Below are positions 1 through 64,000 of a stretch of 64,000 bases of DNA, piece after piece. A program made the position numbers and the translations under genes. How positions within the stretch are numbered: position 1 is the stretch's first letter; each line of letters starts with the position of its first letter. The stretch is taken from the NCBI GenBank assembly GCA_965221905.1, contig OZ244922.1, positions 2,016,001 through 2,080,000 on the forward strand, given 5' to 3'. Source of the stretch: Chloroflexota bacterium (GTDB taxonomy: Bacteria > Chloroflexota > UBA11872 > VXOZ01). The notes under the pieces are model-generated. The model had not been told where the DNA came from, made no database searches, and saw nothing but the letters and a program-made list of their open reading frames with translations.

Positions 1-864
1 CAGGCCGGTGTGCTTGGCGGCGAGGTGCAAGATGTTGTTTTGCTCGACGTGACGCCGCTCAGCTTGGGCGTTGAGACGCTTGGCGGCGTGTTCACGAAGA
101 TGATCGAGCGCAATACAACCGTGCCCACGCGAAAGAGCGAGATTTTCTCCACCGCACAAGACGGCCAGAACGCGGTAGACATTATGGTCTATCAGGGCGA
201 ACGCCCAATGGCAAAGGACAATATGCCCTTGGGTCAGTTTCGTTTGGAGGGTATTCCGCCTGCGCCGCGCGGTGTACCTCAGGTTGACGTGACATTCGAT
301 ATCGACGCCAACGGCATTTTAAACGTGACGGCCAAGGACCTGGGCAGCGGAAAAGAGCAGAACGTGACCATCCACGCGTCCACGACCCTCAGCAAAGATC
401 AAGTGGACCAGATGGTCAAGGAAGCCGAAGAACACGCCGACGATGACCGCGCGCGTGCCGAGGAAATAGAATTGCGCAACCGCGCGGATACCCTCTTGTA
501 TCAGACGGAGCGTTCAATTAAGGATCTTGGGGACGACGTGCCTGAGGAGGACCGTACGGCAGTGGAAGGTGCGCTCGAGCAACTGCGCGAGGCCCTAAAG
601 GGAGATGACACTGCGAGCATCAACGCGGCGGTGGAAGAGGTGCAGCAAGCGTCAATGAAGATTGGCGAGGCCATGTACGCCCGCGCCGCAGCGGCGCAAG
701 ATGGTGATGGCGATGGCAATGGCGATCCGGTTGGCGCTGCAGCCGGCACGCAAGACAGCGCCGCCGAGAGCAGTGACGATTCCGTTGTTGATGCTGAGTT
801 CCGTGCCACAGATGAATCTGACTCGGAAGGCAAAAAGGAAGCGACTGGCGCCGAGAAGCGCTAG
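1..864 (+). CDS. dnaK: Chaperone DnaK, C-terminal part (5' end outside window)
   Basis: [39 protein letters not shown] and terminal VVDAEF motifs; followed by grpE. Confidence 0.98.
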
Positions 865-912
865 GTAGGTGGCTGCTTTTATAGCCGCCTCTAGGTGGGA
901 GGTTTGTAACTA

Positions 913-1560
913 ATGGCACGAACGAAGAAGGCTACACAGTCTGCCGGCGAAGAAACTGAGGCCCGCGCCGCTGAGTTGGCGCAGGAGCAGGACAATCATG
1001 ATTCGCCGGACGCCGGCGCAGCCGCCGAATTTGACTTGGAGCAATTCGGTACGGGTGCATCACTTGAAGAGCAACTTGCTTCTGCCGCGCAAGAAGCTGA
1101 GACGTACAAAGATCGATTCTTGCGTGCGCGCGCCGATTTGGAGAATTACCGGAGACGGTCGGTCCAATACGCTGCGGAGGGCATCCGTGAGGCTCAGAAG
1201 CAGACATTTGAAGCCTTTCTGCCTGTCGTGGACAATCTTGAAAGAGCTGTCGCCTATCAGGAACAGCACCAGACAGACTCCGTAGAAGACCTGCTTACTG
1301 GCATTCGCATGACACTATTGCAGGTCCGCGAAGTATTGGAGCGTCAAGAGGTAAAGCGCATCGAAGCCTTGGGTGAGCCCTTCGATCCGCGCTATCACGA
1401 AGCAATAGAGGTTCAGACGACTGAATGCGACGTGGACGCCGATACCGTCGTTGGGGAGATACAGACAGGCTATCTCTTTGGTGATACGGTTCTTCGTCCC
1501 GCGAGAGTTCGCGTGGCGCAGCAGCGCCATTTAGATGAAGAACCAAGTGATACCCCCTGA
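913..1560 (+). CDS. grpE: Nucleotide exchange factor GrpE
   Basis: RARADLENYRRR, FDPRYHEA, GYLFGDTVLRPARVRV; GGGAGG RBS upstream. Confidence 0.96.
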   Translation: MARTKKATQSAGEETEARAAELAQEQDNHDSPDAGAAAEFDLEQFGTGASLEEQLASAAQEAETYKDRFLRARADLENYRRRSVQYAAEGIREAQKQTFEAFLPVVDNLERAVAYQEQHQTDSVEDLLTGIRMTLLQVREVLERQEVKRIEALGEPFDPRYHEAIEVQTTECDVDADTVVGEIQTGYLFGDTVLRPARVRVAQQRHLDEEPSDTP

Positions 1561-1613
1561 AGGCAACGGAATCCGCGGCCTGAACGCATGCCTTGAGCCG
1601 CAAAGTGAGTGTG

Positions 1614-2624
1614 ATGGAGTTCAAGGACTATTACAAGGTACTGGGCGTGTCGCCCAAGACTTCGACGAAGGAAATAAAAGAGACCTATCGGCGTCTTGCC
1701 CGCAAGTACCACCCGGACGTGAACCCCGGCGACTCCAACGCAGAGGACCGATTCAAGGAAATCAATGAAGCGTATGAGGCGCTGCGGGACGAGAAGAAGC
1801 GGGCGCGCTACGACCAATTGCGGGCTGTTCACCAATCAGGGCGACCCTGGCAAAACCATGCGCGTACCGGCGGCAGCGGCTTCCCATTTGACATGGGCGG
1901 ACGAGGAGGCATCGATTTCGATGGCATCGGGCGTGGCAATGTGAGGTCCGGCGGCTTTTCTGACTTCTTTGAGTCGCTCTTCGGTCGTACGCAGCAACCG
2001 GGCGACCAACAAGGCCGCGATCTGGAGCAGGAGATAGAGGTCACTCTGGCCGAAGCCTTTGCGGGCACTTTACGCACGTTCGACTTGCAGGTGCCGGGAC
2101 CATGCCCTGCTTGTGCGGGCTCTGGGCGCGCCGAAGGTACAGTGTGTACTGTGTGCCGGGGCAGTGGCAGCCGCTTGCGGCACCGACGCCTCGAAGTGAA
2201 GATTCCCGCCGGAGTGCGTGAAGGCTCCCGAATCCGCGTCGCCGGTGAAGGCCATCCCGGGAGAAACGGCGAGCGCGGCAATCTGTATCTGGTAGTCAAG
2301 ATTGCACCGGACTCACGTTATGAGTTGAAGTCCGACGATTTGCACACTGACGTGCAGGTTGATCTCGTAGATGCTGTACTGGGCGCGGAGATACTGGTGC
2401 CGACTCCTGACGGCAAGAACGTCGTAATGCGCATTCCTCCTGAAACTCAGAATGGGCAGATATTTCGACTTGCCGGCCAAGGCATGCCGAAACTGAAGAG
2501 TAGCGAGCGCGGCGGCCTGTTTGTTCGCGTGCAGGTTCGACTACCGAAGGGACTGACGTCTCGCGAGAAAGAGCTCTTTGCAGAGCTGGCTCTACTGCGG
2601 AAGGGGAGCCCAGTCACAGCGTAG
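1614..2624 (+). CDS. dnaJ: DnaJ-class co-chaperone (J domain, G/F region, reduced Zn finger, C-terminal domain)
   Basis: KDYYKVLGV...YHPDVN J domain; two CxxCxGxG repeats; ATG at 1614 chosen as start. Confidence 0.9.
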   Translation: MEFKDYYKVLGVSPKTSTKEIKETYRRLARKYHPDVNPGDSNAEDRFKEINEAYEALRDEKKRARYDQLRAVHQSGRPWQNHARTGGSGFPFDMGGRGGIDFDGIGRGNVRSGGFSDFFESLFGRTQQPGDQQGRDLEQEIEVTLAEAFAGTLRTFDLQVPGPCPACAGSGRAEGTVCTVCRGSGSRLRHRRLEVKIPAGVREGSRIRVAGEGHPGRNGERGNLYLVVKIAPDSRYELKSDDLHTDVQVDLVDAVLGAEILVPTPDGKNVVMRIPPETQNGQIFRLAGQGMPKLKSSERGGLFVRVQVRLPKGLTSREKELFAELALLRKGSPVTA

Positions 2625-2674
2625 AGCGCGAACCGGGATAAAGCTACGCTTCACCGGGCAAATAGAGGATAACC

Positions 2675-3037
2675 ATGGACATTCGCTTTGAAGGCGAGGG
2701 GCCATTCTATGCCATAGGTGTAGTGGCTGAGGTACTGCGCGTTCACCCCCAGACGCTCCGGCACTACGAGCGACTGGGTTTGGTCAAGCCCCGTCGTTCC
2801 AAAGGCAATGTGAGACTCTATTCGCATGCGGACTTGGAGAGAATGGAGCAAATACAGCGTCTCGTCAATGATCTTGGAGTTAATCTCGCGGGTGTGGAAG
2901 TGATCCTAAACCTCACCGAGCGCATGGAAAGGCTCCAACAGGAAATGGATGAGAGACTCACCGCGCAGCGCGAGCAATACGAAGCAGAGCTAGCCCGCCT
3001 CAAAGGTCTGCTGCAGCGCGTGACCCAAAATTACTAG
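2675..3037 (+). CDS. hspR: MerR-family heat-shock repressor HspR-like
   Basis: VHPQTLRHYERLGLVKP, RLYS, LGVNLAGVEVIL; lies after dnaJ. Confidence 0.85.
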   Translation: MDIRFEGEGPFYAIGVVAEVLRVHPQTLRHYERLGLVKPRRSKGNVRLYSHADLERMEQIQRLVNDLGVNLAGVEVILNLTERMERLQQEMDERLTAQREQYEAELARLKGLLQRVTQNY

Positions 3038-3161
3038 GGACAAATGACCAAGCCGCCACTTTCGCAAAGAAGGCCCTGCTTGAGACGATTGAGAATCTGC
3101 TGATGTAGAATGACTGCGGCTTTTCTTCAAGGATGAAAGCGAAACGAAAAGGACAAGGGAG

Positions 3162-5639
3162 ATGGCGTGGAATAACCGTTTCACGACAAAGGCGCAAGAA
3201 GCTCTCGCAAAAGCCCAAGAGGTAATGCTGGAGCACAACCACAATCAACTTGATACCGAACACATCATGCTGGCGCTGCTCAAGCAGAACGACGGTTTGG
3301 TGCCGCAGATGCTGGGAATACTCAATGTCGATTCAGCGCAGCTTGAACAGCGTCTTGAAGGGACACTGCGGCCGCAAGTCACATTCGGACAGGGCGGACA
3401 AGCACAGTATTACCTGACGCCGCGCGCCAAGCGTGTGCTCGACTTGGCTGCGGAAGAGGCGGCCCGACTCAAGGATGAATATGTCGGTACCGAGCATCTA
3501 TTCATCGCAATTTCCGGCGCGGAGGATGGGGATACCCACCGCATCCTGCGGGAAGCCGGCATAGACCGAGAAAAGATCTATCAAGCGATGGAGAAAGTGC
3601 GCGGCTCACATCGCGTTACCGACCCGGAAGCGGAATCCAAATATCGCATGCTGGAGCGCTACGGCCTTGACCTGACGCAGTTTGCGCGTGACAACAAGCT
3701 CGACCCGGTTATTGGACGTGCTGAGGAGATTCATCGCGTGATGCAGATCCTCTCGCGGCGTACCAAGAACAACCCCGTACTCATGGGCGAACCCGGTGTC
3801 GGCAAGACCGCCATCGTGGAAGGACTGGCGCAGCGCATCGTGAACGGCGACGTGCCCGAGCAGCTACGTGAGAAACGCGTTATCGCTTTGGATATGGCTG
3901 CGCTTCTTGCAGGGGCAAAATTCCGGGGTGAGTTTGAGGAACGGCTCAAGGGTGTTGTGGATGAGGTGCAGAAAGCAAAGCGCGAAGTTATTCTATTCAT
4001 CGATGAGCTTCATACCGTGGTCGGCGCGGGTGGCGCCGAAGGTGCAATTGACGCGGCAAACATCCTCAAGCCGGCGCTGGCGCGCGGTGAACTGCAAGTC
4101 GTCGGCGCCACGACACTGGACGATTATCGCCGCCACATCGAGAAAGACTCTGCACTCGAGCGTCGGTTCCAACCGGTCTATGTCGAAGAGCCGACAGTGG
4201 AGGACACAATCGCAATCCTTCGAGGGCTTCGCGACAAATACGAGGCCCATCACGGCCTGAAAATTCTCAATGGTGCTCTGAGTGCCGCGGCAAAGCTTTC
4301 GCAACGATACCTCACTGAACGATTCCTGCCGGACAAAGCCATTGATCTCATCGATGAGGCGGCGGCGAAAGTGCGCATGGAGATTTTCAGCATGCCCGAT
4401 GACATCAAGGAGCTTGAAAGTCGATTAAAGCGGTGTGAGCGCGAAGAGGAAGCCGCATGGCAAAATCGGGACTACGAGAAAGCTGCCAATTATCGCACGG
4501 AGCACCTGCGATTGCAGGAAGAGTATGAGAGTGCCCGCGAAGGGTGGCTTGGCAGCCAAGAGATGCACGACGAGGTTGACGCGAAAGACGTCGCTCAAGT
4601 GCTTGCGAAGTGGACCGGTATTCCGGTGGCACAGCTCTTCCAAGAGGAAGCCGCGAAGCTCTTGCACATGGAAGAGGAGCTACACAAGCGAATTGTAAGC
4701 CAAGAAGAAGCCATACTAGCCGTGTCTGAAGCGATTCGCCGCTCGCGCTCAGGCTTGGCAAACCCCAAGCGACCGATTGGCAGCTTCCTTTTCGTTGGTC
4801 CCACGGGTGTCGGCAAGACCGAACTCGCGCGGGCACTTGCCGAGTTCATGTTCGATGACGAAGATGCTTTGGTGCGGATCGATATGTCGGAGTATCGGGA
4901 GCGGCATAGCGTGAGTCGTCTGATTGGCGCTCCCCCCGGGTATGTTGGATTCGAAGAAGGCGGACAGTTGACGGAGGCTGTGCGTCGGCGGCCCTACCGA
5001 GTGGTGCTCTTCGACGAGGTTGAAAAGGCGCACGCAGACGTATTCAATACGTTGCTTCAGGTCATGGAGGACGGGCGACTGACAGACGGCCGCGGACATG
5101 TTGTCGATTTTCGCAACACGGTCATCATCATGACCTCCAATGTCGGCGCGAACATACTTAGCACCAATGGTACTCTTGGCTTCCAACCCGGTGGTACGGA
5201 TGAAGAGAGAGAAGACTTCGAATCTATCAAGGCGAAACTGCATAGAGAGCTACGGCAAATGTTTCGGCCCGAGTTTCTCAATCGGATCGATGAGATCATT
5301 GTCTTTCACTACTTGAACAAACTTCAATTGCGGGATGTCGTCGAACGCATGCTTCATGAGGTGCGCCAGCGCTTGGTAGAGCGCAGTGTCACGCTCGACG
5401 TGAGCGCGGCGGCCAAGGATTGGCTGGTCGAAAACGGCTACGACCATGACTATGGCGCCCGGCCTCTGCGCAGGCTTGTACAGCGTGAGATCGAAAACAC
5501 GCTGGCCAAGATGCTACTGAATGGTGAGCTAGCCGAGGGGCATGGCGTAACAGTGGACTTGCTGGGAGACAGATTGCACTTCGTGGCGGCCCCGCGTCCT
5601 GCTGTATTGGAAACCACTATGGAAGCGGCAGTATCATAG
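3162..5639 (+). CDS. clpC: ATP-dependent Clp protease ATP-binding subunit, ClpC type
   Basis: Clp_N repeats; two Walker A motifs ([16 protein letters not shown]); short UVR-like middle domain; LGF ClpP-docking loop (NGTLGFQ). Confidence 0.88.
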
Positions 5640-5974
5640 TAGACCTGTCCCCGATTACTCATTGCCAAGGTGCTCCAATGAGACCTGAAAGAGAGGCCGA
5701 TGATGCACTGCTCCGTGGCTGCGGCTACCGGGGCAGTGGCAGTAATGCTCCGCCGGTAGTTCCACCGGACGGACGCGCTTGCCCCAGTCTGCAAAAAATG
5801 TAGGCCCGGTTGTAAGACCTCTCTTCTCACTTGCATGAAGTGATAGCGTGTTGGCTCTGCGGGTAGTTTCCTCGTCCAAACTTACCAGGACTGGGGAGGT
5901 GAAATAGTGCCATTAGCCAACACTCGTGTCCGTTCAAGAGCCAAGTTACTATCTTTACTAAGGAGCATTTTTTC

Positions 5975-7756
5975 GTGAGTGAACGATGGAAACGCACCCA
6001 TACCTGTGGCGAGTTACGCGAACAAGATGTCGCGCAGACGGTCACGCTGAACGGGTGGGTGCACCGGCGGCGAGACCATGGCGGCGTAGTTTTTCTAGAC
6101 CTGCGTGATCGCTATGGCCTTACGCAAGTGGTGATAGACCCGCAAGCCTCGCCAGATGTTCAGGCAACTGTCTCTCGAGTCCGCAATGAATTCGTGCTCA
6201 GCCTGTCTGGCACGGTTCAAGTGCGTCCCGAAGGCACGCGGAATCCCAATCTGCCTACGGGCGATATCGAGGTGCACGCCACAGTCATTCAGGTTCTTTC
6301 GGCAACGCAAACACCGCCGTTCGATCTCAACAACCCTGACTTGGAGGTGGATGAGTCGATTCGGTTGCGCTACCGGTACTTGGACCTGCGGCGTGAAGAG
6401 ATGCAACGGAAGATGGAGCTGCGACACCGGTTAACAAAGGCGATCCGTGATTTCATGGATGCGGAAGGCTTTTGGGAGATCGAGACGCCAATTCTCTTGA
6501 AGAGCACGCCGGAGGGCGCACGCGACTACCTTGTACCCAGCCGCGTCCATGCCGGACGATTCTATGCCTTGCCGCAATCGCCCCAGCAACTCAAGCAATT
6601 GCTCATGGTCTCCGGCATGGACCGCTACTTCCAGATTGCGCGATGTTTCCGCGACGAAGACCCCCGTGCAGACCGCCAGCCTGAGTTTACCCAACTTGAC
6701 ATTGAAATGTCGTTTGTGGAGCGCGACGACGTCATGGACGTGATAGAGCGCCTCTATCTGGCGCTTGCAGATACGCACAGCAGCAAGTCGGTCCAAGCTC
6801 AACCGATCCCCCGCATGCCCTTTGCGGAGGCAATGGAGAAGTACGGTACGGACTGCCCCGACGTGCGCTTTGGCTTGGAGCTCGTCGACGTCTCCAATAT
6901 TGCGCAAGACACGAAATTCCGCGTTTTCAAAGAGGTGATTGCCAAGGGTGGCATTGTCAAAGGATTGCGTGCTCCAGGGTGCGGCCACTACTCGCGCAAG
7001 CAAGTGGATGAACTAACGAACATCGTTCGTTCATTGGGCGGCAAGGGCATGGTAACCATTGCCATTGAGGAAGGCGGTTTGCGTTCCCCGGTACTTCAGC
7101 ATCTTGGCGAAGAGGCGGCAAGACGAATAGCCTCAGCCCTCTCGGCGGAAACGGGCGACCTCGTGCTCATAGTGGCCGATCAGCCGGGCGTTACGAACGC
7201 AGTGCTCGCTCGACTGCGCCTTGAAGTCGGCGACCGGCTCGGTCTTCGTGATCCAAAAACGCTTGCTTTTTGCTGGATCGTGGACTTCCCCTTATTCGAA
7301 TGGGACGATGATGCAAGCCGCTGGACTTTTGTCCACAACCCCTTCTGCGGGCCGTATCCGGAAGATGAAGAGCTGGTGATTTCCGATCCGGGCAGCGCCC
7401 GTTCACTGCAATACGACCTGGTTTGTAACGGCTGGGAAGTAGGCGGCGGCAGCGTCCGCGCGCACAGGCGAGAGCTCCTTGAGCAGATATGGCTCACCAT
7501 GGGCTTTACCAAGGCACAGATTAACGAGCAAATCGGACACATGTTGGAAGCCTTCTCGTACGGCGTGCCGCCCCATGGCGGCATCGCGATGGGGCTTGAC
7601 CGCATCATCGCAATATTCGCCGACGTGGAGAGCATCCGCGAAACAATCGCTTTTCCCAAGAACCAGCAGGCGGTAGACCTCATGACACAAGCTCCATCGC
7701 CTGCATCGGACCTCCAACTCAAAGAAGTGCACTTGGCGTTGCGGCCGCAAAAGTAA
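5975..7756 (+). CDS. aspS: Aspartate--tRNA ligase, probably non-discriminating Asp/Asn type
   Basis: RTHTCGEL, STPEGARDYLVPSR, QSPQ, FRDEDPRADRQPEFTQLD, PPHGGIAMGLDR; His in RRDHGG and Gly in RPEG are typical of ND-AspRS. Confidence 0.97.
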   Translation: MSERWKRTHTCGELREQDVAQTVTLNGWVHRRRDHGGVVFLDLRDRYGLTQVVIDPQASPDVQATVSRVRNEFVLSLSGTVQVRPEGTRNPNLPTGDIEVHATVIQVLSATQTPPFDLNNPDLEVDESIRLRYRYLDLRREEMQRKMELRHRLTKAIRDFMDAEGFWEIETPILLKSTPEGARDYLVPSRVHAGRFYALPQSPQQLKQLLMVSGMDRYFQIARCFRDEDPRADRQPEFTQLDIEMSFVERDDVMDVIERLYLALADTHSSKSVQAQPIPRMPFAEAMEKYGTDCPDVRFGLELVDVSNIAQDTKFRVFKEVIAKGGIVKGLRAPGCGHYSRKQVDELTNIVRSLGGKGMVTIAIEEGGLRSPVLQHLGEEAARRIASALSAETGDLVLIVADQPGVTNAVLARLRLEVGDRLGLRDPKTLAFCWIVDFPLFEWDDDASRWTFVHNPFCGPYPEDEELVISDPGSARSLQYDLVCNGWEVGGGSVRAHRRELLEQIWLTMGFTKAQINEQIGHMLEAFSYGVPPHGGIAMGLDRIIAIFADVESIRETIAFPKNQQAVDLMTQAPSPASDLQLKEVHLALRPQK

Positions 7757-7995
7757 TAGCTGATTTGGCGTAATTTTGGGGCTGGAAGGCGCGCCGTCCA
7801 CGCAAGCGATCGCGTGGAGGCGCGCCTGATGCTTTGGTAGTCGGAGAGGGCATTTCAATGGCTCGAATTGCGACCCGGTGCAGCGGGAACTTGGAATCAC
7901 CATACGTTCTCTGCTAGTCTTACTGCTAAAGCAAGGTCTATTGATAGCGCCGCTAGTGGTGTGATCCAGTAAGTGCAGTACATGGAGGCATTGCG

Positions 7996-8820
7996 TTGAA
8001 GATTTACATAATGACCGATATGGAAGCGGTTGCAGGTGTTGTCGATTCTGATAACTACTGCAATAAGAGCTCGCGCTACTATGAGCGCGGCCGCGAACTG
8101 ACGACGCTGGAAACCAACGCCGCAATAGAGGCGTGCCTCGAAGCGGGAGCGACGGAAATCCTGGTTGTGGATGGGCACGGTCACGAAGCCATCGATCCTA
8201 TACTGCTGCACCCGGAGGCGAAGGTCCTTGCCGGACGGCCCATTGGGTATCCGTTCGGGTGTGACGATAGCTTCGACGCGGCACTCAGCATCGGCCAGCA
8301 TGCAAAGTCAAACACCGACGGCGGCCATCTGGCCCACACGGGTTCGTTTACTGTCGAAGAGCTGACAATCAACGGCGTTTCCGTCGGCGAAATGGGCTGC
8401 AACTTTCTCTTTGCGTCTTACTTTGGTGTCCCTTCGATTTTCTTGAGCGGAGATCAAGCGGCCGCTGATGAAGCCAAGGCGCTCGTGCCCAACATTGAGA
8501 CCGCCGCCGTCAAAGCAGGACTTCATCGAGGACCGGCAGCGGGACTTTCCGGTGATGAGAATAGACAATATAATGGAGCCGCGATCCACCTGCACCCTAC
8601 CAAGGCCCGACAGTTGATCAAAGAAGGCGTGCGCCGCGCCCTTGCAAAGCGAAGTGAGATCAAGCCGTTCTGGCTGGAACCACCCTATGAGCTTTTAAGC
8701 GTTTCGCGACCTGAAAACGGAGCCCCTGCAAGGACCGCCCGGGCAGCCGCCGGCGATCTGCTTGAGCTTCTCAAGGCGCGGCGCACCTATTCCACCGCGC
8801 ATGCGGCCCCAGCGCGCTGA
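7996..8820 (+). CDS. M55-family metallopeptidase (D-aminopeptidase DppA-like)
   Basis: IYIMTDMEAVAGV, VVDGHG, HLAHT, GE, FLSGD motifs; GGAGG RBS. Confidence 0.88.
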   Translation: MKIYIMTDMEAVAGVVDSDNYCNKSSRYYERGRELTTLETNAAIEACLEAGATEILVVDGHGHEAIDPILLHPEAKVLAGRPIGYPFGCDDSFDAALSIGQHAKSNTDGGHLAHTGSFTVEELTINGVSVGEMGCNFLFASYFGVPSIFLSGDQAAADEAKALVPNIETAAVKAGLHRGPAAGLSGDENRQYNGAAIHLHPTKARQLIKEGVRRALAKRSEIKPFWLEPPYELLSVSRPENGAPARTARAAAGDLLELLKARRTYSTAHAAPAR

Positions 8821-9096
8821 CACAATTCCGGTCGCTGCAATTCCGGTACCCAAAGACTGCGATAGAGAAGACCAACTGCCCCTTGAGGATGCTTGGGCTA
8901 TGTGTGTCTGCTTCTCTGGACATTCACGCCGCTACCGCGCTTTCCTAGGTTGTTGAATGCGACTAAAGCGCTCTTCCTGCGGTACAATGGAGACTTGAAG
9001 GCACCAAAATGCGCATTCGATATCGGACAGTCATGAATGGGTGCTGACTGTTCCAAGAGTAGCGTCACCCGCACTGAAGAACTTGTGGTGAGTGGC

Positions 9097-9765
9097 ATGC
9101 AAATCCTCGTCGTTGACGACGACCAAAAAATCACCGCACTCCTTTTCCGCGCACTAACTCATCAGGGCTACGAAGTAGAAGTAGCGCACGATGGTTTCCA
9201 GGCCCTTTCGCTCGTATCGCAGAAACAGCCGGACCTCATCCTTCTCGATATTCTCATGCCCGGTCTTGATGGGTTGCGCGTTTGCAAGCGCATACGGCAG
9301 GAGAGCACGGTGCCAATCCTCATGCTCACCGCCAAAGATGAAGTTACCGATCGCGTGTTGGGATTGGATAGTGGGGCGGATGACTATCTCGTCAAGCCCT
9401 TCGAGCTAGAGGAGCTTTTTGCCCGCATTCGCGCCCTCCTGCGCAGAAGTACCTCCCCAGAAGACGAAGTGCTTCACTTTGCCGATCTCACACTTGATAC
9501 GGCCGGCAGGCGGGCACAGCGCAGCAATAGAACCTTCGACTTGACCGCCACAGAGTATGAGTTGCTCCTCCTCTTCATGCAGAATCCAAGGCGAGTCCTG
9601 CCACGACAGTACATTATGGAAAAAGTGTGGGGCTACGACTTTGAGGGAGAGTCGAACGTTCTGGAAGTCTACGTGGGTTACCTGCGGCAGAAGCTAGAGG
9701 CCGAAGGGGATTCCCGCATTATCTATACCGTGCGCGGCGTCGGTTACGTATTACGCGAGACCTAA
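9097..9765 (+). CDS. OmpR-family response regulator (MprA-like)
   Basis: ILVVDDD, LLDILMP, GADDYLVKPF; winged HTH with VWGYDF and TVRGVGY. Confidence 0.93.
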   Translation: MQILVVDDDQKITALLFRALTHQGYEVEVAHDGFQALSLVSQKQPDLILLDILMPGLDGLRVCKRIRQESTVPILMLTAKDEVTDRVLGLDSGADDYLVKPFELEELFARIRALLRRSTSPEDEVLHFADLTLDTAGRRAQRSNRTFDLTATEYELLLLFMQNPRRVLPRQYIMEKVWGYDFEGESNVLEVYVGYLRQKLEAEGDSRIIYTVRGVGYVLRET

Positions 9766-9768
9766 CTC

Positions 9769-11292
9769 ATGTCATTGCGTCTCCGCCTGACGTTTCTGGC
9801 GGGCAGCGTACTTGCGATAGTGCTCGTTGTCTATTATCTCTTTACGTACATTCTCATTTCTCGCGCTATCTTCGCTGAAGTCGATCAGGCCCTGGAAACC
9901 CAGGCGCGTGAGGCACTGCACTTCACGCAAACGCTTCCCACGGAGCGAGGACTGCAGATTGTGCTTCGACCGGAGTACAGCGATGCATTTGCCCACTCCG
10001 GCATCTTCCTACAGGTCGTCGGCAGTGACGGCACGGTCCTCTCTCGGTCGACCAACCTGGGTGACGAGCAGCTCCCTAGCGGTAATGAAGTACTTGAACG
10101 AGCGCGCAATGGTCAGCCCTTCATTGAGACTGCAGCAGTTCACGGTACCTTGCTGCGCATTTACCACCAACCTTATGTTGTCCAAGGGCGGCTGCGTAGC
10201 ATGCTACAACTCGCCCGTTCACTTGCCGACGTTGAATCAAATCTGCGCCAGCTACGGATTATAATTATCGTTGGCGGGAGTTTGAGCATCGTCGGCGCGA
10301 TGGGCTTGGCCTACTTGGTCGCACATGCCGGCCTGCTACCCCTCGAACGCCTGGCGCAGGCCGCCCAATTAATCGGTCAGACGCAAGATCTCAGTAAACG
10401 CGTGCCCCAAGCCGGCGCCAACGACGAGGTGGGGCGTCTCGCAGAAACCTTCAACACCATGCTTGACCGACTCCAGAGTAGCTATGCGCGGGTGGCGGAG
10501 GCACTTGCGGCCCAGCGGCGGCTCGTGGCCGACGCCTCGCACGAACTCCGGACTCCCTTGACGGTGATTCGCGGAAACGTGGGCCTGCTGCGGGATATCC
10601 CAGACCTAACGGAAGCGGAACGGAAGGATGCGCTCAATGACATAGCTGTAGAATCGGAGCGCATGAGCCGCTTGGTTTCAGATATGCTGGCGTTGGCCCG
10701 GGCTGATGCGGGCCAATCCCTTCGTCTTGAACGTGTCGATCTCAATGCAATTGCCGCGGATGTTTGCCGACAAGCGCCCTATTTCAACGCAATGGTGGCA
10801 GTGCGATTGAACGCGACCGGTGAAGATGTGTGCTTGATGGGGGACCCGGACTTACTCCGCCAATTAGTGCTTATCTTGCTAGACAATGCCCTAAAGTACA
10901 CACCGGCAGGCGGTTCGGTAACCGTAGGCACGGCGAGCGAATTGCGCGGGGTGCGGCTGATTGTGAAAGACACCGGCATCGGTATGCGAGAAGCTGACAT
11001 TGCCGGCGCATTTGACCGTTTCTACCAAGCCGATAGGACCCGCCATTCGGGCGGTTTTGGCCTCGGCCTATCGATTGCAAAGTGGATTGTGGAGGCGCAC
11101 GGGGCCAGCCTTGACATAAAGAGTGCACCCGATCAGGGAACCACCGTAACGGTCAGGTTGCCCCGGAACATGCCAAGCTCGGACGAAGAAACGGAGTCGC
11201 CAACGGAAGCGGCAGGGGAACCCAACGGCCAGAGTGTTGCGCATGCAGAGCAACCGGCCCCACCGCGGACCGATGACCTCGTGTCTTCATGA
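9769..11292 (+). CDS. Sensor histidine kinase (2 TM, HAMP, HisKA, HATPase)
   Basis: ASHELRTPL, DNALKYT, DTGIG, GFGLGLSI. Confidence 0.94.
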   Translation: MSLRLRLTFLAGSVLAIVLVVYYLFTYILISRAIFAEVDQALETQAREALHFTQTLPTERGLQIVLRPEYSDAFAHSGIFLQVVGSDGTVLSRSTNLGDEQLPSGNEVLERARNGQPFIETAAVHGTLLRIYHQPYVVQGRLRSMLQLARSLADVESNLRQLRIIIIVGGSLSIVGAMGLAYLVAHAGLLPLERLAQAAQLIGQTQDLSKRVPQAGANDEVGRLAETFNTMLDRLQSSYARVAEALAAQRRLVADASHELRTPLTVIRGNVGLLRDIPDLTEAERKDALNDIAVESERMSRLVSDMLALARADAGQSLRLERVDLNAIAADVCRQAPYFNAMVAVRLNATGEDVCLMGDPDLLRQLVLILLDNALKYTPAGGSVTVGTASELRGVRLIVKDTGIGMREADIAGAFDRFYQADRTRHSGGFGLGLSIAKWIVEAHGASLDIKSAPDQGTTVTVRLPRNMPSSDEETESPTEAAGEPNGQSVAHAEQPAPPRTDDLVSS

Positions 11293-11322
11293 CCTGCTGT
11301 TTCCTTGCCTAGACTGCCGCCC

Positions 11323-11355
11323 TTTCAGGTAGTGCTTAGCTAACAGCGGTACACT
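11323..11355 (+). promoter_or_regulatory. Putative MprA-like tandem hexamer box plus -10 element for htrA
   Basis: TTTCAG-N5-GCTTAG resembles the mycobacterial TCTCAG-N5-TCTCAG MprA box; followed by TACACT. Confidence 0.4.
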
Positions 11356-11392
11356 GAAACCAGAGAACGTCTCGTAGCAAGGAGGCGCGGCA

Positions 11393-12544
11393 ATGTCTTC
11401 AGTTCCCGTTCATTCGGACAACGATCGCAACGATGGTAGAAGCCTAAGTCGAACAGGACTTGGGGGCATCATCGTAATCAGCGTGGTCGTCGCCATGCTT
11501 ACGGGCATTGTTGCCGGAAGCCTTGCCGCGTGGGTAATCATGGGGCGGACGCAGTCGGCGCCAATCGTTGCCACACAGACACCGCTGATAACCTATGCCA
11601 AAGAAGCAGAAGCCAGCGCTGGTGCAGTCTACCAGGCGGTTGCTCCTAGCGTGGTCACCATCATGGTTTTGGACGAAGACCGACCCAATCAACGCGGCAC
11701 AGGCACCGGCATCATTATCGATGAACAAGGCCATATTCTCACCAACAATCATGTCATCAGTGAAGTGGATAGGGTGTTGGTGCAATTGCTCGATGGTAGC
11801 ACGGTCTTTGCCGATATCATCGGCCGCGATCCGGGAACCGATCTCGCCGTCATTCGTGCCAAATTTCCGCCGGGCACGTTGAACATCGCGCGATTCGGGG
11901 ACTCTCAAGCGGTGCAACCAGGAGATCCGGTTTTTGCGATTGGCGCGCCATACGGCCTGAGCCATAGCATTACGGCGGGTATCGTGAGCGGCGTGGGCAG
12001 GACCTATGGTAGCCAGGGCCGCAGAGTTGGCGGTGCTATCCAGAGTGATGCAGCTATCAACCCCGGCAATTCCGGCGGGCCCTTGCTGAACGCCAACGGT
12101 GAGGTAATCGGCATTACCACTGCCATTCAGACCACGTCAGAGGTCTTCATGGGTGTGAGCCTCAGCATCCCTTCGAATTTGGTCCAGAGTCTGCTGCCGC
12201 GCTTGATTAGAGGCGAGGACATCCGGCGCACGTATTTGGGAATCAGCTTGGGTACAATTACCCCACTTCAAGCCAGCGCTAGGAACCTCGACGTTGAGCA
12301 GGGGGTGTGGGTGCTGCGGGCAATGCCGGGCGGCCCCGCACAGAAGGCCGGTATTCGCGGCTCTCGCTCCCTGCCTAGTGCCGACATCATTACGGCGATT
12401 GACGGCGTGTCGATGAAGTCCGCTGGCGACCTGATTGCCTACATACAGACGAAAGACGTCGGTGATACAGTCACGGTTACGGTCTATCGCAACAGTGAGA
12501 CCCTGGAGATCCCGGTAACCCTCGGCGCGTGGCCGGAGAGGTAG
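11393..12544 (+). CDS. htrA: HtrA/DegP-family membrane-anchored serine protease with PDZ domain
   Basis: N-terminal TM; TNNHV, DLAV, AAINPGNSGGPL catalytic triad; C-terminal PDZ. Confidence 0.93.
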   Translation: MSSVPVHSDNDRNDGRSLSRTGLGGIIVISVVVAMLTGIVAGSLAAWVIMGRTQSAPIVATQTPLITYAKEAEASAGAVYQAVAPSVVTIMVLDEDRPNQRGTGTGIIIDEQGHILTNNHVISEVDRVLVQLLDGSTVFADIIGRDPGTDLAVIRAKFPPGTLNIARFGDSQAVQPGDPVFAIGAPYGLSHSITAGIVSGVGRTYGSQGRRVGGAIQSDAAINPGNSGGPLLNANGEVIGITTAIQTTSEVFMGVSLSIPSNLVQSLLPRLIRGEDIRRTYLGISLGTITPLQASARNLDVEQGVWVLRAMPGGPAQKAGIRGSRSLPSADIITAIDGVSMKSAGDLIAYIQTKDVGDTVTVTVYRNSETLEIPVTLGAWPER

Positions 12545-12673
12545 AGACTGCTTGCGGTGGCATTCACACAATTGTGTAAACGCTCGGTCTAGAGCTGATG
12601 GCTTTACTGCCTATTGCCATTCGGATACGATGTGTGGAGAGGCAGTCCTGTAGCTCACTCCGGAGTTGCTTCG

Positions 12674-13459
12674 ATGCAGATGCCGCCGACAGCCGACGAT
12701 TTGCCGGACGCCAGTTACGCAGATGCTGTCTTCACCGTTGTTACTAAACGCACGGCGATTGTTACCGGCTTAGCGGCCGGTGCAATCGTACCGTGCATTC
12801 CCTTGGCAATACTCGGTACTCTCGGCCTGCTTGCAACACTTCTCTTCAATCGCGGCACGATAGAATTAGGGACGTCTTCTGCGATCACGCTTGAGAATGT
12901 TCAGGTGGCCGCAATCGTCTTGCTGCTGGTTATCATCTGCAGCAGTGTCTTGGGCGCTCTGATGGGAGCACTTCGCCGCTGGAGCGTACAACGAGGCATA
13001 ACTTGGAAGTTGCTCGTTGGCTCCCACTTCTCCACGCATCCGGGGCCGCAGACTGCAATTGCTTTCATCGTCGTACCTTTGGTCGTCGTCCTTATGCTTC
13101 ATGGCGTTAGCGTGGTGGTTGGTCACCTGGTGAGCATCGCCCCCGCGCTGTTTTTCATGTTCCCTCTCTGGGCGCTTTCCGGCTTCCTATACGAGGCGGT
13201 GTGGGAATCGGTTGTCTTCTTCATCTTGCGCATTGCCGCAGGCGAGCAAATGATGTGGCTCAAGCGTGAGACAGAACTTGTGCGCCTGTTGAAAGACGAT
13301 TCCGAACTGTTCGGCTGCCACCTGCATGCCGTCCGGATTGATCCGAGTTCCGGAGTGGCATTTATTCGCGGCGACTTTCGCACGCCTGACCATTTCCGCC
13401 GGGTGCGAGAGATCGGCCTGCGTGTGATCGGTGTGAATGAAGTAGAGGCAGCGACTTAG
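12674..13459 (+). CDS. Hypothetical membrane protein, possible BON-like C-terminal domain
   Basis: About 4 hydrophobic segments; C-terminus AFIRG...VIGVNEV resembles BON; start chosen from GGAG RBS. Confidence 0.55.
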   Translation: MQMPPTADDLPDASYADAVFTVVTKRTAIVTGLAAGAIVPCIPLAILGTLGLLATLLFNRGTIELGTSSAITLENVQVAAIVLLLVIICSSVLGALMGALRRWSVQRGITWKLLVGSHFSTHPGPQTAIAFIVVPLVVVLMLHGVSVVVGHLVSIAPALFFMFPLWALSGFLYEAVWESVVFFILRIAAGEQMMWLKRETELVRLLKDDSELFGCHLHAVRIDPSSGVAFIRGDFRTPDHFRRVREIGLRVIGVNEVEAAT

Positions 13460-13565
13460 CCTCTTCCTTAAACAGCGAGTTTCTCGCCGGGATGCGGCGC
13501 ATATGTGCTCAGCGTCAAAGTCGACATAACTTTAGGAATAGCGAGCCGAGGAACGGGTTGCAGAG

Positions 13566-14900
13566 ATGACGCGACGTGAATGGCATGCAAGCGCGCTGCT
13601 CGGCGCGAAAACCCTATTACTGCTTAGTTGCGGCGGTGATGATGAAAATGAGCAGGAGCCACGGGAAGAGCCCGGTTCCCGGGTGGGAATCGGCGTTGAC
13701 GCTGCAAAGGAGTCGCAAGAGTTCACGCTTGCTGTCCTCGATCACCCCCTGATGGTCACGCCCGGTCAGAAGATTGTTCAGGATTGGACTAAGGGCAATG
13801 TTCCCGGCGCGCCTTTGGGGACATCGCTACAACATGTGAAGGTCCCAATGCAGGGCGGGGCAAGGGATTTTCTCACGTCGCAAGCGGCGGGAGGTGTCTC
13901 AGCGGACTTCATCTGGCTTCCACACTGGGAGGATGTCCCGGATTTATTCAAAACCGGGCTGCTAGCGCCGCTAGACCGCTGGCTGCAGGCGGATGGCCAT
14001 AGGCCCCTAGAGGTCTTTGCTGAAGAGGCCCGCCGTCTCGTGCGGTTTCGGGCTCAGACTCTGGCGTTGCCGATTGCAATCGCGCCGGGTGTACTGGCCC
14101 ACAATGCGCTCCGATTCGAACGCGCCACTGTGGCAGCACCCACGCATAATTGGACATGGGAAGACTTCATCGAGGCGGCTAAGCGCTTGACGGAGGATTC
14201 TAACGGCGACGGTACTCCCGACCGTTGGGGGTTTGTGGCTGCGGCGTATTTTCCGGATTGGCTGCCGTTTGTGCTGCAAGAAGGCGGATCGGTCGCAGAC
14301 TTGGACACAGGGGAGATTGGCATGGATGGACCGGCTAGTCTGCGCGCGCTCAGTACTTGGGATGATCTGGGAAGAGTGCACGGCATTTTGCCTTATGGAC
14401 CTGAGGTAACGACAAAGAAGCTACAAGGCTACAACGACCTCTTTCAGAGAGGGATGTTCTTCTCCCTCTTCTTTCAATACTTGCCCGAGCATTTGCGACG
14501 CGTCACTCCTCTGCCCACAGGATCACGGAACACAACGCCCCTAGTTCTCACGGAATCACTGGCAATTCCGGACGCAGCCCAAGGGGAGCGCGCGTACGAG
14601 GTACTGGTGCCAATGGCGAGTTGGCTTGGAGAACGCCGCGTATTACCGGCGACGACAGCAGGCTGGCAATTCATCAAAAGCCCCGATCGAGATCACTTTG
14701 ACCTGGTTTTCCCCGAGTCTACGCAGGACACGGTTCTACAAGCACTGGCCAATGCCAAGGCTTCCCACGTCGCCAGCAGCCCGGCAATGACCAACGCCCT
14801 ATTCAATATTGTTACGTATCGTTTGGCACGGGGTGAGGTGGGAATTGAGCAAGCCATTGAGCAGGCGACAAATTGGCTGACGGGGTATGTCAATGAGTAG
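13566..14900 (+). CDS. Extracellular solute-binding lipoprotein (sugar SBP family 1-like)
   Basis: TRR twin-arginine, LLSC lipobox, WTWEDF, DSNGDGTPDRWG motif. Confidence 0.82.
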   Translation: MTRREWHASALLGAKTLLLLSCGGDDENEQEPREEPGSRVGIGVDAAKESQEFTLAVLDHPLMVTPGQKIVQDWTKGNVPGAPLGTSLQHVKVPMQGGARDFLTSQAAGGVSADFIWLPHWEDVPDLFKTGLLAPLDRWLQADGHRPLEVFAEEARRLVRFRAQTLALPIAIAPGVLAHNALRFERATVAAPTHNWTWEDFIEAAKRLTEDSNGDGTPDRWGFVAAAYFPDWLPFVLQEGGSVADLDTGEIGMDGPASLRALSTWDDLGRVHGILPYGPEVTTKKLQGYNDLFQRGMFFSLFFQYLPEHLRRVTPLPTGSRNTTPLVLTESLAIPDAAQGERAYEVLVPMASWLGERRVLPATTAGWQFIKSPDRDHFDLVFPESTQDTVLQALANAKASHVASSPAMTNALFNIVTYRLARGEVGIEQAIEQATNWLTGYVNE

Positions 14901-15034
14901 AAGCTACCTGGGAACGTTAGTGCGGCGATCCCGAATGGCGCCAAAGCGTGTGGGAAACACCCAATAGGGCATCCGACGTGAAGCGACGCCCGCGCCCTTC
15001 AAGGGCAGACACAGCAAACCAACGCAGCGTTTGC

Positions 15035-15071
15035 GTCCGTTCGTACTTCGACAGGCTCAGTACGAACGGAC
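15035..15071. repeat. REP-like palindrome, same family as the 45.9-46.1 kb array
   Basis: GTCCGTTCGTACT-TCGACAGGCTC-AGTACGAACGGAC. Confidence 0.8.
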
Positions 15072-15237
15072 ATGCATTCTCCACAACTCCACATGTGAAC
15101 CATTCCTCTGCTCTGGGGCTCAGGCACTCTTGTCCTGGCGATAGCGAACTTATCATTTGACATAAAGATGCCTGCCGCTCAAGCGGCAGGCTCCAAAATC
15201 CAAGTCTCAGGTCTTAGGGTTGTATTCTGCGCCGCAC

Positions 15238-15525
15238 CTACTCCAGGCGGCCGGGGACGAATCCTTCCTCGCCTAGGAGTTTTTGTGCTTCTTCCAGAGT
15301 CTCGTCCGGCGGCGGCAGAATTACGTCCGACGGTACGATTTCGTCATCCGGTAGCGGCGTGCCCTTTTGGGTCACCAGGTCGTGCATTTGCTGAAGCAAG
15401 TCCAGGAAAGCCCCGTTATCGGACCCTGAAACGGCCTCTTCAATTGCATCATCGAATCGCTGCAAATCGGTAATAATCGCATCGTCGAGGCGGTATTGGC
15501 CCACAGTTGCGATGCGGACAATCAT
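15238..15525 (-). CDS. PspA-associated protein (PspAA-like)
   Basis: MIVRIATVGQYRL...SDVILPPPDETLEE...EGFVPG; ATGA overlap with pspA. Confidence 0.8.
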   Translation of the reverse strand: MIVRIATVGQYRLDDAIITDLQRFDDAIEEAVSGSDNGAFLDLLQQMHDLVTQKGTPLPDDEIVPSDVILPPPDETLEEAQKLLGEEGFVPGRLE

Positions 15526-16253
15526 GCGTGATCCTCCAACTGCTTCTTTTCTTTGTCTCCGAGCTGTCTCTTCAGCAATGCCAACTCATCATCCACACCG
15601 CTCTCAGCGCTAAGCTTATTCAATTCTCGATCCACAAAGTCGGAACGGGAACCTGTGGAGTCTTCAAGGACACCGGTATCCACAAGCTCATCTATCGCCG
15701 ATGCGCGCGCCTGTAAGGACTCCGTGCGCTCCTCTGCTCTCTCGACAAGCAGCGAGACATCAGCCATTTCTTCTGACAGACCCGATACTGTCTCACTGAT
15801 ACGCGTCTGTGCTTCAGCCGCGCTGTACTGGGCCTTGATGACCTCCTTGCGCGTGCGGAAGTTCTCCACTTTCGCCACAAGTTTTTGCTCGGTGAGTGCC
15901 AGGCGCTCCTGGTCATGTTCCAGCGCCTGAATCTGCTGCCGCAGTCCTTCTACCTGCGTCACCACGAGTTGCTTGCGCTGCAAAGCAATACGGGCGAGGT
16001 CATCACGACCGGCTTCAACGGCACGTTGGGCCTGGTTTGAAAGTTTCGCGTCGTTGCTCTCCAGCTTGGCCGCCTGCATTTCAAGACGCCGCTTGGACGT
16101 CACAACCTCTACAATGCCGCGCTTAACTTTGTGCAAATGCTCAAGCTGCCGTTCGTAGGCATAATCAAGCGTCTCTGCCGGGTCTTCCGATCGGTCTAGC
16201 AGCGCGTTTATTTTGGCACCGAGCACAGCGCCCATCCGCGACAAAACACCCAT
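15522..16253 (-). CDS. pspA: PspA/IM30 family protein
   Basis: LLDRSEDP...LDYAYE, coiled coil, ARASAIDEL; GGAGG RBS before ATG at 16253. Confidence 0.92.
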   Translation of the reverse strand: MGVLSRMGAVLGAKINALLDRSEDPAETLDYAYERQLEHLHKVKRGIVEVVTSKRRLEMQAAKLESNDAKLSNQAQRAVEAGRDDLARIALQRKQLVVTQVEGLRQQIQALEHDQERLALTEQKLVAKVENFRTRKEVIKAQYSAAEAQTRISETVSGLSEEMADVSLLVERAEERTESLQARASAIDELVDTGVLEDSTGSRSDFVDRELNKLSAESGVDDELALLKRQLGDKEKKQLEDHA

Positions 16254-16298
16254 GCACACTCCTCCGGTTCGGTGACCGCTCGGCTCACCTTCAACCCC

Positions 16299-16343
16299 AC
16301 TTGACACTGGTTCAAGTATCCCACACGATTACCACTCGGTCAA
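16299..16343 (-). promoter_or_regulatory. pspA sigma70-type promoter with overlapping palindromic operator
   Basis: TTGACC-17 nt-(TGg)GATACT on the minus strand; inverted repeat ACTTGA-N7-TCAAGT at 16299-16317. Confidence 0.55.
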
Positions 16344-16580
16344 ACGAATTTGGGCGGCTTCGCAACATTCACATTCACTTCCCAAGAGAGGACGAATGGG
16401 GAAAACAAGGGGATTTGTTGATATTTACATAATTCAAAGTTATACTGTATGATATGGACAATCGTGATGAAAGCTACACGTATTCACTCGCGGGCAGCAG
16501 ATGCTCGTTTAGCGCGTACGGTCGCCTTCGTTGGTGATTGCACCTACCGAAAGAGTATTTGAAGCTGTCTGTAGGGTGCG

Positions 16581-17984
16581 GTGGCAGGAGGGACACCCGT
16601 GACACGACGCCAATGGCTTAGTAGCGCGCTGATCAGCGGCGCGGGCCTGCTCCTGGCAAGCTGCGGCGGCGATGAGGAAGACGAACAATCGTCGCGCATA
16701 GAGCCGAGTCCCCGTGTGGGAACCAGCGTCGTATCTGCCAAAGAGCCTCAGCAGATTACTCTGGCGCTGCTTGAGTTTCCCAACCAATTCAATCCTAGGA
16801 AGCCAAGCATCCTTGCCCGGGACTTGATCGCGGAGTGGGCGAACAGCGGCATTCCCGGTACGCCTGAGGGCACGATATTGCAGACGACTGATATTCCGGT
16901 CGTTATCGACAAGAATGGGGTCACTCAGACAACTGCCGGATTGATAGATTTCCTCTCCTCTCGTGCCGCCGGAGGCGTATCAGGAACGGACTTGGTCTGG
17001 CTTTCGTCCTTCGCGGACATTCTAATGCTGTTCGAATCTGGGTTGTTTGCGCCTCTCGACCGCTGGCTGAACGCGGACCGGCAGATGCCCCTGGAGGCGT
17101 TTGCGGAAGAAGCCCGTCGCCTGGTGCGTGTGCGCGGCCAGACAATTGGGTTACCCTTGGCGATTTCCCCGGGTGTACTTTCGCACAATGCCATCCGCTT
17201 CCAACAGGCTAACGTGGCAGCGCCGACTCATGAGTGGACATGGGATGACTTCATCGAGGCCGGTAAGCACCTTACGGCAGATACCAACGACGATGGCGCC
17301 CCAGACCGCTGGGGATATATTGCAAACTGGCATTTCCCGGATTGGCTCCCGTTTCTGCTCCAAGAGGGTGGCACGGTCATAGACCTGGACACGGGCAAGA
17401 TTGGATTGGAGGATCCGGCCAGCATTCGCGCGCTTACTGCCTGGGATGAGCTTGGGAAAGTGCACGGAATCATTCCCCATGGCCCCATGGTCTCGCAGGA
17501 GGACTTGCAAGGCTGGACAAACGCACGACAAAGTGGGATGCAGTTCTCGCGCTTCTTTAAGAACATGGTGGATGGTTGGTCAGACGTAACCCCAATGCCG
17601 CAAGGTTCCCGGAAAGCCACACCGCTATCGCTTGAGGAAGTTTTGACCATTCCGGCCGCGACGTCGGGAGATAGCGCGTATGCGGCGCTCGTTCCCCTCG
17701 CTCACTGGATTGGTGAGCGCCGGGTCTTACCGTCTGTCACCGCCGGCTGGCAATTTATCCAGCAGCCGGATAGGGACCACTTCGATCTGATTTTCCCCAA
17801 ACCGATTCAGGAAACTGCCCTACAGGGCTTGGCCAGCGCAAAGGCTTCCCATGCGGCAAGCAGCACTTCCATTTCCTATCACCTCTTCCACCAAGTCACA
17901 TTGCCTTTGGCGCGCGGCGAGGTTGTTGTTGAGCAAGCGATTGATCAAGCGACGAACTGGCTGCGAAACTACCTGATTCAATAA
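16581..17984 (+). CDS. Extracellular solute-binding lipoprotein, paralog of 13566-14900
   Basis: TRRQW twin-arginine, LLASC lipobox; long stretches shared with the first copy (APLDRWL, FPDWLPF, GERRVLP, DRDHFDL). Confidence 0.85.
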   Translation: MAGGTPVTRRQWLSSALISGAGLLLASCGGDEEDEQSSRIEPSPRVGTSVVSAKEPQQITLALLEFPNQFNPRKPSILARDLIAEWANSGIPGTPEGTILQTTDIPVVIDKNGVTQTTAGLIDFLSSRAAGGVSGTDLVWLSSFADILMLFESGLFAPLDRWLNADRQMPLEAFAEEARRLVRVRGQTIGLPLAISPGVLSHNAIRFQQANVAAPTHEWTWDDFIEAGKHLTADTNDDGAPDRWGYIANWHFPDWLPFLLQEGGTVIDLDTGKIGLEDPASIRALTAWDELGKVHGIIPHGPMVSQEDLQGWTNARQSGMQFSRFFKNMVDGWSDVTPMPQGSRKATPLSLEEVLTIPAATSGDSAYAALVPLAHWIGERRVLPSVTAGWQFIQQPDRDHFDLIFPKPIQETALQGLASAKASHAASSTSISYHLFHQVTLPLARGEVVVEQAIDQATNWLRNYLIQ

Positions 17985-17991
17985 CCGGCGG

Positions 17992-18055
17992 TACTAAGTT
18001 CCGAGAAGATACATTCTCGGAACTTAGTAGGGGCAGGTTTGAAACCTGCCCCTAC
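17992..18055. repeat. 34-bp palindrome flanked by TA, abutting a GTAG-type REP
   Basis: TA-CTAAGTTCCGAGAA-gataca-TTCTCGGAACTTAG-TA, then GTAGGGGCAGGTTTGAAACCTGCCCCTAC. Confidence 0.75.
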
Positions 18056-18243
18056 TCAATCATCCCCGCTCTCTCTTGCTCCATGCGAGCCTTCCCAAGC
18101 AGTCTCACGACCAACGGCGCAATCACAACGCGCCTGGAGGAGAGACTGGGGCTTTAGTCAATGAAGGCTCACGCCCATCGGGGAAGCTACTAGCCCCCGT
18201 CAGAGAAACGGGGGTTTTGGTTATTGATTTCTTTCCACCATTG

Positions 18244-18632
18244 GAGACCTTTGCATAACCCTTGCTGAGGCGAGAAAGTCCCCTCTCCCGGCGGAGACCT
18301 TTGCATAACCCTTGCCGAGGCGACAAAGTCCCCTCTCCCGGCGGGAGAGGGTTAGGGTGAGGGGGAATCTCCGCAATCCAGGCCATTTTCACCGATATTG
18401 CACACTTACTTATAGGTCTTAGAGGTAAAAAGACAGAATAAGCAAGAATCCCCTCACCCCGGCCCTCTCCCGCCGGGAGAGGGAGTAATTCTTGCGCCGC
18501 TGGCCGAAGTTACGCAAAGGTCTCCATTGGGAGAGGGAGTAATTCTTGCGCCGCTGGCCGAAGTTACGCAAAGGTCTCCGGCGGGAGAGGGAGTAATTCT
18601 TGCGCCGCTGGCCGAAGTTACGCAAAGGTCTC
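18244..18632. mobile_element. Non-autonomous MITE-like element with multiplied ends
   Basis: TIRs GAGACCTTTGCATAAC / GTTACGCAAAGGTCTC; two left ends (50-bp period) and three right ends (54-bp period); flanked by CATTG direct repeats; internal CCCTCTCC-N5-GGAGAGGG hairpins. Confidence 0.75.
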
Positions 18633-18710
18633 CATTGGGAGACAGTAAGGCCCCCGCCTCGAGAGACGGGGGCTTTGGCTTATAGTCTCGAGACCAAGGG
18701 GACAATCACA

Positions 18711-18737
18711 ACGCCCCCGCCAGAAAGGCGGGGGCGT
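18711..18737 (-). terminator. Likely intrinsic terminator of the surface-protein gene
   Basis: 11-bp GC stem ACGCCCCCGCC/GGCGGGGGCGT about 60 nt after the stop; weak T tail. Confidence 0.55.
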
Positions 18738-18800
18738 CGGCTAATGGTCAACTTACCGGCAATAAGGCCTGACTACCAACAACTTAGGTAGTTGCATCGA

Positions 18801-20627
18801 TTATCCACCGGAGCTTGGCAGAGGAGCTCCTATGTTGATGCGGTTGAAGAAGCCGGAGTCGGCTGCCGTCACGTTTTGCCATTCAAAGCCACGTGCTAGG
18901 AACGTCGCATAGTTGGGAATGTGCGACCACACGCCGTTACCAATGTGCACGAAGATGCGGTCATCAGCACCGTCAAAGCGCCGCGCAAGCATGAGCTGTG
19001 CCGGGTGACGATCGTCAAGCGGGATCGACACTACCACGTCCGTAGGCACGGTGTAATTGGCAATCACATCGGCCCAAGGAACAGCGAACACGTCAGCGCT
19101 GCCAGGCTCGACCCAGCGGCGGACGACCATACCATCGTCTTCACGCCGCACGATGGCGTAGGTCTGGCCCAGTCCTTCATCGCGAATGAAGCCAACAAGG
19201 ACTTGAGAACTGTCATTAGTGGCGGTCCAGCCGATGCCAATGTTCAGGGTAGCGCCGCCGTCATGTCGCACGATTTGCAGCACGTCACCTGCAAGCACCG
19301 TAGCCGTCGCAGAACCTGAGCGTCCGATTTCCCCAAGTGGCGGACCAGACGCGGCCGGAGCTGCGGCCCGAGCTGCTGCAGGAGCTGCTGCCGGAGCTGC
19401 TGCCGTGGTGGTGGTAGTTGTGGTTCCGCTTGTCTCCCCGGATTTGATCCTGATTGTGCGGCCCTCATAGCGAGTTGCCTCACTATCAGGATCAATGTCC
19501 TCGAATCTAAACGTGATGTCTTCGAATGTGGTCTCGAACACGAACTCAATGCTGCTCACATCCGCGGCAACATCCGCTTCCGCCAGATTGTATGTCACCT
19601 CCACCGAGTCTTCCGAATTGGTTCCAGGTGTACCAAGATTAGAATCGGTAACTACTTCCTGTTCACTTTTGACGTGGTCACCGCGATAGCGAACTATCGT
19701 GACGTCAAAATTAGGATCAGTATAGATCCCATACGCTCCCGTTTTCACAGTGACCGTAAAAGTGACGGTATCACCCTCATCCAAACCTTCTACGTCACCC
19801 TCATCGATACTGGCCATGAACCCCACCATGACGCCGTCCATAATCTGCTCGCCGATGCGGGTGACTGTCACCGTGTATACATTGGTACTATCTCCCGGGA
19901 CGCTGCCGTTCTCAGCCGTGACCGTGACCACGATTGGGTTTGGGCCCACCGCGAGAGGCACCACGCCGTCGTCATAGGTGTCGCCATCCTTCGTGACTGT
20001 GTAGGTGCCGTCTTCGTTGGTCTCGGCGGTTACCGTCGTCTCCATGACGTCGTAGCCAACGGCGGCACTATACGTAGTCTGTCCAGTCTCGAAATCCGGA
20101 GCAAGCGTTACCTTCGTCAAAGCCAGATCATCCAGGGTGGCAACATCTGAAAGCGCTGGGAGCACGGTGATCGTGATCTCGTTGCTCTTGATGGTCTGCT
20201 CAGCGTGATTAGTCTGCGGATCAGTATCCGCGTCGCCCGCTGGCGTGTACATATACTGAAGGTACAAAGTGATCGTTCTGATGTCTCCGTTGCCCAGATC
20301 GCCCCCGACTACCGTATAATCAAAAGTGCGTCCAGGAGTGCTGAGATCTAGAGGCGTAGCAGTGGTCACACCCATGAGATTTACTGTTGTTTGGTCACTA
20401 GGTGCGGTATGGTCACCCGAAGGGGTGAACATCACGCCAAACTGCATCACTTCATCGACATGCACCATATCGCCGAGATCGTCTTGGCGCGTGAGTGTGA
20501 GGCTGCCATAGTCGGCGCCCTCGTGGTCGCCGTCCTCTGTCTCATGCGCCGCCGCCGTACCGGCAAGCGGTCCGATTAAGAATATCAGTGCTATCAGCAC
20601 TGCCAAAAAGCGAGAGATTGATTGCAC
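18801..20627 (-). CDS. Secreted acidic surface protein with cadherin-like beta-sandwich and T/A/P-rich linker
   Basis: Signal peptide (AAA-H); ATLDDLAL...LAPDF...TTYSAAV...VTVTAENG...YTVTVTR cadherin-like motif; TTTTTTTAAAPAAAP linker. Confidence 0.75.
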   Translation of the reverse strand: MQSISRFLAVLIALIFLIGPLAGTAAAHETEDGDHEGADYGSLTLTRQDDLGDMVHVDEVMQFGVMFTPSGDHTAPSDQTTVNLMGVTTATPLDLSTPGRTFDYTVVGGDLGNGDIRTITLYLQYMYTPAGDADTDPQTNHAEQTIKSNEITITVLPALSDVATLDDLALTKVTLAPDFETGQTTYSAAVGYDVMETTVTAETNEDGTYTVTKDGDTYDDGVVPLAVGPNPIVVTVTAENGSVPGDSTNVYTVTVTRIGEQIMDGVMVGFMASIDEGDVEGLDEGDTVTFTVTVKTGAYGIYTDPNFDVTIVRYRGDHVKSEQEVVTDSNLGTPGTNSEDSVEVTYNLAEADVAADVSSIEFVFETTFEDITFRFEDIDPDSEATRYEGRTIRIKSGETSGTTTTTTTAAAPAAAPAAARAAAPAASGPPLGEIGRSGSATATVLAGDVLQIVRHDGGATLNIGIGWTATNDSSQVLVGFIRDEGLGQTYAIVRREDDGMVVRRWVEPGSADVFAVPWADVIANYTVPTDVVVSIPLDDRHPAQLMLARRFDGADDRIFVHIGNGVWSHIPNYATFLARGFEWQNVTAADSGFFNRINIGAPLPSSGG

Positions 20628-21277
20628 AGCAAGTTCTCCAGTGTGCTATTGCGACTAATTGGTCGGGACGCGGGTATGGTTCTGTTTCGTAAAATCTCCT
20701 CCTTCCCTAGAAACAAACCCGCCGCATATTTACTGAAAACATTCTAGCGTATTATATGGTATACTGCAACGGCATGGCAAGTATCAAACAAGGGGCTCCT
20801 CACCTGGTGCGGGATGGGGGGTTCCTCATTTAAGCTCCCGAATGCACTTGAAATTGTATGAGGAATGAGCCGCGCCTGCCACACGGTCGCGGCACCGTCC
20901 CGCGGCGCACCACCAAATAGGAAGTCCATCGCAGAATAATCTACGCGCATGCGCAACACCCTTGTTGGTTCGCGCGTCTCCCTGCGCCTGAGCAAGCCTG
21001 CAGGATGCGTCCCTGCGGTAGCGTCGTTGCTATCGGCCTTCTTTTCAACAACCTGCTCCACATTGTCTCCTGTGGGGATGCCCTGAGCCGCTAGGGTCCG
21101 CGCGACGGTCTGGCGGCGGTTCGTGCTGGCAACCGCCCGCGCGGCCGGGCAGAAGCTTGGTGGTCGTGGCGCACCTGCACCTGTGCGGGCACTCCAGTAA
21201 TGATAGCGTCAATCCAGCCGAAATTGCAAGTCAGCGTCATCGATCTTGGTAAGCGCCTGGTCCAAGCCGGCGCACTT

Positions 21278-22342
21278 TCACAGCGTGTACGCCTTATAGC
21301 CGAATTCGCACGGATTGCCGTGGCTGACGTGAAGCCGCCCCCGCAGCGGCTCCATCACATATGAAGCCACGGTCTCGATACTCTCAGGGGTGCCGTCGTT
21401 ATGTCTACAAATGCTGTGAGGGTACCCCTCGTGATCTGACATCATCCGCATCACGTCATCCGCGGACGCACGCTGAACGCTGGCGACGAGTTGGTCGGCC
21501 CGGGCGCAGCGCGGCGCCGAGTCCGGTATCTGATCGTGAAACATGTCGAACTGCTCGAGTTCAGGCGAACGGATGTTATTCGTGTGTGCCAGGGTGTCAT
21601 CGGTCGCTTCGATCACACCAACGCCGTGCGGTGCTGCGATTTCGGCATCCACCAAGCGGTTCTCACCATCAACCATCAAGTAGTTCCCAGCGGAAGAGAA
21701 CGTGGTTGAATGCATTATGTCAAGAACCTCCGCTAGGTTGCGGCACTCCAGAATTCGCCGCTTGAGAGGATAGTGCGAAACACCCACCCGCCAGCCCTCG
21801 GTGTAGAGTTGATTCTGCACAAACGCGACGCCGTGCTCATTGAAACCGGGATACCCGATGACGCCCGCCCACGTAAACATGATGAACGCAGGCTTCCCGC
21901 GCGGAGCCACGCGCAGCACCACGCCGACGTCCTTCATCCAGTCCCCGACGTCTTGGTTCTGCGCGATGATCGTGCTCTCGTTGTCCGTCCGGCTCGTCAG
22001 GAAGCCGAGCGAACTGCAGCCGTCGCTCAAACCGGCGTTCCCCAGCGTGAGTTCCGTGCGCACGTTGAGCAGCACGACCTCCGCAAATGAAACGTTAGCG
22101 CCCGCGGCTATGCCTCGCATCTCTTCAATTGCATCGGGTATGAACTCTTTAATGGAAGGCACAAAAGACTCCGCGCGCATCCGCAAGGTTTCGCGGTCCT
22201 GATTCTTGTGCTCCCCAATCGTCTGATAGGAGTGTTCCAGGAAACTGTGCACTTGCTCGCGGCAGGCCTCTCCATGCTGGCGGCCTAACTCGAATGGCGA
22301 TCCGCTCACTTTGAAATATGGATAGGACGGTGATTTCTCCAC
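21278..22342 (-). CDS. C45-family autoproteolytic acyltransferase/hydrolase (Ntn fold)
   Basis: GSPFELGRQHG, EEMRGIAAG, DG-CSS nucleophile, AQNQD, HTNN, ICRH. Confidence 0.88.
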   Translation of the reverse strand: MEKSPSYPYFKVSGSPFELGRQHGEACREQVHSFLEHSYQTIGEHKNQDRETLRMRAESFVPSIKEFIPDAIEEMRGIAAGANVSFAEVVLLNVRTELTLGNAGLSDGCSSLGFLTSRTDNESTIIAQNQDVGDWMKDVGVVLRVAPRGKPAFIMFTWAGVIGYPGFNEHGVAFVQNQLYTEGWRVGVSHYPLKRRILECRNLAEVLDIMHSTTFSSAGNYLMVDGENRLVDAEIAAPHGVGVIEATDDTLAHTNNIRSPELEQFDMFHDQIPDSAPRCARADQLVASVQRASADDVMRMMSDHEGYPHSICRHNDGTPESIETVASYVMEPLRGRLHVSHGNPCEFGYKAYTL

Positions 22343-22684
22343 TGCGGCGCTCCTATGGATTATGTAAAGCTCTTACGTTCTGTGTGATACGCTGTGGTTT
22401 TTGATTTCCATCCACATCGTACGCCTGCTGCCATGTGGCGGCAAGCGTTCGTATTGCCTACCCAGGGCTGGCATAATGTCAACAACCATGACCTCCTGTG
22501 TTTCAGCATGCTCGATGAACACACTTCACGCGGTGCAATAGGGGCTTTTGCGTTGCTCGACGCGTGGTTTCATCCTTGCCGTGCCTAAGCATAGAAAGGG
22601 TCCGTGTATGAGTGGGTGCTTGGTGGGCGGACAATCGGGCTTATTACATTAAGTCGTGTTTTTCCAGCACAAGGTAGGGCAACT

Positions 22685-23713
22685 ATGGAATCCCTAGAGA
22701 TACTCTTTCTCGCCAAAGACACAGTTGACGTGCAAGATCAGCCGGTGCCAGATGTACAGCCCGGTGAAGTCTTGGTGCGTTTGCAGCGCTCGCTCATCAG
22801 CACGGGCACAGAGTGTATTTGCTTGCAACGCAACTTTGCGCTGGGTTCGCACTGGGACACGTGGGTGAAGTATCCCTTTCGGCCGGGGTATAGCGCAGTT
22901 GGAGTAGTGATAGAGGCCGGTGACTTCGTCAAAGATGCAGCCGAGGTCACAACCGTTGCCGTAGGCGACCGGGTTGCACTGCCCGTCAAGCACGGACAGT
23001 ACGCAGTCGCAAATGCGAGCCGTGCGGTCAAGGTTCCGGATTCGGTCTCAGATGAGGCTGCTGCCTGGTTCTATCTGGCGTGCATAGCGCAGAACGCCGT
23101 ACGCCGGGCGGAGCACCGGCTAGGCGACGACGTGGTGGTGATTGGCGCTGGAATACTGGGCCAACTTGTGGTGCAATTCGTGCGTCTCCTTGGAGCCAAT
23201 CGCATAGTAGTCATCGACACAGCACCGGCGCGGCTTTCGCTGGCGGAGTCCCACGGCGCCACGCACACGTTGACCGTTGCATCGGGCGACGCCGAAGATG
23301 CCGTCTCATCGATTACGGATGGCAGGCTGGCGGACGTGGTGTACGACATCACTGGCAATGCGGCGGTGCTGCCTACGGCCCTGCCGCTGGCCCGGCGCTT
23401 TGGCAAGGTGCTCCTGCTTGGCGACACCGGCACGCCGTCGGACCAACGGCTCACGGGCGATGTCATCCGGCGCGGGGTCACGCTCATCGGCGCCCACAGC
23501 AGCAATCCGCCCCCTGCTGCGACCGACTACGCCCACTGGACCCATGAGCACATGACGAAACTATTCTTCACCTATCTGGAGCGCGGCCAAATGCAGGTTG
23601 AAGACCTCATCACGCACCGCTTCGATCCCCGCGAGGCCGCCGCTGCCTATGCCATGCTAAGCAAAGACCGGTCCCAGGCAATGGGCGTGCTCTTCGATTG
23701 GACGCGGCTTTAG
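22685..23713 (+). CDS. MDR-family (zinc-binding) alcohol dehydrogenase-like oxidoreductase
   Basis: SLISTGTE, YPFRPGYS, GAGILG Rossmann motif, LITHRF. Confidence 0.85.
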   Translation: MESLEILFLAKDTVDVQDQPVPDVQPGEVLVRLQRSLISTGTECICLQRNFALGSHWDTWVKYPFRPGYSAVGVVIEAGDFVKDAAEVTTVAVGDRVALPVKHGQYAVANASRAVKVPDSVSDEAAAWFYLACIAQNAVRRAEHRLGDDVVVIGAGILGQLVVQFVRLLGANRIVVIDTAPARLSLAESHGATHTLTVASGDAEDAVSSITDGRLADVVYDITGNAAVLPTALPLARRFGKVLLLGDTGTPSDQRLTGDVIRRGVTLIGAHSSNPPPAATDYAHWTHEHMTKLFFTYLERGQMQVEDLITHRFDPREAAAAYAMLSKDRSQAMGVLFDWTRL

Positions 23714-23875
23714 TGGCAATTGGCCGAGTGGCAGTTGCACGTGTGCAAGGATGGATCTGCTTTTTCGCCAGATGCGATCTTGCACGCCGTTTGACCCTAC
23801 TCGCGCTTCCTTTCGTTTATTGCCGCCACGTTGGGCCACGCATCCCTCACTTGGTCTACCAAAGGCTTGTACAGA

Positions 23876-24259
23876 CTAGACCGCACTGTGTACCAGCCGG
23901 CCAATGCCCAAGCCCACGAACACGAAGGCGATGCCCAGTACATTGCTGAGGAGAAGATTTAACAGGGCTAAGCGAATTTCGCCATCGCGCATGAGGTTGA
24001 CGCTCTCGATGCCGTAAGTTGAGAATGTTGTGAATGCGCCGAGCACGCCGATCAGAAAGAACGTGCGCACGTGAGGGGAGATGGTTGTCTGGGCCAGCGG
24101 CTCCCATAGCAGACCCACGGCGAGACAGCCGATGAGGTTGACGCCGAGTGTTCCCGCCGGGAATGCGCTCTCGAAGTAGCGGTTGATGATGCCTGAGAGC
24201 AGGTAGCGCAGGGTTGCACCGAATGCGCCGCCCAGGGCGACGAAGAACACGCTTGCCAT
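23876..24259 (-). CDS. crcB: Fluoride efflux channel CrcB/Fluc
   Basis: GGAFGATLRY, GTLGVN, GVLGAFTTFST; true start at 24259 (the longer ORF runs through the tRNA). Confidence 0.93.
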   Translation of the reverse strand: MASVFFVALGGAFGATLRYLLSGIINRYFESAFPAGTLGVNLIGCLAVGLLWEPLAQTTISPHVRTFFLIGVLGAFTTFSTYGIESVNLMRDGEIRLALLNLLLSNVLGIAFVFVGLGIGRLVHSAV

Positions 24260-24366
24260 AGCCTCTTTCCCAAGTCCCTTTGGCGGTCTGCGCACAACCA
24301 CATTAAACACGACGAGAGAGGTAGGCCGGACGACTCGTGGGTATGCAAGTGGGAGTGCGGTTAGTG

Positions 24367-24452
24367 TGGTGCCGAAGGCGGGAATCGAACCCGCACGGGT
24401 GTTACCCCACTGGTTTTTGAGACCAGCGCGTCTTCCGTTCCGCCACTTCGGC
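24367..24452 (-). tRNA. tRNA-Leu(CAA)
   Basis: GCCGAAG acceptor stem, CTGGT-CTCAAAA-ACCAG anticodon arm, long variable arm, GTTCGA, encoded CCA; TTGACC-18-TAGAAT upstream. Confidence 0.96.
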
Positions 24453-24509
24453 TCGCCTAAGATGATTCTAGAGAATCCCAATCACAGCGGTCAAGCAGTG
24501 TAAGTTATG

Positions 24510-25874
24510 TCAATTATCTTCCTGCTTCAGCCGTGACGCATCGGCAAGGATGTATTCCGCGACTTCCTGTCCGAGTCGGATGCTGTAGTTTATGCCCCGG
24601 TCTTCGGGATAGATGAGGGTCGTGTTGGCAAGATAGAGGTGGGAGATGGGCGTGCGGAGTTCCGGCTTCTTGTGTTGGTAGCCAACTTCAATGAGAGGCT
24701 GGGCAAACGGATCGCCTCCCGACCACATATTCTTCACCATGTCTCGCGAGAACTCTGGATACACTTGCTGCAGGAAAGGCAGATAGTGTTCGAAGAGCGC
24801 CGCGGTCTCCATGCGCATCAGCGGGTCCCGCGGAGACATGTAGCGTGCCACGTAGAGCAGGTGGCTGCCGCCGTAGGCCTCCGGCGATAAGAGATTCGTT
24901 TGCTCTACCAACGCCGTAAAGGGCAGTTCCTCCGCGCTGATGTTGAGCCAGTAATACGGTGACATGCGCCGATCGAGCTCCAGGAGCAGGCACGACGCGC
25001 CCTTATACTCAATGCTGCCCAGCCGTTCCCGGTACTCATCCGGCAGATCGGGGGTTAGGTGCAGAAAGATGGGCGTATGTACCGCAGCCAGGACAAGATC
25101 GAAGTCCTGCCGCTCACCGCCTACTACGATGCCGCGCGCTCGGCCGTTTTCGACGATGATCCGCTCTGCCGGAGCTTCTAGGTGAATGTGTCCGCCTAGC
25201 TCTTCGATGCGGCGCCCAAATGCGTCCACCAGGGTGCGAAAAGAGTTGTCGAAATAGCCCAATTGCTCCTTGGCCATGCCCTTGGACCGTGAAGACGCCC
25301 GTACGTGGATGCGCGCCCAAAGCCACGCCATACTCACCCGGTGCCAGTCCTCGCCAAACTTTGCCTTCAACAATCCGCCCCATATGGTGTCGAATACGCG
25401 GTTGCCGCAGAAGCGGCGCATCCAGTCCGCCGCGCTGATGTCCTGAAACGGCTGCCAGCGTTTGCGTTTCTGCAAGTAAAGCACCGAAAGGCCGAGCCGA
25501 AAGCGTTGCAGAGGATTGAGCGGCTTAAAACGCAGTACGTCTACAGGGCCGTTGAAGGGGAGCAGTTGGCCTTCCCAGTAGAAGCCCATCGTGGAATCGA
25601 CCCAGGTCAGTTTATCGGTGACGCCGAGGCGCTCTGCGGAAGCCAGGAGGTGATGGTCGCTGCTAAAGCAATGGTGGTAGTAGTATTCGACGAAGGTATT
25701 CCCAATCTCCCGAGTGGCTACCTCGCCTCCGAGCTGTGATTGTTTCTCGAATACATGGACCTGCGCGCCCCGAGCGAGCAGCGCTTCCGCGGCGGCCATG
25801 CCGCTAAAGCCACCGCCGACAACGGCAATACGCAGCGGAGCATCGGAATCGGCGGTCTGTGAAACTTGATTCAT
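24510..25874 (-). CDS. FAD-dependent oxidoreductase (amine oxidase / protoporphyrinogen oxidase-like)
   Basis: IAVVGGGFSG...EKQSQLGG, EYYYHH, IYPEDRG. Confidence 0.85.
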   Translation of the reverse strand: MNQVSQTADSDAPLRIAVVGGGFSGMAAAEALLARGAQVHVFEKQSQLGGEVATREIGNTFVEYYYHHCFSSDHHLLASAERLGVTDKLTWVDSTMGFYWEGQLLPFNGPVDVLRFKPLNPLQRFRLGLSVLYLQKRKRWQPFQDISAADWMRRFCGNRVFDTIWGGLLKAKFGEDWHRVSMAWLWARIHVRASSRSKGMAKEQLGYFDNSFRTLVDAFGRRIEELGGHIHLEAPAERIIVENGRARGIVVGGERQDFDLVLAAVHTPIFLHLTPDLPDEYRERLGSIEYKGASCLLLELDRRMSPYYWLNISAEELPFTALVEQTNLLSPEAYGGSHLLYVARYMSPRDPLMRMETAALFEHYLPFLQQVYPEFSRDMVKNMWSGGDPFAQPLIEVGYQHKKPELRTPISHLYLANTTLIYPEDRGINYSIRLGQEVAEYILADASRLKQEDN

Positions 25875-25893
25875 GTGGTTTCCCGTGAAGTGC

Positions 25894-27135
25894 TTAGCCT
25901 GTTGCCTGGCCCACAGGCGATCCTGGTAAATCCACCGCTTGCGTCGGCAACCAGCGCCTGCGACGTCGCCAAGCCAGGACACCGCCGAGAATAATTACGG
26001 GCAACAGGAGGAGTGCGTGCATCAGGAGAAGATAGGCCACCGCCATTTCAGCGGCGATGCCAAATTGGGTGAGGACCAGCTTACCGGCAAACTCGAAGGG
26101 CCCAATGTACCCTGGCGATGAAGGGATTGCCGAAAAGATATTGATCACGCCCATGGTCAATAAAAACACGAGCACCGAATCTTCCATTCCCATGCTGCGT
26201 GCAACTACATAGTATGTAAGGCCTTCGACAATCCATGAAGCCGCGCTCAGCACTAATATCTCCGCGAGTCTCTGCGGCGAGCGAAGGCTCTGCAGGCCCC
26301 CGACAAACGACCGCATCATGCCAACGATGCGGTATCCAATTCTACCCGGCAGCAAGAGGGACAAGCGCAAAGGCAGGGAAATGAGATAGTCGCGCGCAAT
26401 GATTGTAGTTCCTAAGGCGGCAATTAAGAGCAAAATGCCGGCGCCGACCAGCGGCATCAGGAGAGCTTCCGGAATCCATTGACCGAATTCCAAAAAGACT
26501 GTTACTAGCACGACTGCAAGGAGCCCGGTGAGTGCAAGCGCTCTCCCCAAAGTGCGCACTCGAGTCGATCGGTGCCGGGAGCGCCGCGACTGGTGCGTGG
26601 CGACAAGAATCAGAAGGCCGGTGGCCGCGATTGCCAGCACCGCGGCAATGCGCAGTGCCGTAAGCAACGGTGAAGGCCAGGAGAGAATTACCGTGCACGC
26701 TACGATTATGCCAAGGATTGCAAGCACGTCGAGGAGGCGCTCAAGGACAACAGTTGCCAAGGAAGCGCTCTTGCGAATTCCTGTTTCACGCGCAAGCAGG
26801 AAGACGCGCATCACGTCGCCCATGCGCGCAGGTACAACGTTGTTTACTGTATAGCTAACGATGAGAAGGGCAATCGCTTGCCGGGCCGGAATTCGCTCTA
26901 GTGGTAACAAGAGACGCTGCCAGCGCAGGCCCCGGATCGCCACGCCTACGAAATAGACGAGAACTGCCGGAACCAGATACCAAAAGTTCGCGCCACTGAG
27001 CGCCACCCACGTTTGCCCCAGGTCGAGACCCCGCAGCGCGAGCCACAGGAGAATCGCACTAATGCCAATGCCCACAATTGCCTGAATCGTGCGCATTGGT
27101 CCCGGTCGCCAGCGTGATTGAGAGTTCGAAAGCAT
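25894..27135 (-). CDS. Lysylphosphatidylglycerol-synthase TM / flippase-like protein (UPF0104)
   Basis: RGLRWQRLL, NNVVPARMGD, ERLLD, PSSPGYIGPFE; start uncertain (27135 or 27096). Confidence 0.85.
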   Translation of the reverse strand: MLSNSQSRWRPGPMRTIQAIVGIGISAILLWLALRGLDLGQTWVALSGANFWYLVPAVLVYFVGVAIRGLRWQRLLLPLERIPARQAIALLIVSYTVNNVVPARMGDVMRVFLLARETGIRKSASLATVVLERLLDVLAILGIIVACTVILSWPSPLLTALRIAAVLAIAATGLLILVATHQSRRSRHRSTRVRTLGRALALTGLLAVVLVTVFLEFGQWIPEALLMPLVGAGILLLIAALGTTIIARDYLISLPLRLSLLLPGRIGYRIVGMMRSFVGGLQSLRSPQRLAEILVLSAASWIVEGLTYYVVARSMGMEDSVLVFLLTMGVINIFSAIPSSPGYIGPFEFAGKLVLTQFGIAAEMAVAYLLLMHALLLLPVIILGGVLAWRRRRRWLPTQAVDLPGSPVGQATG

Positions 27136-27489
27136 CAGTGGTCCAAGAACTCGGCTGTTACATCTCTTTGTTTGGCAACGTCGATAGGCTCCCACACCAG
27201 CCTGACTGTCAAAGCGTGTGAATTTTCCTGTAGCAGACAGTAGTTGCCATGGTTTGTGACTTTGGAATGTCTCTAGCGTATTGCAAATGCGAGACGTGGT
27301 CAATTCCCCCGCTCTCACCCGTCCCATTCGCTCTATGGTTCGCAATACAGCGCTAAGGAATCCATTGGGGTACAAGCTAGAGCCAGCGGGAATCTCCATG
27401 CCTCAAGACTGGGAAATACGCCGCGCTGCGGGCATCCGCGACCCTCTTGCTACAGCAGTTCCCGCAGGGAACGATAGTCACCTTGGGTG

Positions 27490-28425
27490 TCATTGCTGAA
27501 AGCCGCCGAGAGAGCGCATGTACTCTGCCGCCGACTTTGCCGCAGACTCCGGATCGGGCAAGAGGTGCCAATAGTCTCGCGGCATACCCTTGAACGGATT
27601 CACATACTCATACAGCACGTAGCCGTCGAAGCCGCCCTGCCGCAGTTCAGCAAGCACTTCTTTCCAGTCGATATCCCCATCCGGGAGTTCCGTCCATTCG
27701 TAACCATAGACGTCCTTAGGCATGTAGTCTAATTCACCCGGCTGGCGGCGGCGCACATTCTTCACGTGGAGCATTGCTATATGGGGCGCCAATTGCCGCG
27801 CTTCATGCAGTACGTCCCTGCCTTCCATGTAGAGATTTGCGCCATCCATGACAAGGTCCAAGTCGGGCCCAACTGCGTCGCGCACCGCTAGCAATTCTTT
27901 GGCGTTGGACGTGGTCGTATTCTCATTGGACTCTACGATGATGCGCACGCCGCGCTCTTTGGCATACGGCAGAAGCTCCTTCAGTGCAGCCACGTGCAAT
28001 TCTCTTGCCTCTTGGGGCGAAAGCGAGACCTCCGGTATCGGTTCAAGCACATTGCCGATGCTGCGCAGCCACATGACGTCGAGCGTTGCTGCCAGGTCGA
28101 TATAGGTCTTATTGATCGCCAAACTCTGTTCGCGGAGTTCCCCCGGGGGATACGTAAGTGGGCAGTAGCAGGAAAAGCAGGCAATGTCAAGCTTTTTATC
28201 CCTGAGTACGCGCCGAAACTCGTAGCTCCCAGCCTCATTGACGAGCCGCGGGCTCAGCATGTCGTAACCAACCGCGTTGTAGTGGCGCTCCACTCGCCGC
28301 GGTACGTCGAGCGTGTAGCCGCGCAGACTAATGCCGTGGTAGCCGTATTTCCCGGCCCAGGCGAGGACCTTGGCTAGGCCAAACGGATGCTGCCAGCCGA
28401 CGCCTCCGTACAATGCCAGCTTCAT
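27490..28425 (-). CDS. Sugar-phosphate isomerase/epimerase (xylose isomerase-like TIM barrel)
   Basis: IVESNE, MDGAN, LHVKN, GFDGYVLYEY. Confidence 0.82.
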   Translation of the reverse strand: MKLALYGGVGWQHPFGLAKVLAWAGKYGYHGISLRGYTLDVPRRVERHYNAVGYDMLSPRLVNEAGSYEFRRVLRDKKLDIACFSCYCPLTYPPGELREQSLAINKTYIDLAATLDVMWLRSIGNVLEPIPEVSLSPQEARELHVAALKELLPYAKERGVRIIVESNENTTTSNAKELLAVRDAVGPDLDLVMDGANLYMEGRDVLHEARQLAPHIAMLHVKNVRRRQPGELDYMPKDVYGYEWTELPDGDIDWKEVLAELRQGGFDGYVLYEYVNPFKGMPRDYWHLLPDPESAAKSAAEYMRSLGGFQQ

Positions 28426-28942
28426 GTTCCTCGCTCCTCCGGCTGATTACCTTATGTCGAGATTAGAATGTGGATGACCAATTCTGATTGCGCAGTTCTC
28501 AGAGACTTCTGGAGCAACAAAAAGAGCGGTTGCCGTCACCGGTGTGAAGACAGACCGCACATAATGCGAGCGAGACCGGCTACATCGCTTTCTCAATATC
28601 TGGCTCAAATGCTACCTTCGGGCACCGCAGATGACGCGGGCTCTGCACAGATCGAGTAGGGCCTGACTTAACGATAGAACGCAAAACTCATGTCGAAAGC
28701 GATTCCCGCTTCACATCGACTCTCAATGGGATAGGTCTGGAGAGACCGGAAGGAAACGCCCACACGTACGAAAGGATGGGGCGTATTGAGATCCCGTTGA
28801 ATAACCATGCGCGTAGAAAGCCTGACAATTCCAGGTGTAGTGGGCATGATATTGCTTCGAATGTGCCGCATGGATGGGGCGCTACCGGAAAAAAGGCCCA
28901 ATGACAGCCATTTCCGGCGTGATACGCGCTACATACGTTGTC

Positions 28943-29018
28943 TGGCAGGAGCGGAGGGACTCGAACCCACGACCGCTGGTTTTGGAGACCAGTGCTCTTC
29001 CAACTGAGCTACGCTCCT
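28943..29018 (-). tRNA. tRNA-Trp(CCA)
   Basis: AGGAGCG acceptor stem, CTGGT-CTCCAAA-ACCAG, GTTCGAGT, CCA end; TTGACG-17-TAGCAT upstream. Confidence 0.96.
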
Positions 29019-29369
29019 CTGCGATAAGGCACCGTTGCCCCGTATTTCTATGCTACTGGATGGACAAAGAGCCGTCAACGATTGTATCTGAAGCGGCCCA
29101 CTAGATAGGGAAAGGCCCGGTCTCCGGAGTGGGGCTTCCTGTTGTGATCGCGCGACATTGCAGGTCTTCTCGCAGCACAACAGCAGGCGTGGACACGCGC
29201 TGCACGCCGCTGTATGCTGTATCGAACAACGATTGAATTGCGAACTAGCGGTGTTACCGCCCGATGGCTCCGCGCTTGGTTGGGCTTTGCAGGTTGCATT
29301 GCCCCCAAAGGCTACTCTGGAGTCGCGTAGCCAATTCACCGTCAATGCTCACCGGGAGGCTTCAACACG

Positions 29370-31154
29370 ATGTCACAAAACGCCACGCCAATATTGATCA
29401 TTTGGGATAGCCAGACCGCTGCACGTCTCTCTGGGTATATTACGGAGATTCTGCACGTAGAGGGCTACAATTGGTTTGCGGTACACGACCTATCTCGTGC
29501 AAGCATTACCCGCGAGCAACTTGCCCGGTATCCGATCGTGGTGCTCACCCACATTGCGGTTCCCGAAGAAGCACAGGGCATACTGCTCGATTATGTCGAT
29601 CAAGGCGGCGCGTTGATCGCGCTGCGCCCACCCGAGCAACTCGCCTCGGAAATTGGTCTCCATCCTTTCAACCGTGACCTCGCAGACCGATATATCGCTC
29701 TAAACAAGATATGCGCTCTCAATGATGGTGTACGCTTACCGCCCTTGCAGTTTCACGGCCGCGCCGAGCTCTATCTCTGGCACGGTGAACCGGCGTATGT
29801 GCTTGCGTACTTTGCAGCGACACCTGAATTCGTAACGAGGCACCCCGCAATTACGGTAGGCAAACGCGGCCTGGGCACGTGGGCGGTTTTCGCCTATGAT
29901 CTTGCAGAAAGCACGGTGCTCTTGCACCAAGGCCGGCCCGACCAGGCGAGCACCGGGTCAAACCCCGATCTAGACGGCGACCGGATGTACAAACCCAATG
30001 ACCTGTTCGTAGGCTATCTTGATCCCGAGCTCTGTCCGCTGCCCCAAGCCGATCTCCAACAAGACATACTGGTGCGCATCATTGAGTGGATGGCGGCGCT
30101 CACGCAGCCCCTGCCGCGCCTGTGGCACTTTCCCGAGGCTGCGCACGCGGTGGCGTTTATCAACGGCGACGGTGACAGCATGGCGTTAGCAGACTTGATG
30201 AATACCATCACGACTGCGGACCGATTCCAGGTGCCGTATACTACGTATCTCATGATGCAGGACCATCCGAAAGTTGAGCCAGCCTATGAGAGCGCCCATC
30301 GCCAGCGGGGGCACGATTTCGGTCAACACGCGTTTGCCGGTGCAAAACCTTCACTGGAGGAAATGCGCAGCGGTTTGCGGTCGGAGATGGAGGCCTTTCG
30401 CACGCGGTACGGTCATGAGTCCGTTACCTACCGCGGACACAGCGTGATCTGGGCCGGCTGGACCGAGACGGCCAAGTACCTGCGCGAAAACAAAGTCCGG
30501 CTCGATACCAATTTCGCTCCCGGTCGCTTTCATTACGCCGGTTATGTCAATGGAAGCGGCTTGCCGGTTAAGTTCATGGACGAAGACGGCAGAATGCTCG
30601 ACATCTACGAGCAAACGACGATGTCCACCGACGACGGTTGGACCGCGGATAAGATCTTCGCGACACCGTTGAGCGTGGAGGAGTGTATCGCGCTCTCAAA
30701 GGAGCAAGCGGACGCCGCCATAGACGAGTATCACACCGTCTATCATCCGTATTTCCACCCGCTTCGCACCCGCGCGGGCCCGACCTCATCGCAACAATGG
30801 CTTGAAGGTGTACTTGGCTATTGCCGGGAACGCGAATTCCACTTTGTAAGCGGCGTAGACTGGGTAGATTTCAACGATGGCAGACGCTCGCTGCAGACGA
30901 AAGCCTATGAGTTTCAGCCGGAAACTCTTACTCTGAATTTCACTCTGGAAGCGCCACGCTCAGTAAAGGCCCTTTCCATCGTGTTGCCCCACGCGTTTCA
31001 CGGCGCGCCTATGCAAAGCGCGGAAGTAAACGGGGAGCACGTTACAGTACAAGAACGCATTCTGGAGGGTAGATGGCAAGTACTCTTGCCTGCCGACTAC
31101 ACGGCTGGGAATGAATATGTGTGGAAAGTCCAGTGGGGGGCAGGCAGCGGGTGA
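29370..31154 (+). CDS. Hypothetical protein with GATase-like N-terminus and deacetylase-like (NodB-type) barrel
   Basis: YVDQGGALI, INGDGD, DFGQH, YRGH, YFHP patterns; GGGAGG RBS. Confidence 0.6.
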   Translation: MSQNATPILIIWDSQTAARLSGYITEILHVEGYNWFAVHDLSRASITREQLARYPIVVLTHIAVPEEAQGILLDYVDQGGALIALRPPEQLASEIGLHPFNRDLADRYIALNKICALNDGVRLPPLQFHGRAELYLWHGEPAYVLAYFAATPEFVTRHPAITVGKRGLGTWAVFAYDLAESTVLLHQGRPDQASTGSNPDLDGDRMYKPNDLFVGYLDPELCPLPQADLQQDILVRIIEWMAALTQPLPRLWHFPEAAHAVAFINGDGDSMALADLMNTITTADRFQVPYTTYLMMQDHPKVEPAYESAHRQRGHDFGQHAFAGAKPSLEEMRSGLRSEMEAFRTRYGHESVTYRGHSVIWAGWTETAKYLRENKVRLDTNFAPGRFHYAGYVNGSGLPVKFMDEDGRMLDIYEQTTMSTDDGWTADKIFATPLSVEECIALSKEQADAAIDEYHTVYHPYFHPLRTRAGPTSSQQWLEGVLGYCREREFHFVSGVDWVDFNDGRRSLQTKAYEFQPETLTLNFTLEAPRSVKALSIVLPHAFHGAPMQSAEVNGEHVTVQERILEGRWQVLLPADYTAGNEYVWKVQWGAGSG

Positions 31155-31155
31155 T

Positions 31156-31715
31156 TTAATCCGAGCTTCTGCCGGAACGCTCCGAGGATTCCTCCTTGAA
31201 TGCGTTGACTAGCGGATACTCATTCATATCGATTTCCTCTGGAGTAGTGCCCTCGGCCTTCGCACGAAAGAAGCGGTCTGTTGTCTCATTCTGAAGTGCG
31301 GCTATTTCCCCCGCGAGCGCTATCGCTTCCGGATTAATGCCGGCCTTGAGCGCGGCATCTGTATCCAATACTAGTATCTTATAGCCGCGAGGGTCATCAC
31401 TATCGACTCGATTGCCCTCCGCATTATAGAAGTCAAAGCTAAAATGCTCCGCAAGGGCTTCCAATTATTGATTAAGCTCGTCCCAACTCAACGCGCCTCG
31501 GTAGCTATATTGATCTGAGGTAGATGTTTCGCCAGTGCGGGTTGGAGCAGCTTCAGCCACGTTAGTACTGGGGCTGATCACTGGTGCCGGTTCGTTTGCG
31601 CTGCCGTCATCATTGGTTGGAGTGCTACACGCGGCACTTAACAAGAGGCTGGCGGCACAGACGGCAATTTGAACTTGTGCTACTGGGCGAAACGAGAATT
31701 AGAAAAAATGCGCAT
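31156..31715 (-). pseudogene. Lipoprotein pseudogene
   Basis: Frame of ORF 31156-31464 continues upstream through a TAA (31465-31467) to an LLSAAC lipobox; the ATG at 31715 needs a 1-nt frameshift. Confidence 0.6.
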
Positions 31716-31846
31716 ACTTTTTGCCGTAGTTCCATTCTCTCACCAGTGGTTGCTTCCCTCTGAAGAGGGCCATTATGGTGGCCATTTCGAGGTCATCTGA
31801 AAACAAGAGCGATAGAGAATTCCATGAAAGTGTGGAGAAGCAAGGG

Positions 31847-31919
31847 TGACCCGGCTGGGACTCGAACCCAGGACACCCTGATTAAAAGTCAGGTGCTCTG
31901 CCAACTGAGCTACCGGGCC
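31847..31919 (-). tRNA. tRNA-Lys(TTT)
   Basis: GGCCCGG/CCGGGTC acceptor stem, CCTGA-CTTTTAA-TCAGG, GTTCGAGT; followed by CCC, so CCA is not encoded. Confidence 0.94.
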
Positions 31920-32041
31920 GTACACTCAGTCTAGCAAATCCTGCTGACTGACCTCAATGGCTCACACGCATAGGTAGTGGCAGAATCCACTTGGTGTAGG
32001 TAAGCTGGTAAGCACACAAGGAAGTAAGAAGGACGTACCGC

Positions 32042-32851
32042 ATGAAGGCGCCGCCGGCACGCGTAATCGAGTTGTTCGACCGCGATGCCCTCAATTTTGA
32101 GGAATACCTTCAGAGCCCGCTGGGACGACTGCGGACAGAGCTCATTTGGTCCGGCCTCGCGCCCATGCTCGAGCAGAGCGACTCCGCACACCACGTGCTG
32201 GACGTTGGAGGCGGCACGGGGGCCTTTGCGCTTCGCATCGTTGGGCAGGGCCACCGCGTATTGCTGCTTGATCCCGCCCAGGGAATGCTGGACCTTGCGT
32301 CAGCCAAGGCAAAGCGTGATCTCCCTTCAAAGGCAAGGGAGAACTTGCGAGTGAAAAAAGGCACCATCACAGACCTAAGCATCCGCTCTTTAGCACGACA
32401 CTTCTCAACAGTGCTTGTCCACAATATCCTCGAGTATGCCGTGGGACCGCAACAGATTCTAAGCCACGTTCGCCAGTTAATCCGCGATGACGGTTGCTTG
32501 TCCATCGTGGTAGCTAATCGCGACGCAGAGCCCCTGCGAACTGTGGTAAACCAACAGGACCCCTGCACGGCTCTGCAATTGCTCGACAAAACGGTGCATT
32601 CGTCTTCACTCTTTGGCGGTTACCGCCGCGTCTATGCGCTTCAAGAGATTGTGTCGATGCTAGACGCAGCCGGATTCTATAGCGTTGGGGTTCGCGGTGT
32701 GCGGGTGAACTGCGACTTTCTTTCACAAAGCCTGCTTGAGCAGCAGGACGGCTGGCATGCCGCTTTTGCTCTGGAGCAAGAGCTCATTACGCGCACACCG
32801 CACAAATATCTTGCACGCTACTTGCATATCCTCGCCCGACCTCATGACTAG
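32042..32851 (+). CDS. Class I SAM-dependent methyltransferase (SmtA/CmoM-like)
   Basis: GRLR, VLDVGGGTG, HNILEY, GVRV, ARYLH. Confidence 0.8.
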   Translation: MKAPPARVIELFDRDALNFEEYLQSPLGRLRTELIWSGLAPMLEQSDSAHHVLDVGGGTGAFALRIVGQGHRVLLLDPAQGMLDLASAKAKRDLPSKARENLRVKKGTITDLSIRSLARHFSTVLVHNILEYAVGPQQILSHVRQLIRDDGCLSIVVANRDAEPLRTVVNQQDPCTALQLLDKTVHSSSLFGGYRRVYALQEIVSMLDAAGFYSVGVRGVRVNCDFLSQSLLEQQDGWHAAFALEQELITRTPHKYLARYLHILARPHD

Positions 32852-32869
32852 CCCAAACAACTGAAGCAA

Positions 32870-33877
32870 ATGACGCCCAAAAGACCTCTATTCCTGCTCC
32901 TGCATTTCCTACTCTTCGCACTTATCCTGGCAGTGGCGCCGGCGCGGGCATATGCTGATGTAACGGAAGTCCAAGACTGGGTCATTCTACAGGGACACTT
33001 CTATACCCAAACGAACGGCAGCGACGGAAGCGATGACCTTGGATATGCAGTCATTGATGATGAAGACGCACTGTTTTGGACTTGGTTTGAAAATCTTGGC
33101 GGCGTCAACGCGTTGGGCTATCCGGTCTCGCAACGCTTTCGCCATGGTGGATTCGTCGCCCAAGCATTTCAGAAGGCAATTCTCCTCTGGGATGAGCAAG
33201 CGCAAGGCGTGCATCTTATGAATCTCTTTGATGAGCTTTCCGCTGCCGGTGCGGATCCGTTCCTTGTAACCCATCGATTCATACCGAAATCAGAGCCTTG
33301 GTTGGAAGACGCAGGCCAGCCGTGGGAAATAGTGGTAGCTAACCATCTCGCACTGCTTGAAGATGATCCGGCGATAAAAGCGGCCTACTACGCCGAATCC
33401 AAACATGGGCGTGACCCCATTACGTTCAATGGACTTCCCATGGGTATACGTGACTTTGGATTCGTGGTCGTGCTGCGCGCGCAGCGGCGCGCGTTTCAGC
33501 ACTGGAAGATAGACACGCCTTCGGCGGGCGTGGGGGTGGTGGAAGTAGTCAATGGGGGCGATTTGGCGAAAGAGCTCAGTCTCATTCCGGCAGCCGCACA
33601 GGAGCCGATGCCGGCCCCATCACCCCCATTTGCATACGGCAATGCCGCACTTGGAGAGACCCTCTACCGTGAGTCCGGATGCGTGCTCTGCCACGGACTG
33701 CTGGCCGATGGCGGGATTGGCCCGGCACTCGTAGGAACCGAATTCGACTTCCCGGCGTTTCTTGATGCCGTGCGCTCCCCTAGCGATACTATGCCGCCAT
33801 ACGATGAAGAACTGATCACGGATCAAGCGGTGCGGGAAATCCTCGCCCACGTGCGTTCTCTGGCCGCTGGGCCTTAG
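32870..33877 (+). CDS. Secreted protein with cell-surface domain and C-terminal monoheme cytochrome c
   Basis: Signal peptide (AYA-D); FWTWFENLGGVNALGYPVS domain; CVLCH heme motif, GPAL, distal Met in TMPPY. Confidence 0.78.
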   Translation: MTPKRPLFLLLHFLLFALILAVAPARAYADVTEVQDWVILQGHFYTQTNGSDGSDDLGYAVIDDEDALFWTWFENLGGVNALGYPVSQRFRHGGFVAQAFQKAILLWDEQAQGVHLMNLFDELSAAGADPFLVTHRFIPKSEPWLEDAGQPWEIVVANHLALLEDDPAIKAAYYAESKHGRDPITFNGLPMGIRDFGFVVVLRAQRRAFQHWKIDTPSAGVGVVEVVNGGDLAKELSLIPAAAQEPMPAPSPPFAYGNAALGETLYRESGCVLCHGLLADGGIGPALVGTEFDFPAFLDAVRSPSDTMPPYDEELITDQAVREILAHVRSLAAGP

Positions 33878-33891
33878 GGTCTCAGCTATCT

Positions 33892-34704
33892 CTATGAGCG
33901 ACGGCGCGTGACCGGCCCAGTGATGCGAGACAGGAGAATGCCAACTTCGTAGAGGAGGTACATGGGAATCGCCACCAGTGCCTGATTGAATGGGTCCGGA
34001 GTAGGCGTGATGACTGCAGCCACGATGGCAACTATGACGACGACGAATGGCCGCCACTTGGAAAGACGCCGCGTGTCCACAATTCCAATTGCAGAGAGAA
34101 AGTAGATGAATATGGGCGTCTGGAATACCAGACCAAGCGCGAGTAGCATTCGTGTCACAAACGAGACATACAGCGAGACGGAGGGAAAACTCTCCACTTG
34201 ATCGGAAATCCAGCTATTCGTTCCTAGCAAGAACCCCAACGCAAACCGCAGCACCACAAAGTAGCAGAAGGCCATGCCAATTACAAAGGCAAATGTGGAA
34301 GTGGGTACGAGCATGTAGAGATAGCGCCGCTCGCGCCGGGTGAGGCCGGGCATAACATAGGCGCCAATCTGATAGACGAGCACCGGCATCGCACCCGCGA
34401 CGCCCACCATAATCGCCACGCGCATGAATGTGAAAATGCCCTCGGTGGGAGAAAACTGGTACAGCGTAGTAACGTTGTCCGGTGCGGGCATTATGAGAAT
34501 TTCCATGATCGGCCTAATAAAGATAAAGCCGACCACCGTAAAGAAGAGCACCGAAAGTACCGCGATCAGCATACGACGCCGCAATTCGGAGAGGTGCTCT
34601 CCCAGCGTCATCTCCATGTCGAGATCTGCTACGTTATCCGGATTCACGCCATCCGGCGCCACCTCCGGCGGTTCCTCCGACCCTGAGCGATTCTCTGTTG
34701 CCAT
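33892..34704 (-). CDS. tatC: Twin-arginine translocase subunit TatC
   Basis: HLSELRRR, PGLTRRE, FQTP, AAVITPTPD, LYEVGI. Confidence 0.95.
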   Translation of the reverse strand: MATENRSGSEEPPEVAPDGVNPDNVADLDMEMTLGEHLSELRRRMLIAVLSVLFFTVVGFIFIRPIMEILIMPAPDNVTTLYQFSPTEGIFTFMRVAIMVGVAGAMPVLVYQIGAYVMPGLTRRERRYLYMLVPTSTFAFVIGMAFCYFVVLRFALGFLLGTNSWISDQVESFPSVSLYVSFVTRMLLALGLVFQTPIFIYFLSAIGIVDTRRLSKWRPFVVVIVAIVAAVITPTPDPFNQALVAIPMYLLYEVGILLSRITGPVTRRRS

Positions 34705-35297
34705 ACGTGCAGTTACTTCCTTAGACTCATCGCTTCATAGATTAACGCTACACTGGGCACAAGGGAGACTTCAAGTTAGCGTTCCCTGGGGCGAGTGCAG
34801 CAGGCGTGCAAGAGGTCAGCCACGCGTAGCCCAAGCGTGACATATGCGTGTGTTAATGCTACCACTGTGGGCTCATGCGTGCACCGTGCCGAGGCCTTCA
34901 GCGATTGTATAACCCGCTACTGCAACATAGCGCGGGAATTTGCTCAGAAGGCGAAGGCATGGAGCAAGTGTTCGGCCCATCGACATCCCCAAAGCTTGAA
35001 CTGCGCCGCATGTGCGGAGCGATTACACTTGCTGAACCAATTGCCGAATTGGTACGACGAACCGCACATCTAGCGGGAGTATTACAACTAGCAGACTTGG
35101 CTTCTCGATATCCCAAGACTGTGTAAGCCAACCCGCTGACGCTTTAGCATTCGCTTGGGTTTGTATAATGGACAATAGGGCTTGGGAATTCGAAATCATG
35201 CAAGTGCCATGCTTGAATCGCCAGTCGCACAGGTGATGTTCGAATCTCCAAGTCATCCCTATGGGTTCAAAGATAGGCACTCCTCAGTTGGCTCAAA

Positions 35298-37811
35298 ATG
35301 TCGCAACAGGCCGGCCTGCAACGCAATGAAGCAGGCAATTACATAGTCCGCCCAGCAGTCTTGGTCGCGCTGATTGCGCTCCTTGGCTTAGGCGTACGTC
35401 TGTTCTACCTAGGCAATCTCGGCGGCTTCGACTTTGACGAGATAGTCAGCTACGAGTACGCGGAACTACCCCTGGCCACCATGCTGCGGACTATTGCTAC
35501 TCGTACTTTTGAGCATCCTCCCTTCTACTATGCACTGCTCCATCTTTGGTTTAGTGTGCCGGTGGAGCGGTCGGAGTCGTTTGTGCGCCTACTTTCCGTT
35601 GGGCTGGGAACGCTTACGATTCCTACGTCTTTTCTCTTGGCTTCTCGATTGCTGCGCGGCACGCGAGTCGCCTTGCTCACCGCTCTGTTAGTAGCCTTGT
35701 CGCCGCTAGAGGTCTACTTCAGCCGCGAGTCCCGCATGTACGCTCTCCTAGTGCTGCTGGGGGTACTTTCGCTCTGGCTGTTGCTAAAGGCTCTTGATCG
35801 TGGGCGCTGGTGGTGGCTCCTCTACGCGATCGTGACGCTCCTGGCGCTCTACACCCATTACGTTTCGCTGGCAGTTCTCCTTGCCGCGAATTTCTATCTG
35901 GCTTGGGTTTGGCGGCGCAACCCACTACCTCTTCTTGGTTTTGTAGCGCTTGAACTTGCTATTGGGCTCTTACATTTCCCTCTGATCAATTCATCATCCG
36001 GCCTCACCGCCAGCTTGCCGGCTTTTGGCACTGGAAGTTGGAGTTGGAGTTACCTGGCCGCAATTGGTGAGGAAACGTTATCCGGCTTCGTGGTCGGCCC
36101 AGAAGGCGTTGTACGTTCTCGTTGGGCAACAGTGATTACGGGAGTGGTTTGGATTGTAGCCCTCGCTGGAATAGTACGTTTGGTTCGCCGAAGAGAGTGC
36201 TTGCTATTGGCCGCGCTATTTGCTTGTACCCTCGTCGCGTTAGCTGCGCTCGTAGCGATCGACAAGGATTTCCAAATTCGCTACCTCCTGATTCTGCACG
36301 TTCCCTTCCTCATGGTGGTGGCTACCGGACTAGAGCATGTACAAAAGTGGCAGTGGTGGCTTGCATCCGCCGGCCTGGCAGCGGCGACCGCGCTCCCCTT
36401 GCTTCCCTACTACTTCGAGTACCAGCGCGGTGACTACCAGCAAATCACCCAACGCGTTGAATTACTTGCCGTGGACGGTGATGAAGTTGTGCTCACTGGG
36501 CCTTGGCAGGAACGGTATTGGTGCCACTTTTCCACCAGAGACGACGCAAACGTTGCTTCGATCGCCCCAACGGATTCGGGATGTAAACAAGCTACAAAGT
36601 ACGAACTATTCGTGCATCGTATTCCCCTTTCGGTACCGCCTGCCCTGGACCCGGTGCAGACCGACAAAGACATGCGGTTCATTTACGACGTGCACAGGCC
36701 CAAGCAACTTTGGTTCGTCCAAGCCGGACTCGCCCAGGCGGACCCGACTAACTACGTTGAACGGTGGCTGACCGAGCATGCTTGGCAAGGGTACCGTCGC
36801 ACCTACCTCAATGGCGTGCTATCACTGTGGGCGGTGGAGACACGTGGCATGACCCGCGTTGTGCCCACGAACATGAACATCAGTAATGCGTTAGCCGTAG
36901 AGTGGTACGAGATAGAAACAAACCCACAAGCAGGTTCGATTCTGCGCACGACATTCGGCTTGCGCCTACTCAAGCAAACTGATAAAAACATCAAGCTTTC
37001 ATTTCGGTTGTATGATGGGCGCGGAGAGCACATCCAGCGCGATGTTTTTGTCGGTCACCCGCACCATCCCACAAGCTCCTGGGAGGTTGGTGAAACAGTG
37101 TTGTTTCGCGCCGGCATCTTGCTGCCACCCGGCGCGAAACCAGGCATGTACACTCTCGGCTCCATCTTTTATGTCGACTCCGAGCCGCCTCTACCCATAA
37201 GTGTTGGTGGAACTGTTCAGCCTGACAGCCCATTCATCTTGAGCGAGGTTGAATTGCAGCGCGGTCCCCCCGAAGTAGTCGATCCTGCAGTTACTCCTAG
37301 AGAAATCAACGTTCAGTTCGCGGACCCGGAGAAGAGCACCGACCGCCAAATGGTAGCTTTGGAGGGTTTTGGCATCGCGAACCCAACGCTCCAGCCCGGT
37401 GAGGGCTTACAGGTCCTGCTGGTTTGGCGTGCATTGCGGAATGTCGACGCGCAGTTGCTCGCAGAGCTCAGACTGATAGACACAGTAGGCACTGTGGCTT
37501 GGGAGCATCAACGCGTCGTAGGCGGCGAGACGTACCGCGTAGATCGCTGGATAGTTAACGACTTCGTCCGGGATTGGTATTTGAGTGAAATTAGCCCCAC
37601 GCTTCCGAAGGGAGATTATTCACTTCAGCTAAGGGTGCTGAAGCCTTCCGGTCGCGAAGGTGATGAGCAAGTCGCGCTGGTAAATGCCACGGAACGAGAG
37701 ATCAGTGTCTCTCTCGGAACCGTACACATCAGGTCCCAAGACGATCTTCCCGCTCGTCCACCTCTCTGGCAACGCGCTTTGCGGCGCCTTTGGCGCGAAG
37801 TAACCAAGTAG
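35298..37811 (+). CDS. GT-C fold glycosyltransferase (family 39 / PMT-like) with C-terminal extracytoplasmic domains
   Basis: DFDE, HPPFYY, SRESRMY, LYTHY; many TM helices. Confidence 0.85.
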   Translation: MSQQAGLQRNEAGNYIVRPAVLVALIALLGLGVRLFYLGNLGGFDFDEIVSYEYAELPLATMLRTIATRTFEHPPFYYALLHLWFSVPVERSESFVRLLSVGLGTLTIPTSFLLASRLLRGTRVALLTALLVALSPLEVYFSRESRMYALLVLLGVLSLWLLLKALDRGRWWWLLYAIVTLLALYTHYVSLAVLLAANFYLAWVWRRNPLPLLGFVALELAIGLLHFPLINSSSGLTASLPAFGTGSWSWSYLAAIGEETLSGFVVGPEGVVRSRWATVITGVVWIVALAGIVRLVRRRECLLLAALFACTLVALAALVAIDKDFQIRYLLILHVPFLMVVATGLEHVQKWQWWLASAGLAAATALPLLPYYFEYQRGDYQQITQRVELLAVDGDEVVLTGPWQERYWCHFSTRDDANVASIAPTDSGCKQATKYELFVHRIPLSVPPALDPVQTDKDMRFIYDVHRPKQLWFVQAGLAQADPTNYVERWLTEHAWQGYRRTYLNGVLSLWAVETRGMTRVVPTNMNISNALAVEWYEIETNPQAGSILRTTFGLRLLKQTDKNIKLSFRLYDGRGEHIQRDVFVGHPHHPTSSWEVGETVLFRAGILLPPGAKPGMYTLGSIFYVDSEPPLPISVGGTVQPDSPFILSEVELQRGPPEVVDPAVTPREINVQFADPEKSTDRQMVALEGFGIANPTLQPGEGLQVLLVWRALRNVDAQLLAELRLIDTVGTVAWEHQRVVGGETYRVDRWIVNDFVRDWYLSEISPTLPKGDYSLQLRVLKPSGREGDEQVALVNATEREISVSLGTVHIRSQDDLPARPPLWQRALRRLWREVTK

Positions 37812-38012
37812 CAACTCGTGCACTATGGCTGGCACCGTCTCACCCAAGCCTACTTTGTACACGCCCTCTTGCATTCTGCGGGTCAGTCAATTGCGCTAGC
37901 AACGCCAGGACAATGTCTTGCATTGTAGGCTTGTGTCTGTCTAACTATGGACTTCGATTGACCGTTGAAGGAAGACATCGCTTGTGGTCAGAGGTCTTGG
38001 TTTACCCATAAA

Positions 38013-38058
38013 AAACGCACTCACTTTCCTCAATTACGTTAGAGGAGTGAGTGCGTTT
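38013..38058. terminator. Hairpin between convergent genes, possible bidirectional terminator
   Basis: AAACGCACTCACT..CCTC / GAGGAGTGAGTGCGTTT with A and T runs on either side. Confidence 0.5.
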
Positions 38059-38250
38059 CAGTTTTCGTCGCGTGGATTATCTAGATGGCTCGCCTTGTCA
38101 CCGGCTTTGGCGCATCCACTGCTCTGCCTCTCGGTCAACTTCCCAATGGTTCGCCGCATCGGTAAGCGGGCGCTGGCCCGCTCTCGAATCGGTGGTTTGA
38201 TCGACGGATTCTCGAATAGGCTATGCTACCTGCGACAGTGGGTTATGTTC

Positions 38251-39546
38251 TTAGCCGGCCTTGGCCAGCAATTCCACGAGCCTTGGGCCATGCTCCACCA
38301 CCTTGCGGACGGCCGCGGCAGTCTGCTCGAGCCAGTCTTCGCTGGGATCGACCGGCGTGGAAAGCCAGAAGCACGAATCGTGGACGCGCTCACTGACCGG
38401 CAATGAGCCGCGCTTTAGGGGTTGGCGAGTATCTGACGGCAGATCGCCCCAAGGTCCCCCTAATCCCTCAAAGGAGAAATCGGTAAACAACGGTTCCAAG
38501 TGCATCACGCCGTATCCGAACGGCGTAATCGCCGGTTTCGTGCTGACCCCTTCGGCCACCAGTGCCTTAAGCACACTATTGACCGGTGCACCAATTTCCG
38601 CTGGATCGAACACCCCTGCGTAGAGCAGCAGTCCACCGCGCACTGCCGCGGGATAGGTCTTCTGAGGGTGGATTCCCGGAATTGGCTCCAGAAGGTCATC
38701 GAGTTTCTTGAACCACGCCAGGCGCTTTTCGTTCAGTTCAGGTAGGCGCTCAAGCTGAGCGCGCGCCATTGCCATAGCCAGCGGGTTGGCTCGATACTTT
38801 ACACCGAGCCCGATATTGTGGAGCGACCTAAACTGCTCTGTCTGCCACATTCTTTCATTGCGGCCATAGTGCCCCAGAGCAAGCATGCGGTCGTAGAGAT
38901 CGGGGCAATTCGTGGTAGCGACGCCGGCTTCGATGCCGGTAACCGCTTTACTGCCCTGCAGGCTAAAGCAGCCAATGTCACCCAGGGAACCGACAGACTG
39001 TCCGTCCCAGGTCGCGCCATGGGCATGGGAAGCATCTTCGATCAATGTAATGTCCGTGCCCTCAACCATCTCGCGGAAGGCATCCATATCCGCTGGGTTG
39101 CCGTAGACGTGGGTAACGATGATCGCACAGGTGTTCGGCGTAATCTTGCGGCGCACATCTTCCGGGTCTGCGCAGAACGTCTCTGGATCTATGTCGCAAA
39201 ACACCGGCGTGGCATTGCAGTGCAGAATAGGGGTGATGCTGGCATGCCAGGTCACCGACGGCACGATCACCTCTTTGCCGAGGCGAGCGCCGGATGCAAA
39301 GACAGCAGCGTGAATGGTGGACGTGCCGTTGCAGTGGGCCAGGGCATAGCGTGTGCCGACAAAGTCCCGGAATTGCTCCTCGAACTTCTCAATCTCGTCG
39401 TAGGCGCTGCCGTAGTCATCGAGAACAGCATTCACGTATTGCTTTTCCAGCGGACTCACGCGCTCCCACGTATCATTGGCAGGCGCGGTCACCGCCTTGG
39501 GGCCGCCCTCGAGCGCCAAGGCCTCTCTGCTAATCACCTTTGCCAT
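38251..39546 (-). CDS. DegT/DnrJ/EryC1/StrS PLP-dependent aminotransferase
   Basis: NGTST, EDASHAHG, FSLQGSK, EAG, KYR. Confidence 0.92.
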   Translation of the reverse strand: MAKVISREALALEGGPKAVTAPANDTWERVSPLEKQYVNAVLDDYGSAYDEIEKFEEQFRDFVGTRYALAHCNGTSTIHAAVFASGARLGKEVIVPSVTWHASITPILHCNATPVFCDIDPETFCADPEDVRRKITPNTCAIIVTHVYGNPADMDAFREMVEGTDITLIEDASHAHGATWDGQSVGSLGDIGCFSLQGSKAVTGIEAGVATTNCPDLYDRMLALGHYGRNERMWQTEQFRSLHNIGLGVKYRANPLAMAMARAQLERLPELNEKRLAWFKKLDDLLEPIPGIHPQKTYPAAVRGGLLLYAGVFDPAEIGAPVNSVLKALVAEGVSTKPAITPFGYGVMHLEPLFTDFSFEGLGGPWGDLPSDTRQPLKRGSLPVSERVHDSCFWLSTPVDPSEDWLEQTAAAVRKVVEHGPRLVELLAKAG

Positions 39547-39753
39547 CGCACACTCCTTTGAAATGGAAAATTACCGAACGCAGCGCATGCCCAACAGTCT
39601 CACTGCCGTTCCTCACGAGTTTATCATGCTTCGCCTTACGGTAACAGGTGTATCAAAGATTACCCAGCAATCAGGGGAAGGCATTATGTAATCCCTTCCC
39701 CTGTCGTTCTACTCCCATTGTCGCGGCGTTGATTCAACGTGCGGTCAATCCTA

Positions 39754-40458
39754 TCAGGTCAGCTTCCACGTTTTTATTTCCAGCCTGGCAGCCGGGTTGC
39801 GCCAGTCGTGTTGTGCAGGGTCGAGTCCACCGTCGCCGTGGATGCCCGCGTGGACGTGGACAAATCCCTCGGCGGTTGCCGTGTCTCTGGCGTTGTGACT
39901 GCCGCAGGGCGGACCTGGGACGTAATCGCAGCTTTCGCTGTTTCCTTCACTGCCTGCGTCGTAGACATTCAAGTAAACGACCTTGGAGGAGGATAGGTCG
40001 AGACTGTTTGCGCCAATGAAGCCGTCATTCGTTGACACCAGCATGCTGGCTAAGGAGAGTAGCTGCTTACCGTCCGCGATAGTGAACGAAATAGTAACGG
40101 TCTGGCCGGGCCGGATGAGGCCGCCCTCTACTCTGACTTCGGCGACGCTGCTATTCTCATCCGGATTCCACGCCTCACGCAGGCCGGTGGCGTTGCCATC
40201 CTCCGCCATGGCCGCCAACCCGTCACTGGCAGGCTGTCCTAATGTGTAGAGAGGATCGGCATTCCGGTCGTGCCGCGCGGCGAAGACGGAGGTCATCGTC
40301 TGTCCGCGAGTCAGGTTAGTAATGGTGACCTCAACCATCAATTCATCGGTATCGTTGCCGGCGGTGTTGAGCATGCCGGCAGCGTTGAGTATGCCGGCGG
40401 ACAGGGCCAGCAACACCACTAGCCCAGCCAGGGCAATGAGGATTGTCTTTTTGCTCAA
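39754..40458 (-). CDS. Spondin_N domain secreted protein
   Basis: VTITNLT, MAEDG, SMLVSTNDGF, YDAGSE, VHVHAGIHG; AGGAGG RBS before TTG. Confidence 0.85.
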   Translation of the reverse strand: MSKKTILIALAGLVVLLALSAGILNAAGMLNTAGNDTDELMVEVTITNLTRGQTMTSVFAARHDRNADPLYTLGQPASDGLAAMAEDGNATGLREAWNPDENSSVAEVRVEGGLIRPGQTVTISFTIADGKQLLSLASMLVSTNDGFIGANSLDLSSSKVVYLNVYDAGSEGNSESCDYVPGPPCGSHNARDTATAEGFVHVHAGIHGDGGLDPAQHDWRNPAARLEIKTWKLT

Positions 40459-40489
40459 TTTAGTATCCTCCTGAAAACGAGCTTTCCTC

Positions 40490-40526
40490 AAAAGACAGGA
40501 GGTAGCATTGCTGCTACCTCCTGTCT
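40490..40526 (-). terminator. Intrinsic terminator after the SBP gene
   Basis: Perfect 15-bp stem AGACAGGAGGTAGCA/TGCTACCTCCTGTCT with a T run on the minus strand. Confidence 0.75.
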
Positions 40527-40574
40527 CAATCGACTAATCGGAGTGTGCCTGCAAACAGGCAGACTTTCCTAGTC

Positions 40575-41945
40575 TTACGTCATCGCCCACTCGGCAGGAC
40601 GGTTGCTGAAGAGCACGTTCATCTCTTCGGCAGACTGTCGGAACGCCTCAGGCACGGTGACCTCACCGGAGATCGCCTTGCGTGTCCATTCGATGTCGAT
40701 GCCCCAAGCCTCAGTGCCTTCCGGCACGATCATGGCATCGTGACCGCCGGAAATCCACACGTCCACCACGTCCGTTACGCGGGTGCCCTTGAATGGCTCC
40801 AGCCACTTCGGATGCGTGGCGTACTCAATGACGGGCGGCCAGGCGATAGAACCGAAGTGCGGGGTCTCCAGCATGCTCTCGTCAGAATGGAACCACATGA
40901 GGAAGTCCCATGCCAGGTCTTTGGCTTCAGAAAGTGCCATGATGGAGTAGGCATTGCCCAGCACGGTCACGCGCTGATCAAGACCTTTCGGCGGCGGCAG
41001 GAAGTCCAGCGCCTCGCCCAAATGGGGGCGGATACCGTTGTGACGGTAAATACCGTTGTTTTCCATAGCCACAAAGCGCGCCTCAATGTGGTTCTGGCCC
41101 TTCGGGATTTCTTCGCGAATTTCTGGCGGCGGTGTCAACTTGTGCTTGAGCGCCAGGTCAACATTGAACTGGGCGCCTTCCAGAGAAGCCGGATCCGTGC
41201 CATATAGCGCCTTGTCCTTGGTCTCGTTGAGGATCTGGCCGCCAAAGTTGTACATCCACGTGCCCATCATGTAGAACACGTAGTTCTGGTAGATCACCAG
41301 TCCCCACTGCTTCTCATCCTCATTGGTGAGCTTGCGGGAGATTTCCAACAGGTCGTCGTAGCTCCAGTCCGGTGGCGGGATTTCAACACCGGCCTTGGTG
41401 AACATGTCCTTATTGATCATGAAGTTCTCACCGCCCGACTGGAAGGGCACGCCGTAGAGGTTGGGACCCCAACTCCAATTCACCAACTCGCCGGCAAAGT
41501 AGTCCTCTTTGCTGCGCGGGCCTTTGGCGAAATAGGGAGTCAGTTCCTCAATGATACCCGTGAGACCCCACTTGAGCGCCCAGTTAACCTGGTTGTAGGT
41601 AAGGTCCACATTGGTGATGCCAGCCGCAAACTCAGTATTGCGTTTTCCAAAGACTCCACCATTGCCGCGGTCAGCCGACGTCTCGATTGTGATGCCGAGT
41701 GACTCTGCACCAACTCGGAACGTCTCGGAAAGCGCTGTCCAACGGGGGTCTTCCGGTGAGTGGTAATTAGATATCACCAGTACCGGCTTCTCCATCATCT
41801 CGGTCTTTTCCTCGGCCTTGGGCGCCTCGGCCATGTCGGCTTTGGGCTCACCAGTTGGTGCCACTGCCGTGCCGCACGCGGCGAGTATGGCGATACCACC
41901 GGCCGCAACTCCCGAACCTAGCAATGATCGTCTCGTCATTCTCAT
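40575..41945 (-). CDS. Tat-exported extracellular solute-binding lipoprotein
   Basis: MTRRSLL, LAAC lipobox, YGVP, INKDMF, WSYDDL; AGGAGGAG RBS. Confidence 0.88.
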   Translation of the reverse strand: MRMTRRSLLGSGVAAGGIAILAACGTAVAPTGEPKADMAEAPKAEEKTEMMEKPVLVISNYHSPEDPRWTALSETFRVGAESLGITIETSADRGNGGVFGKRNTEFAAGITNVDLTYNQVNWALKWGLTGIIEELTPYFAKGPRSKEDYFAGELVNWSWGPNLYGVPFQSGGENFMINKDMFTKAGVEIPPPDWSYDDLLEISRKLTNEDEKQWGLVIYQNYVFYMMGTWMYNFGGQILNETKDKALYGTDPASLEGAQFNVDLALKHKLTPPPEIREEIPKGQNHIEARFVAMENNGIYRHNGIRPHLGEALDFLPPPKGLDQRVTVLGNAYSIMALSEAKDLAWDFLMWFHSDESMLETPHFGSIAWPPVIEYATHPKWLEPFKGTRVTDVVDVWISGGHDAMIVPEGTEAWGIDIEWTRKAISGEVTVPEAFRQSAEEMNVLFSNRPAEWAMT

Positions 41946-42383
41946 GGGGGACTCCTCCTTTTTGGCTCTTCCCCAGCGAGAACCTGCAAATGAATGGGCC
42001 AACTCAATCGGCCATCATACGCCCAGCCATGTTGCAAGTCCAATCAGTATTCCGATAAGCGATTCACACTGAAATCGGCTAGGCTAGGAGAGATTATATA
42101 CGTTCCGTCAAGGTGGGTCAAGGATTTTCTCCGTACAATCCGTTCCCCAAAAATCTCTACAGGAAGCCGCGGGGGCACCACCTCCTGTATTAGTCGTACC
42201 GATCTCTTACAACTGCCTGGGTCCTCCGAGCAAACCGGCAAGTCTCCGGACGAGGCTTAGCTTCCAATTCAAAGATCTGCTAGCAAGAGAGAGTAAAGGG
42301 GGCACTGTTTTGCTGCGCAAGCAAGGAATGCTCAAGGAGAACGTTACGCAGAGCACTAACTTAGCGCGCCCGCTCTAGGTAGA

Positions 42384-43121
42384 CTACCCTTCCACCTCAA
42401 TCGTGAAGAATTGCCACTTGGGGGTGCAACTGTCGCGGAGCGTGTCGTCATCTAGCACCATCTGATAGCAGGGCCAGATTTCCCATGTGCCCGGTTCATC
42501 GAGCGGTATTAAAACGCCTGTCTTGAACTTCTGATACCTGGCAACTTCCACCCCCTCATGCACTAACCCAAAGTCTTTCTCTTCCCCTGTGGGGTGATTT
42601 ACGGAAACAAACGTTCGCTTTAGCTCGATTGGAGAGGCCCAAAGGCTTTGGACAGTGAACTCAATGTAGATCTCTTGGCCCACCTTGAAGGCAGACTTGT
42701 CGGCTTCAATGCCATGCCCCGGCGGGCCGTAAGCCGTCATTTCCACCAATCGAAAGGCATCGAAGTTTGCGGCCGGCTGGAATGCCTCGTAAAAGACCTC
42801 CAGTTCGCCAAGGATCTCCGGCGTGGCTGTGGGTTCGATGAGCGGCAACTCGGCCGTCTCGGCAGCCGATTCAGACTCTTCATCACCCTTCGCCGCCGCA
42901 GTTGCCGTGCTGCTCACATTGATGGTTACGCCTGCGGACTCCGGAGACGCTGTCTCTGAAGTACCGGAAACCATGTAGATCACGGCGACAACGAGAAATA
43001 TACCTCCCACGCCCATGGCACCCAATGACACTGCAGGGCGGCGACCTGCGACCCTGCCTATCAGCCCAACGGCCAAGAGTAAGGCGCCGACTACACCAAA
43101 GGCAATTGTAAGCGGAGCCAT
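42384..43121 (-). CDS. Hypothetical membrane-anchored protein
   Basis: Two N-terminal TM helices, acidic linker, beta-rich C-terminal domain with two Cys; TTGACT-18-TATAAT upstream. Confidence 0.6.
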   Translation of the reverse strand: MAPLTIAFGVVGALLLAVGLIGRVAGRRPAVSLGAMGVGGIFLVVAVIYMVSGTSETASPESAGVTINVSSTATAAAKGDEESESAAETAELPLIEPTATPEILGELEVFYEAFQPAANFDAFRLVEMTAYGPPGHGIEADKSAFKVGQEIYIEFTVQSLWASPIELKRTFVSVNHPTGEEKDFGLVHEGVEVARYQKFKTGVLIPLDEPGTWEIWPCYQMVLDDDTLRDSCTPKWQFFTIEVEG

Positions 43122-43446
43122 GCTTGTAACCTCGAGTTCCTGATGTACAGCAGCGGCTCGTTCACCCTAAGCCGCTAGAGACTTCAACAAATTGATGACG
43201 GAGAAATGGGAGGCCCAACTCCTCCGCAAGCCTCAGCCAGTTGAATGAGCGCAACTGCCTATTCTTGACGATTATAGTATCCGGAAGGCCACGAAGTCAA
43301 GAAATTGGCGAGACACAGCAATTGCAGCGCGGTGGCGCATTAGGTACCGTATAGCAAACCGAATGATCTTTTATGTAGATGGCACCCATTCTGCTGCGAC
43401 TCCCGCTATGCGCAGTTGCTCGGATGTTGTGAGAAAGGATGAATTG

Positions 43447-44289
43447 ATGAATCTCTTCCACAAAGCGCCTGTGGGTCTAGGTCATCACGCAGTCGTTGCC
43501 GATGGACATCCCTCGCTCGACCGCATTCGCATTGCTGTCTTGCGGCTAGCTCCCGGCGAAAGCCTCACAGGCGAAACCGGAGCATGGGAATCCGCTCTCG
43601 TGCTGCAAGCGGGAGAAGGGATTATCGCCGTGGAGTCCCACGGCATTGCTCACCATTGCCGGCGCCAGAACGTCTTTGCCGGCCCTTCATCGACGGTATT
43701 CGTTGCGCCTGAGCAAACGTGGGAAGTCCGCGCGCAAGGAAGCTCGCCCATGGAAGTGGTCGTCTGCAGCACGCCCGGCAAGCCGGGAATGGCTTCCCAG
43801 GTCATCACCGCCGATCAGCTCAAGGTCCGTAAAGTTGGACAAGGTAACTGGTTCCGCACCATCTATGACGTTATCGACGCGCCGTTTCCGGCACACACGA
43901 TGGTCCTGGGTGAGACCTATAACCCGCCCGGCTTCTGGAGCAGCGCCCCGCCGCACAAGCACGAGGTTGACGACCCGCCGCATGAGTCCCTGCACGAGGA
44001 AGCCTATCTCTTCCGCATCACGCCGGCGCGGGGCTTTGGCATGCAGCGCGTCTATACCGACGACGGCTCGATTGACGAGTCTTACACAGTGGAAGACGGC
44101 GACGTGGTCGCCATCCCGCGCGGCTACCATCCTGTTGTGGCAGGGCCGGGATATCAACTCTATTACCTCTGGGTTTTGGCAGGCAATCAGCGTGTGCTGG
44201 CCCCGCGAGACGATCCAAAGCACGCCTGGCTCAAAGATAGCGAGGCCGTGATCACGGCCGTGGGTAGCCTGAGAACGCCCGGCGGGTGA
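43447..44289 (+). CDS. iolB: 5-deoxy-glucuronate isomerase IolB (KduI/IolB cupin)
   Basis: WSSAPPHKHE, HEEAY, GFGMQRVY, PRGYHP, YYLWVLAG. Confidence 0.9.
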   Translation: MNLFHKAPVGLGHHAVVADGHPSLDRIRIAVLRLAPGESLTGETGAWESALVLQAGEGIIAVESHGIAHHCRRQNVFAGPSSTVFVAPEQTWEVRAQGSSPMEVVVCSTPGKPGMASQVITADQLKVRKVGQGNWFRTIYDVIDAPFPAHTMVLGETYNPPGFWSSAPPHKHEVDDPPHESLHEEAYLFRITPARGFGMQRVYTDDGSIDESYTVEDGDVVAIPRGYHPVVAGPGYQLYYLWVLAGNQRVLAPRDDPKHAWLKDSEAVITAVGSLRTPGG

Positions 44290-44388
44290 GGCATGCCACC
44301 CATGGCCGAGGCAAGTCAGCGCAGACGTACGGTGATGCGCGCTAAGTCATGCGGAAGCTGAAGTTAGTCAAAGGAGAGTGACCGAGCA

Positions 44389-45780
44389 TTGGATGAACGA
44401 TTCGACCTGATCGTACTTGGCGGCGGCAGCGCCGGATACGCCGCCGCGCGCACGGCCGCCGAAATGGGCGCCAGCGTAGCGGTAGCAGAGCTAGGGCCGC
44501 TGGGCGGCCTGTGCATCTTGCGCGGCTGCATGCCCAGCAAGGCGATACTGGCATCTGCCAACCGTCTCTATCATGCTCAGCACGCAGCGGAACTGGGCAT
44601 TCACATTGGCAGCGTTACGCCTGACCTGCCCGCCATCATCGCCCGCAAGCGGCGCTTGATCAAGGAATTTGCCGAGTACCGCATCGAGCAGCTTTCGACG
44701 CCGGATCTTACCCTCGTCAACGGTGCGGCGCAGTTCTTGTCCGCCGAACGCGTGCAGGTGGGCGAACGCGTGCTCACTGCGCCAAAATTTGTCATTGCTA
44801 CGGGCTCCGTGCCTTTCGTGCCGAAGATTCCCGGTCTGCTGGAAGCGGGTTACCTGACGAGCGACGATGCCCTGGAAATGGAAGAGTGCCCGGAATCGAT
44901 CTGTGTGCTCGGCGGCGGTCCGATCGGCTTAGAGCTGGGGCAATTCTATTCGCGTCTCGGCGCAAACGTCACCCTCTTGCAGCGGAGTAGCTGCATTCTC
45001 AGTAGTGAAGATGAAGCAGTGGGCACGGCGCTTGAAGGGTACCTGCGGGAAGACGGCATGGACATTCGCTGCGCCACCCGTCTCAATGCTGTAGAGCAAC
45101 GCAACGGCAAGAAGTTGCTCCACCTCGTGCAGAATGACGTGGAGAGCCAAATCGAAGTGGACCAAGTCCTGGTCGCAACCGGGCGCAGTCCGGCGCTGGA
45201 GGGCCTGAATCTTGCCGCCGCCGGTGTGGAGAGCACGGCGCGCGGCATTGCGACGGATACCGCCATGCGCACGTCCAATCCGGCGATCTTCGCCGTGGGG
45301 GATGTCACGGTCTCATACGACATCGTGCACGTGGCGATCCAGCAGGGCGAAATCGCGGCCCACAATGCGCTCGCCGCCGGCCCGCCGCAGTATATGGACT
45401 ACCGTATCGTTCCCGTCGTCATCTTCACCGAGCCGCAGTACGGACGCGTGGGCATGACGGAGAAGGAGTCCCGCGCCAAGGGGATTCCTATCGTCACTGC
45501 CTCATACCCCTTCAGCGACCATGGCAAGGCGCTCTGCCTGGGCGAAACGAGGGGCTTTGTCAAGATGATCGGCCACGCGCAGACGGGTGAGATCCTGGGC
45601 TACCAAGTCCTAGGCCCGGAAGGGGGCGAGTTGATCCACGAATGTATCGTGGCGCTCCACTACCGCGCCACGGCCCAGGACTTCATGCGCATTCCCCACT
45701 ACCATCCGACGCTGGCGGAAATCCTCACCTACCCCGCCGAGGAGATCGCCGAACAGGTCGCCGGACGGAATGGATCCTAG
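44389..45780 (+). CDS. Pyridine nucleotide-disulfide oxidoreductase (dihydrolipoyl dehydrogenase / MerA-like)
   Basis: GGGSAG, GGLCILRGCMPSK, GGGPIG, HPTLAE; no C-terminal Cys pair, so not MerA. Confidence 0.88.
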   Translation: MDERFDLIVLGGGSAGYAAARTAAEMGASVAVAELGPLGGLCILRGCMPSKAILASANRLYHAQHAAELGIHIGSVTPDLPAIIARKRRLIKEFAEYRIEQLSTPDLTLVNGAAQFLSAERVQVGERVLTAPKFVIATGSVPFVPKIPGLLEAGYLTSDDALEMEECPESICVLGGGPIGLELGQFYSRLGANVTLLQRSSCILSSEDEAVGTALEGYLREDGMDIRCATRLNAVEQRNGKKLLHLVQNDVESQIEVDQVLVATGRSPALEGLNLAAAGVESTARGIATDTAMRTSNPAIFAVGDVTVSYDIVHVAIQQGEIAAHNALAAGPPQYMDYRIVPVVIFTEPQYGRVGMTEKESRAKGIPIVTASYPFSDHGKALCLGETRGFVKMIGHAQTGEILGYQVLGPEGGELIHECIVALHYRATAQDFMRIPHYHPTLAEILTYPAEEIAEQVAGRNGS

Positions 45781-45826
45781 CGGCTCGACAAGTTTGTATT
45801 GATGTGTAGAAAGGCTCGCCTCCGTG

Positions 45827-45855
45827 CCCGTCAATTCCGCGCAAGTGGGAATCCA
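45827..45855. repeat. Degenerate REP-like palindrome (CGTCATTCC..GGAATCCA family)
   Basis: CCCGTCAATTCCGCGCAAGTGGGAATCCA; same family as 57468-57495. Confidence 0.55.
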
Positions 45856-45946
45856 GGGGTAGGCGGGTGGGGCCGATCTTATCCTTACAGTGTTGTTGAA
45901 CCACTAGCGTCCCCTCCCGTTCGCATTGCTGCGGACTCGCCAAGTT

Positions 45947-46131
45947 CCTGTCGAAGCGCACATGACTTCCAGTAACCGTTCGTGCTGAGCCTGTCGAAGC
46001 ACACATGGCTCCCAGCAACCGTTCGTGCTGAGCCTGTCGAAGCACACTTGGCTCCCAGTAGCCGTTCGTGCAAAGCCTGTCGAAGCGCTCATGGCTCCCG
46101 GCAACCGTTCGTGCTGAGCCTGTCGAAGCAC
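45947..46131 (+). repeat. Tandem array of 43-bp REP-like units
   Basis: CCGTTCGTGCTGAGCCTGTCGAAGCAC core at 45976, 46019, 46062 and 46105, plus a partial first unit. Confidence 0.9.
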
Positions 46132-46200
46132 AAGCGGAAACCCCTTCTACCGGGCACTCATCTAGTCGTGCTGACGCGCCGCTGCTAAAATAGAAGGCGC

Positions 46201-46285
46201 GGGGACGTGTCGGAACTGGAAGACGAGCATGACTTAGGATCATGTGCCGCAAGGCGTGCGGGTTCGAGTCCCGCCGTCCCCACCA
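46201..46285 (+). tRNA. tRNA-Leu(TAG)
   Basis: GGGGACG acceptor stem, CATGA-CTTAGGA-TCATG, long variable arm, GTTCGAGT, CCA. Confidence 0.96.
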
Positions 46286-46930
46286 ATTCAAGCCCTATCT
46301 GGCCCGACGACCAAATTCAACACTTACGCGTGACAAAGCACGCGACAGTGCGGTTGCATCCCTAAGCTGGGCTCTATCCGCCGGCGGGCTGGCGAATCAG
46401 CGGCCATTCTTAGCGCGAGGCCGAAACTCAATCCGTCATTGCCGCTTGGGCGCAGTGCCTTCGACAAGGCGCCAAACCAAACGTCTGCACGCGCAAAACC
46501 ACACTCATGCTCAATCGGTCTTGCCTCTTGGGCAACCAGCCTATCTCAGTCCAATCGCCGTCATCCTAGATTCTTCAAGCGAGGAGTTAGCGTTGTGTAA
46601 CCTCTGATTCTGGGTCTCGCCGACAACTTTCTTCTCTTGAAAGGGCAATATCTCTTGGGGCTATCGTGCAGACTGGAGGAATCCTTCAAAGAGTCTGACC
46701 TGCCTTGGCGCCAGAACTTCCGGTGACGCCTCGAGTCCGGGCATAAACATAGCGCCCATTCCTGAAGCTATTCCTCCCGCAATTGGGCCAAATCGCTAGG
46801 GTCCAGATATTTTGCTATAGGGCCTTGACGCTGTCAGAGATTAGATACACTATTTGCAGTAAGGGGAAGCCTGACCGCTTCTCTAAATTGCCTTTACTTT
46901 GCAGGCAGCAGCCCAAAGCCTTATCCGGCT

Positions 46931-48229
46931 TTGCACGCCGAAAGGAATCCTCCGATCTCAACGCTCTTTTCGGGCCGTTCAAGTTTCTTGGATCGCGCTC
47001 AGCGTCTTCTGGCTGCAACAGCCGAGGTCTTGGCGTTGCACCGGCGGAGTTTCAATGTAACTAAATCGGACGAATTGCGCTATTTGGGAACGATCTCGGT
47101 TTGGATACGTTGGCTGATTGCTGCCATTTGCGTGCTGTTATTGTTGTATCGCCCCGACTTTCATCCCGTTCAATATGCGGCCTACATTAGTTTTCTCATT
47201 GTGCTGGCAGCACTCAATGGCCTTGTTCACGGCCGCATCCTAACGGGTCGTCAGGTGACACTTCGCTGGCTTCTCGCTCTGAGCGCGATGGACTTTGTCT
47301 TGATAACAGGCGGTGTCATTGCGAGTGGGGAGTTTGACCACTATTTCTTCTATTTGTTGTATTATCCTGCCCTGGCCGGGCTCGCGGTCATGTTCAGCTC
47401 ATTCAGGCTGAACATGGCTTGGACTTCACTGGTGGCGCTTGCATATATCGTTGTGAGCATGACTGTCAACAATGGCCTGGACTTGGCGGCCAAAGAGGAG
47501 AGGACGCTGTTTGTTAGAATTGTCGTTATGTATACTATTGTAGTGTCTTTTAACCTGGCTGCTCGGATTGAGAGGGTAAGAAGGCAAGAGGCCGTGGAGC
47601 GGGAACGAGCGCTCCATGAGGAGCAAGTCCGGCTTGCAAAATCCTTGCATGACACGACTGCCCAGTCGGCATACATGATTGGCCTTGGGATTGAGACTGC
47701 TATGGAACTGGCGCAAGACTCCAATCGAGAATTGGTCGATAAGCTTGAGGCGACCTACCGCTTGTCCAAGTCGGCAATGTGGGAACTGAGGTATCCTATC
47801 GATATCGGGCTTGTAGTCGAAGGCAGGAAGCTGGGCGCAGTTCTGGAGTCGCATGCCGGCACGTTTACTGCCATTTCGTCAATACCTACCAAGGTTGTCC
47901 GAACCGGCAATGAGCCGCCGCTCCCCCCAGCCACTACGAGGACTCTCCTTTCAATTGCGCACAACGCGCTGACCAACGCGTTTAGGCACTCTCATGCCGG
48001 CAAGGTCACCATTGAGCTCGAGTTTAAAGATAACGGCCTGCGAATGGCCCTGTCGGACGACGGCATTGGCCTACCGGATGACTACGCCGAACGCGGCCAT
48101 GGCTTCAAGAACATGAGGGCAGATGCGGAGCGTATTGGCGGCAGGCTTTTAGTAGACTCGAGCACATCCGGACAAGGCACAACCGTGACGTGCGCGCTAG
48201 AATATAATGTACCTATAGGAGGTATGTGA
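46931..48229 (+). CDS. Membrane sensor histidine kinase (HisKA_3 / NarX-like); start uncertain
   Basis: Several TM helices, SLHDTTAQ, HNALTNAFRHS, DDGIG, GHGFKNM. Confidence 0.85.
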   Translation: MHAERNPPISTLFSGRSSFLDRAQRLLAATAEVLALHRRSFNVTKSDELRYLGTISVWIRWLIAAICVLLLLYRPDFHPVQYAAYISFLIVLAALNGLVHGRILTGRQVTLRWLLALSAMDFVLITGGVIASGEFDHYFFYLLYYPALAGLAVMFSSFRLNMAWTSLVALAYIVVSMTVNNGLDLAAKEERTLFVRIVVMYTIVVSFNLAARIERVRRQEAVERERALHEEQVRLAKSLHDTTAQSAYMIGLGIETAMELAQDSNRELVDKLEATYRLSKSAMWELRYPIDIGLVVEGRKLGAVLESHAGTFTAISSIPTKVVRTGNEPPLPPATTRTLLSIAHNALTNAFRHSHAGKVTIELEFKDNGLRMALSDDGIGLPDDYAERGHGFKNMRADAERIGGRLLVDSSTSGQGTTVTCALEYNVPIGGM

Positions 48230-48230
48230 C

Positions 48231-48926
48231 TTGTCAACAGGTCAACTAACCAAGGTAATGATCGTGGACGACCATTCCATTATGCGGGATGGTCTAAAAG
48301 AGGTCTTGGAGCGCTCTGGCGCCTTTGAGGTAGTAGGCCAGGCCTAAGATGGTGTGGTGGCAGTAGAAGTGGCTCAGTCTCTCAGGCCCGACGTGATCAT
48401 CATGGACGTGATAATGCCGGAGAAAGACGGTATCGAGGCGTGCCGGGAGATTAGGGAGGCGCTGCCTGAGACTCGTGTGCTCATCTTGACCGCCTCGACC
48501 GAGGAAGACGCCGTGCTAGCGGCAGTGGCCGCTGGCGCTACCGGGTATCTGCAGAAATTCTCCGGTAAGGAGAAACTCCTCTCAACCATCCGTGAGGTCG
48601 CTGAAGGCGAATTCAGCATCCCAGGCGACTTGACGCGGCGGGTGTTTAATAAGATCCGTACAGCACCGCCTAGCAAACAAAGCCAACGGACGAACGGCCT
48701 AACTCCGCGGGAGCGGGAAATACTTACGCTCTTTGCCCAGGGCTTGTCGTATGATGCAATTGCCGAGGTTAGGGGCAACCGACCGTTAACCATCCGCAAT
48801 GCTATCTATATCATCCGGGACAAACTGGGAGCTAAATCCATTCAGGAAATGGTGGTCTGGGCCGTGCGCAATGGACTGCTGGACGATGATCTGCCATCAA
48901 GCCCTTCGCCCAAAGACAACCGCTAG
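48231..48926 (+). pseudogene. NarL/LuxR response regulator with in-frame TAA at 48345-48347
   Basis: AGGAGG RBS; TTG start reading SxGQLTKVMIVDDHSIMRDGLKEVL...GQA*DGVVAVEVA, continuing to IMDVIMP and LTPRERE HTH. Confidence 0.88.
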
Positions 48927-49029
48927 GTCTGAATTTGCTGCGTTTGCCGGCAAGCCGGCTGCCCCCTCTGCCGAGCACACCCCTTCTTGACGAGCGCCAG
49001 CCCGCGCGCCAGCCGCATGACACGGTACA

Positions 49030-49074
49030 GTGTCGCGAGTCTGTCGCAAGTTTTGTCACAAGTTTGTCGCAAGT
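49030..49074 (-). repeat. Four ~11-12 bp tandem repeats right after the Fic stop codon
   Basis: ACTTGCGACAA ACTTGTGACAAA ACTTGCGACAG ACTCGCGACA on the minus strand. Confidence 0.7.
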
Positions 49075-50121
49075 TCAGCCGGAGCCGTTAGCAATCACGT
49101 ATTCCAGCCGGTTCGAACCTTCCCGGCGGCGGAGCAGGCCCTTCTCCACCAGGGCCCTGAGGTCTCGCTGGAGCGTCCGGCGCGACATCTCAGGATAGAG
49201 CTTTTGGTATTCGGCAATCGTGAGCCTGCCGTGCTCTAGCACGTGCCCCAGCGCGCGCGCCTGCCGTTCTGTCAGACCACGGCGGCGCGCAAGAGTCTCC
49301 TGCCTGATTGCCCGCTCTCCCCTCTGCTTGACCTCGGCGAGTTGGGTTGCCAGGCCCTTAGTGAAGAACTCGATCCAACCGGTCATGTCCATATGCGCTC
49401 GCCTCACGCCTTGAAGGGCGTCGTAGAAAGCCGTTCGATCCCGGTCGTAATACTCGCTAAGCGTGAAGAGCCGCTTGAAGTCATAGCCCGCGCGGTAGAG
49501 GCACAGCGTCGAAAGCAGCCGGGACGTGCGCCCATTGCCGTCCAGGAACGGGTGGATGTGCACCAACTGGAATTGCGCTAGTCCACTAACGATGACGGGG
49601 TGGATGTCGCTGGGATGACTCAGCCACGCGACCAATTCCCGCATGAGGATGGGTACGTCCTCGGTCGGCGGCGGCGTGTAGATCGTCTCGCCGGTCGCGG
49701 CGTTGATGACATAGTTCTGCACGCGCCGGTACTCTCCCGGCGCCGCAGACCCGCCACGCACGCCGGCCACCAGCCGCCGGTGTATTTCAAGGATTAGTCT
49801 CTCTGTGATGGGTCCCCCGTCGTTGAAGTAAGCGCTGACGAACGCGAAAGCGTCGCGATAGTTGAGAAGTTCACGGGCGTCGTCCGGGTCCGCTCCCGGC
49901 ACCGCACGGCCCGCTAGCAGATCGTCGGCGTCCTCCAGCGTCAGCCGCGTGCCCTCGATGTGCGTCGTGTGGTGCGCTTCCAGGAGAAACGCCTCCGAAC
50001 GCATCGCGTCAACCCACTCATCCGTAAGCGTCGCCGCCTCCAGAAAGCCCCGCGCACGCTCGATCTCGGTGAGCGCTGCAGTGATTGCGTTCGTGATTGA
50101 AAAGCGCAGTTCAAAGGCCAT
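49075..50121 (-). CDS. Fic-family protein with C-terminal HTH
   Basis: Canonical [12 protein letters not shown] motif; TTHIEGT inhibitory-type helix; [16 protein letters not shown]. Confidence 0.93.
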
Positions 50122-50248
50122 TTTGTAACCCACTAGACTCCCGATTTCTCTCACTCAGTATAAGCGGGGTCTGTGTGAATGGGCACTTTCTACCCGCAAG
50201 TATCTTACGTGCTTCTGGACAACAGTGGGTATAGTGCCGCGCCGCCAC

Positions 50249-52753
50249 TCATGACTTGTGCTGACGCTGTTCGTGGCGCTGGTGAATGTCTTCTATGGCG
50301 ACGTCGAGATCGTCCCAAAGTCGTTGCACCATGGAGCGCAACCGCATATTCTGATATGCGCCCCAAACGGTCATAGCCGGCGGCACGACTACGATGGAGG
50401 CGATCAGCGAGTATGCAATTGTGATGGTAGCAGTCAGCCCGAATTGCTGGAACGAGGGGATAGGCGAAAATGCCAGCATCCCGAATCCGATCGCAGTCGT
50501 CAGCGCGGAGCCAAGCAGCGCCGTACCGGTGGTGGCTAGAGTCCGGATCGCCGCGGATTCTGGGTTGCGCACCTTGGTGAATTCTTCTCGGTAACGGTGG
50601 ATCATGTGAATTGTGTAGTCAACGCCGATCCCTATTGAAAGTGCCGTGATTATCGAGGTCACCGGTGTATAAGGGATGCCAAGAAGCGCCATCGTGCCTA
50701 AAGCACAGATAAGCGACAGGATGATGGGCCCAACTGCTACAAAACCAAGGACAGGTTGGCGGACGGTTGCCCAGAAGAAGAAGACAAGTATGCCGAGGGC
50801 AGCGGCGATGGTCGTAATGATTGCCTGTCTTTGGCTCTCTGTAACCGCGTTCGAGACCTCAATGCTTACGATGGATTGCGACATCAGTGTGATCTCGCGG
50901 TCGTGACCCAACCACAGTTTCTCTGTTTCCTCGGCCATGTCCAGCGTGCGCCCGGAGTCGCCGGTAAGTGCGTGAAACTGAATCAGCATCGTGTCAATGC
51001 CTTCAGGATTGTTGACCAATACCTGCGGAACAAGCTCAGGCTCCTTGGATTCCAGTCTGCTAATGAATTCCTGCACGAGTATTGCGTCAAGGTGCAGGCC
51101 TGCGGTCGCCTCCCAAAAAAGCATCGCCAACTCAGGGTCGTACTTGTCTTCCGGGCTGCCGTCATCTAAGATCCAGTCAAACGCGATCTGGCCGAACGAG
51201 AGACTGATGTCGCCCTTCACGCCAGCCGGCCGCTGTCCCTCATCCCGAAACGCTGCCATGAAATCCCACAGGTTCAGGACTGTCCGAACCTCTGTCAATT
51301 CCGCATTTATGAGTACGTTCACCACCTCCGTCGAACCTCCCAGAGCAGCCTCGAGTGTCTGGATGTCCTTGACCACTTCACTATCCCGAGGCAACAAGCC
51401 TTGCCTGCTGAATGCGGTGTCAATCCGTCTAGCCTCATACCCAAGCCCTATTGTCACCAAAACAACAATAGAGAGATAGGGCGTCGGCCTGCGCGCCACC
51501 TCTCTACCGAGAACCCCTGCCACCCGCTTGATGCCCGGAAGTGCTTCCGATATCGGACGAGCCGGAGCGAAAGTGCCTTTTTTTATCCGCCGCCGGTCGA
51601 TGATTATTCGAACAGCAGGGATCAGCGTGAGCATCGCGATCAAGCTCATGCCTACGCCCAGTCCTGTGACGACTCCGAATTCGGCGATCGCAGGGAATGG
51701 CGATAGAAGCGTCGTGAAGAAGCTTATGATCGTCGTGACGGCTGCCAGCGACAAAGGGACTATTACGTTTCGCAGCCCATTGCGAACTGCATTCACTCCT
51801 AGCTCACCCGAATTCGTTTGCTCTCGGTAGCGCGCGACGGTTTGAATCGAATAGTCGACGGCAAGGCCGATTACAATCAACGGTACGATAGACGCCAGTA
51901 GGCTGGGCGGGCCGATGAGGCCGAGGCCATTCGGTCCGAGCCAGCCCTGCGCGCCGGTGGCCCAGACAAGCGCCATAGCCAGCCCGCCTAAGGTGAGCAA
52001 CAGATCGGATATCACCCGCATGAAGAGCAGTGTTATGGCGGCGATAACTACCAGGACCAAAACCAGCAATCGCAGCACCCCTGGGCCTATAGCTTCCTTC
52101 TGCACATTGTCGATAAGTGTTTGCGATAGGCTGCGAACCGAGAGTGGACCCGTCTCCTGATTGACCAACTCGTGAATTCTGAGTTCGGCGTCGCCAACCG
52201 TGCCCTCGGAATCGATTTCAATCAAGCGTATTCTGGCGACCGATATGGGGGTGCCGTCGGCATCGGTCCCGGTCAGGCTATCCAGCGCGTTTCGTACCTG
52301 CGCGAACTCCGGCGTACTGCGAATGGCGTTCAACGCCCCGTCAATTTGAGCTTGGGTGACTCCATCGAATCCGGTCACCTGAAGCGTGGCGGCTATCAAC
52401 TGAGAAGGCGATACGACTGAATCCTTAGGCGCCAAGTTATCGGCGACTTCCGGGTCCGTGAGCACCCGCTCGATAACACGGTCCATTTGCGCCAGCCCTG
52501 CGGGAGTGAAAGCCTCTCCTCTGAAAAGCAGCGTCACGAGGGTTACCGACGCAGAGTCACTGAAGAGATTCTCCAGGTCCTCCAATGCCCTGGTGATCTC
52601 GCCGTCCTGCGGCAGAAACGACTCGTCGGCCGACTGTGGCGCAAGCTGAGCAATTCCTGCGGCGAAGAAGATCGTTACAATGAATAGGGCGGCGAGGGTC
52701 GCGACAGGACGGACCGTTACCAGCCAGCTTAGCGCATCGACGATCCTGCCCAT
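50249..52753 (-). CDS. MMPL/RND-family transporter
   Basis: Two repeats carrying GLAVDYSI and GIGVDYTIH; about 12 TM; AGGAGG RBS. Confidence 0.9.
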   Translation of the reverse strand: MGRIVDALSWLVTVRPVATLAALFIVTIFFAAGIAQLAPQSADESFLPQDGEITRALEDLENLFSDSASVTLVTLLFRGEAFTPAGLAQMDRVIERVLTDPEVADNLAPKDSVVSPSQLIAATLQVTGFDGVTQAQIDGALNAIRSTPEFAQVRNALDSLTGTDADGTPISVARIRLIEIDSEGTVGDAELRIHELVNQETGPLSVRSLSQTLIDNVQKEAIGPGVLRLLVLVLVVIAAITLLFMRVISDLLLTLGGLAMALVWATGAQGWLGPNGLGLIGPPSLLASIVPLIVIGLAVDYSIQTVARYREQTNSGELGVNAVRNGLRNVIVPLSLAAVTTIISFFTTLLSPFPAIAEFGVVTGLGVGMSLIAMLTLIPAVRIIIDRRRIKKGTFAPARPISEALPGIKRVAGVLGREVARRPTPYLSIVVLVTIGLGYEARRIDTAFSRQGLLPRDSEVVKDIQTLEAALGGSTEVVNVLINAELTEVRTVLNLWDFMAAFRDEGQRPAGVKGDISLSFGQIAFDWILDDGSPEDKYDPELAMLFWEATAGLHLDAILVQEFISRLESKEPELVPQVLVNNPEGIDTMLIQFHALTGDSGRTLDMAEETEKLWLGHDREITLMSQSIVSIEVSNAVTESQRQAIITTIAAALGILVFFFWATVRQPVLGFVAVGPIILSLICALGTMALLGIPYTPVTSIITALSIGIGVDYTIHMIHRYREEFTKVRNPESAAIRTLATTGTALLGSALTTAIGFGMLAFSPIPSFQQFGLTATITIAYSLIASIVVVPPAMTVWGAYQNMRLRSMVQRLWDDLDVAIEDIHQRHEQRQHKS

Positions 52754-52919
52754 TGCAGCCCTCCTACTATTACCAGCCAGGTAGCGTGCCGACCTTCCCT
52801 CAGAAGCATTATAACTGCCATTGAGGAGTTCCGGCCCACTGTCCAAAACCACCCGCTGACCAGTAATCGACGTGTCCACCTCTAATGCCGGGCAATCTTG
52901 GGGAAACTGCCCGTGAAAA

Positions 52920-53366
52920 TCAAGACATGTCGCCGCCGGTGGCCGCGTTGATCACATAGTTCTGCACGCGCCGGTATTCTCCCGGCGCCGCAGACCCGCC
53001 GCGCACGCCGGCTACCAACCGCCGGTGTATTTCAAGGATTAGCCGCTCGGTGATGGGTCCCCCGTCGTTGAAGTAAGCGCTCACGAACGCGAAAGCGTCA
53101 CGATAGTTGAGAAGCTCGCGGGCGTCGTCCGGGTCCGCTCCCGGCACCGCACGACCCGCTAGCAGATCATCGGCTTCCTCCAGCGTCAGCCGCGTTCCCT
53201 CGATGTGCGTCGTATGATGCGCTTCCAGCAGAAACGCCCGCGAACGCATCGCGTCAACCCACTCATCCGATAGCGTTGCCGCATCCAGAAAGCCTCGCGC
53301 GCGCTCGATCTCCGTGAGCGCGGCGGTGATTGCGTTCGTAATGATAAAGCGAGGAGCCAAGAGCAA
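52920..53366 (-). pseudogene. Truncated Fic paralog (N-terminal ~140 aa, no catalytic motif)
   Basis: Near-identical to the N-terminus of the 49075-50121 product up to INAATG, then stops. Confidence 0.88.
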
Positions 53367-53529
53367 TGGTTAATCGCCACACTCTAAAGACTTCCCATTC
53401 AGCAAAGGCGTGGTCGTGATTGAAAAGACACTAAGATGTACCCTATTAGCAATGTTGAAGATGGCTGGGTCTAGTCGTGTGATACGCTGAGAAAGTGACG
53501 ATGGGCAACTTCTAGCGCAAGGGTCAATT

Positions 53530-55392
53530 GTGGCTGACGATAACTCCCAAGAATCTGATAGTGGCGATCCTCTTGACGGGGTAATGCGAATCATTAGAGA
53601 GATTGCCGAGAGGTCAGTGGACGGTGACTATCTCTACCGGGGTGAACCAAAGCATTACCGTCGCGTGTCATCGAGCCTTTACCGAAGACGCGAAGAAATC
53701 GAGATGGAAGACTTAGACATCAACATCGCCCAAACTGAGATTCTGAAAGTCGCAAGGACTTTTGTTGGTCACGCCGATGATGAGCGAATATTGACACAAC
53801 TTCAACACTACGGCTCTGCTACCAACTTGATTGATTTTACCACTGACAGCCTAATAGCGCTGTTCTTTGCTTGCGATGGGGAGCCTTCAGAGAATGGAAG
53901 GGTCCTTCTACTGATCAAGTCGAAGTATCCTTGGATGCCACCGCAGTCGCCTGAGAATCGCGCGATCGCCCAGAGAAGTGTTTTTGTCCAATCACCGAAG
54001 GGATATGTGATACCAGACAAGTCGGTGTGTGTGCCTCATATGCTAAAGGGAGAGATTCTCGAGTATCTTAGGAAACATCATGGTTTGACAGTTGCAGCAA
54101 TCTACAATGACATTCACGGCTTCATTCGCTATCACGAAGGTCGCGAGAGTGCCTATATTGAGTTCTATGCGGGGAAAACCCATCAGGAAAAGGGGGAAAA
54201 TGCGAAGGCGATTGATCGTTACAGCAACGCAATTGCACTTATTCCGCAACTGCATGGAGCCTTCAACAACCGTGGTACAGTTTACGCCACAATGGGCGAG
54301 TACCGACGCGCAATTCAAGACTACGATAAGGCCCTGAAACTAGATCCTCTTTACGTTGGCAGTTATGTTAATCGCGGCAATGCCTACCTGCAGTTGGATG
54401 AATCAAAAGCTGCGTTTGACGACTTTAAGAGTGCTATAGAAATTGAGCCAACCTACTCTGAAGCGTATTGCAGTCGTGGTGCTGCACATATTAAAACTGG
54501 CAACTATGAACTCGCTATACGCGACCTAGATAGGTCGATAGAGCTTCGCCCTCACTATGCGGAAGCTCTTGTATTTCGGGCCATGGCATATGCGCAGCAA
54601 GGGGAATCTGAACGCGGTTCTCAAGACCTCGACAAAGCCATAGAATTAGACCCAGACTACGCGGATGCATACGAGCATCGAGGAAGATACCTAATCGACA
54701 AAAGAGAGAAAGACCGGGCAATTCAAGACTTTAGCAGGCTATTGGAATTGAGGCCCAATTCCGCGGTCGCACATAACGGTCGTGGTATCGCTCTATTGCT
54801 CAAGAATCAGATCGACCGCGCCATAGATGACTTTGATAGGGCGTTAGAGATCAACCCCCAATTTGCTGAAGCACTCTGTGGCCGCGGAGATGCCTACTGC
54901 GCGAAGAGAGATTATGGTACTGCAATCCAAAACTACAGTTCGGCAATCGCGATAGACCCAAATTATGCGAACGCTTACAACAATCGGGGTAACTCCCGTA
55001 GATATCGGGGAGAGTTCGATAAAGCAATTCAGGACTTCAACAGAGCACTAGAGCTCAAAATCAATGACCAGGTTGCCACTTATAACAATCGTGCCCATAC
55101 CTTTAGCGAAATGAAGAAGTACGATTGCGCAATTCAAGACTACACTAAGTCCATTCAATTGAGGGCTCAAAATCCGGAAGCCTACTTTAGCCGGAGCATG
55201 TGCCGATTGATCCTGAAGCGGTGGAAAGGTGCCCGGAAGGACTTAATTGCAGCAAGCAAGCATGGTTTCGATATAAAGGCTGAGTTCCGAGACACTTTCG
55301 CGAGCGCGGCCAACTTCGAAAGACGTTTCGAAGTTAAGTTGCCTCCTAATGTTGTAGCTATGCTTTCGCCCGCTAGCAATGCGAAGGGATAG
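53530..55392 (+). CDS. FRG-domain protein with long TPR array
   Basis: YLYRGE, LQHYGSATNLIDFT...ALFFAC, RAIAQRSVF; about 10 TPRs (AYNNRG-type); AT-richer than flanks. Confidence 0.88.
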   Translation: MADDNSQESDSGDPLDGVMRIIREIAERSVDGDYLYRGEPKHYRRVSSSLYRRREEIEMEDLDINIAQTEILKVARTFVGHADDERILTQLQHYGSATNLIDFTTDSLIALFFACDGEPSENGRVLLLIKSKYPWMPPQSPENRAIAQRSVFVQSPKGYVIPDKSVCVPHMLKGEILEYLRKHHGLTVAAIYNDIHGFIRYHEGRESAYIEFYAGKTHQEKGENAKAIDRYSNAIALIPQLHGAFNNRGTVYATMGEYRRAIQDYDKALKLDPLYVGSYVNRGNAYLQLDESKAAFDDFKSAIEIEPTYSEAYCSRGAAHIKTGNYELAIRDLDRSIELRPHYAEALVFRAMAYAQQGESERGSQDLDKAIELDPDYADAYEHRGRYLIDKREKDRAIQDFSRLLELRPNSAVAHNGRGIALLLKNQIDRAIDDFDRALEINPQFAEALCGRGDAYCAKRDYGTAIQNYSSAIAIDPNYANAYNNRGNSRRYRGEFDKAIQDFNRALELKINDQVATYNNRAHTFSEMKKYDCAIQDYTKSIQLRAQNPEAYFSRSMCRLILKRWKGARKDLIAASKHGFDIKAEFRDTFASAANFERRFEVKLPPNVVAMLSPASNAKG

Positions 55393-55547
55393 CTAGAGGT
55401 CGCCCTACAGGTGCACTTACGTCCTAGTCTCCTTCCGTCCAGCCAAATGCATGGCAGACTTTGCGTCACTCTGTATGAGTGCTTCGAGGAACTCGAGCCC
55501 AGGTTGCTGGATGGGTGTTGTGCCGAGGGGCACGGCAGCATCTGGCC

Positions 55548-58500
55548 CTAGCGGTCTACGATAGTTGTGGTGTCGCCGGCTTTTAAGGCGTTCATGTAGG
55601 CGCGGATGAGGTTGCGGGTGCGGTAGCGGTTGAAAGAGGCTTCGTCTTGGCGGCGGACGATGGGGAAGGTGCTCAGGATGTAGTCGGCGTCCTCCCGCGA
55701 GATGCCGTAGAGGTGGAAGTAGAGGGCGTCCAGGCGGGCGCGCAGGTGGCGGCGGTCTTCGTCGTTCCAGATGAAGGGCGGGCCGCCGTAACCCAGGTCG
55801 CGGGCGAACGGCGCCATGTCGTGGGCGGTGTACGTGAGGCGCAGCACGTGGTCGCGGACGAGGTCGCGAGCGGTCTTATCCCCGAATTGGCGGTCGTAGT
55901 CCTCCGGCGCGATCACGGGCAGTTGCTCGATCATAAACAACTTTAGATGAGTGCCCGGTACCTTTTGCCGTGAAACAAAATCAAATACAAAAGCATTGAA
56001 ATTCCCTAGCAAGCATGCAATGTCAAGAGCGAGTAATTGGTCCTTATCAGGAAGCAGGAGGGCCAGTGTATCCGAACAGCCAACTTGAGGTACAACTGTA
56101 GATGTCATCGTGCGGGCATTTGTCGCCGCTGTTATCTCCTTGAATGCTAGCATGAATTGCAATTGCTGGGTTTCAACTCTCTCACGCTGATTAACCCAAA
56201 ATCGAGGACTTGCAGTGAAGCGGGAATCTTGATGCTGTTTCTCAAGCGTTGGGACTGGCTGTCCAGGCCGAAACAAGTTGTCACTCCGAGTAATTATCGA
56301 AGCAGCACGATGGTCGAACGCTTGTACGGTCTTTCCTTCGAATAGTGGCAGACAAGAGTCGTCACCTTTCTTCCATCGATTGAATTCAACAGGGTAAAAC
56401 CCGTCTCTGTCCAACTGCTCCGCCGTGCGGAACAACTTCGAGTCGTTCTGCGAATGGAAGAGTCCTTGCCGATACTTGACCGGCCAGGTCTTGTGCTCTG
56501 TGCCGTCGGAGCGGTTGACGAGCACGGGGTGGCGGGCGTAGATGTCGCGGGTGATGTCGGCGTCGCGGCGGGTGCGGAATACCGGGGAGGTGCCGGTGTT
56601 GGGGTTGACGCGGGCAAAGTCGTCCGGCGCCAGCGGGAAGCAGCGGTCCTCATCAGTGATGGTCTTGGTGTCGTGGAGGAAGAAGGCGCACGCGGTGGCG
56701 TCGAATTGCCGCTGCGCGCCGCCAAAGATGAGGGCGCAGAACTTGAAAGAGGCGTGCACGTCCTTGAAGAATATCTTCCTGTTTTCAAAGTCGTACAGCC
56801 CGGCCACGCGCCCGCGGGTGGAAACCGACTTGAAGAATTTTGCCGCGGTCAGATCGGCGTAGATACCGGACGGGGTGAGCAGGCCGACCAGACCCTCGGC
56901 CTTGACCAGGCGCATGGCGCGCTCCACGAAGAGCGAATAGAGGTTTATGTCGCCGCCGCCTAGCAGTGGATAGTGACCGGAAGCCCGCACCAGCCGGCCC
57001 AAACTGTCGGCGCGCCCTTTGGCGTCATCGAAATCAGCGGCCAACGGATCGCCCTGCGTACGCAATTCGCCAATGGCGGCCCGGCGCGCCGCCGCGGTGG
57101 GGGCGCGGGCGAGTTCCGGCGCGCGGGTGGCAAACCACTCCACTTCCTGCAGCTTGATGCGGTCCCAGGGCGGGTTGCCGATCACGGCGTCGAATCCGCC
57201 GCGCGGGTGGGCGTCCTGCCACTGCTTCCACACCCCGGGAAAGGCCGCCTCCCAGTGCAGAAAGGTCTCGCGGTCGGCGATGGCTCTGGCGTTATGCCAG
57301 AGATTGGCGAATTCGGTGGCGCTCTGTATGTTGTCCGGCGTTGGCGGATTGTCCCCTTGGCCGGACGCAGGTTGCAAACCTACGCTACCGGACGCAGGTT
57401 GCGGACCCGCGCTGCCGGACGCAGGTTGCAAACCTGCGCTACCGGAAGATGCTGCGTCAGGAGAAGATGGATTCCGGCTTTCGCCGGAATGACGGTCACT
57501 GGGTGCACGGGAATGAGCGATGTCATCCGTTGTTTGAGACTCAATTGCGTCGGGCCCGTGGGCCAGGAGCTTGAAGGCGTCGTTCGGCTGTCGGCCGAGG
57601 GTCTCGAACAACGAGGCCTCAAAGAGGGTGCGTTCCTGCTTCTTCATGCCCGCGGTCAGCCAGCGCAAGCCGCAGAGCACGTCGAGCACACTGCGGAGGT
57701 CGGCGGTGGTATTTTCCACTTCCCGGAACAGGGTCGCGGACTCCCGCACCTCGGCCACGTCGGCATCGGAGAGCAGTTCGATGTGCTCCATCCCCTCAGC
57801 GGCTGTCTCAGCGCCGGCAACGGCGGACTGCACAAACAAGCCGCCCATGCGATTCAGTTCGTCCACGGCCTCCTCCACGCGCAGGCCGAGCAGCGAGTCG
57901 CCGCAGCGCAGGTGGTGGTCCAGGAACGAAAGCGGCGCGCCCACGGTGAAACTATGCAGCCAAAGCGAGACTTTGGCCAGCTCCACGGCCAGGGGGTTCT
58001 TGTCCACGCCGTAGATGCAGCGCTTGAGCACCATGCGCCGGATGATGGCTTGGTCGGTGAGTTGCAGCTTGTCGATTGCCCAATCCGACTCACGCGCCCG
58101 CTGCAGAATTTCTTCCCGAATTACCGCAATGCGCTCCACCAGCGGCGAAACGTAGGCGCTACCGCAGCCGTCGTCCAGCCATTCCGGCACGGCAGGCACG
58201 TATTCGACCATGTGGGCGATCTCGTCGGAGAGATAGTCCACGGCGGTCACCAGGAAGTGGCCGCTGCCCATGGCCGGATCGAGAATCTTCAGGTCGAGCG
58301 CGGCCACCGCCGGGTCGAGCGCCTCCAATTCCTGGCGGCGCTCCGGCTTGGGGCGATGATCGCTTCTGAGCTCCTTTGCTCGAGTCTCAAACGCCTTGAG
58401 GCGCTCCTCCACCAAAGGTTCAAGAGTCTTTTCCACGATTAGGTCGACGAGTTCCTGGGGCGTGTAGAAACTGCCGCTGTCCTTGCGGGCGTAGGGGTTG

Positions 58501-59814
58501 GGCCGCATGATGATTTTGCCGTCATCGCCGCGCACCGGCTCCTGTTCCAGCAGGCGCTCGTAGATTGAGCCGAGCTGTTGCACCGACATGTCGCGATAGT
58601 TGACGAAAGAGCGGACGCTGTCGCCTTTGCGCGCACTGCGCGTATGGCTGAGGTCATAGATGATGCCGGCGATAACCGAATCCGGCAAGCGGACGTGCTG
58701 CAAAAGCGGCGCGGAGTCCGGGGCGAAGAGCCCGCCGTTGTAGGGAGGGAGGCCGATAGAAGGATCGCCGCGGTCGATAAGCCTGAACAGCGTGTTGAGG
58801 CGGTCGTAGTAGTTGGTTGCCGCGCTGGAGAAGGTATCGCCAGTCTGCATGCGCGCGGCAACGTCGTCGCGCACACGCTTGCGCAGGCCGTAATCCGTCA
58901 TAGCGCGAATCGTTGACCGGCAAGAGGCCGCGGTCCTCGGCGTAGAGAATGAAGAGGAGCCTATAGAGGAATATGAGAGCCGCGTGACGCACCGCCGTGA
59001 AGTCATCACTGGGATCGCCTTCTGCGGCATAGCGATCCGCAAGCGCTTCGACCAAGTGGGGGAATACGCGCGAAAACACAACTTCCGAGAGGTCTGCGGC
59101 CACCCGCTGCTCATAGCGCTTTCCTTCCGCGATCGCATCTTCCAGGAAGGTAGTCGCCGCGCCCTCTTGCGCTATGAATGATTCGCGCCTGAAGAGTAGG
59201 AAGATCGCGCGGAGGGCGTGGTCGTCGTCCTGCTGCAAAAGGGCTTTCAGGTCCGCTTCGTAAAAGCCGCTGGCACGGGGACGGGCGCGGAAATCGTAGA
59301 GCCGCCAGACTGCGCCGTTGGTCAAGATGCCCCAGCGGATGCGACCGTCGGTCACTTTATCTGCCGTGTCGAGATACCTGAGAATCTGGCCGTGAGGGGT
59401 GCCGCGGCGGGTGGTTTCACCGCTGTCGCGGTTGTCGAGCGGCAAGCCGAAGCGTTTGCTCTCCTCGATTACAAGGGCGTCTTGATAGCGATTTTCGGAA
59501 CCCTCGCGCGCTGCGGCCCTGTCCTTCGCCTCCCCATCGGCAAAGAGCAGGTAATCGGGAATGTCCTCTTGGCGGTCTGAGCCTTGCTGGGGCATATGGT
59601 TGTCCCAGCCTAGCAATTCCAGGAGCGGACGCACCACCTCGTTTTCAGTTTGTGCCTCGTTGGGTTCGTGAGCGGAGGAAATCTTATCCAGAATTTCGCG
59701 CAGGGATTGCTTGAACGCGGTAAATGTCAGCGGCTGCCGCACGCAATCCTGCCAGGCATCGGTTGCCTGGATGCCTTCGGTAAGGAAGTATTGTGTGAAG
59801 AGTTGACCGATCAT
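55548..59814 (-). pseudogene. Type IIG (Eco57I-like) restriction-modification enzyme with one +1 frameshift near 58895
   Basis: N-terminal PD..ExK nuclease (IPDY..EESK, ILTNG); MTase motifs DPAMGSGHF and GNPPW; TAT GAC G GAT TAC has one extra G; removing it gives DSRYDDYGLRK and a ~1420 aa ORF. Confidence 0.87.
57361..57495. repeat. Three 27-bp palindromic units plus a REP palindrome, in frame inside the R-M gene
   Basis: CCGGACGCAGGTTGCAAACCT(A/G)CGCTA at 57361, 57388 and 57415; GGATTCCGGCTTTCGCCGGAATGACG at 57469. Confidence 0.85.
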
Positions 59815-59932
59815 GGCGATGATTTCAAACTCTCAGCGAGCATCGCGAGTAACAGATTGCAGAGCCGGCCCCAGGACTAGGACTGAGGCGTGGGTGAGTC
59901 TTTTGCTGGAGGCGAATGGCAACAAGCCTGAT

Positions 59933-60121
59933 CTATTGCTTTTGCAGCCATCCGCGGACGATCCAGAATAGGTTGGCGAGTGCGATGGCTATGGCGGCGA
60001 CCCAGAGGGCGGTGCCGAGAGTAGGATTTGCCGCCAAGCCGATGCCTTGTCCGAGAAAGAAGACGATGACCGCCACCACGAAGAGCACGATATGGGCGAT
60101 TTTCTTAAGCTTTTTCCGCAT
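59933..60121 (-). CDS. Small two-TM membrane protein
   Basis: MRKKLKK followed by two hydrophobic helices; GGGAG RBS. Confidence 0.65.
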   Translation of the reverse strand: MRKKLKKIAHIVLFVVAVIVFFLGQGIGLAANPTLGTALWVAAIAIALANLFWIVRGWLQKQ

Positions 60122-60259
60122 GGTTCCACTCCCATAGCGTAGGTGCGGGAAACGACGAATCGGACTCACCCAGATGTTAGCAACACCTCAATGGTACCAG
60201 AGGGTAGGGAACGCAACTGCGCGTAGACAAGCATCGAGCCGGGCATGGGCCGGGGCAGG

Positions 60260-61276
60260 TCACGCCAATTCGGCCTTCGTAGACGGGAGCAGGCGCATGC
60301 GCACGTCCACCTCCAGGATGCTGCTAACGAAACCGTTGAGAATGCCTTTGGAAGGGGGCACGTCTTGATAGTCGCGTCCCACAGCGATAGAAACGTGGTG
60401 GTCTCCGGCAAGGGTCTGGTTGGTGGGATCGAAACCAACCCAGCCGAGGCCGGGCAACCGGCACTCTACCCATGCGTGGGTGGCGCTCTGCGGCGTCTGC
60501 GACGACGTCTGCGTCTGCGACAAAGTCGGCGTCTGCGACAGAGTCTGAGTCTGTGACAAAGTCAGCGCGTGCTCACGGGATTCACCCGAAACGTGCACGT
60601 AGCCGGATACATAGCGGGACGGCACGCCCCAAGAGCGCGCAACAGCAATCATGACGTGGGCGTAGTCCTGGCAGACACCCCGCCCGGTCTCCAAGATGTG
60701 GTCGATGGGGGAGGCCACCGAGGTGCTGCCAGGAACGTAGTCGAAGACGTGATGCAGCTTCTCGGACAGCATTCCCACAGCCTGCAGAGGGTCGTCGGCC
60801 GGCTCGATGCCTTCACGCTGGATGAAGGAGGAGAGGGCGGGCGACGACTGCGCTAACGGGCTGTCATGGGTAAAGTCCCAAAGCGCAAAAGAGTGCTGCC
60901 AGGCTTGAATCTTGTCCCATGCGCCGGAATTCAAAGAGCCCGGTAGCTGGGCCGCAGGTCCGGTTTCAACCGAAGAGCGGGCCACAATCTCGAGCGACTC
61001 GTGCCGCTGATGCACGCTAAAGACGTGCCTTGTGTTGCCGTAGGGGTCTGTTGCTGTGCTTAGTGTGGAGAGCGGGTGCGTGGAAAGATCGAACTGCAGG
61101 AGTTGCTGTCTCACGCTTTCGCGCGGTCTTAAACACAGGGACATCACAGAGTACCACGCCGGTGAGGCATAGCGGTAGCGGGATACGTGCTCTATCTCAA
61201 AGCGGTTCGATCTGGCGATGCGACCACTAGATTCTGCACTGTGTTCGGAGCGGCTGGATAAACTCGAGTCGGCCAT
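60260..61276 (-). CDS. Transglutaminase-like protein (Bact_transglu_N plus core)
   Basis: EHVSRYRY, LRPR, GVCQDYAH, RYVSGY, THAWVE, GFDPTN, GRDYQDV; start 61276 or 61306. Confidence 0.92.
   Translation of the reverse strand: MADSSLSSRSEHSAESSGRIARSNRFEIEHVSRYRYASPAWYSVMSLCLRPRESVRQQLLQFDLSTHPLSTLSTATDPYGNTRHVFSVHQRHESLEIVARSSVETGPAAQLPGSLNSGAWDKIQAWQHSFALWDFTHDSPLAQSSPALSSFIQREGIEPADDPLQAVGMLSEKLHHVFDYVPGSTSVASPIDHILETGRGVCQDYAHVMIAVARSWGVPSRYVSGYVHVSGESREHALTLSQTQTLSQTPTLSQTQTSSQTPQSATHAWVECRLPGLGWVGFDPTNQTLAGDHHVSIAVGRDYQDVPPSKGILNGFVSSILEVDVRMRLLPSTKAELA
60491..60563 (-). repeat. In-frame 18-bp tandem repeat (TLSQTQ-like, four copies)
   Basis: Encodes TLSQTQ TLSQTP TLSQTQ TSSQTP between RYVSGY and the catalytic His. 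Confidence 0.85.
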
Positions 61277-61283
61277 GAGGTCA

Positions 61284-62249
61284 TTATACGGGAGAGTCTT
61301 CGACATGGTAGTCGAAGTAGGTCACCGCAATCAGGTCGTGAAGGTCCCGGCAAAAGGCGCCCATCTGTCGCAAAGCCTGTTCACGGTCTTCCAGGTCGGG
61401 CCAATCGTAGCGGATTAAGGACACGAGCCGACCCGCCAGCCGCCGCGTCGCGCCACTGGAATCCGCATTTGGCCCGGGTCCGATAGCGTCAAGTTGCTGT
61501 CCCACGATATCGAGCGAAAAACAGAGGGAGTCGGGGAGCAGCGGATCTGTCACGAGCAGATCCAAAACATGGTTAGGGTGAACCTCCACGCTGTAGCTGC
61601 GGTTATAGACCTCCAAGGCGTGGTATGCGCGCAGCAAGCTAACCCAGTCAGCTTCGGAAGACTCCTCAAAGTGCACTTCGGAGGCAAGTTGCGCCAATAG
61701 CAGCGAAATCGTGATCTGGGCCCGCTCGATCAAACGACCGAGTTGCAGGAAGTGCCAACCCTCGTCGCGGTACATTGTTGCTGCAGCCACACCCATGAAG
61801 GTGTCGATGTCTGCGGTCACCCCAGCGTAGAAACTCTCCGGAGACGTGGACCAAATATCTTGTATGTCCCGATTCTGGAGCTGAAGATAGACAAGGTTTA
61901 GGTGCGACCACATTTCCGCGCTAATGCAGTTTCGCGTTTGACGGGCATTCTCTCGCGCTGCGGCGAAGCAATTCCACAGCGAGCCAAGATTCGAAGGCTC
62001 AAACGTCAGGTCGTCGGCAAGGGTATACGAGTCCGCCAGCGTGAAGTCATCACTGTCGCTGAGTTCGAGACTGCCGCCAGGCGTCAACCGGTCGACACTT
62101 ATGTAAATGCGACTCCAGCCGAAGTAAATTTCCTGGACAGGGCGATCCACCAGAGCCGCCGTCTGCAATTGCAGAAAGCGGCTGAGGTGTTGCGCCCGTT
62201 CCAAGTAGCGCCCCATCCAGAAGAGGCTTTGTGCGCTTCGTGAGAGCAC
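61284..62249 (-). CDS. Alpha-E domain protein (DUF403)
   Basis: MLSRSAQSLFWMGRYLERA, ARENAR, MYRDEGWHFLQLGRLIERA (two ER motifs). Confidence 0.92.
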   Translation of the reverse strand: MLSRSAQSLFWMGRYLERAQHLSRFLQLQTAALVDRPVQEIYFGWSRIYISVDRLTPGGSLELSDSDDFTLADSYTLADDLTFEPSNLGSLWNCFAAARENARQTRNCISAEMWSHLNLVYLQLQNRDIQDIWSTSPESFYAGVTADIDTFMGVAAATMYRDEGWHFLQLGRLIERAQITISLLLAQLASEVHFEESSEADWVSLLRAYHALEVYNRSYSVEVHPNHVLDLLVTDPLLPDSLCFSLDIVGQQLDAIGPGPNADSSGATRRLAGRLVSLIRYDWPDLEDREQALRQMGAFCRDLHDLIAVTYFDYHVEDSPV

Positions 62250-62279
62250 GTGTGCTTAATTCCTTAGCTCAGGTAAACG

Positions 62280-63677
62280 CTAGTCCTCATCATGCTCTTC
62301 AGGCATCAGCACAAATTCGGGATAGGCCTCAAGGCCCAACTCGGCGGTGTCCTGACCCAGACGCTCAGCTTGCACCGAAACACGCAGGCCGAGGGTCAAT
62401 CCTATGACCTTCCAGAGGATCAGCGAAACGATGAAGACGAATGCGCCAACTGCTAGAACACCAATGAGCTGCACAACAATGTCGCCGCCTGCGACAATGG
62501 CAACCGCCAGCGTGCCCCAGATGCCTGCCATCAAGTGAGCGGGGATTGCGCCAACGACGTCATCGAGCTTGACTTTTTCAAGCAGTTTGAGACCTAGGGT
62601 GCAGATGATGCCGCCGATAGCGCCGATTATGACCGCCCAGTAGTGTTGAGTGATGTCGGGGCCGGCCGTAATCGAGACGAGTCCTGCAATGGCTCCGTTC
62701 AAGCCGGCGAAGAGGTCAGTGCGTCCGAGGAGCGGCCGCGAGATTATGAGGGCGGCCATAACACCGGCTGCTGCCGCGAGGTTGGTGTTTACCAAAATGT
62801 GGCCGATTGAAATCGCGTCGGCTGCGCTGCCCAGCGCCAACTGCGAGCCGCCGTTGAAACCAAACCAACCAAGCCACAGGATGAAGACGCCCAGAGTCAC
62901 CAACAAGACGTTCGAAGGCGACGTTAGCCTGACTGAACCATCCTTGCGGTACTTGCCAAGCCTGGGTCCGACGATAATCACACCCGCCAGGGCTGCCCAG
63001 CCACCTGTACTGTGCACGATGGTTGAACCGGCGAAATCCTGGAAACCCATTTCAGCCAGCCAGCCGCCGCCCCACGTCCAAGCGCCGACTACGGGGTAGA
63101 TGACGGCGGTTAGAATTATTATGAAGAGGAAGAACGACCACATCTTGACGCGCTCTGCCAGGGCGCCGGATATGATGGATGCCGTGGTCGCTACGAAGAC
63201 CATCTGGAAGAACCAGTCCGACATGACCGAGTAGCCGCTCTCGATTACGGCCGCCGCGGCGCCCTCGTTACCATCCAGCAATGCTAGTTCGTCAGATGAA
63301 GGCCCATAGAGCAGATTGAAAGAGCCGATCAAGCCCCATAGCCGGTCCCCACTCACGTCCACGTACATCAGGTTGTAGCCGACGAAGAAGTAGGCTAGAC
63401 CGGCGATAGAGTAGAGGCCGATATTCTTTAGGCAAATCATTGAGGCGTTCTTGGTGCGTACCGCGCCGGCTTCGAGCATGGTGAAGCCCGCTGCCATCCA
63501 CATCACCAGTACACCCCAAATGAGGAACGCGAAGGTATTTAGGACAAATGCAGTCTCGCCGTCGGTTGCTGCCTGGGCGACGGGCGGTCGGAACAAGAAA
63601 TAGAGAAACGTCAACAGCAGCACCGCCGCGATGACGGCAATACGCCGATGGCGTGCAAGTACGTCCGTGAATACCAT
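62280..63677 (-). CDS. amt: Ammonium transporter (Amt family)
   Basis: GFTMLEAG, FFQMVF, DFAGSTIVH, GWFGFNGGS, LDDVVGAIPAH (twin His); AAGGAG RBS before 63677. Confidence 0.96.
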   Translation of the reverse strand: MVFTDVLARHRRIAVIAAVLLLTFLYFLFRPPVAQAATDGETAFVLNTFAFLIWGVLVMWMAAGFTMLEAGAVRTKNASMICLKNIGLYSIAGLAYFFVGYNLMYVDVSGDRLWGLIGSFNLLYGPSSDELALLDGNEGAAAAVIESGYSVMSDWFFQMVFVATTASIISGALAERVKMWSFFLFIIILTAVIYPVVGAWTWGGGWLAEMGFQDFAGSTIVHSTGGWAALAGVIIVGPRLGKYRKDGSVRLTSPSNVLLVTLGVFILWLGWFGFNGGSQLALGSAADAISIGHILVNTNLAAAAGVMAALIISRPLLGRTDLFAGLNGAIAGLVSITAGPDITQHYWAVIIGAIGGIICTLGLKLLEKVKLDDVVGAIPAHLMAGIWGTLAVAIVAGGDIVVQLIGVLAVGAFVFIVSLILWKVIGLTLGLRVSVQAERLGQDTAELGLEAYPEFVLMPEEHDED

Positions 63678-63706
63678 AAGCTCTCTCTCCTTTGAGACAC
63701 TAAGCA

Positions 63707-64000
63707 TCAATCATCATCAACCACCCAGAAGTCTTTGCCACCTCCCCCCTGACTAGAGTTGACTACCAAGCTACCGCGGCGCAGAGCGACGCGACAGAGT
63801 GCCCCAGGTACTATGCGGGTCTCGCGGCCGTGCAGCACGAACGGACGTATGTCCACGTGACGCGGCTCGAAGCGGCCGTCAATGAAGCACGGCGCGCGAG
63901 AGAGCGCGAGCACCGGCTGTGAGATGAACCCGGCTGGGTCCGCGCGCAATTGCTCGGCGTATTCCTCACGCTCCTTAGGGGATGCGTGGGGGCCGATAAG
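63707..64000 (-). CDS. Circularly permuted type 2 ATP-grasp protein, C-terminal part
   Basis: ISQPVLALS, PRHVDIRPF, PGALCRVAL, SLVVNSSQGGGGKDFWV. Confidence 0.92.
   Translation of the reverse strand, partial: LIGPHASPKEREEYAEQLRADPAGFISQPVLALSRAPCFIDGRFEPRHVDIRPFVLHGRETRIVPGALCRVALRRGSLVVNSSQGGGGKDFWVVDDD

Follow-up and report, generated by a model that had tools for sequence, protein, structure and literature searches.

An ammonium transporter gene within a CP-ATP-grasp/Alpha-E/transglutaminase-like operon of a Chloroflexota bacterium

Introduction

The locus described here raises the question of why an ammonium transporter (Amt) gene lies inside an operon that otherwise encodes a CP-ATP-grasp, an Alpha-E and a transglutaminase-like protein. 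This enzyme triad was recognised in 2008-2009 and is widespread: 114 of the 401 Chloroflexota genomes that were sampled have it, as do 3 of 14 model organisms. An early account of the triad, or 'Anbu operon', is reportedly that of Iyer et al. in 2009. The COG2308-COG2307-COG1305 triad was described by Valas & Bourne 2008 (PMC3235984), and two structural papers of 2017 still call its function unconfirmed.

Links to nitrogen have been reported for the triad in other organisms. In Burkholderia cenocepacia H111, the cluster I35_5080-83 (DUF404/407, DUF403 and transglutaminase-like) depends on NtrC and sigma-54 under nitrogen limitation (PMC5491218), the Anbu operon is upregulated in nitrogen-limited Pseudomonas putida (PMC5666114, PMC6376114), and in marine metagenomes the domains of the triad vary together with those of urea metabolism (PMC3597751). 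A literature search returned no paper on an association of the triad with Amt and a partner-switch system.

Gene organisation

The window, that is the whole stretch of 64,000 nucleotides that was analysed, ends within the operon. The features are listed in Table 1. The ATP-grasp gene is cut by the window end; the full gene encodes 487 aa and reaches the window-equivalent position 65170.

Table 1. Features of the operon in window coordinates, in the order of transcription
Feature	Positions	Strand	Remarks
CP_ATPgrasp_2, 3' end	63707..64000	-	last 97 codons and stop; PF14403 66.5 bits on the fragment
ATP-grasp/Amt spacer, 29 nt	63678..63706	-	holds the Amt ribosome-binding site AAGGAGAGAGAG
Amt, 465 aa, marine subtype	62280..63677	-	PF00909 335.7 bits; ATG start
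Amt/Alpha-E spacer, 30 nt	62250..62279	-	read from sequence
Alpha-E, 321 aa	61284..62249	-	PF04168 234.8 bits (profile 1-294); GTG start; N-terminus MLSRSAQSLFWMGRYLERA with ER motif
Transglutaminase-like cysteine peptidase/amidase, 348 aa	60260..61306	-	PF08379 + PF01841; overlaps the Alpha-E end by 23 nt

All four genes are conserved together and probably form one transcription unit. A first-pass annotation of the same DNA had described four tightly packed, co-oriented genes in the order CP-ATP-grasp, amt, Alpha-E and transglutaminase, and this is borne out by the spacing (29 nt, 30 nt, then a 23-nt overlap); the order is correct on the minus strand, which had been left implicit. No terminator was found in the intergenic gaps: the scan gave 7 weak matches against 4.0 +/- 2.4 in shuffled sequences, and every minus-strand match lies within coding sequence. 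Nor was a sigma-70-like site found in the window part of the operon. The annotation had named an amt with its own promoter and terminator, not co-regulated with the module, as one finding that would refute its view; neither element was detected in the regions just given. Its remark that no glnK lies beside amt also holds locally, as no PII gene adjoins the window Amt.

The same three families as in the COG2308-COG2307-COG1305 triad are present (CP_ATPgrasp_2, Alpha-E, and Bact_transglu_N with Transglut_core), with the ATP-grasp likewise first, the transglutaminase last, and both the ER motif and the Cys-His-Asp triad intact. The difference is that amt stands between ATP-grasp and Alpha-E, which are 3-220 nt apart in 17 triad-only loci. 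Compared with the Anbu operon, the window genome has no Anbu or proteasome-family gene, and a binding-protein/kinase/partner-switch cassette lies upstream instead. The Anbu gene that had been suggested as something to look for upstream was absent altogether, with no PF00227 match in the whole genome (99.6% complete).

Ammonium transporter

Judged by its sequence features, the window Amt is of the transporter type, a bona fide member that belongs to the marine subtype without GlnK. It scored 527.7 bits against TIGR03644 (marine subtype), above the cut-off of 514. The pore residues W206 and S278 (periplasmic Trp/Ser site), F272/F274 (Phe gate), H222 and H381 (twin His) and D214 are invariant in the alignment of Amt sequences; we take them to correspond to W148, S219, F215, H168, H318 and D160 of Escherichia coli AmtB. 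The N-terminus has a segment that resembles a signal peptide, and the C-tail is acidic (PEEHDED).

The best-scoring solved structures were Sd-Amt1 and Ks-Amt5 (PDB 8qj3 and 6eu6; 228 and 199 bits), which are ammonium receptors (PMC11152129). The window Amt is likewise unpaired with GlnK, but it stops 10 residues past YPEF and carries no additional domain, hence no fused transducer. A receptor function was rejected, since the proposed receptor signature, compared over its N1/N2 part QX6EX15NX2DF/T, fails at three positions (Q to A, D to L and F to Y), with E and N kept.

Enzymes of the triad

The full CP-ATP-grasp belongs to PF14403/COG2308, with 509.6 bits over profile positions 1-374, and scored 545 bits against PDB 3n6x over residues 12-486. 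The Alpha-E protein has the all-alpha character and the ER motif of its family, here separated from the ATP-grasp by amt. E17 and R18 of the motif are invariant in 26 aligned sequences, and the AlphaFold model is all-helical, with 14 helices and a pLDDT of 86.9. A sequence search of the PDB with Alpha-E gave 0 matches, and Foldseek with the model gave no PDB match at E <= 0.001. Wider structural alignment (VIA-align) returned generic helical bundles only, the best with Z 10.5, under the chance level of about 13 for helical models, and none of these comparisons gave a lead to function.

In the transglutaminase-like protein the catalytic Cys (GVCQDYAH), His (HAWVE) and Asp (GFDPT) align to 3isr and are kept in 11 relatives. 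An SQT-rich insert between the catalytic Cys and His is specific to the genus.

Promoter, upstream cassette and transcripts

Transcription of the operon most likely starts at a genus-conserved sigma-70-type promoter. The candidate, TTGAAA-17-TACTGT with TGn, is kept in 5 of 5 genomes of the genus inside an otherwise diverged spacer, and lies beyond the window, with the first base of its -10 box some 130 nt ahead of the ATP-grasp start. Sigma-54 sites (GG-N10-GC) were no more frequent than chance (19 kb contained 12 matches where 11.6 would be expected), and the lone match in the spacer is without the GG. No Rfam family, the glnA RNA motif included, matched the leader at E <= 1, and no conserved fold was found in 5 leaders (RNAalifold consensus -7.0 kcal/mol with a covariation penalty). 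Because the promoter looks housekeeping-like, sigma-54 sites do not exceed chance and no structured leader was found, nitrogen control of this operon is something that we infer rather than see. The cluster I35_5080-83 is made of the same families, but its tie to nitrogen is at the regulon level, through sigma-54 and NtrC; here the promoter is sigma-70-like, no sigma-54 site exceeds chance, and amt is physically inside the operon.

Directly upstream lies a cassette of a periplasmic binding protein and a TorS-like histidine kinase, an RR-PP2C phosphatase, an RsbW-like kinase and a STAS protein. The N-terminal 430 residues of the kinase, which adjoins the Peripla_BP_6 protein, match the TorS sensor region (TIGR02956), with 179.7 bits, far under the cut-off of 676.5. 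The cassette presumably resembles the binding-protein-dependent kinase TorT-TorS and partner switches of the RsbU/V/W type, but no sigma factor or TMAO genes lie near it. Genera g1 and g4 retain it upstream, and in genus g6 it precedes the triad that has no Amt.

Metatranscriptome contigs bridge the Amt/Alpha-E junction in 4 runs from 2 studies (records 1, 11, 18 and 25), and the ATP-grasp/Amt junction in 2 runs, both belonging to the same one of the two studies (X17 record 13 and X18 record 20). These are Logan contigs, which are strandless and no proof that the genes share a transcript; they derive from closely related organisms (about 96-98% identity) that need not include the window strain. 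RNA depth was zero elsewhere on the same stretch, where depths are per contig and add up the signal of several organisms, and where the stretch itself had served to select the runs.

Recurrence in other genomes

The gene-neighbourhood search that the first-pass annotation had proposed was carried out, and the arrangement is not unique to this genome. The embedded order (ATP-grasp, Amt, Alpha-E) is kept in 11/11 sampled genomes of the window's genus and in 8/9 of a second Chloroflexota genus (g4); these and the following counts come from related genomes and are thus not independent samples. In genus g5, also Chloroflexota, Amt, ATP-grasp and Alpha-E follow one another in that order on one strand within 5.3 kb in 7 of 10 Alpha-E-bearing genomes, and in 3 g5 genomes opposite-strand genes sit between Amt and ATP-grasp. 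The g5 order also occurs in Gemmatimonadota, where in 14 of 18 Alpha-E-bearing genomes Amt lies upstream at a distance of 1.5-1.9 kb and on the same strand; the 4 unlinked genomes carry another type of Alpha-E, so that every genome with the operon-type protein (14/14) is linked to Amt. Vicinamibacterales have ATP-grasp, Alpha-E and then Amt. Genus g6 has the triad with no Amt beside it; since this is so, and since opposite-strand genes part Amt from ATP-grasp in the 3 g5 genomes, co-transcription is not obligatory.

Among 52 close Amt loci in public genomes, the triad lay within 6 kb in 13, which show three different orders and belong to Chloroflexota, Gemmatimonadota and Vicinamibacterales. 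What persists through the rearrangements is ATP-grasp, Alpha-E and Amt. The transglutaminase gene was not seen within 6 kb on either side of Amt by tblastn with the window protein at six linked loci (L013, L015, L045, L051, L052 and L063); by Pfam, the gene that directly follows Alpha-E in L013 and L045 is a different one, and so is the gene that directly follows Amt in L051 and L063.

These data bear on the view that a mobile amt landed here by chance and was kept because it is expressed there, functionally unrelated to the triad. The Amt clade (64 members from many phyla) is 67-77% identical across many phyla, unlinked copies have mixed surroundings, often beside transposase or toxin-antitoxin genes, and 39 of the 52 close loci have no triad within 6 kb. 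Such neutral hitch-hiking is nevertheless improbable in our judgement, given the recurrence in three orders and three phyla, the high counts in Gemmatimonadota and in two Chloroflexota genera, and a nitrogen theme that recurs in triad regulation elsewhere (PMC5491218). The Amt-linked ATP-grasps moreover form one clade, separate from other Chloroflexota ATP-grasps (SH-aLRT 100, 32 rows, quick tree search). On that tree the embedded order requires 4 changes and the starred branches force just 1, which concerns the direction of Amt insertion within the class.

The pairing in three orders and three phyla ties an enigmatic enzyme set to ammonium supply. Since a transporter of one substrate is repeatedly joined to the ligase half of the triad, the search for the triad's substrate narrows to ammonium and amide chemistry.

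PII proteins and control of the transporter

In glnK-amtB operons GlnK plugs AmtB (PMC11152129). The window Amt likewise has conserved pore residues and shares an operon with a presumed nitrogen-status partner, but its type has no adjacent PII, and its C-tail is an acidic VLMPEExDED instead of GxGSQR. No PII gene was found next to Amt by tblastn in any of the 52 close loci, and none of 138 scanned neighbour ORFs, called from tblastn seeds, matched PF00543, a further 111 ORFs lying outside the scan. In 27 alphaproteobacterial AmtB loci, the sister group in the FastTree tree of Amt, a PII gene is upstream in 17. The operon-type Amt is the sole Amt match in 9 of 11 genomes of the window's genus, from which canonical PII is absent; a PII-like protein of 36-40 bits was found, or none. 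The upstream check for glnK met a divergent PII-like gene (36-37 bits) about 7.5 kb away on the same strand, beside a second amt that carries an in-frame TAA, and no canonical PII. The missing glnK of the first-pass annotation is real at this locus, but it characterises the entire Amt clade and a genus that has no canonical PII.

The data describe a large, multi-phylum Amt clade that operates without GlnK where PII is scarce or missing, which raises the question of how ammonium uptake is controlled there; the two candidates are the partner-switch cassette and the triad. In the latter case ATP-grasp/Alpha-E would modify or bind Amt in place of GlnK plugging, for example by a tail extension like that of S6 by RimK, and the transglutaminase-like enzyme would reverse this. 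RimK-type tail polyglutamylation by an ATP-grasp exists (PMC11957791), the tail ends in a variable Asp/Glu run, and the clade-wide lack of adjacent PII, with at most a PII-like protein in the genus, is in line with it. We nevertheless regard this putative mechanism, which follows the idea of the first-pass annotation, as highly improbable. The tail YPEFVLMPEExDED is present at every readable end among the 64 clade rows except L020, irrespective of linkage to the triad, and is kept equally in 38 unlinked Amts; of the 36 genomes whose clade Amt is unlinked, 31 carry a CP_ATPgrasp_2 and at least 5 have none. Since the acidic tail also occurs in genomes without the ATP-grasp, its proposed role as a tagging target is unsupported, and it marks the Amt clade as a whole. 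Normal PII genes also occur in other linked genomes (three in G440, one each in G441 and G438), and as a regulator the STAS/RsbW partner-switch set is at least as good a candidate, since STAS directly follows Amt in L023, L027, L032, L034 and L038.

Discussion

The reading that we favour, with a probability of roughly 0.6, is that the genes are transcribed together and serve nitrogen acquisition, a real transporter having been recruited into a cassette which nitrogen starvation induces in Proteobacteria. A marine GlnK-less Amt would have joined the CP-ATP-grasp/Alpha-E/transglutaminase-like cassette and would take up or recapture NH4+; the ligase made up of ATP-grasp and Alpha-E, together with the transglutaminase-like hydrolase at loci that have one, would process an amide-linked nitrogen compound. 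The coupling would be at least co-expression under one nitrogen-status input, probably from the upstream binding-protein/kinase/partner-switch cassette, which would replace the PII/GlnK control missing in the genus. Gene order, conservation, transporter-type sequence features and junction-crossing RNA contigs are observed, and from them we infer the nitrogen-acquisition role. A part in nitrogen scavenging is suggested by analogy with regulon data from distant Proteobacteria.

The nitrogen-responsive system of the first-pass annotation thus keeps its link to nitrogen, through the recurrent Amt-triad linkage, the junction RNA and the published regulation (PMC5491218, PMC5666114, PMC6376114), but its specific mechanism is not supported. 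Nothing points to a nitrogen-storage peptide. Because 6 linked loci have no transglutaminase gene nearby, the conserved core does not lie in reversible tagging by all three enzymes.

A closer, metabolic coupling was also weighed: ATP-grasp/Alpha-E would be an ammonium-using amidoligase, with NH3 attacking an acyl-phosphate, or the transglutaminase-like enzyme would free NH3, and the dedicated Amt would deliver or recapture ammonia, so that ATP would drive the trapping of ammonium or the cycling of amides alongside glutamine synthetase (GS). The acyl-phosphate chemistry of ATP-grasps and the release of NH3 by transglutaminases are described (PMC6376114), and the persistent core, the full linkage of operon-type Alpha-E in Gemmatimonadota, and the ATP-grasp in most genomes with an unlinked clade Amt are consistent with it. 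We hold it doubtful, because GS, GOGAT and GDH are all encoded in the genome and leave no assimilation gap calling for a new route, because five clade-Amt genomes have no ATP-grasp and g6 has the triad with no Amt alongside, and because co-regulation alone accounts for operon membership. Replacement of GS by the ATP-grasp was ruled out on the same three genes.

More broadly, we consider it rather unlikely that ATP-grasp/Alpha-E works directly with a dedicated GlnK-less Amt, be it as a channel-fed, NH4+-consuming amidoligase (an ATP-driven ammonium trap parallel to GS) or as a PII-independent gatekeeper that writes nitrogen status onto Amt, with the transglutaminase-like enzyme as eraser. If true, the triad, an orphan for 15 years, would turn out to be machinery for handling ammonium.

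Database records of relatives of the window's genus are titled Dehalococcoidia. Several relatives bear Candidatus names that look sponge-derived, judged from the names alone. Host ammonium is considered a main currency in sponges, and if these lineages do live there, the control of ammonium uptake gains ecological weight.

Operon structure

Four genes on the minus strand, coding for a CP-ATP-grasp protein (CP_ATPgrasp_2), an Amt-family ammonium transporter, an Alpha-E protein and a transglutaminase-like protein, were located at the end of the window (genome positions 2016001–2080000), the first of them continuing into L001, a stretch of the same genome reaching beyond the window end (see table). 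The enzyme-like genes other than amt are called the triad. Gaps of 29 and 30 nt separate the first three genes, and Alpha-E and transglutaminase overlap by 23 nt. A terminator scan for hairpin-plus-T sites gave seven, all weak, against 4.0 ± 2.4 in shuffles, and none in the intergenic gaps of the operon. With this tight spacing and no terminator-like site in any gap, the packed order CP-ATP-grasp > amt > Alpha-E > transglutaminase described in the first-pass annotation was confirmed. The four genes are read here, with a probability of about 0.6, as an operon that is co-transcribed and serves nitrogen acquisition. A nitrogen-stress cassette would have taken in a real, GlnK-less transporter, with control probably coming from the adjacent binding-protein/kinase/partner-switch cassette.

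Coordinates of the operon, its neighbours and features of related loci (window positions unless a locus is named)
Feature	Position	Strand	Remarks
CP ATP-grasp gene, 3' end	63707-64000	minus	full protein of 487 aa from genome; PF14403, 509.6 bits
Amt-family ammonium transporter	62280-63677	minus	ATG start after strong ribosome-binding site AAGGAGAGAGAG
Alpha-E gene	61284-62249	minus	GTG start
Transglutaminase-like gene	60260-61306	minus	
Ser/Gln/Thr-rich insert in transglutaminase-like protein	60481-60589	minus	low complexity, TLSQTQ-type repeats, between catalytic Cys and His
Small ORF	59935-60120	minus	~61 codons (MRKKLKK...), two hydrophobic stretches
Two overlapping ORFs	55548-59814	minus	386 aa (MmeI_N/HSDR_N hints) and 1196 aa (Eco57I/N6_Mtase)
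Low-GC patch	53500-55500		GC 0.48 vs genome 0.58
Conserved block with candidate promoter	L001:2323-2295		beyond window end
Five-gene upstream cassette	L001:2529-7975	minus	STAS, response-regulator PP2C, RsbW-like kinase, Peripla_BP_6, TorS-like histidine kinase
Divergent PII-like gene	L001:8197-8517	minus	36-37 bits
Second amt, beside PII-like gene	L001:8521-9756 (genome 2087521-2088756)	minus	beyond window end; in-frame TAA at codon 329
DUF2461 gene, genus g4	L089:7059-7766; L090:7352-8038; L091:6535-7293		between histidine kinase and ATP-grasp, same strand
LOG/'lysine decarboxylase'-family gene, Vicinamibacterales	L051:7211-7933; L063:7256-7924		after ATP-grasp>Alpha-E>Amt

Comparative genomics

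Public species genomes were scanned with the Amt protein, and the 79 loci kept were mapped with the window's own proteins as tblastn queries; 52 had an Amt of at least 67% identity over the best-matching segment and were treated as close loci. ATP-grasp and Alpha-E lay within 6 kb of Amt in 13 of these, in three gene orders: ATP-grasp>Amt>Alpha-E (L006, L013, L014, L015, L045; Chloroflexota titles, with L006 titled Acidobacteriota), Amt>ATP-grasp>Alpha-E (L017, L025, L033, L041, L046; Gemmatimonadota) and ATP-grasp>Alpha-E>Amt (L051, L052, L063; Vicinamibacterales). The neighbourhood search proposed in the first-pass annotation thus found a recurring arrangement, not one unique to the window's genome. 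The reported lack of glnK beside amt also held, and tblastn gave no PII match beside Amt in any close locus; PII lay just upstream in 17 of 27 more distant alphaproteobacterial Amt loci (53–62% identity).

Among 401 sampled Chloroflexota genomes, Alpha-E was found in 114 and, among the matches listed, an Amt of at least 66% identity in 46, with 254 weaker Amt matches besides, so that distant Amt paralogues may also be linked to the triad in other classes. Five genomes flagged as unpublished (G173, G272, G038, G227, G344) were counted in these tallies, and the linkage claims rest on others. Amt directly preceded Alpha-E in all 11 genomes of the window's genus (g1, the window's own counted) and in 8/9 genomes of a second Chloroflexota genus, g4, the ninth (G350) being without Alpha-E. 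In genus g5, Amt was upstream of ATP-grasp>Alpha-E>transglutaminase in 7 of 10 Alpha-E-bearing genomes, at 330 nt from the triad in L094 and L096 and at 2.3–3.8 kb in L092, L093 and L095, where a TPP enzyme on the opposite strand lies between, joined in L093 by a RES-domain gene. In genus g6 the order binding protein-kinase-ATP-grasp-Alpha-E-transglutaminase is kept without an intervening Amt, and an Amt of the clade described below is encoded elsewhere in the genome. Alpha-E was present in 18 of 151 Gemmatimonadota genomes, with a same-strand Amt 1.5–1.9 kb upstream in 14 of the 18; the four unlinked genomes have another Amt and another, higher-scoring Alpha-E type (243–256 vs 185–213 bits).

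ATP-grasp matches of at least 400 aa (44 rows; split L105, L115 and L116 left out) were placed in a quick IQ-TREE tree. All Amt-linked rows fell in one clade of 32 rows (SH-aLRT 100), which also took in G396 and six triad-only rows from the same class and stood apart from the ATP-grasps found in other Chloroflexota families; Gemmatimonadota were sister, and Vicinamibacterales were nested among Chloroflexota rows. A FastTree tree of 93 Amt rows (split L069 left out) contained a multi-phylum clade of 64 rows (support 99), within which phyla mostly stay together, and its sister was the group of 27 alphaproteobacterial AmtB rows, 17 of them with PII just upstream. Taken together, the trees show one triad subtype and one Amt subtype travelling together and mutually rearranged several times. 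Pure hitch-hiking of amt in the operon was considered very unlikely.

The Amt was 67–77% identical (best-matching segment) among loci L006–L072, titled Chloroflexota, Acidobacteriota, Gemmatimonadota, Actinomycetota, Nitrospirales, Spirochaetia, Binatia, Thermodesulfobacteriota and Proteobacteria; some titles are sponge-symbiont Candidatus names. Transposase or toxin-antitoxin genes often adjoin the unlinked copies, which suggests horizontal spread of this Amt within one habitat.

Metatranscriptomes and candidate promoter

Part of the stretch was contained in 20 public runs from 10 studies, and the four metatranscriptomes among them were mapped on the 14.5-kb stretch L099. The Amt/Alpha-E junction was bridged by contigs (~96–98% identity) in every one of the four runs, which come from two studies (records 1, 11, 18, 25); the ATP-grasp/Amt junction was bridged in two runs, both from a single study (records 13, 20). 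Longer contigs run from RsbW through PII, and from the response regulator through the second amt. Depth was zero over the last 950 bases of L099 in all runs and near zero within the kinase gene, which argues against plain DNA carry-over as the source. As the contigs are assembled and carry no strand information, they are compatible with co-transcription, short of proof.

In five genus genomes a block is conserved in the otherwise diverged spacer (CTTGAAATTG...TTTGnTACTGTTCTGGCG). It reads TTGAAA, a 17-nt spacer and TACTGT, with an upstream TGn, and the candidate -10 box begins 130–136 nt before the GTG start. The leader matched no Rfam family and had no conserved fold, and no sigma-54 site above chance was found.

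Transporter and C-terminal tail

The Amt scored 527.7 with TIGR03644 ('probable ammonium transporter, marine subtype'; curated cut-off 514). Its candidate Trp/Ser site, Phe gate, twin His and Asp residues, which we take to be those of AmtB, were invariant in an alignment of 26 linked sequences. As the sole Amt match in 9/11 genus genomes, it is read as the working, housekeeping transporter. Among solved structures, the ammonium receptors Sd-Amt1 and Ks-Amt5 match it best, and an N1/N2 receptor signature is proposed for them in passages of PMC11152129; in the alignment the Amt deviates from this signature at three positions, and it has no fused transducer.

The acidic C-tail (PEEHDED) had been put forward as a target of tagging by the triad. 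A tail of the form YPEFVLMPE(E/P)xDED, with its acidic end, was found in all rows of the 64-row clade with a readable end, linked or unlinked (L020 differs), whereas the PII-linked sister group has YPEFGxGSQR. In 31 of the 36 genomes whose clade Amt is unlinked, CP_ATPgrasp_2 is encoded elsewhere; the other five (G406, G414, G424, G430, G431) have none. From this distribution the acidic tail is a hallmark of the GlnK-less Amt clade and not of triad linkage. Modification of the tail by the triad, which was not borne out, is accordingly held to be highly improbable, the acidic end not being confined to triad-linked Amts. The tail may be a regulatory handle, with the ATP-grasp not singled out as its writer.

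Upstream genes and nitrogen regulation

After a 358-nt spacer, the same-strand upstream neighbours of the operon are, going upstream from ATP-grasp, the histidine kinase, Peripla_BP_6, an RsbW-like kinase, a response-regulator/PP2C phosphatase, a STAS anti-sigma antagonist, the PII-like gene and the second amt. In its first ~430 residues the histidine kinase is similar to the sensor region of TorS (TIGR02956; 179.7 bits, far under cut-off). Genera g1, g4 and g6 retain the five-gene cassette, as do Gemmatimonadota and Vicinamibacterales. It stands straight before Amt in L049, where the triad is absent, and STAS directly follows Amt in L023, L027, L032, L034 and L038.

The second amt was found in only 2/11 genus genomes. 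Its TAA is a single-base nonsense change or assembly error, because in L085, the closest genus relative, codon 329 is Leu (TTA) and the gene is intact. The window's genome yielded two matches for amt, one for Alpha-E and a single weak one of 36 bits for PII (canonical PII in other genomes exceeds 100 bits), and it encodes GS, GOGAT and GDH. No proteasome/Anbu family gene was found anywhere in it; Anbu had been among the genes suggested for a check upstream of the window. PII matches of 39–40 bits occur elsewhere in the genome in three genus relatives, and none in two nearly complete ones. Among Amt-linked genomes of other phyla, three PII genes were counted in G440, a single one in each of G438 and G441, and none in G437 or G439. 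The loss of PII is thus specific to certain lineages and no rule of the Amt-triad system.

Relation to published work

An Anbu/COG2307/COG2308/COG1305 operon is described in sections of PMC3235984. Under nitrogen limitation in B. cenocepacia, DUF404/407, DUF403 and two transglutaminase-like genes are among the strongest NtrC-/sigma-54-dependent genes in passages of PMC5491218. Passages of PMC5666114 and PMC6376114 report Anbu, a proteasome-like gene of the triad operon, as up in nitrogen-limited P. putida (citing Hervas 2008) and call the function of the operon unconfirmed. In marine metagenomes, triad domains co-vary with urea-metabolism domains according to an excerpt of PMC3597751. In full-text literature, with subscription journals mostly outside coverage, no description of amt inside the triad operon was found, nor any paper combining 'ammonium transporter', 'ATP-grasp' and 'transglutaminase-like'. 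The amt-bearing operon is a conserved, expressed variant of a known orphan operon and is clearly tied to ammonium.

Transglutaminases give off ammonia, as stated in part of PMC6376114. A direct chemical link, in which the ligase/hydrolase pair would consume or yield NH4+, appears unlikely but has some support, as the constant partner of Amt is the ligase half and not the transglutaminase. In Vicinamibacterales L051 and L063, no transglutaminase-like gene was detected within 6 kb. Structure searches with the Alpha-E model (pLDDT 86.9) gave no informative structural relative. The amt finding gives a concrete, cheap experimental handle.

Downstream region

The Ser/Gln/Thr-rich insert of the transglutaminase-like protein is peculiar to the window's genus and varies in length from strain to strain. 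The small ORF follows the transglutaminase stop after 140 nt, with no terminator-like site between it and the operon. The two overlapping ORFs beyond it resemble either a single MmeI-type restriction-modification gene broken by a frameshift or a system in two parts. The low-GC patch, with a plus-strand 620-aa FRG-domain and TPR-repeat protein, may be foreign DNA.
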